Shown: positions 1 to 37,651 of the stretch, in pieces
How the letters are laid out: each line of letters begins with the position of its first letter
Numbering within the stretch: the stretch's first letter is position 1
NCBI GenBank assembly: GCA_963169175.1
Contig: CAUJFK010000368.1
Span: 1 to 37,651 of the forward strand
Direction of reading: 5' to 3'
DNA: 37,651 nt
Source: Acidobacteriota bacterium
GTDB taxonomy: Bacteria > Acidobacteriota > Blastocatellia > Pyrinomonadales > Pyrinomonadaceae
The notes under the pieces: generated by a model
The model's input: the letters and a program-made list of their open reading frames with translations, nothing else
What the model was told of the DNA's origin: nothing
Databases searched by the model: none
Position numbers and translations under genes: made by a program

Positions 1-159
1 AACACTTTTATCTTCGTCGTCAAACAAAGGTCTGATCTTACCTTGAGCCGCGAGGGCAACTCATTCACCGAAAACGGCCGTTTCGACGTCCTAACCCCGG
101 ACGGCAACATCGTCATCTCGGGTTGCTTCAAAGGCACGTCGCACCGTATTGAATTATAA
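1..159 (+). CDS. 3' end of an unidentified protein-coding gene (partial, runs off the left edge)
   Basis: Frame 1 is open from base 1 to TAA at 157-159 (...GNIVISGCFKGTSHRIEL*). It is too short for the ORF track and I recognise no family. Confidence 0.35.
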   Translation, partial: NTFIFVVKQRSDLTLSREGNSFTENGRFDVLTPDGNIVISGCFKGTSHRIEL

Positions 160-347
160 GGCACATGAGTGAGATCGACATGGGCAGTTTCCGCCAAAAT
201 CGCTATGTCGAACTCACGCATATTCTCCACGCTTACCCGCGGGCCGACACTGCGGATTTGCCGCAGTCGAACTGATAATGCTTCCTTTTGATCGAACTTT
301 GTGAGATATTCTATCGTAAATTCCTGCATAAGGAGCATCTCGAACAA

Positions 348-1514
348 ATGAGCATAATCGACAAGGTAAAAGAGGCGGCGTTAAATCAGTTTATTGAGGT
401 CATCGAGTGGCTTGACGACTCTCAGGACACGTTGCTTTATCGGTTTCCGGTTTATCAGCAGGAGATAAAGAACGGGGCACAGCTGATCGTGCGTGAATCG
501 CAGGCCGCCGTTTTTGTTTTTGAAGGGCAGGTGGCCGACGTTTTTACGCCGGGCCGTTATACGGTCGAGGGCGGCAATACACCGATATTATCGAAGCTCG
601 GTGCGTGGAAGCACGGGTTTAATTCGCCGATCAAATCCGAGGTCTATTTTGTTAATACCAAACAGTTTACGGATATGAAATGGGGCACGTCGAACCCGGT
701 CATGATGCGCGATGCTGATTTTGGCATCGTCCGCCTCAGGGCATTCGGCGCGTACAGCCTGCGGGTTGCCGACCCGAGCGAGTTTATCAAACAGGTTGCG
801 GGCACAAATGCTCATTTTCAAACCGAGGATATCGACGGCCAGTTGAAGCGGGCCATCGTGACCGAATTTTCAGACGCACTGGGCGAGCTGAAGATCCCGG
901 CCCTTGATCTTGCTGCCCAATACAAGGAGCTTGGCGGCGCGATCCGCGACAAGATCAACGAAGATTTCAAGGGCTACGGCCTTGAGGTAACCAAGTTTTA
1001 CATTGAGAACATCAGCCTTCCGCCCGAGGTCGAAGCCGCGATGGACAAGCGTGCCTCGATGGGAGCGCTTGGTGACGCCCAGAAATACATGCAGTTTCAG
1101 GCGGCCGACGCTCTTCGCGACGCGGCACAAAATGAAGGCGGCGGTGCTGGTTTAGGAGCCGGTCTCGGCGCCGGTTTCGCGGTCGGCGGCCAGATGGCAA
1201 ACGCCTTTGGCGCCGGGCCGCAGGGTACTGCTGCCAATCCGCCGGCTGGTGCTTCGCCCGCAACAGCGGCGTGTCCCGCATGCGGAAAACAAAATGCCGT
1301 CGGTGCGAAATTCTGTGCCGATTGCGGCGGCAAAATGGAAGTTACCCAGGTGCCCTGCGTAAAATGCGGTGCAAAATTGCGCGAAGGCGCCAAATTCTGC
1401 TCCGAATGCGGCTCGACCCAGGAGAAAGCAAAATGCACCAACTGCCAGGCCGACCTAAACCCTGGCGCCAAGTTCTGCCCCGAATGCGGCACAAAGGCCG
1501 AAGCCGGTGAATGA
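348..1514 (+). CDS. SPFH/band-7 (stomatin-prohibitin family) protein with a Gly/Ala linker and three C-terminal zinc-ribbon repeats (COG4260-like)
   Basis: ORF 288-1514. The likely start is ATG 348 (MSIIDKVKEAALNQFIEVIEW...), preceded by aaggagc at 331-337. The SPFH-like core reads LLYRFPVYQQEIKNGAQLIVRESQAAVFV. The tail has 3x CxxC-x8-AKFCxxCG. Confidence 0.85.
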   Translation: MSIIDKVKEAALNQFIEVIEWLDDSQDTLLYRFPVYQQEIKNGAQLIVRESQAAVFVFEGQVADVFTPGRYTVEGGNTPILSKLGAWKHGFNSPIKSEVYFVNTKQFTDMKWGTSNPVMMRDADFGIVRLRAFGAYSLRVADPSEFIKQVAGTNAHFQTEDIDGQLKRAIVTEFSDALGELKIPALDLAAQYKELGGAIRDKINEDFKGYGLEVTKFYIENISLPPEVEAAMDKRASMGALGDAQKYMQFQAADALRDAAQNEGGGAGLGAGLGAGFAVGGQMANAFGAGPQGTAANPPAGASPATAACPACGKQNAVGAKFCADCGGKMEVTQVPCVKCGAKLREGAKFCSECGSTQEKAKCTNCQADLNPGAKFCPECGTKAEAGE

Positions 1515-1540
1515 TCATACTTCCAAGGGCAACATCAAGA

Positions 1541-1578
1541 GGACGGGATGGCAGATCATCCCGTCCTTTTCGTTTCTT
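1541..1578 (+). terminator. Rho-independent terminator downstream of the SPFH gene
   Basis: A perfect 10 bp stem (ggacgggatg 1541-1550 / catcccgtcc 1557-1566) with a 6 nt loop, followed by ttttcgtttctt. Confidence 0.6.
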
Positions 1579-1622
1579 GCGGCAAACGTAATAAAATAGC
1601 GATATTGGAGACCTGACAAATT

Positions 1623-1802
1623 ATGCCGATCAGCCCCGAACTTCTGGAGATACTTCGCTGCCCCAAGTGCAAGTCAAAAGTAGAAATAAACGCGGAAAAA
1701 ACCAAATTAAAGTGCACGAATCCCGAATGCGCGCTTGCTTATCCGATACGCGACGAGATTCCCGTGATGCTGGTTGACGAAGCGACGGTCGAGAAGGATT
1801 GA
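1623..1802 (+). CDS. Trm112/UPF0434 family small zinc-ribbon protein (59 aa)
   Basis: Not in the ORF track because it is under 60 aa. ATG 1623 to TGA 1800-1802 translates to MPISPELLEILRCPKCKSKVEINAEKTKLKCTNPECALAYPIRDEIPVMLVDEATVEKD, the typical Trm112 pattern (LLxILxCPxC ... YPIxDxIPVMLxDEA). Confidence 0.8.
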   Translation: MPISPELLEILRCPKCKSKVEINAEKTKLKCTNPECALAYPIRDEIPVMLVDEATVEKD

Positions 1803-1815
1803 GGTTCCCACGGCT

Positions 1816-2871
1816 TTGAAAACGATCGATTGGACAACCACCAAAAAAGTCCTGGTCGTCAAACTGCGCTCGATCGGCGATACGGTCCTTGCGACGCCGT
1901 CGCTCATCGCCCTGCGAAAATTTCTGCCCGATGCGCGGATCGACATCCTGCTTGAAGACTGGGTCGCGCCGGTCCTTGAAGGATTCGATATCGTTGACAA
2001 CGTGTTCGCCGTCCGGGCCGGAACCCGCGAGCGGCTAATGATGATGCGTCGGCTGCGAAATGAGCGATATGACGTGGCGTTCAACCTGCATGGCGGAACC
2101 ACAAGTACGTTCTTCACCGCCGCAAGCCGTGCCCGGCACCGCGTCGGCTGGGCCGAATATCAATACGCGCGGCTCTACAACCATCTCTATTCGTCGGCCG
2201 CTGATTTCTGGAACAAGCCAAAAACCCACTCCGCCGAACAGCAGCTTGCCCTGCTCGGGTTCGCTGGCGTGCCTGTCAGCGACCGCCCGAAAAGCCGGCT
2301 CACCGTTACGGCGGATGCGGCCGCAAAAGTGGAACATCTGCTTCACGTTTGCGGCATCGATCGGGAAAAGATCGCGTTGCTGCATCCGGCCGCCGCGTTT
2401 GCGACAAAACAGTGGCAGCCGCAAAATTTCGCCCGCGTGATCGAATTTCTTGAACGCGCGGGCCTCTATTCCGTACTGGTCGCGGCGCCAAACGAGCGGC
2501 ATGTGATCGAACAGGTCCGCAGTTCGACCGGCGCAATGTTCCACGGCTTCTGTGATCTAAGCCTGCCCGAAATAACCGCACTCGCCTCGCGCTCCGAACT
2601 ATTTGTCGGCAACGATTCCGGCATCGCCCACATCGCGGCGGCGGTCAATACGCCGTCCGTCGTCATTTTCGGCTCATCCAACCGCGACCACTGGCGCCCG
2701 TGGGATCCAAATAATGAAGTCCCGAACGAGATCGTCTTCGAATCGCTCCCCTGCCAGCCCTGCCCCGGCTATGAATGCAAAGTCTTCGGCGACCCCAAAT
2801 GCATCCTCTCCATCCGCCCCGACCAAGTAACCGCCGCCATTACCCACATCTGTCAGAACCGCAAGCGGTAG
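1816..2871 (+). CDS. Glycosyltransferase family 9 (ADP-heptose:LPS heptosyltransferase-like)
   Basis: ORF 1774-2871. The N-terminus KKVLVVKLRSIGDTVLATPSLIALRKFLPDARIDILLED and the C-terminal LFVGNDSGIAHIAAAV are typical GT9 motifs. The start is uncertain: TTG 1774 overlaps the Trm112 gene, while TTG 1816 has gagg about 11 nt upstream. Confidence 0.8.
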   Translation: MKTIDWTTTKKVLVVKLRSIGDTVLATPSLIALRKFLPDARIDILLEDWVAPVLEGFDIVDNVFAVRAGTRERLMMMRRLRNERYDVAFNLHGGTTSTFFTAASRARHRVGWAEYQYARLYNHLYSSAADFWNKPKTHSAEQQLALLGFAGVPVSDRPKSRLTVTADAAAKVEHLLHVCGIDREKIALLHPAAAFATKQWQPQNFARVIEFLERAGLYSVLVAAPNERHVIEQVRSSTGAMFHGFCDLSLPEITALASRSELFVGNDSGIAHIAAAVNTPSVVIFGSSNRDHWRPWDPNNEVPNEIVFESLPCQPCPGYECKVFGDPKCILSIRPDQVTAAITHICQNRKR

Positions 2872-2882
2872 CGACCGGCCTC

Positions 2883-5453
2883 TCATTCAAATAAGGACGG
2901 CGGGATTGTGGCGGCAACCATCTCCTCTAGACTTTCCGGATTCAAGGATTCGAAGTCTTTTTGCCGGATCTTAATGTATTTCCATTCTTCGCCTGTTAGT
3001 TCCGCTGCGTTCTCGCACCATAAGATCGCGGCGTTATCTTTCATCCTGACGTCCAGATCTTCTCGGCCTTTTGTTTCGATGACCCATTTTGTTCCGTTTG
3101 TCGCGACCGCGATGAAATCCGGAAAATAGTTTCGAATATTCGCTCGGGTGTCGTTGTACCGAATCGAAAATCCAAACTGTTCCGGCAATTTTGCGAACCT
3201 GTCGATGTCCTCCCATTTATCAAGACAATTCGCGAACGAGCGCTCAAATTCGTTATCGCACGGGATAAGGTTGAAAACGGTTTTCTTGGATTCGATCACT
3301 TTTTTGGAAGTTGGGAAAGGAATTGTCTCGGAAAGAAATCGGCTCTCGGAAATAAGCTCAGGCGTTTTCTCCTCAACTATAGCTTCCCTGAGAATCTTCT
3401 CGAACGCATTCAGCACTACGAAACTCGCAATGTTGCTGGACATTGCCTGAACCACGTTCGTCTCCGAAAGGTCAACCGTTTCGCCGAACGCCTTACGCTC
3501 AAAAAACTCTTTAACCTTTGGTGCCAACACGGAAAATTGTGATGGAAGCTTAATATTCTGCGCGATGCGCCTGGCGTAGTAACCGATCACTTCTTCAGCT
3601 GTTTGCACGGGCGGGATCTGATATTCGCGTTCAAGCAGTTTTTCATCAGTAAGGATATCGCGGCCTTCGTAAACAAAGGTCTTCGTTTCTTCAAGCTCCT
3701 TTGGTTTCATCGGAAGCTTGTTTACGTTAAGCGCCATCACATCGATCTTGGAAATTTCCTCGGCGAGCGACTGCTTGCGGCTTAAGATCGGCGAGATGTC
3801 CGGAATTCCGATGTCCTTATCTTTTTTCTCGTCGACAGGCTGGATCGTCAGGATGGTAAGCTTGTCCTTGCCGACTTGAAATTCTTCCAGCTTAAGGTCT
3901 TCCAGCTTTTCGAGGTCGGTCACAAAATCCATAAAGGCCTTGTTTCCGATAATGTCCACGCGTTCTTGATATTGTCCGGCGAGGTTTCGAAACATCAGCC
4001 GAAGTCCGCGGCCGATCGTCTGTTCGGGCAAAATATTTGCCTTTGCGGTATATGGCCGCAGGCCGACGACGACCGTAACATTTTGCACGTCCCATCCTTC
4101 GCGAAGCATTAGCACGGAAACGATTGCGTTGACCGGACTCGAATCGTGATCGACATCGCGAGCAGTCTTTCGTGCCGCATCGAGATCTTTCTTCGACACT
4201 TCTCCCGATCGGTCCGTATGAATGATCAGTGTTTTTTCACCTGCAAACTCGGCTGGAAATTTTGTCCGAAGCCAGTCGCCAATATCGTCGGCCTGTTCCG
4301 TGTTGTTCATCATCACAAACAGGACGGGCTTCTTATTCAGCGGAGCCAATTGCTCAACATACTCTTTCCACCTTAGAACTCCTGCCGTCAGAAATCCTTC
4401 GTACTGAACGCTGGCGATATTTGAATTCGCTTCGACCAGCTTCGAAACACCCTTTATCGGGCGCTTCACAATGCCGTCTAGAATCGCCTGCTTAAGCGGG
4501 TAGTCATATATCGTCCACGGAAAAAGGCTGCCCTTGCTGTATCGCGGCGTCGCCGAAAAATCTAACTGAGCGGCAAGCGGCTTTCTGTCCTGCAGAGATC
4601 GAATGACCTTATTCCATTCGCTTTCTTCATCGTGGGTGTGATGCGCTTCGTCGTTGAGCACAAGGCACAAACCGTCGCGCGTCGCGATCCGGTCATCAAA
4701 ATCGGTGATCTCGGTCTTTGCCGTAGGCGGCGGAGCTCCAAGCATCGCGGTCATCGCCGCCGGCTCTTCCGATCCCGGTTTCGTTTGGCGTTCGTAAAAC
4801 TGCTGAATATTGGAAAGGTACAGAGATCCTTCGCTGTTTGTCCGTTCCGAATCGCCGCGCATGTAGTATTCCATTTCCCACATCCATTCAAGATGTTTTG
4901 GGATCAGCGGAAGTGTTCGGAATATTCGTCCGCTTTCGAAGTCGGATTTCAATCTGTCGAATACGATCACGTTTGGAGCAAGGATAAGAAAGTTGTTGGC
5001 GTATTCACGGCCGCCGCGAATGTAATTCGCAAACTGCCAGACGATGGCCATCGCCATTACCAGCGTTTTGCCGCTGCCCGTTGCCATCTTCAGTGCATAC
5101 CGGGCAAACTCGTCGTACTGCGGCAGCCGCAGGTCCTGTACATTTTTGCCGTATTTTTCAAGAAGCTCAGTGCGGTTCTTTAGCTTCGCGATCTCGAAAA
5201 TGTAAATAAGCGTTTCGATAGCTTCTCGCTGCGCTTCGTGAAATGTGAATGTAACCCCATTCGAAAGCGAGTGGTCAGCACGAAACCAGAAATTCAAAAG
5301 TTCGTCCGTCGTTTTTGTTACACCCTTATATCCGTCATCACGCCACTTTTTGAACTCGGCCCTTATTGCCGGAACGCAGACGGCGGTCCTCAATCGGTCT
5401 TCCAGATTGAACAAGTTGGGAGTCTGATCGGCAACGGCCTTTTTTCGCGGCAT
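2883..5453 (-). CDS. res: Type III restriction enzyme Res subunit (SF2 helicase plus C-terminal PD-(D/E)xK nuclease)
   Basis: 856 aa. Walker A is KMATGSGKTLVMAMAIV and motif II is LVLNDEAHHTH (DEAH). The C-terminal FPDFIAV...WVIETKGRE is nuclease-like. The gene lies in an operon with a Mod-type methyltransferase. Confidence 0.85.
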   Translation of the reverse strand: MPRKKAVADQTPNLFNLEDRLRTAVCVPAIRAEFKKWRDDGYKGVTKTTDELLNFWFRADHSLSNGVTFTFHEAQREAIETLIYIFEIAKLKNRTELLEKYGKNVQDLRLPQYDEFARYALKMATGSGKTLVMAMAIVWQFANYIRGGREYANNFLILAPNVIVFDRLKSDFESGRIFRTLPLIPKHLEWMWEMEYYMRGDSERTNSEGSLYLSNIQQFYERQTKPGSEEPAAMTAMLGAPPPTAKTEITDFDDRIATRDGLCLVLNDEAHHTHDEESEWNKVIRSLQDRKPLAAQLDFSATPRYSKGSLFPWTIYDYPLKQAILDGIVKRPIKGVSKLVEANSNIASVQYEGFLTAGVLRWKEYVEQLAPLNKKPVLFVMMNNTEQADDIGDWLRTKFPAEFAGEKTLIIHTDRSGEVSKKDLDAARKTARDVDHDSSPVNAIVSVLMLREGWDVQNVTVVVGLRPYTAKANILPEQTIGRGLRLMFRNLAGQYQERVDIIGNKAFMDFVTDLEKLEDLKLEEFQVGKDKLTILTIQPVDEKKDKDIGIPDISPILSRKQSLAEEISKIDVMALNVNKLPMKPKELEETKTFVYEGRDILTDEKLLEREYQIPPVQTAEEVIGYYARRIAQNIKLPSQFSVLAPKVKEFFERKAFGETVDLSETNVVQAMSSNIASFVVLNAFEKILREAIVEEKTPELISESRFLSETIPFPTSKKVIESKKTVFNLIPCDNEFERSFANCLDKWEDIDRFAKLPEQFGFSIRYNDTRANIRNYFPDFIAVATNGTKWVIETKGREDLDVRMKDNAAILWCENAAELTGEEWKYIKIRQKDFESLNPESLEEMVAATIPPSLFE

Positions 5454-5457
5454 ATGT

Positions 5458-6474
5458 TTAGTCGCCCTTGCTTTTTCTTTTTTTCGCCGTTAATTTTTTG
5501 ATCTCGCGGTCGAAATCGGAGACGTAATTCTTGTCCTGGACCTTGCGATAGACCTCGTACTCCTGTTCGGCCTTCAGCTTCGCCTTGAGCTTTGAGACCT
5601 TGCCTTTGTCTTTAAGTATCGGGTATTGGGAAAGCTCGAGGAATTGGTCGATGAACTTGATCCAATCCGCCATTTTCATTTCTATTTGCCGCTCCGCCCG
5701 GTTTTCCGCGAGGTCGAGATACGCGGAAACCAGGCCGTTCAGTTCGCGAATATGGTGTTCATCGAGATAATTTTTCGCCGTATCGACGTCAGACTTCAGA
5801 ACCTTGCCGTCCGGAGCGCTTTTCCAGGTCTTCAGCCCCATGAAAAATTTCGTCGCATCCGCCGAATCGTAGATCAACTCGGCCGCGGTCTTGCCGGTCA
5901 CGGCCCAGTGGAGCTTATTCTGAACGGCGGCGAAGAATTCCTTAGTTATCGGAGCATCCTTGTCATAATCCGCGGACAAGGCATATATATCCGTGATCTT
6001 TTGGTAAAAACGCCTTTCGCTCGCCCGGATCTCGCGGATGCGTTCGAGCAGCTCGTCGAAATAATCTTTGCCGAAATGTTTTCCTTGTTTCAGGCGTTCG
6101 TCGTCGAGCACGAACCCCTTGATGATAAACTCACGGAGAATTTCTGTGGCCCAAATCCTGAATCTTGTCGCCTGATACGAGTTGACGCGATATCCGACGG
6201 CGATGATCATATCCAGTTGATAGAAATCGATCTCGCGCTCGACATCCCGATTTCCCTCGCGTTGAACTATTAGGAATTTCCGAATAGTTCGTTCCGGCGA
6301 GAGTTCGCCGGAAGAAAATATCTTCTGGATATGCTCATTTACGGTTGGGATGCTGACGCCAAAAAGCTCGGCGATCAAGCGTTGCTGCAGCCAAAATGTA
6401 TCATCCTGATAACGCAGAGAGACGCTGGTTTTTCCCTCCGGCGATTCATATAGGATCAAATCAACATTGCTCAT
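5458..6474 (-). CDS. rhuM: RhuM family protein (Virulence_RhuM), function unknown
   Basis: 338 aa. The N-terminus LILYESPEGKTSVSLRYQDDTFWLQQRLIAELFGVSIPTVNEHIQKIF...AVGYRVNSYQATRFRIWATEILREFIIKGF matches the RhuM family pattern I recognise. Its ATG overlaps the mod stop codon (ATGA at 6471-6474). Confidence 0.85.
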   Translation of the reverse strand: MSNVDLILYESPEGKTSVSLRYQDDTFWLQQRLIAELFGVSIPTVNEHIQKIFSSGELSPERTIRKFLIVQREGNRDVEREIDFYQLDMIIAVGYRVNSYQATRFRIWATEILREFIIKGFVLDDERLKQGKHFGKDYFDELLERIREIRASERRFYQKITDIYALSADYDKDAPITKEFFAAVQNKLHWAVTGKTAAELIYDSADATKFFMGLKTWKSAPDGKVLKSDVDTAKNYLDEHHIRELNGLVSAYLDLAENRAERQIEMKMADWIKFIDQFLELSQYPILKDKGKVSKLKAKLKAEQEYEVYRKVQDKNYVSDFDREIKKLTAKKRKSKGD

Positions 6475-8642
6475 TTCACCTCGACCTCAACCGCCTTTGT
6501 CGTATCGTTTCCCAAAATATCTATCACCTTAACCAGGACGGTATATTTCCCCGGCTTCACATCCGTGTTGCGGGCCGTCAATTCGATCTTCGGTTCCTTT
6601 TTGGTCCGATAGCTTTGCCACTCGTTGTGAAACGTATCGTCGGAGAAGTTCCAGTCCACGGCCCAGTAGTCTATCCACTGGCTCCAGTGTGTGATATGCC
6701 CGCGAACTTCTTCCGGCACATCGTCGGGCGGGATGATGAAATCTTTCAGCGTTATTTCGATCTGCTTTTTGCCCGTCTTTACATCGACGCCCAATGAAGC
6801 GAGTTCGTAAAATTTGATATCGCCCTGCTCGACGGCCTTTTTCTCCAGCACCTCGCGAGGGATCTTTTTGAACGCGGCGTTTACATTGTTCGCGTTCGCA
6901 AAATGGGCAGCGGTCTCGTTCACGTCAAAGGCAAAATCCCAGCCCAGGAAATCTATCCCGTTGCTCTGGGCCGCCGATTCGCCGCCGGCCATTTTCCAAA
7001 ATTCCTTTATCGTCGATTTGATGTCCTCAACCGTAACCGGGGCCTCGACACTCCCGACATGCACCATCCGCCCGGCTCGAGCCCCGTGCAGCCACGCGTA
7101 ACCGTCAAGCGGCTGTGCGTGATAAAGCTCGATTATGAAATGCCGGTAATCGCGCTCCTGCGTCAGCCGTCTGTTCAGGCTCCCCTCCTTACGAAGGAGG
7201 GGTCCGGCTTTAGCTGGGGGGTGGTTCTCTGCCACGTGATCAGGATTCAATTTTGATTGACTATCGCCCGGCGCGAAGAGAACCACCCCGTCAGCGGAAG
7301 CCGCTGCCACCCCTCCTTCGTAAGGAGGGGAGCTTTCAAACTCCGCGTTCATCCATTGCTGGCGTTCGTATTTGCCGAGGTTCTGAACGACAAACGGTCT
7401 TACATTATCGATACCAAGCAATCGTTTTCGTGCGGTATGAATTGCGAACCGTCCAAGGTCGCAGGTTATCCACCGCCGCCCCAGCTTCTCCGCCACCGCC
7501 GCCGTCGTGCCTGAACCGCAGAAACAGTCGAGAACAAGATCGCCCTCGTTGCTGCTTGCCTTGATTATGCGTTCGAGTAGTGCCTCCGGCTTCTGCGTGT
7601 CGTAGTCGAGTCTCTCGTTTGACTGCGGCGGAACAATCGAAATGTCATCCCACAGGTTTTGGACAAATTCTCCTTCGTTCTCGTCAAGATATCTCTTCCT
7701 TTGAATGCGCCCATCCTTGCGTTTTGGGAAAATGAGTCGCCCGCTTGCGTCCCACTCCTTCATCTTTTCTAGGGAGATTGCCCACCCTTTATCCGGCGGC
7801 TTATATCCCTTGTACTCGTATTTCAAATTTACTCTGAAACTTGGACTCGATAGGTCGGCACTTCTATAACGCCGACCACCCGGCTCATGAAACTTATAGA
7901 ACTGGTCAATGTACTCTTGGCGCAACGGCTTCAACGGATTTATAAAAACATTCTCGCTGCCCTTTGTGTAAAAGAAAATGGAATCGGTTTGCGTTCCAAA
8001 TTCAGTTGAAATACTGTTTGTTTGACCTCGACCGGTCTTTCGTTTCCAAACGATTTCACTCCGGAAATTCTCATATCCATAAATCTCGTCTAAGATTGCC
8101 TTTGCATAGTGGGCCACATGCCAATCGAGATGAACGTAGATGCTTCCATTCCCGGCTAACAATTCACCCAACAAAAGCGAGGTTTCATAAAACCACTGCA
8201 TGTAGCTATCAAGTCCGCGGCCCCAAGTATCGCGATACGCCTTCTGTTCGATTATGCTCGGCTGCTTTACGAACTCCGCCGCTTCGTTTTCTTCGGTTTC
8301 GGGATCGTCGGCGATCTTTGCCGTAAACGAAAAATCCGCACCGACGTTGAACGGCGGGTCGATGTAGATCAGATTCACCTTTCCCGCAAACTCCGGCAAA
8401 AGGCTCGGGAGAACATATTTCTTATCGCCCCAGATCAGCCGGTTACGCCATTCGGCGGACGAGTCAGAACCGCCTGCGTAAGCGGGCGGCCAGCTCGCCT
8501 GTGAAAAGAGCGTTCCCAACCGCTTTTCGCGGTCGGCCGAAGATTCGTTTATTGTCTCGATCGTCTGAAACGGCAAAGCGATCCGAACGGGTGTGACTTT
8601 CTTCCCGTCCTTGTACTTTCCATCCCAAATAAGTTCGGTCAT
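6471..8642 (-). CDS. mod: Type III-like DNA methyltransferase Mod subunit (N6/N4 amino-methyltransferase, beta-class motif order) with a long C-terminal extension
   Basis: 723 aa. Motif IV is NLIYIDPPFNVGADF near the N-terminus. Motif I is VLDCFCGSGTTAAVAEKLGRRWITCDL around residue 375. NRLIWGDKKYVLPSLL is typical of Mod proteins. Confidence 0.85.
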   Translation of the reverse strand: MTELIWDGKYKDGKKVTPVRIALPFQTIETINESSADREKRLGTLFSQASWPPAYAGGSDSSAEWRNRLIWGDKKYVLPSLLPEFAGKVNLIYIDPPFNVGADFSFTAKIADDPETEENEAAEFVKQPSIIEQKAYRDTWGRGLDSYMQWFYETSLLLGELLAGNGSIYVHLDWHVAHYAKAILDEIYGYENFRSEIVWKRKTGRGQTNSISTEFGTQTDSIFFYTKGSENVFINPLKPLRQEYIDQFYKFHEPGGRRYRSADLSSPSFRVNLKYEYKGYKPPDKGWAISLEKMKEWDASGRLIFPKRKDGRIQRKRYLDENEGEFVQNLWDDISIVPPQSNERLDYDTQKPEALLERIIKASSNEGDLVLDCFCGSGTTAAVAEKLGRRWITCDLGRFAIHTARKRLLGIDNVRPFVVQNLGKYERQQWMNAEFESSPPYEGGVAAASADGVVLFAPGDSQSKLNPDHVAENHPPAKAGPLLRKEGSLNRRLTQERDYRHFIIELYHAQPLDGYAWLHGARAGRMVHVGSVEAPVTVEDIKSTIKEFWKMAGGESAAQSNGIDFLGWDFAFDVNETAAHFANANNVNAAFKKIPREVLEKKAVEQGDIKFYELASLGVDVKTGKKQIEITLKDFIIPPDDVPEEVRGHITHWSQWIDYWAVDWNFSDDTFHNEWQSYRTKKEPKIELTARNTDVKPGKYTVLVKVIDILGNDTTKAVEVEVK
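7179..7333. repeat. 155 bp nested palindromic (MITE/RPE-like) element embedded in frame in mod
   Basis: The termini gctcccctccttacgaaggaggggt (7179-7203) and acccctccttcgtaaggaggggagc (7309-7333) are exact reverse complements (25/25). An inner 13 bp pair is ggggtggttctct (7218-7230) / agagaaccacccc (7277-7289). Each terminus is itself a hairpin. Confidence 0.6.
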
Positions 8643-8989
8643 AGGAGATGCGAGTTCATGCGAAGTTCAGATTCGAGATTGTAACATGAGTTTCACCCGC
8701 CCGTCGCTCACCTGGCCGCCCTCGATGATGGTCACACTCCTCCGGGTGCGTTATTACAGGCTTGTCGGCGCCGTAATCATTTCCACCTATCACCTGCCGG
8801 GAATTGATGGATCGGGAATGGTCCGGCTGATGATTTGGCCTACGGATTCGGCGGGTTGAATCGAATGGGAGGCAGGTGAGGGACGATGACGGTTGACATG
8901 ACCATCCGGGACAACTGATAACGCGGGCAGGTGAACCGTCATGGCGTGTCTGTGTGAATGCGGGCATTGCGCTCGAAAGCCCGGTAAAT

Positions 8990-9018
8990 TTGACACTACG
9001 ACCCGAAAACCATAATAT
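8990..9018 (+). promoter_or_regulatory. Candidate sigma70-type promoter for ffh
   Basis: TTGACA at 8990-8995, a 17 nt spacer, then TAATAT at 9013-9018, about 37 nt upstream of the ffh ATG. A small hairpin (ttcggct cttgt agccgaa) lies in the predicted leader. Confidence 0.4.
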
Positions 9019-9054
9019 TTATAGTTTCGGCTCTTGTAGCCGAAGTGTGTCTGT

Positions 9055-10557
9055 ATGTTCGAATCGCTGTCGGATAAGCTGAAGAAAACGCTCAAACAAC
9101 TGCGTGGGGCGGGCAAGTTGACGCCTGAGCATGTGGATGCGGCGTTGCGCGAGATCCGGATGGCGCTGCTTGAGGCGGACGTTAACTATAAGGTCGCAAA
9201 GGACTTTGTCGAATCGGTCCGGGCAAAGGCGGAAGGGCAGGAAGTTTGGCAGGGGTTGAATCCGCACGAGCAGGTCGTAAAAATAGTTTATGACGAACTG
9301 GTCGAATTGATGGGCGGAACCTCGTCGCGGCTGGTCTTTACCAAGCAGATCCCGAACGTCGTGATGATCGTCGGGCTGCAGGGATCTGGCAAAACGACCT
9401 CGACCGGCAAGATATCACGCTGGCTGCGCGACAATCAGGAACGCAAGCCGCTGCTCGTGTCCGTTGACGTCTATCGCCCGGCGGCGCGTGAGCAATTAAG
9501 GGTTGTCGGCGGGGCAGTTGGCGTTCCGGTCTATCAGGACAAGGAAACCAACGACCCGATGACTCTCGTCCGCGGTGCCGTAAAGCACTCGCAGGAAATG
9601 GGTTACGACACCCTGATGATCGACACGGCCGGGCGTCTGCACATCGACGACGAGCTGATGTCCGAGCTCGAACAGATAAAGGCCGAGACCAAACCGATCG
9701 AAGTTTTATTTGTCGCGGATGCAATGACCGGCCAGGACGCCGTCCGTTCGGCCGAGGTTTTCCACGAGAGAGTAGGAATTACGGGCGTTGTCCTTACAAA
9801 AATGGACGGCGATGCCCGCGGCGGTGCGGCACTTTCGATCAAACAGGTTATCGGCCAGCCGGTGAAATTTGTTGGCGTCGGCGAAAAATACGACGCGATC
9901 GAGCCGTTCTATCCCGACCGCATAACGCAGCGAATACTCGGCATGGGCGACGTTCTGTCGCTGATCGAAGAGGTCCAGGGCAAGATCGACGAGGACGAAG
10001 CCCAGGAACAACTGCGGAAAATGACGAGCAATCAGTTCACGCTCGAAGATTTTCGCAGCCAGCTCGGCCAGTTCAAAAAGCTCGGTTCGATGTCGAAGCT
10101 CATGAAAATGCTGCCCGAACAAATGACCGGCGGCCTTCAGCTAAACGACGAACAATCAGCCGAAGTCGATACGCAAATGAGAAAGACCGAGGCAATAATC
10201 GATTCGATGACGAAACGCGAGCGGAACGAATACAAGATCATCGACGCCAGCCGCAAAACACGGATCGCTCACGGCTCAGGCAGTACGATCGCGGACGTTA
10301 ACCAGCTTCTCCGGCAATATGAGCAAATGCGCAAGATGATGGCGCAGATGGGCAAGGGCGGGCTACTTGGCGGTTTGGGACGAAAAATGATGGGCGGCCT
10401 CGCCGGCGGTTTAGGCGGAATGTTAGGCGGAGGCGGCGGAATTCCGGGCGGCCTGACGGGTTTATTGGGCGGCGGCGATGGATTTGACGATGAGCCAAAC
10501 GGCTCAACAGCAAAAGGCAGTATCAGGAAAAAGAAAAGGCACAAGAAACGACGTTGA
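9055..10557 (+). CDS. ffh: Signal recognition particle protein Ffh, with an unusual Gly-rich and polybasic C-terminal tail
   Basis: MFESLSDKLKKTLKQLRG..., GLQGSGKTTSTGKI (P-loop), DTAGRL, and a Met-rich M domain. It sits at the conserved position ahead of rpsP. Confidence 0.95.
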   Translation: MFESLSDKLKKTLKQLRGAGKLTPEHVDAALREIRMALLEADVNYKVAKDFVESVRAKAEGQEVWQGLNPHEQVVKIVYDELVELMGGTSSRLVFTKQIPNVVMIVGLQGSGKTTSTGKISRWLRDNQERKPLLVSVDVYRPAAREQLRVVGGAVGVPVYQDKETNDPMTLVRGAVKHSQEMGYDTLMIDTAGRLHIDDELMSELEQIKAETKPIEVLFVADAMTGQDAVRSAEVFHERVGITGVVLTKMDGDARGGAALSIKQVIGQPVKFVGVGEKYDAIEPFYPDRITQRILGMGDVLSLIEEVQGKIDEDEAQEQLRKMTSNQFTLEDFRSQLGQFKKLGSMSKLMKMLPEQMTGGLQLNDEQSAEVDTQMRKTEAIIDSMTKRERNEYKIIDASRKTRIAHGSGSTIADVNQLLRQYEQMRKMMAQMGKGGLLGGLGRKMMGGLAGGLGGMLGGGGGIPGGLTGLLGGGDGFDDEPNGSTAKGSIRKKKRHKKRR

Positions 10558-10598
10558 TACGTTCGAGATCGAATTGCTCAACCTCTCGATAGAAAATT

Positions 10599-11105
10599 AT
10601 GTTAGCAATCAGCTTAATGAGAATGGGCTCGAAGGGTAAACCCTTCTATCGCCTGGTGGTCAAAGAAAAGCGTTCCAAGCGCGATGGTGCGTATCTTGAG
10701 AATGTGGGCACGTACAATCCGATGGCGGACCCGGCGGAAGTGAACCTGAAGCACGAACGGATCCAGTATTGGATCGGCGTTGGTGCCCAGCCGACGGATA
10801 CGGTAAAAAGCCTTATCAAGAACAACCCGGTCCAGACCGAGGAAGAAAAGGCCGCAGGATTGAAGGCTCGCGCCGACAAGAAAGAGGCTGACCGCGTTGC
10901 ACGCGAAGCCGCCAAGAAAGCCGAAGCCGAAAAGCTCGAGGCCGAACGCGTAGCTGCTGAAAAGGCCGCCGCGGACGCCGCCGCTGCCGAAGCTGCTGTC
11001 GCGGAAGCCGCAAGTGCTGAGGCTGCGCCGGCTGAGGGCGGCGAGGCCGCTGAAGCTCCGGCGGAAGAAGCTGCTGCTGAGGAAGCTCCGAAGGCGCAAG
11101 AATAA
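10599..11105 (+). CDS. rpsP: 30S ribosomal protein S16 with an Ala/Glu-rich C-terminal extension of about 90 aa
   Basis: MLAISLMRMGSKGKPFYRLVVKEKRSKRDGAYLENVGTYNP is a canonical S16 core. The tail is AEKAAADAAAAEAAVAEAASAEAAPAEGGE... Confidence 0.9.
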   Translation: MLAISLMRMGSKGKPFYRLVVKEKRSKRDGAYLENVGTYNPMADPAEVNLKHERIQYWIGVGAQPTDTVKSLIKNNPVQTEEEKAAGLKARADKKEADRVAREAAKKAEAEKLEAERVAAEKAAADAAAAEAAVAEAASAEAAPAEGGEAAEAPAEEAAAEEAPKAQE

Positions 11106-11194
11106 GGGAACACAGGCTTCGGTCCGCAACACGCTCGCCTGTACGAAAGCCGGCTTGCGGCCTTGGGAACTAAAGTCCGCGTTCCGGCTGGAAA

Positions 11195-11428
11195 ATGAAG
11201 CAAGCTATTGAAAAGGTGATCAAAGCCCTTGTCGGCTCGCCCGATCTGGTCGAGGTGTATGAGCAGGGCGACGGCAAGAACATCCGGTTTCGCGTACGCG
11301 TTTCGCCTGATGATTACGGCCGCCTGATCGGCCGCGAAGGCCGGAATATCAAGGCGATCCGCAGCTTGCTATTTGTCAGCGGACAAAAGCATGGCCGGCG
11401 CTACCACCTTGACCTCGAAGAGGATTAG
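11195..11428 (+). CDS. KH-domain RNA-binding protein (UPF0109/YlqC family)
   Basis: 77 aa with LVEVYEQGDGKNIRFRVRVSPDDYGRLIGREGRNIKAIRSLL (GxxG KH motif). It occupies the conserved position between rpsP and rimM. Confidence 0.85.
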   Translation: MKQAIEKVIKALVGSPDLVEVYEQGDGKNIRFRVRVSPDDYGRLIGREGRNIKAIRSLLFVSGQKHGRRYHLDLEED

Positions 11429-11430
11429 TT

Positions 11431-11492
11431 CGACAGACTTCAGTTTGTCGTGCTTTGTTTCGAGGAGCGATGCGACAAACTGAAATCTGTCG
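11431..11492 (+). promoter_or_regulatory. 20 bp-stem inverted repeat that places the rimM SD and start codon in its loop
   Basis: cgacagacttcagtttgtcg (11431-11450) and cgacaaactgaaatctgtcg (11473-11492) are reverse complements in 19/20 positions. The loop 11451-11472 contains gaggag and ATG 11470. Confidence 0.5.
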
Positions 11493-12006
11493 GACGATTG
11501 TGGACGAACTTGTCGCGATAGCCAAAATAGTCAGAACGCGAGGTTTGCGCGGCGAGGTCGTTGCGGAAGTTCTGACCGATTTCCCCGAGCGGTTCGAGGG
11601 ACTTGCAGATGTGACCGCCCTTCTGCCAAATGGCAAAAGGCGGGAATTGAAAATTGAAGGGTACTTCTTTCAGAATGACCGCATAGTGATGAAATTTGCC
11701 GGATTCGATTCGATCGAGTCTGCCGAAATGCTGCGTGATGCCGTGGTTTGCGTTGAGGAAGCTGATGCGGTCGAGCTTGGGGAAGATGAGTATTTTGACT
11801 GGGAACTGCAGGCCTGTGAGGTCCAAACCGTAGTCGGCGAAAAACTTGGTACGGTTCGTGAGATCTTGCGGACCGGCGGCACCGATGTGCTGTTGATTGA
11901 TGGCCAGGACAAGGAATTGATGATTCCGTTTGCTGAGTCTATTTGCATAGATGTTGACGTGGATGGCAAACGTATCATTGTCGATCCGCCGGACGGAATT
12001 ATTTAA
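11470..12006 (+). CDS. rimM: 16S rRNA processing protein RimM
   Basis: ELVAIAKIVRTRGLRGEVVAEVLTDFPERF is typical of the RimM N-terminus, and a PRC-barrel-like C-terminus follows. ATG 11470 is preceded by gaggag at 11462-11467. The ORF track begins at TTG 11455. Confidence 0.9.
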   Translation: MRQTEICRTIVDELVAIAKIVRTRGLRGEVVAEVLTDFPERFEGLADVTALLPNGKRRELKIEGYFFQNDRIVMKFAGFDSIESAEMLRDAVVCVEEADAVELGEDEYFDWELQACEVQTVVGEKLGTVREILRTGGTDVLLIDGQDKELMIPFAESICIDVDVDGKRIIVDPPDGII

Positions 12007-12033
12007 TTTTATAACTCTTATCGGTACTAATTG

Positions 12034-12071
12034 ATTTGAGATCTGAAATTTGAGATCTGAAATTTGGGATC
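12034..12071 (+). repeat. Tandem 14 nt repeat (2.7 copies) in the rimM-trmD spacer
   Basis: atttgagatctgaa occurs at 12034-12047 and again at 12048-12061, followed by atttgggatc at 12062-12071. The two full units contain the palindrome AGATCT. The array ends 4 nt before the trmD ATG. Confidence 0.7.
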
Positions 12072-12075
12072 AAAG

Positions 12076-12789
12076 ATGCAGATCGACGTATTAACAATTT
12101 TCCCCGAGTTTTTCGGGCAGGTCTTTGATTTTGGAATAATTCGCCGGGCAAAGCACGCAGCGATCGTGGGAATTAATGTCCGCGACATCCGCGAATTCGC
12201 GGTAGACAAGCATAAAATGACCGACGACCGGCCGTTTGGCGGCGGCGACGGGATGGTGATGAAGCCAGAGCCGCTATTTGCTGCGATCGAGCATTTGCTT
12301 GGAACGAGCGATCGAGATGCTTATCCGGCTGGCACGAAGGTCGTTTTACTTTCGCCGCAGGGACAGCCGCTGAAACAGCCGCTTGTGAAAAGGCTCGCCG
12401 ACGAAACCGAGAGAATGATTGTGATTTGCGGGCGATACGAGGGCGTGGACGAACGGGTGAATGAAGCACTCGTTACGGATGAAATATCCATCGGCGATTA
12501 TGTTTTGTCGGGTGGCGAACCGGCGGCGGTCGTGCTGGTCGATTCGATAGTGAGGCTGCTTCCTGACGCTTTGGGAAGCGAGACGTCGGCTGAGAACGAC
12601 TCATTTTCGAATGGTTTATTAGATTGCCCGCATTATACGAGGCCGGCGGAATTTCGCGGAATGCTCGTTCCGGAAGTGCTTTTGAACGGCAACCATGCCG
12701 ACATCGAAAAATGGCGTCGCGAAAAGGCGTTAGAGAAAACAAGGGAATTTAGAAAGGACCTTTTGACAGGAGAAAATGGTGAAATGTGA
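12076..12789 (+). CDS. trmD: tRNA (guanine37-N1)-methyltransferase TrmD
   Basis: [13 protein letters not shown]..., [27 protein letters not shown], and [20 protein letters not shown]. Confidence 0.95.
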
Positions 12790-12868
12790 GTATTGGAACG
12801 CCGTCCTCCCCGACGGCGATGCCAGCGAGAGGCTGGCGTTCCCGTGCTGACCTCTGGCCGACATCGAT

Positions 12869-13237
12869 ATGAACAGATTAGATCTGGTTGAGAACACACA
12901 ATTAAGGGATAACATCCCCGCATTCCAGTCGGGCGACACCGTAAAGGTGCACGTCCGCATTAAGGAAGGTAACAAGGAGCGCCTTCAGGTTTTTGAAGGC
13001 ATTGTCATCGCCCGCAAACACGGCGGCGTTCGCGAGACCGTTACCGTCCGCAAGGTGAGTTTCGGCGTCGGCGTCGAGCGCATATTTCCGCTGCACGCGA
13101 CGGTCGTTGACCACATTGACGTCGTCCGCCGCGGCAAGGTCCGCCGGGCTAAGCTCTACTACTTGCGTGAACTCCGCGGCAAGGCTGCCCGTATCAAGGA
13201 AAAGGATACGCGTAACAAAGCGCAGTCCGCAAAATAG
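12869..13237 (+). CDS. rplS: 50S ribosomal protein L19
   Basis: [38 protein letters not shown]...[22 protein letters not shown]. Confidence 0.95.
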
Positions 13238-13330
13238 GTTTCGACTGGGAATTGTAAGTTGGATAATTGTTAGCTGGGCATGTTTAGCTGCCAATTAACA
13301 ATCTCGAAATTTACAATTGCTGAAAGAGAA

Positions 13331-13723
13331 ATGAGATCAGGGCGTCGCGAATTCGTCGTTGCATCGGGAACGGCGGCCGTGTACGCCCTTTTACCGTCTT
13401 TCAGGGTCAACGGAGAATCGAAGATGTACGGACTAATAGGCAAAGCGATAACGGTCGAAGGGAAGCGGGACGAGTTTATCAAGATCTTGCTCGAGGGCGT
13501 TTCCGATATGCCGGGATGCCTGAGCTACGTTGTCGCTAAAGACCCGAAGGACAAGAATGCCGTTTGGATAACCGAAGTCTGGGACAGCGCCGAAAACCAC
13601 AAGGCTTCGCTGCAGCTTCCTTCAGTGAAGGCCGCGATAGCGAAGGGTCGGCCGTTAATTGCCAGCTTTGCCGAGCACTTTACGACCGAGCCCGTAGGCG
13701 GTCACGGCCTGGCGAAAAAATAG
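13331..13723 (+). CDS. ABM (antibiotic biosynthesis monooxygenase-like) domain protein, possibly with a Tat-type leader
   Basis: The core MYGLIGKAITVEGKRDEFIKILLEGVSD...VWITEVWDSAENHKASL resembles the ABM fold family. The upstream in-frame MRSGRREFVVASGTAAVYALLP resembles a twin-arginine signal. The start is either 13331 or the internal ATG of MYGL. Confidence 0.65.
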   Translation: MRSGRREFVVASGTAAVYALLPSFRVNGESKMYGLIGKAITVEGKRDEFIKILLEGVSDMPGCLSYVVAKDPKDKNAVWITEVWDSAENHKASLQLPSVKAAIAKGRPLIASFAEHFTTEPVGGHGLAKK

Positions 13724-13772
13724 CCTGACTCACAGGCTCGCTTTTACTCAATAACGATCTATAATTCATACC

Positions 13773-14450
13773 GTGAACGAGTTTCAACTGCAGGCGGCAA
13801 AGCAGGTCTGGTTGATCGGTTTCGATTTCGAAGACCAGGCCCGAAGCGAAGGGTTCCTCTATATTGCAGGTGTTGATGAAGTAGGCCGTGGCTGTTTGGC
13901 CGGGCCGGTAGTTGCGGCCGCGTGCATTCTTGATCGGGAAAAATCGGTGCCTGAAGGGCTGAACGATTCAAAAAAACTTACCACAAAGCGGAGGGCCGAG
14001 ATCGCGGAAGAACTGCGGCATAGCGCGGTAGCGTTTGCGGTCGGTGTAGTTGAGGCCGATGAGATCGACCGGATCAATATTCTCGAAGCCACGAAGTTGG
14101 CAATGGTGAAGTCTATCAATGCTCTCAAACCCGCGGCTGACCATCTTCTTATCGACGCCCTTCAACTGAAACAGTCGAGCCTGCCGCAGAAAGCCATAAT
14201 CAAGGGCGACGCTATCTCGTATTCCATTGCCGCAGCCTCGGTCATCGCAAAGACCTACCGCGATGACCTTATGTGCAGATACGATTCGGAATATCCGCAA
14301 TATGGTTTTGCGGGGCACAAAGGATATGGCGCCGCAGTTCATCTTGAAGCTCTCCGTCGTCACGGGCCGTGTCCGCTGCATCGGCTTACATTCCGCGGAG
14401 TCTTGCCTGAAAAAGAGATCGAAGACACCCGCTCGCTTCTAAGCAGTTAG
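13773..14450 (+). CDS. rnhB: Ribonuclease HII
   Basis: IAGVDEVGRGCLAGPVVAAACIL, NDSKKLT, and ASVIAKTYRD. GTG start at 13773. Confidence 0.9.
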   Translation: MNEFQLQAAKQVWLIGFDFEDQARSEGFLYIAGVDEVGRGCLAGPVVAAACILDREKSVPEGLNDSKKLTTKRRAEIAEELRHSAVAFAVGVVEADEIDRINILEATKLAMVKSINALKPAADHLLIDALQLKQSSLPQKAIIKGDAISYSIAAASVIAKTYRDDLMCRYDSEYPQYGFAGHKGYGAAVHLEALRRHGPCPLHRLTFRGVLPEKEIEDTRSLLSS

Positions 14451-14534
14451 TCTTTCGGTGGCCAAAACACCCTTTTTGCGGCTGCATGCATCTTATTTCG
14501 CGTTTACTGATCACAGCCTATTTGGAGGATATCT

Positions 14535-15053
14535 ATGGACGGGGAAAGTTTTGCTGCCGGTAAGCCAAGTGCATTCGAGACGATCGTTTATGGCGGACTT
14601 GCCATTGGGGTACTTGATTTTCTGGATGCCAGTATCTTCTTTCCGCTTTATTACGGCATTGGCTTTTGGGATGTTTGGCACGGGCCCGCATCAGGTTTGA
14701 TAGGACGCGAAGCGGCGAGAGGCGGCGGTGCTGCGACAGCATTGCTTGGCATCTTTCTGCATTTTGTTGTCGCATTTTCGGTCGCGGCAGCCTATTTTGT
14801 GGTCGCCAGATATTTAGTGAGGGTGAAGCACTTCGTTATCATTGGCTTGCTATATGGAATTACGGCAAACCTGGTAATGCAGCATATCGTGATCCCGCTT
14901 TCAGCTATCGGGCCGCGAACAACTGTCGAGCCGCTCGGTTCTGTATTGAACAGCTTCATAGGCCACGCATTTTTGGTGGGCCTTCCGGTTGCGTCGATCG
15001 CGGCCTGGTCAGCATGGCGAAATGCTAAACGGATTAGGGAATATGATCGTTAA
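14535..15053 (+). CDS. Hypothetical polytopic membrane protein
   Basis: 172 aa with four or five hydrophobic segments (IVYGGLAIGVLDFL, ALLGIFLHFVVAFSVAAAYFVV, FVIIGLLYGITANLVM, FLVGLPVASIAAW). ggagga lies at 14524-14529, ahead of the ATG. Confidence 0.6.
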   Translation: MDGESFAAGKPSAFETIVYGGLAIGVLDFLDASIFFPLYYGIGFWDVWHGPASGLIGREAARGGGAATALLGIFLHFVVAFSVAAAYFVVARYLVRVKHFVIIGLLYGITANLVMQHIVIPLSAIGPRTTVEPLGSVLNSFIGHAFLVGLPVASIAAWSAWRNAKRIREYDR

Positions 15054-15174
15054 GTCTTCGGGTTGCCCTGTTCTTTGCGTTTGCAGGGGCCCGAGCGTGA
15101 TCGCCGGAGTTTAGCTTTTGCTAACGAGGCTGTGTCAAAATCCGAAAAGCTGCGGAGCAGCGGAATATTTGTAG

Positions 15175-15360
15175 CCCCACGTGAAGCGAAGCGAAACGTG
15201 GGGTTAGTCGAGCCTAAATCTCAAAGCCCGTGTAACGGGCGGCAGACTTTCGCTAAATTATTGACAGCAATAGATGCAACATGCCTCTCTGTCGCCCACT
15301 GCGTGGGCTGGGAGTCTTGTTTTCATCCTAACCACGGGTTCCGCTTTGCTCCACCCGTGG
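15175..15360. repeat. Cluster of four short GC-rich hairpins (REP-like) in a convergent intergenic gap
   Basis: Hairpin 1 is ccccacgt/acgtgggg (15175-15203). Hairpin 2 is gcccgt/acgggc (15226-15240). Hairpin 3 is gcccac/gtgggc (15294-15308). Hairpin 4 is ccacggg/cccgtgg (15332-15360). Confidence 0.5.
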
Positions 15361-15416
15361 CCACCGCTCTGCCATTGCTCCGCAGTTTAAGACAGTTGGC
15401 CAATCACTTTCTCGAC

Positions 15417-16247
15417 CTAAAATTCTATCCATTCGGTCGGCTGGCGATGATCGGAAAGCGTGATTTTTGTTTCCGCTGCGAAGAGCGGGGGCCGCATTCT
15501 GAGGGCGGTCTCGGCTGTGAGATGGGCAAGGTGTCGGTCGTTGGCCTTTTGCGACAGATGTGCAAGCACTATGTGTCGTGCGGTACCGTCGAAATCGTTT
15601 TGGAGCCAACCTGCGAGGTCCTCATTTGAAAGATGGCCGTGCCGGCCGGCAATGCGTTGCTTTAGCGACCAGCTATAGACCGGGCAGGCACGAAGCATGT
15701 CGCGGCTGTGGTTTGATTCGATAATTATCGCATCGCAGCCGTTCAGCTTGTCTTTCATTAGTTCGGTGATGTGGCCAAAATCGGTTAGTGTTGCAAGGCG
15801 AATCCCGCGATTCACTGCCAGAAAACCAAAATTGTCCACTGCATCGTGCGGGACAGTAAACGGTTCAAAATCGATATCGCCGATGCGAAATTCATTGTTT
15901 GATGTGATCTCGACGGACCGATCTTTCATCGCATCGCGCCGCTTTGCGGCCTCATCATCGCCATTGGCGCTTGAACCGCTGTACCCGTAGTACGCTTCCC
16001 GGGTCGGGCCTGAGAGATAAATACGGCAACGCACCTTTCCCAGCAAATTCCTAAGTCCGCCAACGTGATCGGAATGTTCGTGCGTGATCAGCACCGCATC
16101 GAGGTCGGCGGGATCGATACCCATTGCGCCCAATCTTTTTACCATCTCGCGGCAACTCAGCCCGGCGTCAACCAGGACACGCGTTTTTTCCGTTGCGATC
16201 AAAATTGCGTTGCCGGTCGAGCCGCTGCCAAGTACGGTAAACTTCAT
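15417..16247 (-). CDS. MBL-fold metallo-hydrolase
   Basis: MKFTVLGSGSTGNAILIATEKTRVLVDAGL and ITHEHSDHVGG (HxHxDH). The start is trimmed to ATG 16247 because the longer ORF (to 16541) would overlap the SDR gene. Confidence 0.8.
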   Translation of the reverse strand: MKFTVLGSGSTGNAILIATEKTRVLVDAGLSCREMVKRLGAMGIDPADLDAVLITHEHSDHVGGLRNLLGKVRCRIYLSGPTREAYYGYSGSSANGDDEAAKRRDAMKDRSVEITSNNEFRIGDIDFEPFTVPHDAVDNFGFLAVNRGIRLATLTDFGHITELMKDKLNGCDAIIIESNHSRDMLRACPVYSWSLKQRIAGRHGHLSNEDLAGWLQNDFDGTARHIVLAHLSQKANDRHLAHLTAETALRMRPPLFAAETKITLSDHRQPTEWIEF

Positions 16248-16291
16248 AAAAACAGTACGCCGCCCGGGGAAAGCAAGTCCGGACGGCTTGA

Positions 16292-17077
16292 TCATTGATC
16301 TTTCTGAAACGCACCCCGCAAGCTTCGTGCCATCATTCTTGTTATAAAAGAGTTTGGCAGAACATTTACGCCTGATGCGACCAGCCAATTGGTCCAGCCC
16401 GAAACGACCTTCGCTCGATCTGTCCTGATGGCTATCATTGCGGTCTCGACAACGTCCTCGGCGGTTTCTATGCCCTTGGCGTTTATCTGCTGGTCTATAT
16501 TGGCGTTCGCATGAAAATTCGTTTCGGTCCTGCCCGGACACAGAGCAAGGATGCGTATCCCGAAAGGGCGATTTTCTGCCGCGATCGCTTCCGAAAACGA
16601 TGTCACAAACGCTTTTGTCGCTGCATAGGTCGCCATGAACGGGATCGGCTGAAATCCGGCAGCGGACGAAACATTAATTATAGCCCCTTGTCGCCGCTGG
16701 CGCATCTCGGGCAGGTAACGGTGCGTCAATCCGACCAACGCCGAAATGTTCAGGTCGATCATACGCATCTCTCGACCGAGATCAAGTTCGACGAAATCGC
16801 CCATCGAACCGATGCCTGCATTGTTTATAAGCCAGTCTATTTCAAGGCCGAGATCTTCAGTTCTCTGGAACACAAGCTGATCCGCGCCCGCTTCGGTCAG
16901 ATCTGCAGAAATAAAACTCGCCTCTATTCCATGTTTCGCGATAAGTTCATCACAAATCTGTCGCAGTCGTTCTTCCAATCTGGCAACGAGCACGAGGTTG
17001 TGCTTTTCCGCTGCAAGCCGGCGGGCGAACGCCTCGCCGATACCGCTTGAGGCCCCGGTGATAAGTGTCGCTTTCAT
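16292..17077 (-). CDS. SDR family oxidoreductase
   Basis: LITGASSGIGEAFARRLA (TGxxxGxG), NNAG, and YAATKAF (YxxxK). Confidence 0.9.
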   Translation of the reverse strand: MKATLITGASSGIGEAFARRLAAEKHNLVLVARLEERLRQICDELIAKHGIEASFISADLTEAGADQLVFQRTEDLGLEIDWLINNAGIGSMGDFVELDLGREMRMIDLNISALVGLTHRYLPEMRQRRQGAIINVSSAAGFQPIPFMATYAATKAFVTSFSEAIAAENRPFGIRILALCPGRTETNFHANANIDQQINAKGIETAEDVVETAMIAIRTDRAKVVSGWTNWLVASGVNVLPNSFITRMMARSLRGAFQKDQ

Positions 17078-17661
17078 ATCTCTTCAAGCTCGCGTTCCGG
17101 TGAATGAAAGGCGTAAAAGATGGAGGTAACGGACGCCGCAACGATTGTTAGGGCGCCGATAACGCGGATCAGGCTGGCGATCACTTTTGTTGAATCAAGC
17201 AGGCCCAAACTCGTCAACATCCAATTCCAATCGTGGATACCGCCGCCGACGAGCGGAAGCTCCATCCTCACGGCGTCCTGAGCATAGACATGAACATTGA
17301 TGACGCTTTGCCCGACCCAAAAGAGAACGATGGCGGCTGAGAAATACTTTTCGTTCCACCAAAAATAGCCGACGAAGACGGCCGGCAAGATAAGTTGGAA
17401 AAGCGTCCCGCCCGCCATACCTATGAATTCGCCAAAGATCCCGAAAATCAGATGGCCTGTTTCATGTATAGGCAGATCGACCATATCGAGGAAACTGCCC
17501 TGCATCGGGTCAAATGCGATCCACAGGAAGTAGAGGGTGAGAAGAGCGGCGAAGACAAGTTTTGGATAGCTAATGTTCATTGATCTTGAAAAATATGCTT
17601 TGGCGTACCGCTGTGCGGGCCGTGCGAGAAATGCCATGAGACCGAAAATGCGAGGGGTCAC
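17074..17661 (-). CDS. Polytopic membrane protein with an HExxH motif (putative intramembrane zinc metalloprotease-like)
   Basis: LPIHETGHLIFGIFGEF is embedded among hydrophobic helices. The GTG start overlaps the upstream stop (GTGA at 17658-17661). The start is uncertain, with internal Met residues available. Confidence 0.55.
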   Translation of the reverse strand: MTPRIFGLMAFLARPAQRYAKAYFSRSMNISYPKLVFAALLTLYFLWIAFDPMQGSFLDMVDLPIHETGHLIFGIFGEFIGMAGGTLFQLILPAVFVGYFWWNEKYFSAAIVLFWVGQSVINVHVYAQDAVRMELPLVGGGIHDWNWMLTSLGLLDSTKVIASLIRVIGALTIVAASVTSIFYAFHSPERELEEI

Positions 17662-18524
17662 AGCAATCTATTTTTAGAGATAAACTCTTTAACCAGAGCG
17701 TTAAACTCTTTTGGCTTTTCCATGTGCAGCCAGTGGCTCACGCCATCGAACATATGGAATTCCATTTTCGGCGCGACAGTCCGATATTGCTGCTCGAGGT
17801 CTTTCGGCCAATACGGGCTCCGTGCCATCACTGCTAGAAGCGGCACATTAATTTTTGCGTGCGCGGCATAAGCATCGGCATTCATCAGTCTCATTGCGCT
17901 TATGCCTACATAATCTGGCGTTGCCAGCATAGATGAGCGGATAAATGGTTTAACATTGGCATGTGTCGGCTCAAGCATTTGATCAAGGAACTTAGGGCCG
18001 ATACTGTTTTTATAATCGGCCAAGATCGGTTCAAAGTACTTCTCAACCTCATCGCGCGGGGAAAAGGCCATCAGTTCACCGTCAACGATTATCAGGCCGA
18101 GAGTTTTCTCAGGGAACAGTTCATAAAATCGTCGAACTACCGGTGTTCCCATGCTGTGGCCGGCGAGAACGGCCCTCTTTACACCCGCCTTTTTCATAAC
18201 CGCATTGACCGACCTAGCGAAAAACTCCATCGAATAATCGATCTTTGGTTTATCGCTATCTCCGTGGCCGGGCAGGTCCATTGCGATCACACGATATTCC
18301 GGAAAGGCATTGTATTGGTCCCGCCAAAATTCGAGATTGCATGTCCAGCAATGGACAAGGACAAGCGCGTTTGTGGATTTCGCATTACCGATATCATAAT
18401 AGCGGATCTTGTTTCCTTCATATTCAGCCCATTTCGCCTTAGGTAAAGTTTTCTGGGCCGATATTCCGATGGAGCCGGCGATGATGGCTAAAAATAGGAC
18501 CGGTAGTATTCGCGTCAGTATCAT
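17658..18524 (-). CDS. Alpha/beta hydrolase with an N-terminal signal or anchor
   Basis: VLVHCWTCN, the LAGHSMGT nucleophile elbow (GxSxG), and a C-terminal GVSHWLHMEKPKEF. The start is set at ATG 18524 (MILTRILPVLFLAIIAG...), which overlaps the GNAT stop as ATGA. Confidence 0.8.
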   Translation of the reverse strand: MILTRILPVLFLAIIAGSIGISAQKTLPKAKWAEYEGNKIRYYDIGNAKSTNALVLVHCWTCNLEFWRDQYNAFPEYRVIAMDLPGHGDSDKPKIDYSMEFFARSVNAVMKKAGVKRAVLAGHSMGTPVVRRFYELFPEKTLGLIIVDGELMAFSPRDEVEKYFEPILADYKNSIGPKFLDQMLEPTHANVKPFIRSSMLATPDYVGISAMRLMNADAYAAHAKINVPLLAVMARSPYWPKDLEQQYRTVAPKMEFHMFDGVSHWLHMEKPKEFNALVKEFISKNRLL

Positions 18525-19057
18525 TGCTCTCGTATTCCCTCCAAGAATTTCTCTTTTGATATTCCGTAAAATTTGCATTCCATCCCGTATGCGGACTTCA
18601 TTCCTTCAAATGTCATTCCGCATTTTTCCATTATTCGCCATGAACCGATGTTCGCTCCATCGCACACAGCAACAATGCGTTCGAGCCCGCTGGTTTCAAA
18701 CCCATATTTCAGCCACGCGTTAGCGCACTCGGTTCCAAGTCCGCGATTCCAATAAGCCTTTTTCAAACTGTACCCAACCTCAATTTCGCCCGTGTCTTCC
18801 AATGGCTGCAGCCCGCTTCCGCCGATAGTTTCACCGTTTTCTTTCCAGATCATCGCCGACATTCCGAAGCCGAATTTCTCGTAACACGCGATGTAAAAAT
18901 CTAAACGCTTCGTCACCTCGGCCGGATTCTGTCGCTCCCAGCCGCCAAGATATTTATGGACTTCGGGGTCCGAGCGTAGCTCGATCAGCTCAGGCAGATC
19001 ATCAAGGGTATATGGCCGGATCAGAAGTCTCTGTGTTTCAAGCTGCATAGGCACCAA
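18521..19057 (-). CDS. GNAT family N-acetyltransferase (RimJ/RimL-like)
   Basis: LETQRLLIRPYTLDDLPELIELRSDPEV...YWNRGLGTECANAWLKYGFE. Confidence 0.85.
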   Translation of the reverse strand: MVPMQLETQRLLIRPYTLDDLPELIELRSDPEVHKYLGGWERQNPAEVTKRLDFYIACYEKFGFGMSAMIWKENGETIGGSGLQPLEDTGEIEVGYSLKKAYWNRGLGTECANAWLKYGFETSGLERIVAVCDGANIGSWRIMEKCGMTFEGMKSAYGMECKFYGISKEKFLEGIREQ

Positions 19058-19188
19058 AGGAATAGAGAAGATCTCCCGCGTAAATTATCGGCCCAAACTT
19101 TAGCCGGCGACGATACTGATGCCAGGTTAAATTTCCCGCAATCAAGCCGGGGTTTTGTAAGCCGGCAAGCGTCACGGGCCGCGAAAGG

Positions 19189-19836
19189 TTACGGTGAAAG
19201 CCTTGCGATAACCCAGGAATCAGCCTGTTTTGTATATACGATCCGATCATGCAGGCGGCTTGGGCGGCCCTGCCAGAATTCGAATCGTTCCGGGACGACG
19301 CGAAAACCGCCCCAGAACGGCGGGCAAGGCACATCTTCGCCAAATCGTTCACGAACTCTCGCAACCCTCTCTTCAAGCTCCCCGCGTCCGGCGAGGACAG
19401 AGCTTTGTCTTGACGCCCACGCTCCGACGCGGCTTTCATACGGCCGAGAGTGAAAATAGGTTTGCGATTCCGCACGGCTAACCTTTTCGGCCACGCCCTG
19501 AACGCCGATCTGGCGCTCTAGCTCCGGCCAGAAAAAGTGAAGGGCGGTATAAGGGTTTTCGATAAGCTGGCGGCCCTTTGTACTTTCGTAATTTGTAAAA
19601 AAAACGAGGCCGCGATCGTCAAAACCTTTCAGCAGCACAACCCGCGAGCTCGGCCGGCCGTCACTGCCGGCGGTCGAGACGGTCATCGCATTTGGTTCTA
19701 GCGGGCCGGAATTCAGATACTCTTCGATCCATGCAGCAAACTGTACGAAAGGGTCTGCCGCGACGGATGATTCACTCAATTCCTGTTGCGAATAATCGCG
19801 GCGAATTGCCGCAAACTCTTTGCTTTCGATCGCCAT
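19189..19836 (-). CDS. pdxH: Pyridoxamine 5'-phosphate oxidase
   Basis: RVVLLKGFDDRGLVFFTNYESTKGRQL, ELERQIGVQG, and FWGGFRVVPERFEFWQGRPSRLHDRIVY. Confidence 0.9.
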   Translation of the reverse strand: MAIESKEFAAIRRDYSQQELSESSVAADPFVQFAAWIEEYLNSGPLEPNAMTVSTAGSDGRPSSRVVLLKGFDDRGLVFFTNYESTKGRQLIENPYTALHFFWPELERQIGVQGVAEKVSRAESQTYFHSRPYESRVGAWASRQSSVLAGRGELEERVARVRERFGEDVPCPPFWGGFRVVPERFEFWQGRPSRLHDRIVYTKQADSWVIARLSP

Positions 19837-21054
19837 TCAGATCAGGTGGACGAAAAGCCCGTCCTTCAGTTTTGGTTCGAACCAGGTTGATTTTGGGGGC
19901 ATCACCTCGCCCATGTCGGAAACCGCGAGCAGGTCGTCCATCGCCGTCGGAAATAAAGAGAACGCGACCGCCGCCCGCCCAGAATCGACATATTCTTCAA
20001 GTTCATCGAGTCCGCGGCCGCCGCCCACAAAGATAATGCGCGGGTCAGTACGCGGATCGCCGATACCGAGAATCGGCGTCAGCAGGTTTTGCTGGAGTAT
20101 CTGAACATCGAGGCGCTCCAATACGTCGGGTTCGCGAATGTAATTGACATTGAAACGAATGCCATACCATTTACCGCCGAGATACATAGCAAATCGGCCC
20201 GGCCCGTCAGGAGTTCTTCCGCCGTTTTCGGAAACAATGAAATGCTCCTGAAGCCGTGCGAGAAAGTCTTCCGCCGACAAGCCGTTGAGATCTTTTACGA
20301 CACGGTTGTATGCCATGATCGACAGGTCTTCTGACGGAAAAAGGCCCGCCATGACAAAGTTGTAACTTTCCGTTCCGTCGTGTTCTGCGTTCGCGTCCCG
20401 AAGCTCCTTTCGCGCCAGCGAAGCGCTTTCCGCTCGATGGTGTCCGTCCGCGACATACAGCTCAGGTATGCGCGAAAATGCTTCGGACACAGCACCAGCA
20501 TCAGGCACGCGCCAGACCGTTTGCCGTACACCCTTCGGATCGGAAAAATCGTAGATCGGCTCACCCATCGTTGCTTCTTCGATAAGGCGGCGCATTTCGT
20601 CCGTGTTCCTAAAGGCAAGAAAGATCAAACCCGTCTGCGCCCGCAGGGCCAGCATATGATCGGTCCGGTCACGGACCTTGTCCGGCCGGGTTTTCTCGTG
20701 CTTTTTTATTATGCCGCTGTCGTAATCATCGACCGAACAGCATGCGACAATGCCCGTCTGCTGCCGCCCATCGACAGCAAGCCGGTACACAAAAATCCCT
20801 GGTTCCTGATCCTGGCTGAGCAGTTTCTGATCTAAAAAGGCGTCGAGTAGTTTTTTTGCTTCACTAAAAGCTTTGGCGGGATCGTCCGTTCCAAACTCAG
20901 CCTCGGGCCGCGTTACGCGAAGGAAGCTGTCTGGATCTGCGGTTGTTATCGCACGGACTTCTGCATCAGAAACCACGTCATAGGGTACGCATGCTATCTT
21001 TGCCGCCTTATCCGCCGGTGGACGAACAGGCCTGAAGGGTTTGACGGTTGCCAC
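19837..21054 (-). CDS. DUF1015 domain-containing protein
   Basis: MATVKPFRPVRPPADKAAKIACVPYDVVS and YVADGHHRAESA are typical of DUF1015. GTG start at 21054. Confidence 0.85.
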   Translation of the reverse strand: MATVKPFRPVRPPADKAAKIACVPYDVVSDAEVRAITTADPDSFLRVTRPEAEFGTDDPAKAFSEAKKLLDAFLDQKLLSQDQEPGIFVYRLAVDGRQQTGIVACCSVDDYDSGIIKKHEKTRPDKVRDRTDHMLALRAQTGLIFLAFRNTDEMRRLIEEATMGEPIYDFSDPKGVRQTVWRVPDAGAVSEAFSRIPELYVADGHHRAESASLARKELRDANAEHDGTESYNFVMAGLFPSEDLSIMAYNRVVKDLNGLSAEDFLARLQEHFIVSENGGRTPDGPGRFAMYLGGKWYGIRFNVNYIREPDVLERLDVQILQQNLLTPILGIGDPRTDPRIIFVGGGRGLDELEEYVDSGRAAVAFSLFPTAMDDLLAVSDMGEVMPPKSTWFEPKLKDGLFVHLI

Positions 21055-21117
21055 TTATTGCTCCTTTTAGAAAAGAAAAAACCTCGACGGACAAACTGAA
21101 AATCGAAACGGCAAAAC

Positions 21118-21624
21118 TTATGGTTGGGGTTGTTCCGGCGTAACGGTCGGCTGGGGCTGACGGCTCTGATTGATGATGTCGTCAAGCTGCTGGCCTCCCT
21201 GATTCACCTCGTCGATCAGGCGTTGCTGGTAGCCCTTTTTATCCAGCTTCCAAACGCCGTCTTCCTTAATGAACGGAACGGTTTCCCAGGCGCCAAAGCT
21301 GTTCTCGACCTCAAGCGTTGCCTTGTCGCCCTCGATCTTCTCATTCCGCATCTTGACGGTCCGTTGATTCTCGGAAAAAAGTGTCTCGTTCTTCACCACG
21401 TCATCAACCGGAATGCCGCGCGATTGGGCTTCAAGCTCGCTCATTCTCATCGAATCTTTCGAAAGAAGCAGCTTCATCGTCGTGATGTCCTTGTTCTTGA
21501 TGGCCTTGGTGTACGTCTTGAAAGTCTCGATCGGGGATTCGGGCTTTGACTCACCCGACGAGCACGCAAAGATGCCGGAGACAGCCATGATCAGGATAAA
21601 TGCTTTGGTTAAACTACTATTCAT
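21118..21624 (-). CDS. Putative lipoprotein, function unknown
   Basis: MNSSLTKAFILIMAVSGIFAC|SSGE is a signal peptide with a lipobox-like Cys. The remainder is hydrophilic. Confidence 0.6.
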   Translation of the reverse strand: MNSSLTKAFILIMAVSGIFACSSGESKPESPIETFKTYTKAIKNKDITTMKLLLSKDSMRMSELEAQSRGIPVDDVVKNETLFSENQRTVKMRNEKIEGDKATLEVENSFGAWETVPFIKEDGVWKLDKKGYQQRLIDEVNQGGQQLDDIINQSRQPQPTVTPEQPQP

Positions 21625-21698
21625 TACGGCGCGGTGGCTAAAAGTATATAATTCTTCTCAAACGAGTAATTATATAGTAATTGGAGTGGGCAAAAAAG

Positions 21699-22010
21699 AT
21701 GGAACGAAGAAAACTCTCGCCGGTAGAAGTAGCGGAACGACTGAAAGATCTGCCAAACTGGACGGCCGGCGGCGACACCATAAAGTGCCGTTTTGAATTC
21801 AAGAACTTTGCCGAAAGCCTCGCTTTCGTAAACAAGGTCGGTGCCGTCGCAGAAGAACTCGACCATCACCCCGACATAACCTTCGGTTGGGCTTACGCCG
21901 AGATCGCCACGACCACCCACGACCGCGGCGGAGTGACGGATGTTGATATTGCGTTGGCAACCCGAATCGATGAGGCATCGTCAATGCAAAAGTCTCTTTC
22001 AAATGTATAA
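21699..22010 (+). CDS. 4a-hydroxytetrahydrobiopterin (pterin-4-alpha-carbinolamine) dehydratase
   Basis: LPNWTAGGDTIKCRFEFKNFAESLAFVNKVGAVAEELDHHPDITFGWAYAEI. ATG 21699 is preceded by ggagtggg. The ORF track begins at TTG 21681. Confidence 0.85.
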   Translation: MERRKLSPVEVAERLKDLPNWTAGGDTIKCRFEFKNFAESLAFVNKVGAVAEELDHHPDITFGWAYAEIATTTHDRGGVTDVDIALATRIDEASSMQKSLSNV

Positions 22011-22031
22011 TCAAATCAGATCAGCTTTGCG

Positions 22032-22706
22032 ATGAAGACATTTCTCCTTTTGATATCTATTCTGGTAACTGCATCGTTCAGTTTGAATGCCCAGAGTGCG
22101 CCAAACGTGATCTCCAATCCCGATCCGGTATATCCGCCAGAAGCGGCTCAACTTGGTTACGGTGGAAGCGTTAAAGTAGCGATCAAGGTAGATAAACAGG
22201 GTAAGGTTAAGGTTCTGAAAGCTTGGGGTCCGAATGCTCCCTGTTCTAACTTAGACGACAAAAGAATTGAAAATATCAGAAAAGCAGTGATGGACGCCGC
22301 AAGAAAGGTCGAATTCGAATCGCCGATGAAAGATGGCAAACCAAACGAAATCGAAATGACCATTTCTTACTCGTTCGATTCTTTGGGGAAGCCCGCAAGC
22401 CCAAGGGGGAACTCTAACGCCAAAGGCCGAATCGTAGATGCGGGGGTACTTCAGGGCAGGGTGAAATTCCTCGCTAGGCCGGATTATCCGAGTGCCGCTA
22501 GAGCGAACCGCGTAACGGGGGCCGTTCCAGTAAGCGTCCTCGTCGATACCGACGGACGGGTTCTAGCTGCGAGTGTTCTAGGCGGTCATCCGCTCCTGCA
22601 AGAATCGGCAATTGAGGCAGCCTGCCGATCGTCGATCGACCCGGTCGTGTTGTCTGGCGTTCCCATACAGGTTACCGGCGTGTTGACGTATGTGTTTGCT
22701 CCGTAA
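22032..22706 (+). CDS. Secreted protein with two TonB C-terminal-like domains
   Basis: Signal peptide MKTFLLLISILVTASFSLNAQS. Two units are present: PVYPPEAAQLGYGGSVKVAIKVDKQGKV and PDYPSAARANRVTGAVPVSVLVDTDGRV. Confidence 0.65.
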   Translation: MKTFLLLISILVTASFSLNAQSAPNVISNPDPVYPPEAAQLGYGGSVKVAIKVDKQGKVKVLKAWGPNAPCSNLDDKRIENIRKAVMDAARKVEFESPMKDGKPNEIEMTISYSFDSLGKPASPRGNSNAKGRIVDAGVLQGRVKFLARPDYPSAARANRVTGAVPVSVLVDTDGRVLAASVLGGHPLLQESAIEAACRSSIDPVVLSGVPIQVTGVLTYVFAP

Positions 22707-22729
22707 ACCTAAATTCCTACCTGAGGATT

Positions 22730-27446
<4,717 letters not shown>

Positions 27447-27729
27447 GAAAAACCTCCTTAGCGGTAGATGGCCGTATTGCGAGTGGCGGATTGTAGTATA
27501 GCCGCATCACGGAACAAATCAACCCAATAAACCGCCTGACCATATAGACGGTTTTTCCGCAAGGAATGGGTCAACAGATCGATCGATATTGCCAAGGAAA
27601 TTTGCGTTAGCCCTACAACTTTCTTAGTTCTAGGTGGTGAAAGGTGAAAGGTGAAACGATATCCCTTTTTGCGCTCGCTGAAGCGGAGCAAGGCGACCGT
27701 TCGTACTTTTACGCCTGCGGAAAATATAT

Positions 27730-27984
27730 ATGAGACACGATTTTGCCTTTATAAAAAGCAATAAGAAGCTGATAAAGCTGAGATTTGACGAGGTCGTATT
27801 TATCAAGGGCTTGGGCAATTATGTCGAGATCGCTATGAGCGGTGGCGAGAAGTATGTTTATTATAGATCGCTCAAGGAACTTATCAACTCACTGCCCGAA
27901 GAATTTATGCGGATCCACAATTGCTTTCGGCACTCATCTCTTTTATTTTTAAATAGATGCGAACGGCGAGCCGGACAGTTTTGA
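27730..27984 (+). pseudogene. Stand-alone, C-terminally truncated LytTR DNA-binding domain (probable relic of a LytTR response regulator)
   Basis: FIKSNKKLIKLRFDEVVFIKGLGNYVEIAMSGGEKYVYYRSLKELINSLPEEFMRIH matches the LytTR pattern. The match breaks off where RiHRSyiVN should follow. There is no receiver domain upstream, and the 3' end overlaps the next gene. Confidence 0.5.
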
Positions 27985-28628
27985 TCGTGTTGAATATTGG
28001 CGCGGCACTTTTGTTCGCTACGGTTGCTCATGGCCAAGCGAGCGTACCGAGATCGGCGCCCGGCAAGACGATCTTTCGCGATTCGGACGGCGTGCTTATC
28101 TCGAACAACGAATTTGTTGATATTCGGATGGCGAATTTTACCTATCCGGATGCGACGCTTGTAAAAGCATCTGATGACGGCACGGTCGAGTTTCGTCTGC
28201 AAAAGGTCCCGCAGGAAGGTATGCGGGCGGCGGATTTTACGGTAACGACACTCGATGGCCGCACGATCCGCTCCGCTGATCTCAAGGGCAAGGTTGTCGT
28301 ACTCAATTTCTGGTTTATCGGATGCCCCGTTTGCCGGGCGATAAAGCCAAAGCTCAATGAACTGGAGACGAAGTTTGCGGGTAATGAAAATGTTATCTTC
28401 CTGGCGATAACCGCCGATCCTGCCGGTGCGGTGCGGAAATATATAGAAAAAGAGCCATTCACTTATCTCCAGGCGACGGATTCGAAAGCTGTTCTGGACG
28501 AATTTGTATTCGCGGGCTTTCCGAAAAATATCGTCGTCAGCAAAACAGGCGAGATCGTATATTGGCGCAGCACCATTCGGGCTTGGGACAAATTTGAATC
28601 AGTGATCCGCCGCGAGTTGGAGCGATGA
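27957..28628 (+). CDS. TlpA/AhpC-TSA family thiol-disulfide oxidoreductase (secreted)
   Basis: Signal peptide MRTASRTVLIVLNIGAALLFATVAHGQ. VVVLNFWFIGCPVCR carries the CxxC thioredoxin-fold motif. Confidence 0.8.
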   Translation: MRTASRTVLIVLNIGAALLFATVAHGQASVPRSAPGKTIFRDSDGVLISNNEFVDIRMANFTYPDATLVKASDDGTVEFRLQKVPQEGMRAADFTVTTLDGRTIRSADLKGKVVVLNFWFIGCPVCRAIKPKLNELETKFAGNENVIFLAITADPAGAVRKYIEKEPFTYLQATDSKAVLDEFVFAGFPKNIVVSKTGEIVYWRSTIRAWDKFESVIRRELER

Positions 28629-28915
28629 TGGACCATTACGTTTGCCCGATCTGTAATACGGCGGGCGAGCGCTCGCCCCGTTATCCGAAACAGATCTGCG
28701 TCATTTGCGGCAATCGTGCGACGGATAAGACAGGACGCCTGCTTGATTTCTCGAATGAATCAGTTTCCGGCGGTTATGTGGCGTGGTATCGCGACACGCG
28801 CGAGGCATACGAAAGCCATATCTGCTATGTCGATGGCCGCACCTGCTGGGCGGACGAGGCCCACATGGGCGGCATTGTGGTGAGTGTTTATGATGGCCCG
28901 ATCGAAGGCAAATAA
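28625..28915 (+). CDS. Hypothetical small zinc-ribbon protein (96 aa)
   Basis: CPIC...CVIC at the N-terminus. The start overlaps the TlpA stop (ATGA at 28625-28628) and the 3' end overlaps the purE start. No family recognised. Confidence 0.5.
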
Positions 28916-29399
28916 AAAGCCGCTGGTTTCAATCATAATGGGCAGCAAGAGCGACTGGCCGACGATGGAGCTTGCCTCACAAACGCTTGATGAATTTGGC
29001 GTTGCCCACGAGACAAAGATCGTTTCCGCTCACCGCACGCCGGATCTGCTTTTCGAATTTGCCAAATCTGCCGAAGGCCGCGGCATTGAAGTGATAATTG
29101 CCGGTGCCGGCGGAGCCGCTCATTTGCCCGGAATGTGCGCTTCGCAAACGGTACTTCCCGTGCTCGGCGTACCGGTCGAAAGCAAAGCATTAAAGGGCCT
29201 CGACTCGCTTTTATCAATCGCGCAAATGCCAGCCGGCGTCCCGGTCGCCACGCTCGCTATTGGCAAGGCCGGTGCAAAGAATGCGGCGTTACTGGCTATT
29301 TCGATTCTGGCAAATTCGCGACCCGAAATGCGAATAAAGCTGCATCGATTTCGTTCCGTTCAAACCGAAACCGTGTTAAAATCGAAATTGGGAAAATGA
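28884..29399 (+). CDS. purE: N5-carboxyaminoimidazole ribonucleotide mutase PurE
   Basis: [36 protein letters not shown], and PVLGVPV. The exact Met (28884, 28890 or 28893) is uncertain. Confidence 0.9.
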
Positions 29400-29402
29400 G
29401 AT

Positions 29403-29618
29403 ATGGAATTGCATCAAGTTCAGAAGACTGTGCTGCCGAATGGGACGATCCTTATTGAGGACTTGCCGTTTGACGTTGGGGAAAAGGTTAATGTAACCAT
29501 AGTTAAATCGGAGCAAAGAAAGGCCGCAAATCGTTATCCTTTACGAGGAACGCCATATCGATACGATAACCCTTTCGGTTCCGCTGCACCCATCGAAGAC
29601 TGGGAAGTTCTCAAATGA
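29403..29618 (+). CDS. Putative antitoxin (DUF104/AF2212-like, VapB-type partner of the PIN toxin)
   Basis: 71 aa. LPNGTILIEDLPFDVGEKVNVTIV resembles the DUF104 swapped-hairpin pattern, and the C-terminus is ...PIEDWEVLK. Its stop overlaps the PIN gene start (ATGA). Confidence 0.6.
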   Translation: MELHQVQKTVLPNGTILIEDLPFDVGEKVNVTIVKSEQRKAANRYPLRGTPYRYDNPFGSAAPIEDWEVLK

Positions 29619-30007
29619 TAATTCTCGATACCGATATCTGGATCTGGTACGTACAGGATGACAAAAAATTAAAACCAAATACCTTGCAGTTGATCAGCGA
29701 TCATGAAACCGCGGGTCTGGGAGTGAGTGCAATTTCCCTTTGGGAAATTGCTGAGGCTGTCGAAAACGGTGGCCTGAGTTTGCCGCTGCCAGTCACGGAT
29801 TGGCTGGAAGCCGCGATTTTATATCCAGGGATTGAACTTCTTCCGTTAACGCCGAAGATTGCTGCACTGTCAGCTAATCTTCCAGGTAATTTTCATAAAG
29901 ATCCGGCCGATCAGATAATCGTGGCAACTTCGCTGGTACATAGCGTTTCACTTGTGACCTACGATTCGAAAATAACTTCATATCCACACATCAGGTTGCT
30001 TACGTGA
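29615..30007 (+). CDS. vapC: PIN-domain ribonuclease toxin (VapC family)
   Basis: The MIILDTDIWIWY N-terminal acidic motif, SLWEIAEAV, DPADQIIVATS, and 130 aa size. Confidence 0.85.
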   Translation: MIILDTDIWIWYVQDDKKLKPNTLQLISDHETAGLGVSAISLWEIAEAVENGGLSLPLPVTDWLEAAILYPGIELLPLTPKIAALSANLPGNFHKDPADQIIVATSLVHSVSLVTYDSKITSYPHIRLLT

Positions 30008-31167
30008 TGAAGGCGATCCTTCCATATTCAACCATCGGCGTGTTCGGCAGCGGCCAGCTTGGGCGAATGTTTGCTATCGAGGCACGCAAAATGGGCTATC
30101 GTGTGCATACCTTTTCGCCGGATACCGACACACCGACGGGACAGGTGGCTGATCAGGAAACCACCGCCTCGTACGACGATCTTCACGAGGTGCGGACGTT
30201 TGCACAGAGCGTCGATGTTGTGACATTTGAGTTTGAGAACGTGCCCGCGGCTACGGTCGAGGCCGCGGCGCAGTTTGTAGATGTTTTTCCAAAAGGTGAA
30301 ATATTGCACACAACGCAGAACCGGCTGCGCGAAAAAACCTTTCTTTCTGAAAACGGCGTTCCGGTCACAACGTTCCGGCATATTAAGTTGACCGATGATC
30401 TTTATCATGCGACGGACGAACTCGGTTTTCCGTGTGTTCTGAAAACTGCCGGGTTCGGTTACGACGGCAAGGGGCAGGCAAAGCTTAAGGCACATCATGA
30501 TATCGAGACCGCATTTGCCGCGATGAACGGTCGGGAATCGGTTCTCGAGGCATTCGTTGATTTTGAAAAAGAGGTTTCGGTTGTTTGCGCCCGCGGACAG
30601 GATGGCGCGTTTGTTCATTATGGCGTCATTGAGAACGATCACGTCAATCACATTCTGGACGTATCGTTCGCTCCCGCTATTGTGACTGAAGCCGTTCGAT
30701 CACAGGCGATCGAGATCGCTCAGAGTATAGCCGAAACGCTCGATTACGTCGGCACGCTTTGCATCGAGTTTTTTCTCGCGAAGGACGGCAAGCTGCTTGT
30801 CAACGAACTTGCCCCGCGGCCGCATAATTCTGGCCACCTCACGTTCGGGCCGTGTGTCACATCGCAGTTTGAGCAGCAGGTTCGCGCTGTTTGCGGGCTT
30901 CCGCTTGGTTCGACCGAATTTCACCGCCCGGCCGCGATGGCCAATCTGCTTGGCGACATTTGGCAAAACGGCGAGCCGAATTGGGCCGCCGCTTTGGCCG
31001 ATCCGTCGATAAAACTGCACCTCTACGGCAAGGCCGAGGCGAAACCCGGCCGCAAAATGGGCCATCTGACCGCCATCGCGGAAACCGTTGAAAGCGCCGT
31101 TGATAAGGTACGGAGCGCAAGGCAGAAACTGAACGATCAGGGTAACGGCGCGGGACGGCAAACTTAA
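30004..31167 (+). CDS. purK: N5-carboxyaminoimidazole ribonucleotide synthase PurK
   Basis: IGVFGSGQLGRMFA, the ATP-grasp motif GFPCVLKTAGFGYDGKGQ, LVNELAPRPHNSGH, and GRKMGHLT. The start, GTG 30004 or ATG 30007, overlaps the vapC TGA. Confidence 0.9.
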   Translation: MMKAILPYSTIGVFGSGQLGRMFAIEARKMGYRVHTFSPDTDTPTGQVADQETTASYDDLHEVRTFAQSVDVVTFEFENVPAATVEAAAQFVDVFPKGEILHTTQNRLREKTFLSENGVPVTTFRHIKLTDDLYHATDELGFPCVLKTAGFGYDGKGQAKLKAHHDIETAFAAMNGRESVLEAFVDFEKEVSVVCARGQDGAFVHYGVIENDHVNHILDVSFAPAIVTEAVRSQAIEIAQSIAETLDYVGTLCIEFFLAKDGKLLVNELAPRPHNSGHLTFGPCVTSQFEQQVRAVCGLPLGSTEFHRPAAMANLLGDIWQNGEPNWAAALADPSIKLHLYGKAEAKPGRKMGHLTAIAETVESAVDKVRSARQKLNDQGNGAGRQT

Positions 31168-31195
31168 GTTTGCCGGACATGTTAGAATTCCAAAA

Positions 31196-31687
31196 ATGGC
31201 TGAAAGTATTGCATTTTCTAAAGCGGCTAGCCGCGAACAGATCTACGCGGAGATCACCCCGCAGATCGATGCGCTTATTGCCGGCGAGTCCGATCTGATC
31301 GCAAATCTTGCGAACGTCGCTGCCGTATTGGAGGAAGCCTTCAGCTTTTTCTGGGTCGGATTTTACCTAAAAAAGGGCGATCAACTCGTGCTTGGGCCGT
31401 TTCAGGGGCCGCTCGCCTGTACGCGGATAAACTTTGACGAGGGTGTTTGTGGGCACGCGTATTCATCACTCAAAACCGTTGTTGTGCCGAACGTGGATGA
31501 ATTCCCAGGCCATATCGCGTGCAGTTCGGCATCGAAGTCGGAGATCGTAGTGCCGATGTTCGATACGGCCGGAAAAGCGGCCGGTGTGCTGGACGTGGAC
31601 AGTGACCGGCTTGATGATTTTTCTGAAACGGACCGACTCGGCCTTGAGCGGATCGTTCATCTGTTAAAGGGCCACCTCACCGCCTAG
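31196..31687 (+). CDS. GAF-domain protein of the free methionine-(R)-sulfoxide reductase (MsrC/YebR) family
   Basis: DLIANLANVAAVLEE, FWVGFYL, LVLGPFQGPLACTRI, GVCG, FPGHIACSSASKSEIVVPM, and GVLDVDS. Confidence 0.85.
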   Translation: MAESIAFSKAASREQIYAEITPQIDALIAGESDLIANLANVAAVLEEAFSFFWVGFYLKKGDQLVLGPFQGPLACTRINFDEGVCGHAYSSLKTVVVPNVDEFPGHIACSSASKSEIVVPMFDTAGKAAGVLDVDSDRLDDFSETDRLGLERIVHLLKGHLTA

Positions 31688-31768
31688 CCCCGCTGCTTAA
31701 CTAGCTCCGACAGACTGCATAAAGTAAAATAAAAGTTCCGGGGCTATGCCGCGGGAGTCCGTTTTACT

Positions 31769-32800
31769 ATGCCGCATTTAGAATATCCATTTTGGGTCTG
31801 GGCAACATTTTTCGCTGTGGTTCTGATCGCGCTTTTTGTCGATATCGGCATTGTCAATCGAAAGTCGCATGCACCCAGCCGCAAGGAGACACTTGTCTGG
31901 AGCGTGGTCTGGGTATCACTCGCTCTTGCATTTGGCGGATTCATTTACAGCCAGTTTGGCGGGCTGAAATCGAAAGAATTTCTTACGGGTTATTTGATCG
32001 AGATGTCGTTGTCGATCGATAATCTTTTTGTTTTTCTGCTTATCTTCGGCTATTTCAAGGTACCCAAAAAATATCAGCATCGCGTACTATTCTGGGGCAT
32101 TTTCATGGCCCTCGTCATGCGAATGGTGATGATCTTTGCAGGCGTTGAGCTTGTCAATCAGTTTCATTGGACGCTTTACGTCGCCGGTGCCTTTCTCATT
32201 TATACCGGGTTCAAGATGTTTGGCGAGGATGAGGCATTCGAACCGGAAGAAAGCGCCGTTGTGAATCTGACCACACGCTTCATCCGGATATCGAAGCATT
32301 ATGAAGGCGACAAATTTTTTACGCGCGACCAGGCCGGCAGGCATGCAGGCACCCTGCTTTTACTGGTTCTTATCGTTATAAATCTGGCCGATCTGGTATT
32401 TGCGGTCGATTCGATCCCCGCGATCCTGGGCATTTCCACTGACACGTTCATCGTTTACACGTCCAACATCTTTGCTATTTTGGGTTTAAGGACCTTTTTC
32501 TTTCTGCTGGCCGAATTGGCCGACCGGTTTCATTTCCTTAAATTCGGCCTGGCGTTCATATTGACCTTCATCGGCGTAAAAATGCTCTTGCCTCTAGCGG
32601 CTGAAGGGCTGATAATAGTAATTGGCCACGATGGTTCCCTCCTTTCCAACATTTTGGAACGGTATCAGAATCATGAGTTCGAGCAGCTTTTCATTAATAT
32701 ATCGCTCGGCGTGGTCACGGTTTCGATCATTGTTTCGGTGGTCCTTTCCCTTCTGATAGCACCCAAAAGCCAGGAAAACGTCGAAGCGGTCAGCGAATAG
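31769..32800 (+). CDS. TerC family integral membrane protein
   Basis: EMSLSIDNLFVFLLIF and LVFAVDSIPAILGIS are the paired TerC motifs. The protein is polytopic. Confidence 0.9.
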   Translation: MPHLEYPFWVWATFFAVVLIALFVDIGIVNRKSHAPSRKETLVWSVVWVSLALAFGGFIYSQFGGLKSKEFLTGYLIEMSLSIDNLFVFLLIFGYFKVPKKYQHRVLFWGIFMALVMRMVMIFAGVELVNQFHWTLYVAGAFLIYTGFKMFGEDEAFEPEESAVVNLTTRFIRISKHYEGDKFFTRDQAGRHAGTLLLLVLIVINLADLVFAVDSIPAILGISTDTFIVYTSNIFAILGLRTFFFLLAELADRFHFLKFGLAFILTFIGVKMLLPLAAEGLIIVIGHDGSLLSNILERYQNHEFEQLFINISLGVVTVSIIVSVVLSLLIAPKSQENVEAVSE

Positions 32801-32830
32801 CGTCGTTCCAATCGTTCGCCTGGGTTTCTG

Positions 32831-34069
32831 ATGGAACAGAAATACAAGAAGTTTTACGTCGAGTGGTGGAAAATACAGCGAAGCACCGTTGTCGGGCTGA
32901 TCGTGTTTATTGTTGTGTCAGCGGCGGTCGCGTTCGGCGGCTGGTGGGCGATCAAACATAACTGGTTCGTTGCGCAGGAGCTAAGTGACATACCGCCGAA
33001 CGCCGCGCGGATCATCTCTTTCGAAGGCGATGTCCGCATCACCCGCGCGGCAACCCGTGAAACTATCATCGTTACCAAAGAAACCTGGGTGGCCGCGGGC
33101 GATACCATTCAAACGCAAGCGGACGGACGTGCGATCATTCAGATGATCGATAACTCGGCCTACACGCTCGGCCCGAACAGCAGCGTCGTCGTCCGCGACA
33201 ACTCGTCGATCTTTGGCGGCAACAACGTTCGTGTTTCGCTCGATGACGGACAACTGAGAGTTCGAACGGAAGACCAGCCTGATAATGCAAAAAATGTCGT
33301 CGAGATGCAGGATTCGGAGACGCAATTGAACCCGCAAACCGACGCCAGCTTTAACGCCGATGCATCAACCGGCGGCGGCGAGATCCGCATCAGCCGCGGG
33401 AGTGTCGAAACCAGCGTCGGCGGGACCAAGACAACGATCACTGAAAATCAGTTCGCGGCCGTAAACGATGGGAAGATAGCAAATCGTGAAACTCTGCTGC
33501 CGCCGCCGCGGTTGGTGTCGCCCGCGAATATGGCCCAGGTTGCCGATCCGTCAGGTTCCGGCGCCAGCATTGGCCTAGCATGGCAAAACGAGAGCGGGAC
33601 GCCGCTCGCCGCATATTATCTCCAGGTGGCACGTTCCTCATATTTCGCTGCCGACTCGATATTTGTTGACCGCAACGCCCTAAATTCCGGCGAATTCCGC
33701 GTTGGCGGCCTTTCGCCGGGCACATATTACTGGCGCGTCAAATCAACTGCCCGTTCCGGCCAGGTCAGCGAATGGAGCGAACCGTTCAAATTCAACGTAG
33801 TAAAACGCGAGGCAAGCCGGAGTATTGAAGTAGCGGGCTGGAACGTAGAGAACGTTGGCGGTAATGTATATATTATCAGCGGACGAACGCTGCCCGGCTT
33901 GCTGGTCAAGTCGCAGGGCAATCAGGTCTATGCAACCGCGGACGGAACGTTCAGGCTGCAGATATCATCGCAATTGTCCGAAGCGGCCGTTGAGTTCAAT
34001 GATGACCGGGGCAATCGGGCCGGGTTCGTATTATCGCTGAGGAACGCACGAGTGCTGCGTAAATATTAG
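32831..34069 (+). CDS. FecR-domain protein with an N-terminal membrane anchor
   Basis: TM segment VVGLIVFIVVSAAVAFGGWWAI. FEGDVRITRAATRE...AAGDTIQTQADGRAIIQMIDNSAYTLGPNSSVVV resembles the FecR beta-sandwich. Confidence 0.6.
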   Translation: MEQKYKKFYVEWWKIQRSTVVGLIVFIVVSAAVAFGGWWAIKHNWFVAQELSDIPPNAARIISFEGDVRITRAATRETIIVTKETWVAAGDTIQTQADGRAIIQMIDNSAYTLGPNSSVVVRDNSSIFGGNNVRVSLDDGQLRVRTEDQPDNAKNVVEMQDSETQLNPQTDASFNADASTGGGEIRISRGSVETSVGGTKTTITENQFAAVNDGKIANRETLLPPPRLVSPANMAQVADPSGSGASIGLAWQNESGTPLAAYYLQVARSSYFAADSIFVDRNALNSGEFRVGGLSPGTYYWRVKSTARSGQVSEWSEPFKFNVVKREASRSIEVAGWNVENVGGNVYIISGRTLPGLLVKSQGNQVYATADGTFRLQISSQLSEAAVEFNDDRGNRAGFVLSLRNARVLRKY

Positions 34070-34084
34070 CGGGAGAGCGAGAAT

Positions 34085-35041
34085 TTGTCGGCCGGTCACG
34101 ATCATTCAAATAGCACACGATCAAGCGGAAGCGTGCGGCGGTTAAAGATCGCGCTTGCATTGACCTTTTTGTACATGATCGCCGAAGCAGTCGGCGGTTG
34201 GTTTGCAAATTCGCTGGCCCTGATCGCGGACGCGGGCCACATGCTGACCGACGTGGCGGCAATGCTCCTGACGCTGTTCGCCTTCTGGTTTGCCGCCCGC
34301 CCCGCTACTTCGCAAAAGACTTACGGTTACTACCGGATCGAGATCCTTGCGGCCTTCGTCAATGGCGCTGTCCTCGTTGTCCTGTCGATCTGGGTGGTTT
34401 ACGAGGCCATTCAGCGATGGCGGTCACCGGCGGACATCAAGGGCGTTGAGATGCTGGTCATTGCGACCGGCGGCCTTGTTGTAAACATAATTTCGGCCTG
34501 GCTGCTGCATTCCGGCGATAAGCACGACCTGAATATGCGCGGCGCGTTTCTGCATGTGGTCGGCGATCTTTTGGGTTCGGTCGCAGCGATCGCGGCCGGT
34601 GTTCTGATACTTTCCTTCGGCTGGTTGTGGGCCGACGCGGCCGGCAGCATCCTTATCAGTGTCATCATCATTATTGGCGCCTGGCGGCTAATTTTGGATT
34701 CGGTCAACGTTTTGCTTGAGGGGACACCGTCGCATATAAGCATGACGGCCGTTGAGAATCTGCTTCTTGATGCGGACGGCGTTACGGGTATTCACGATCT
34801 GCACGTGTGGACCATCTCCTCGGGCCTCTATGCTCTTTCGGTCCATATCAGCCACAATGATGCGGTCCTTCACTCCGACCTGCTCCAAACGGTCCGCAAC
34901 CGGCTCCACGACCGTTTCGGGATCGACCATCTGACAATTCAGATGGAAGGGACAAGCCAGGAAAATGAGGCCGTTTTCACCTGCGAGACCGGGTCGAATT
35001 GCTTCGAGCCTCCGGCCCGGTCTAAGTTCGCGAATGGTTAA
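34085..35041 (+). CDS. Cation diffusion facilitator (CzcD/ZitB-like) divalent metal efflux transporter
   Basis: ALIADAGHMLTDV, GAFLHVVGDLLGS, and the C-terminal GIHDLHVWTISSG. Apparent TTG start. Confidence 0.9.
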   Translation: MSAGHDHSNSTRSSGSVRRLKIALALTFLYMIAEAVGGWFANSLALIADAGHMLTDVAAMLLTLFAFWFAARPATSQKTYGYYRIEILAAFVNGAVLVVLSIWVVYEAIQRWRSPADIKGVEMLVIATGGLVVNIISAWLLHSGDKHDLNMRGAFLHVVGDLLGSVAAIAAGVLILSFGWLWADAAGSILISVIIIIGAWRLILDSVNVLLEGTPSHISMTAVENLLLDADGVTGIHDLHVWTISSGLYALSVHISHNDAVLHSDLLQTVRNRLHDRFGIDHLTIQMEGTSQENEAVFTCETGSNCFEPPARSKFANG

Positions 35042-35046
35042 TACGA

Positions 35047-36303
35047 ATGGCAAGCATCGAACTAAAGTACGGCCGCTCACAATATTATTTTGAGTTCGAG
35101 GCAGGCAGATTCGACATCCTGGAACCTCAGGCCGATGTCCGGCCGTTGAGAGATCTTGAGATCAACGAGCGGCTCAATAGCCCGATCGGTACCGCGGCGA
35201 TCGAAGATATCGTCCAGCCGGGCGAGAAGGTCCTTATCGTGGTGCCGGACGCAACCCGCCAAATTGCCTGCGGCCAGGTCATCAACCTTCTTGTGCGCCG
35301 TCTGATCGCCAACGGAACGGAACCGTTCACAATTAGCACCATCTTCGCCACCGGCATCCACAGGGCTGTTACTGAGGCCGAGAAGAGCGATATCCTTACG
35401 CCGTTCGTCGCCCAACGAATAAAGGCCCTCGATCACAGGCCGCGCGATATTGCGCGAATAACGCGGCTTGGTGAGACCTCGGCCGGAATTCCTGTCGAAC
35501 TGAACAGCGCGCTGGTCGAGCACGATCACGTGATCCTCATCGGCGGGATCGGATTTCACTATTTCGCTGGGTTTACCGGCGGGCGAAAGCTGATCTGCCC
35601 GGGGCTGGCATCATCGAAGACGATATCGGCTACGCACAAACTCGCGTTTGACTGCGACCGGCTCGACCGGCGTGCGGGTGTAGCCACGGCCCAGCTTGAC
35701 GGCAATCCAGTTCACGAAGCGTTTGTCGAGGCCGCATCGAAAACGAATATCTCGTTCTGCATCAGCACTATCGTGAACGACGGAGGTTTATTGACCGGCC
35801 TTTTTTGCGGTGATCTTATTGGATCTCACAGGCAGGCATGCGATGCCTATTCGATCGGGCACACGATCGATCTTGCGGAAAAGCGGGACCTTGTGATAGC
35901 AAGCTGCGGCGGCTTTCCATACGATATCGATCTCATTCAGGCGCACAAGACGATCCATGCCGCCTCGCACGCCTGCCGCGAAGGTGGAACGATGGTCATT
36001 CTTGCCGAATGCGACGATGGCCCTGGACGCGCGGACTTTCTAAATTGGTTCGAAGCGAATGATAGTCAGGATCTGGCCCGTATGCTTTGCGAAAAATACC
36101 AGGTCAACGGCCAAACGGCCTGGAGCCTTCTAAATATAGCGGAACGATTCGATGTCAGGCTCGTCACTGCCCTTAATACTCAGAAGATCGAAACTACGCG
36201 TATGAGGCGGTACGAAAGCCTTGCGGCCGCCCTCGTCGGCATCGAGGACCGCCGGGGATACATCCTGCCGTACGGAGCACGGAGCAGAATCGTCAATTCA
36301 TAG
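35047..36303 (+). CDS. Lactate racemase (LarA) family / DUF2088 domain protein
   Basis: 418 aa with VLIVVPDATRQ, TGIHR, and ILIGGIGFHYFAGFTGGRKLICPG. This matches the LarA N-terminal domain pattern as I recall it. Confidence 0.75.
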   Translation: MASIELKYGRSQYYFEFEAGRFDILEPQADVRPLRDLEINERLNSPIGTAAIEDIVQPGEKVLIVVPDATRQIACGQVINLLVRRLIANGTEPFTISTIFATGIHRAVTEAEKSDILTPFVAQRIKALDHRPRDIARITRLGETSAGIPVELNSALVEHDHVILIGGIGFHYFAGFTGGRKLICPGLASSKTISATHKLAFDCDRLDRRAGVATAQLDGNPVHEAFVEAASKTNISFCISTIVNDGGLLTGLFCGDLIGSHRQACDAYSIGHTIDLAEKRDLVIASCGGFPYDIDLIQAHKTIHAASHACREGGTMVILAECDDGPGRADFLNWFEANDSQDLARMLCEKYQVNGQTAWSLLNIAERFDVRLVTALNTQKIETTRMRRYESLAAALVGIEDRRGYILPYGARSRIVNS

Positions 36304-36350
36304 ATTGCCTTGAAATGTCGGAGCTATGATCGACCCTACCGCATCCGGCG

Positions 36351-36869
36351 TCACTTTTTCTTTACATTAAAGGTCCTTGCTATCGAGTCGGTCTGATTGC
36401 GTATGGACTTAAGCCTGTCTCGAAAGCCCGTAAAGCGGAGAACGTAAACCGTTGAGTCATTTGATCTTAGAAAATAGTACCGGCCTCCCATCGGCCGGCC
36501 GGCGCGGACGAATTCAAAATTGAAGACCGCACCTTTCAGAAAGCCGCCGAACTGTTCCTCTTTGCCGGCGACGTACCCGGGCTGAAACTGCAGCTTCTGT
36601 TCCTCTTCCCTGATCAGATCGGAAACAATTGCCCTCGGAGGCAGGGCAAGCCGGCGCACTTCAAGATGGCCATCCGTCCTGTCGCCAAAGACATACTCGA
36701 CATTCGGCGTCGTCGCGGAGGGCTTAACGGTCATTTTCCACCGCTCGTCCGGGAGTTCAAATCCATATTCGACGTCCGAACTGGTAAAACTGGATCCCTG
36801 GGCCGCGGCCGGTACCGCGAACACAAGCGCGGCCAATAGAGCGAAAAAGATCGAATTTCGGTGTTTCAT
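36351..36869 (-). CDS. Hypothetical secreted protein
   Basis: MKHRNSIFFALLAALVFAVPAAAQG is a signal peptide. The upstream 55 codons of the tracked ORF are not protein-like. No family recognised. Confidence 0.55.
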   Translation of the reverse strand: MKHRNSIFFALLAALVFAVPAAAQGSSFTSSDVEYGFELPDERWKMTVKPSATTPNVEYVFGDRTDGHLEVRRLALPPRAIVSDLIREEEQKLQFQPGYVAGKEEQFGGFLKGAVFNFEFVRAGRPMGGRYYFLRSNDSTVYVLRFTGFRDRLKSIRNQTDSIARTFNVKKK

Positions 36870-37085
36870 CATTCTATGCCGTAAATCGGCCCCACGGAAT
36901 ATTATCGCAAAAATGACGGCTTGACTGTTAGTTCGATGCCCCGAAAACATTATATGTTGTACGTTTTGGGGTGGGCGCGCGGCCGATGCGGGCGAATTTT
37001 TTCGCCTAATCGCCTGCCGGGTGCGTCTAACCAACTAGCAACGCGATCAAGCCGATCGCAAACCATCGACGCAGGTTATAAAGTA

Positions 37086-37651
37086 ATGAAAAGATCAATT
37101 ACATTTTTTAAGCAAGCATGTACAGCGACCATTTTGGTCGCTTTTTGCGCACCGCTCTTCACGATCAAGGCCGGCCCGGCCGCGGATAAAAAGCTGACCG
37201 AGGAGCAAAAGATCCTCCACGTCCTGAACCGGCTCGGCTTTGGTGCCCGGCCGGGCGATGTAGAAAAGGTTAAGGCGATGGGCTTGCAGAAGTACATCGA
37301 CCAGCAACTGGACCCTTCATCGATCGCCGATACTGTTGCCGAAAAAAAGGTCGATAGCCTTGAGATCTTCAAGATGTCAACGGATGAAGTTTTCGCCAAG
37401 TATCCAAATCCCGGTGCTCTGCTCAGGCAGTTGGAAGGCAACATGCCCGCGCAGAACGCCGAAGAAATGACCGATAAGCAGCGGCAGGATCGCCAGCAAA
37501 AGCTCCGCTCATATTACCAGAAGTATGATCTGCGGCCGGCCGGCCAGCTTCAGCCGCAGATAATCGCAAATCGAGTGCTGCGGGACGTATATTCCGAGCG
37601 CCAGCTTCAGGAAGTTATGGTTGATTTCTGGCAAAACCATTTTAACGTCTT
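37086..37651 (+). CDS. DUF1800 domain-containing protein (5' part, runs off the right edge)
   Basis: Absent from the ORF track because it has no stop codon in the window. ATG 37086 gives MKRSITFFKQACTATILVAFCAPLF (signal), then ILHVLNRLGFGARPGD...YIDQQLDP...VMVDFWQNHFNV, typical of DUF1800. The tracked minus-strand ORF 37076-37444 is its antisense shadow. Confidence 0.7.
   Translation, partial: MKRSITFFKQACTATILVAFCAPLFTIKAGPAADKKLTEEQKILHVLNRLGFGARPGDVEKVKAMGLQKYIDQQLDPSSIADTVAEKKVDSLEIFKMSTDEVFAKYPNPGALLRQLEGNMPAQNAEEMTDKQRQDRQQKLRSYYQKYDLRPAGQLQPQIIANRVLRDVYSERQLQEVMVDFWQNHFNV

Follow-up and report, generated by a model that had tools for sequence, protein, structure and literature searches.

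A nested palindrome in a Type III mod gene as a probable in-frame repeat built from two predicted triplex modules

The 155-bp nested palindrome within the mod gene is best explained as an in-frame, non-autonomous dispersed repeat. It would be a heterodimer of two inverted modules of ~60 nt, each predicted from its sequence to be of the class II triplex type, and we put the probability of this reading at roughly 0.78. The insert in Mod is real and looks like an ordinary selfish repeat, and it is probably neutral baggage for mod. The window, that is, the whole stretch of DNA that was analysed, comprises 37,651 nt. The features discussed below are listed in Table 1.

Table 1. Positions of the features in the window
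Feature	Positions	Strand	Remarks
res-rhuM-mod island, 6.1 kb	2880..9010	.	absent in closely related strain
Host gene, Type III-like Mod DNA methyltransferase, 723 aa	6471..8642	-	PF01555, E = 6e-44
Whole composite (nested palindrome)	7179..7333	.	two inward-facing predicted triplex modules and spacer
Module B, class II	7179..7230	+	0 stem mismatches, 9/9 triads
Module B, GCT	7179-7181	+	
Module B, pyrimidine arm	7182-7190	+	CCCCTCCTT
Module B, loop	7191-7193	+	ACG
Module B, purine arm	7194-7202	+	AAGGAGGGG
Module B, linker	7203-7217	+	TCCGGCTTTAGCTGG, mini-hairpin with one G.T pair
Module B, putative reverse-Hoogsteen arm	7218-7226	+	GGGGTGGTT
Module B, CTCT	7227-7230	+	
Spacer separating modules A and B, 46 nt	7231..7276	.	
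Module A, class II	7277..7333	-	mod coding strand; 0 stem mismatches, 9/9 triads
Module A, GCT	7333-7331	-	
Module A, pyrimidine arm	7330-7322	-	
Module A, loop	7321-7319	-	ACG
Module A, purine arm	7318-7310	-	
Module A, linker	7309-7290	-	TGGCAGCGGCTTCCGCTGAC, 6-bp mini-hairpin
Module A, putative reverse-Hoogsteen arm	7289-7281	-	GGGGTGGTT
Module A, CTCT	7280-7277	-	
Second small in-frame repeat, unrelated to the triplex module	8461..8492	+	

The palindrome and its site in mod

The 25-nt inverted repeats at the termini (7179-7203 and 7309-7333) are 100% complementary, and so is the 13-nt inverted pair nested inside them (7218-7230 and 7277-7289). Both termini are 9-bp hairpins with a 3-nt loop, the AAGGAGG heptamer is present in these hairpins, and the mod frame is open across the whole palindrome. 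All these statements of the first-pass annotation were confirmed. The 21-nt hairpin has two sites in the window, both in the palindrome, and gave 0 matches in 100 shuffles. On folding, the 155 nt formed a single long hairpin. The folding energy was -106.4 kcal/mol as RNA (z = -11.4) and -60.3 kcal/mol as DNA (z = -11.9); in both chemistries, this is far beyond the shuffled sequences, none of which was as stable.

The two modules carry different linkers. Module A is translated to SSPPYEGGVAAASADGVVL, has exact 57-nt copies in two other loci (L237 and L134), and has 26 copies at four substitutions or fewer. The spacer is conserved in no other composite, and its sequence does not come from Mod orthologues; a BLAST search with the spacer alone gave only chance 12-13-mers. 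No third module was found by the module pattern scan of the 37.6-kb window.

The host gene encodes a Type III Mod. Its PF01555 (N6_N4_Mtase) domain spans residues 89-404, the DPPF and FxGxG motifs are present, and its PDB matches are EcoP15I Mod (4zcf and 6k0w). The gene that comes after mod encodes the Res helicase-nuclease, with PF04851 and PF19778.

At the site of the palindrome, 72 of the 80 aligned Mod homologues have 3 residues, compared with 53 in the window. The net gain of DNA relative to the orthologues is exactly 153 nt (7179-7331), or 51 codons, and AGC/GC is repeated at both insertion junctions. The empty site in orthologue DNA reads GAAAGT; the window has GAAAGC, which is host codon sequence. 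The insert corresponds to Mod residues 438-488, between the helices of residues 423-435 and 486-506. In the predicted structure, residues 418-489 are an inter-domain coil with pLDDT below 50, although the low pLDDT of the insert is partly expected, since no homologue shares it. The earlier proposal of an in-frame palindrome in a linker of Mod is upheld by the clean indel of 51 residues and by the predicted low-confidence coil between the domains. In this structural model, the inter-domain linker appears as a site permissive for the insert. A Pyrinomonadaceae Mod carries a different nested palindrome at the same site. In the closely related strain, 163 bp lie between the Glyco_transf_9 gene and ffh. 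A presence/absence polymorphism between near-identical mod alleles was not found, the closest strain being without the entire R-M island.

Mod seems to tolerate the insert for three reasons: none of the frames seen has a stop codon within the module, the length is a multiple of three, and the inter-domain linker is disordered and holds other palindromic insertions in other Mod orthologues. The 51-residue peptide would be a by-product.

The repeat unit and its covariation

The conserved repeat unit is a module of ~60 nt, not the 155-bp element. It consists, in order, of (A)AAGCT, CCCCTCCTT, a 3-nt loop, AAGGAGGGG, a small covarying linker hairpin, GGGGTGGTT, and CTCT. The ends are conserved across copies (5' (A)AAGCT and 3' CTCT), with no variable duplications. 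As had been expected of a mobile element, related copies exist in other genomes: more than 240 were found across many phyla. The idea of a mobile palindromic element holds in that the sequence is dispersed, of a non-coding type, and in frame in the manner of Rickettsia palindromic elements (RPEs); it has to be modified in that the unit is the module, which is mostly alone. An inward-facing partner was present for 21 of 129 modules. The composites elsewhere are 101-269 nt long and have unrelated spacers.

Most copies are intergenic. Deep positions in ORFs were seen for 22 of 97 copies, 12 of these 22 being in the same frame. About one quarter of the Acidobacteriota-type copies are in frame in real genes, mostly yielding the peptide SSPPYEGGVAAASADGVVL; host genes with Pfam support include those of ValRS, GluRS, MetH, PurL and FeoB, among others, and more in-frame copies occur in Patescibacteria and Phycisphaera. 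Other frames and the antisense strand of the module are also used, with PLLxKEG..., PSFxRRGG... and ...NHP... as the resulting peptides. The general module is present on 36 IMG/VR stretches; a BLAST search of the 155 bp against plasmids and phages gave no match. A literature search on the literal motifs returned unrelated papers only.

The block described earlier as a nested 13-bp repeat is a mirror of the purine arm. It is not a mere inner palindrome, but the putative reverse-Hoogsteen third strand of each module. In 120 genome loci, among the matches listed, a triad-compatible mirror block lies beside 128 of 145 CCCCTCCTT/AAGGAGGGG hairpins, and in these hairpins the base of the mirror block that faces A is T 84 times, A 43 times, C once, and never G. 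Furthermore, more than 20 other pyrimidine/purine stems are each accompanied by a mirror of their own purine arm. By the rules for purine-motif triplexes (G faces G, and A faces A or T), the mirror was perfect in 55 of 130 variant hairpin-sides, compared with 3.7 +/- 1.8 (maximum 10) on swapping of the arms. This perfect set comprises 23 arms in 33 loci. Mirror order prevailed over direct order (48 vs 11). The linker is always a mini-hairpin, with many compensatory variants and a length of 13-24 nt across the family (15 and 20 nt in the modules of the window). On the module strand, its stems contain 482 Watson-Crick pairs, 6 G.T, and 0 A.C; from these counts, folding of the module appears strand-specific. 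At the level of sequence, the covariation is proof of the mirror constraint, not of its physical cause.

Two other constraints were considered and ruled out. A G-quadruplex as the main constraint does not agree with the A or T opposite A, in register with the arm, including A-rich arms such as AAAGAGGG>GGGAGATT. A Shine-Dalgarno function, suggested by the heptamer, does not agree with a purine arm that varies freely under the mirror rule, many variants being without AGGAGG; in addition, the sole in-frame GTG is 1 nt past the motif. Members with other stems, e.g. GGGAGAGGG, are without the heptamer. The resemblance is incidental: AAGGAGG is present because of the purine-arm/mirror rule and not as a ribosome-binding site.

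In the proposed fold, the pyrimidine arm would pair with the purine arm, and the G/T strand would fold back antiparallel to the latter as the third strand, in reverse-Hoogsteen pairing. Each module is predicted to have six G*G.C and three T*A.T triads. This fold might arise in DNA that is transiently single-stranded during replication, transcription, or repair, and the propagation machinery or process may recognise it. The module would then be selfish, in the manner of REPs and REPINs, and of no service to Mod. As side effects, it is likely to stall replication locally or make the site unstable, and to give the mRNA a highly stable hairpin. Purine-motif triplexes have been reported not to form in RNA.

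Likeness to known intrastrand triplex motifs

The first-pass annotation knew of no such element in an R-M methyltransferase. The location is indeed new, but the class, intrastrand-triplex BoxC/PIT/TM motifs, is already described (Bachellier, 1990s; Hoyne, Maher et al., 2000; Holder et al., 2015, PMC4666352). Class II intrastrand triplex motifs and the TM_ECO pattern were described by Holder et al.: a TM_ECO single strand forms a triplex in vitro (CD, NMR, melting), the motif is found alone or in inverted pairs of one type A and one type B copy, with no linked transposon, and TM motifs are associated with local instability. In vivo DMS footprinting in E. coli and measurements on double-stranded DNA detected no triplex in the same work.

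Both modules have the class II block order of pyrimidine, purine, and antiparallel reverse-Hoogsteen arm (+ strand, 7182-7226; - strand, 7330-7281), and both follow its triad rule (G*G.C and A*A.T / T*A.T, a stem of 6-15 nt, at most one mismatch). They share with BoxC/PIT/TM_ECO the 9-nt stems, the first loop of 3-6 nt, the G*G.C and A/T*A.T triads of the purine motif, the G/C-rich composition, dispersal in multiple copies, occurrence singly or as inverted pairs of two subtypes, and the lack of an associated transposase. Loci with modules of the window type also yielded stems of the TM_ECO type, CCCTCTCCC / GGGAGAGGG / GGGTGAGGG.

The modules are not TM_ECO or BoxC sensu stricto, which is CCCTCNCCC N3-6 GGGNGAGGG N3 GGGNGAGGG and intergenic. 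Their stem is CCCCTCCTT/AAGGAGGGG/GGGGTGGTT, their second loop is the covarying mini-hairpin instead of 3 nt, and their flanks (A)AAGCT and CTCT are conserved. About one quarter lie in genes, in frame, as the pair in mod does; in E. coli MG1655, every TM_ECO copy lies between genes. The modules occur in Acidobacteriota and many further phyla, Patescibacteria among them, whereas the hosts of BoxC/PIT/TM are Proteobacteria and Cyanobacteria. Published searches of the class limited the loops to 1-6 nt (ITxF) or 0-10 nt (Hoyne et al.). Loop 1 (3 nt) is within these limits and loop 2 (15 and 20 nt) is outside them; the limit is a search parameter, not a structural definition, and the modules are therefore filed as a variant of the class. 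It should be mentioned that loop 2 forms its own covarying mini-hairpin, bringing the ends together.

Since the PIT/BoxC work, E. coli has provided in vitro folding of intrastrand triplexes without an in vivo signal or function. Covariation of the third strand and the structured linker with the hairpin, across stems and phyla, is the signature expected if the three-stranded fold is selected. A variant with a hairpin as second loop escapes the published search rules. Repeats of this type can also live in frame in essential genes, as RPEs do in Rickettsia. As a wider and tentative suggestion, which we hold to be possible rather than probable, the triplex modules might be a cross-phylum class of single-strand-structured mobile DNA that is recognised for its propagation by the triple-helical fold, beyond the hairpin itself, and that, in Acidobacteriota and Patescibacteria, has spread in frame into essential genes (those of tRNA synthetases, MetH and PurL) and into defence genes, adding disordered peptide loops. 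If this is true, the covariation of the third strand over more than 20 types of stem would be the earliest sign from evolution that such triplexes both form and matter in vivo.

Other accounts of the insert and a second repeat

No mobilising gene was found, and no transposase recurred in or near the ~240 loci examined. An all-against-all comparison of ORFs in the 120 listed loci gave generic families only (kinases, ABC ATPases, FabI). Two leads were rejected. A possible autonomous element bounded by modules (locus L065, 5188-7099) has ordinary helicase-like genes inside, and a Y1_Tnp lead in the Pyrinomonadaceae relative (locus L123) fell away, as there are no modules in L121-L123.

These results bear on a REP/REPIN-type element that a Y1 (RAYT or IS200-like) transposase would move in trans by acting on the single-stranded hairpin, possibly with insertion 3' of a preferred AAAGC target. 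This account agrees with the occurrence of units singly and as inverted doublets that give a long hairpin, with the strand-specific folding, and with the conserved 5' flank, which in the window is made of host codons as described above. In the Pyrinomonadaceae relative, a fragment of a Y1_Tnp gene is located at a distance of 5.8 kb from the mod-res operon, and REPs within genes are documented (PMC3733652). However, the triplex module carries neither a GTAG nor a CGTC tag, modules flank no Y1 gene among the loci examined (L122 and L123 are without any module), no neighbour gene recurs among the 120 listed loci, and BoxC of E. coli has no known link to its RAYT. We consider this account rather unlikely as stated. 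It overlaps with the triplex-module reading, and the sole difference is the enzyme named.

The triplex modules resemble REP/REPIN/BIME elements in having a small hairpin unit that is found by itself or in inverted pairs, which fold into a long hairpin and have spacers that vary; recognition would be at the level of the single strand, and in-gene copies are known. Unlike these elements, the module has an added third-strand block and linker hairpin. The likeness to RPEs is one of behaviour, not of sequence family: short palindromic repeats lie in frame in genes, including housekeeping genes, of which the orthologues are without them, and a tolerated peptide is added. There is no sequence relation, and RPEs are lineage-restricted and not described with a mirror-repeat third strand. 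Some RPEs are CGTC-tagged REPs (PMC3733652).

A classical MITE, i.e. an IS deletion derivative that has 25-bp terminal inverted repeats and that a DDE transposase moves as one piece of 155 bp, leaving a short target-site duplication, seems improbable. The perfect termini, a size below ~300 bp, the AGC/GC repeat at both junctions, and the composites of like length elsewhere would suit it, and bacterial MITEs (Correia, Nezha, ERIC) are similar in size, terminal inverted repeats, long-hairpin RNA fold, and occasional in-frame insertion. The junction repeat, however, is of 2-3 bp and part of the palindrome, which makes it ambiguous as a target-site duplication. The picture of a fixed element with terminal repeats and a parent transposase does not fit because the 155-bp composite is not the unit and the spacers are unrelated. 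Only the terminal modules are conserved, the two in the window differ in their linkers, and among the loci listed the whole element is not repeated or related to an autonomous IS; the sole candidate long element consists of ordinary genes.

Type III mod genes are often phase variable. A cis-regulatory structure for Mod, acting as a cruciform or as an mRNA hairpin (RNase III site, translational brake, recombination switch, or phase variation), might be supposed from this, from the very stable RNA hairpin, and from the link of TM motifs to local instability. Nothing suggests such a dedicated role in mod regulation, however, and we regard it as very improbable. The same module is found in the unrelated housekeeping genes of tRNA synthetases, MetH, and PurL and is mostly intergenic, 72 of 80 Mod homologues are without the insert, and a simple-sequence tract is absent. 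Rfam gave nothing meaningful, either at gathering thresholds for the whole window or at E<=10 for 7100-7420. Neither promoter nor terminator activity was seen for PIT elements in studies that Holder et al. (PMC4666352) cite. A selected flexible linker or interaction peptide of Mod is scarcely credible: the open frame, the inter-domain coil, and the recurrence of SSPPYEGGVAAASADGVVL in other proteins would favour it, but the peptide recurs because the DNA of the module is identical, not because the proteins are homologous, other frames and antisense are also read, most copies are intergenic, and conservation follows nucleic-acid pairing rules.

The hairpin at 8470-8489 near the Mod N-terminus, which had been taken for a weaker relative of the main one, exists in its own small indel but belongs to a different repeat family. 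On the + strand, it reads GAGTC AGAA CCGCCTGC GTAA GCGGGCGG CCA, with an 8-bp stem containing a T.G wobble; on the mod strand, it is translated to WPPAYAGGSD. A strict pattern gave one more copy, and a peptide-level scan revealed a family with the consensus GTCAGAACCGCCTGCGTnAGCGGGYGG. CGTC-type REPs have the tag CGTC (often TGTC or CCTC), an 8-9-bp stem, a 4-5-nt loop, and a CCA tail (PMC3733652). In the window, the tag reads AGTC, the stem is 8 bp long, the loop 4 nt, and the tail CCA; by comparison with this description, the hairpin looks like a separate, CGTC-REP-like family. For annotation, such module and hairpin families explain the recurrent odd peptides SSPPYEGGVAAASADGVVL, PLLxKEG..., and PPAxAGGSD in proteins of Acidobacteriota and candidate phyla.

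The nested palindrome and its repeated unit

The best explanation of the 155-bp element is two class II intrastrand-triplex modules forming a selfish, REP/REPIN-like pair, which an accessory Mod gene tolerates in a disordered linker. The palindromic feature at 7179-7333 is real. The perfectly complementary 25-nt termini and the nested 13-nt pair described in the first-pass annotation were both confirmed, as was the claim that each terminus forms a hairpin of its own, with a 9-bp stem and a 3-nt loop (CCCCTCCTT-ACG-AAGGAGGGG). This 21-nt hairpin had no further site in the 37.6-kb window and appeared in 0 of 100 shuffles. The 155-nt element folds as RNA into a single long hairpin (-106.4 kcal/mol, z = -11.4); the value for DNA was -60.3 kcal/mol (z = -11.9). 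In the proposed comparison with shuffled sequences, no shuffle equalled the element as RNA or DNA.

A BLAST search with the whole element, suggested for counting copies, showed that just about 57-60 nt at one end recur elsewhere, the identity being 90-100% in copies from Chloracidobacterium, Pyrinomonadaceae and other Acidobacteriota MAGs. The 33 close copies are conserved from (A)AAGCT via a 50-nt core to CTCT, and none beyond. This means that the unit is a module consisting of AAAGCT, CCCCTCCTT, a 3-nt loop, AAGGAGGGG, a linker, GGGGTGGTT, and CTCT. The two modules in the window have different linkers, so that neither is just the inverted copy of the other. The 46-nt spacer between them matched nothing else by BLAST.

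Positions of the palindromic features and the neighboring genes in the window
Feature	Position	Strand	Remark
Terminal arms	7179-7203 / 7309-7333		25 nt
Nested inverted pair	7218-7230 / 7277-7289		13 nt
Module B	7179-7230	+	faces module A
Module A	7333-7277	-	faces module B
Second hairpin	8461-8492		GAGTC AGAA CCGCCTGC GTAA GCGGGCGG CCA; in frame as WPPAYAGGSD, near Mod N-terminus
mod	6471-8642	-	723-aa N6/N4 DNA methyltransferase (PF01555)
RhuM-family gene	5458-6474	-	PF13310, E = 1e-112

A one-genome-per-species scan for CCCCTCCTTNNNAAGGAGGGG gave at least 120 loci. The matches listed came from Acidobacteriota, Nitrospirota, Bacteroidota, Patescibacteria, Gammaproteobacteria, Planctomycetota, Chlamydiota, Chloroflexota and others, including cultured Hymenobacter and Robertkochia strains. 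In a metagenome scan with a pattern specific to the window's variant, at least 120 loci were found, with 129 modules among the matches listed; 21 of these 129 had an inward-facing partner as in the window, forming composites of 101-269 nt. In a Thiomargarita MAG (Gammaproteobacteria; locus L069, 7128-7312), short-linker modules are repeated head to tail with a 41-nt period, and more copies are found within the same 8 kb, so arrays are another arrangement that the modules can take. A Nitrospirales chromosome (locus L040, 5210-6247) carries a repeat of ~274 nt period with several different triplex modules per unit (AAGGGGGA>AGGGGGAT, AAGAGGGG>GGGGAGAT and AAAGAGGG>GGGAGATT, arm>mirror).

The mirror arm and the intrastrand-triplex class

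The purine arm is followed by a block that is its mirror image. Such a block lies within 30 nt, on one side only, in 128 of the 145 hairpins from the genome loci listed. In these listed hairpins, G is matched by G in the mirror block, and the central A by T in 84 cases, A in 43, C in 1 and G in 0. Hairpins with other stems in the same loci follow their own arms: the downstream block mirrors the purine arm of that hairpin, with A answered by A or T (AGGGGAGGG>GGGTGGGGT, GGGAGAAGG>GGATGAGGG, AAAGAGGG>GGGAGATT, GGGGAGAGGGG>GGGGTGTGGGG). A variant in locus L137 also obeys this rule. A perfect mirror of its own arm was found at 55 of 130 variant hairpin-sides, compared with 3.7 +/- 1.8 (maximum 10) when the arms were swapped among hairpins (23 arms, 33 loci). 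Mirror order was seen 48 times in the variant hairpins, and direct order 11 times. As read from the sequences, these rules are those of antiparallel purine-motif triplex pairing, with putative G*G.C, A*A.T and T*A.T triads.

The linker is 2-5 nt long in many phyla, whereas it is 13-24 nt in the window's variant. The long linker is always a small stem-loop with many compensatory variants (AGCCG/CGGCT, GCGC/GCGC, CACC/GGTG, CTGC/GCAG). On the module strand, the stems of 105 distinct linkers contain 482 Watson-Crick, 6 G.T and 0 A.C pairs. This bias, a small but one-sided sign, suggests that the module strand is the strand that folds.

In the class II intrastrand triplex motifs of bacteria, a pyrimidine arm comes first, then a purine arm and last a reverse-Hoogsteen arm (Holder et al. 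2015, PMC4666352). Their Escherichia coli example, TM_ECO, has the pattern CCCTCNCCC N3-6 GGGNGAGGG N3 GGGNGAGGG and is identical with the repeat called BoxC in the 1990s and with the PIT elements that Hoyne, Maher and colleagues described in 2000 (PMC4666352). Its stem pattern is among the variants recovered independently in the present loci. The single strand of TM_ECO forms a stable triplex in vitro, as seen by CD and NMR; the double-stranded form gave no triplex, and in vivo DMS footprinting detected none (PMC4666352). The purine motif forms no triplex in RNA, and PIT elements showed no promoter or terminator activity (PMC4666352). In MG1655, TM_ECO is always intergenic; its copies stand alone or form inverted pairs from two subtypes, have no transposon linkage and mark unstable intergenic regions (PMC4666352). 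The search of Holder et al. allowed loops of 1-6 nt (PMC4666352), so that the window's long-linker variant would have been missed. The one later paper found on intrastrand triplex motifs, a review, added nothing on intragenic copies.

The first-pass annotation knew of no such element described in an R-M methyltransferase. This stands for the location; the intrastrand-triplex class, to which the window's variant belongs, is already described. The variant differs from TM_ECO/BoxC in its new stem, structured second loop, new host phyla and frequent in-frame residence in genes.

In-frame residence in mod and other genes

Alignment of Mod homologues bore out a clean indel: 72 of 80 homologues have 3 residues where the window has 53. 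An empty site reads GAA TTT GAA AGT | CCC GAA GAC, and the filled site in the window reads GAG TTT GAA AGC | TCC CCT ... GGG AGC | CTG AAC. The insertion makes the DNA exactly 153 nt longer, and AGC (or GC) stands at both junctions. The host GAAAGC at the left junction resembles the conserved (A)AAGCT flank of the module; the likeness could reflect a preferred target or a short duplication, or be coincidental.

A different in-frame nested palindrome occupies the same site in another Pyrinomonadaceae Mod (P0010; locus L122, 7266-7366), right after GAG TTT GAA. Its 27-nt arms are 89% complementary and each contain a 7-bp hairpin; its sequence family is unrelated to the window element. Two further homologues (P0013 and P0017) carry a related insert. 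This site is a hot spot of palindromic insertion. In addition, P0062 and P0084 (alignment A1) have low-complexity inserts typical of translated repeats (...NQNLQNDRINRMEEK..., ...SKNQENPEIGGIRV...), at this and another Mod site. In several phyla, in-frame repeats seem to accumulate in this Mod family.

The Mod product matches the solved EcoP15I Mod structure. In an AlphaFold model from the 80-sequence alignment (mean pLDDT 69.7), residues 418-489 are coil with pLDDT <50. This low-pLDDT coil, between helices 423-435 and 486-506, connects the C-terminal domain with a methyltransferase core modelled at high confidence. Low pLDDT at the insert is partly expected, because it is common to no homologue.

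Among the modules listed from the metagenome scan, 97 come with enough flanking sequence; in 22 of these, an open frame extends for at least 240 nt to either side. The module strand is the coding strand in 17 of these 22, and a single frame reading SSPPYEGGVAAASADGVVL, as in the window's Mod, is used in 12 of the 22. Pfam-confirmed hosts are valyl- and glutamyl-tRNA synthetases, methionine synthase, PurL (two loci), FeoB, a GltD-type oxidoreductase, a xanthine dehydrogenase FAD subunit, an Orn/DAP decarboxylase and spermidine synthase. Other phyla also have in-frame copies: Patescibacteria in a metallo-beta-lactamase-fold protein, UDP-glucose dehydrogenase and a RarA-like ATPase, and Phycisphaera in a protein. 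Overall, copies are rarer than random positions in open frames of at least 900 nt (28% vs 62%).

The weaker hairpin noted near the Mod N-terminus exists, but it belongs to a distinct family unrelated to the 155-bp element. It is a separate small indel (17 residues vs 4-10 in all 79 other homologues). The family consensus is GTCAGAACCGCCTGCGTnAGCGGGYGG, with a T.G wobble kept on one strand. There were 43 peptide-level matches from 15 sources, compared with 1-5 in shuffles; PurL, MetH and xanthine dehydrogenase genes of related metagenome contigs carry it in frame as PPAxAGGSD or SEPPAxAGG. The tag, the 8-bp stem, the 4-nt loop and the CCA tail are like those of CGTC-type REPs as described by Di Nocera et al. 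(2013, PMC3733652). Those REPs include some Rickettsia RPEs and are known inside genes (Di Nocera et al. 2013, PMC3733652).

Mobility and the host island

The proposal of a mobile palindromic element in a Mod linker holds for the clean insertion at a permissive site and the dispersed copies, but the repeated unit is the ~60-nt module, and no transposase-like gene recurs near modules among the ORFs of the 120 listed loci. What is said here on triplex folding in vivo, on how the modules spread and on any effect on Mod is inference. A candidate long autonomous element was rejected, with ordinary genes inside. Downstream of the mod-res operon of a Pyrinomonadaceae genome, at a distance of 5.8 kb, is a fragment of a Y1_Tnp (IS200/RAYT-type) gene (L123, 13855-14073); that locus has no triplex modules. 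BLAST of the 155-bp element against plasmid and phage records gave no match. The general module was found on 36 IMG/VR stretches. Many copies are present on the predicted viral contigs IMGVR_UViG_3300044996_000692 (L254/L255) and IMGVR_UViG_3300038435_000085 (L245/L253/L266), with at least 10 module pattern matches on one contig of 23.6 kb.

By its Ffh, the window falls in Blastocatellia/Pyrinomonadaceae. The mod gene is followed by the RhuM-family gene and then a Type III res gene. There is a 4-nt overlap between the RhuM-family gene and the mod stop; the relatives L121 and L122/L123 have res directly after mod. In another relative (L280; Ffh 99% identical, DNA ~90% identical), window 2880-9010 is wholly missing, and 163 bp stand in its place between the Glyco_transf_9 gene and ffh. 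Because L280 has just 163 bp there, res-rhuM-mod is a 6.1-kb strain-specific R-M island. Its G+C is about 0.48-0.53, compared with 0.56-0.59 in the flanks. Three 27-nt direct repeats at 1302-1490, spaced by 84 and 78 nt in a Band_7/double-zinc-ribbon gene, are probably repeated zinc-ribbon coding units unrelated to the element.
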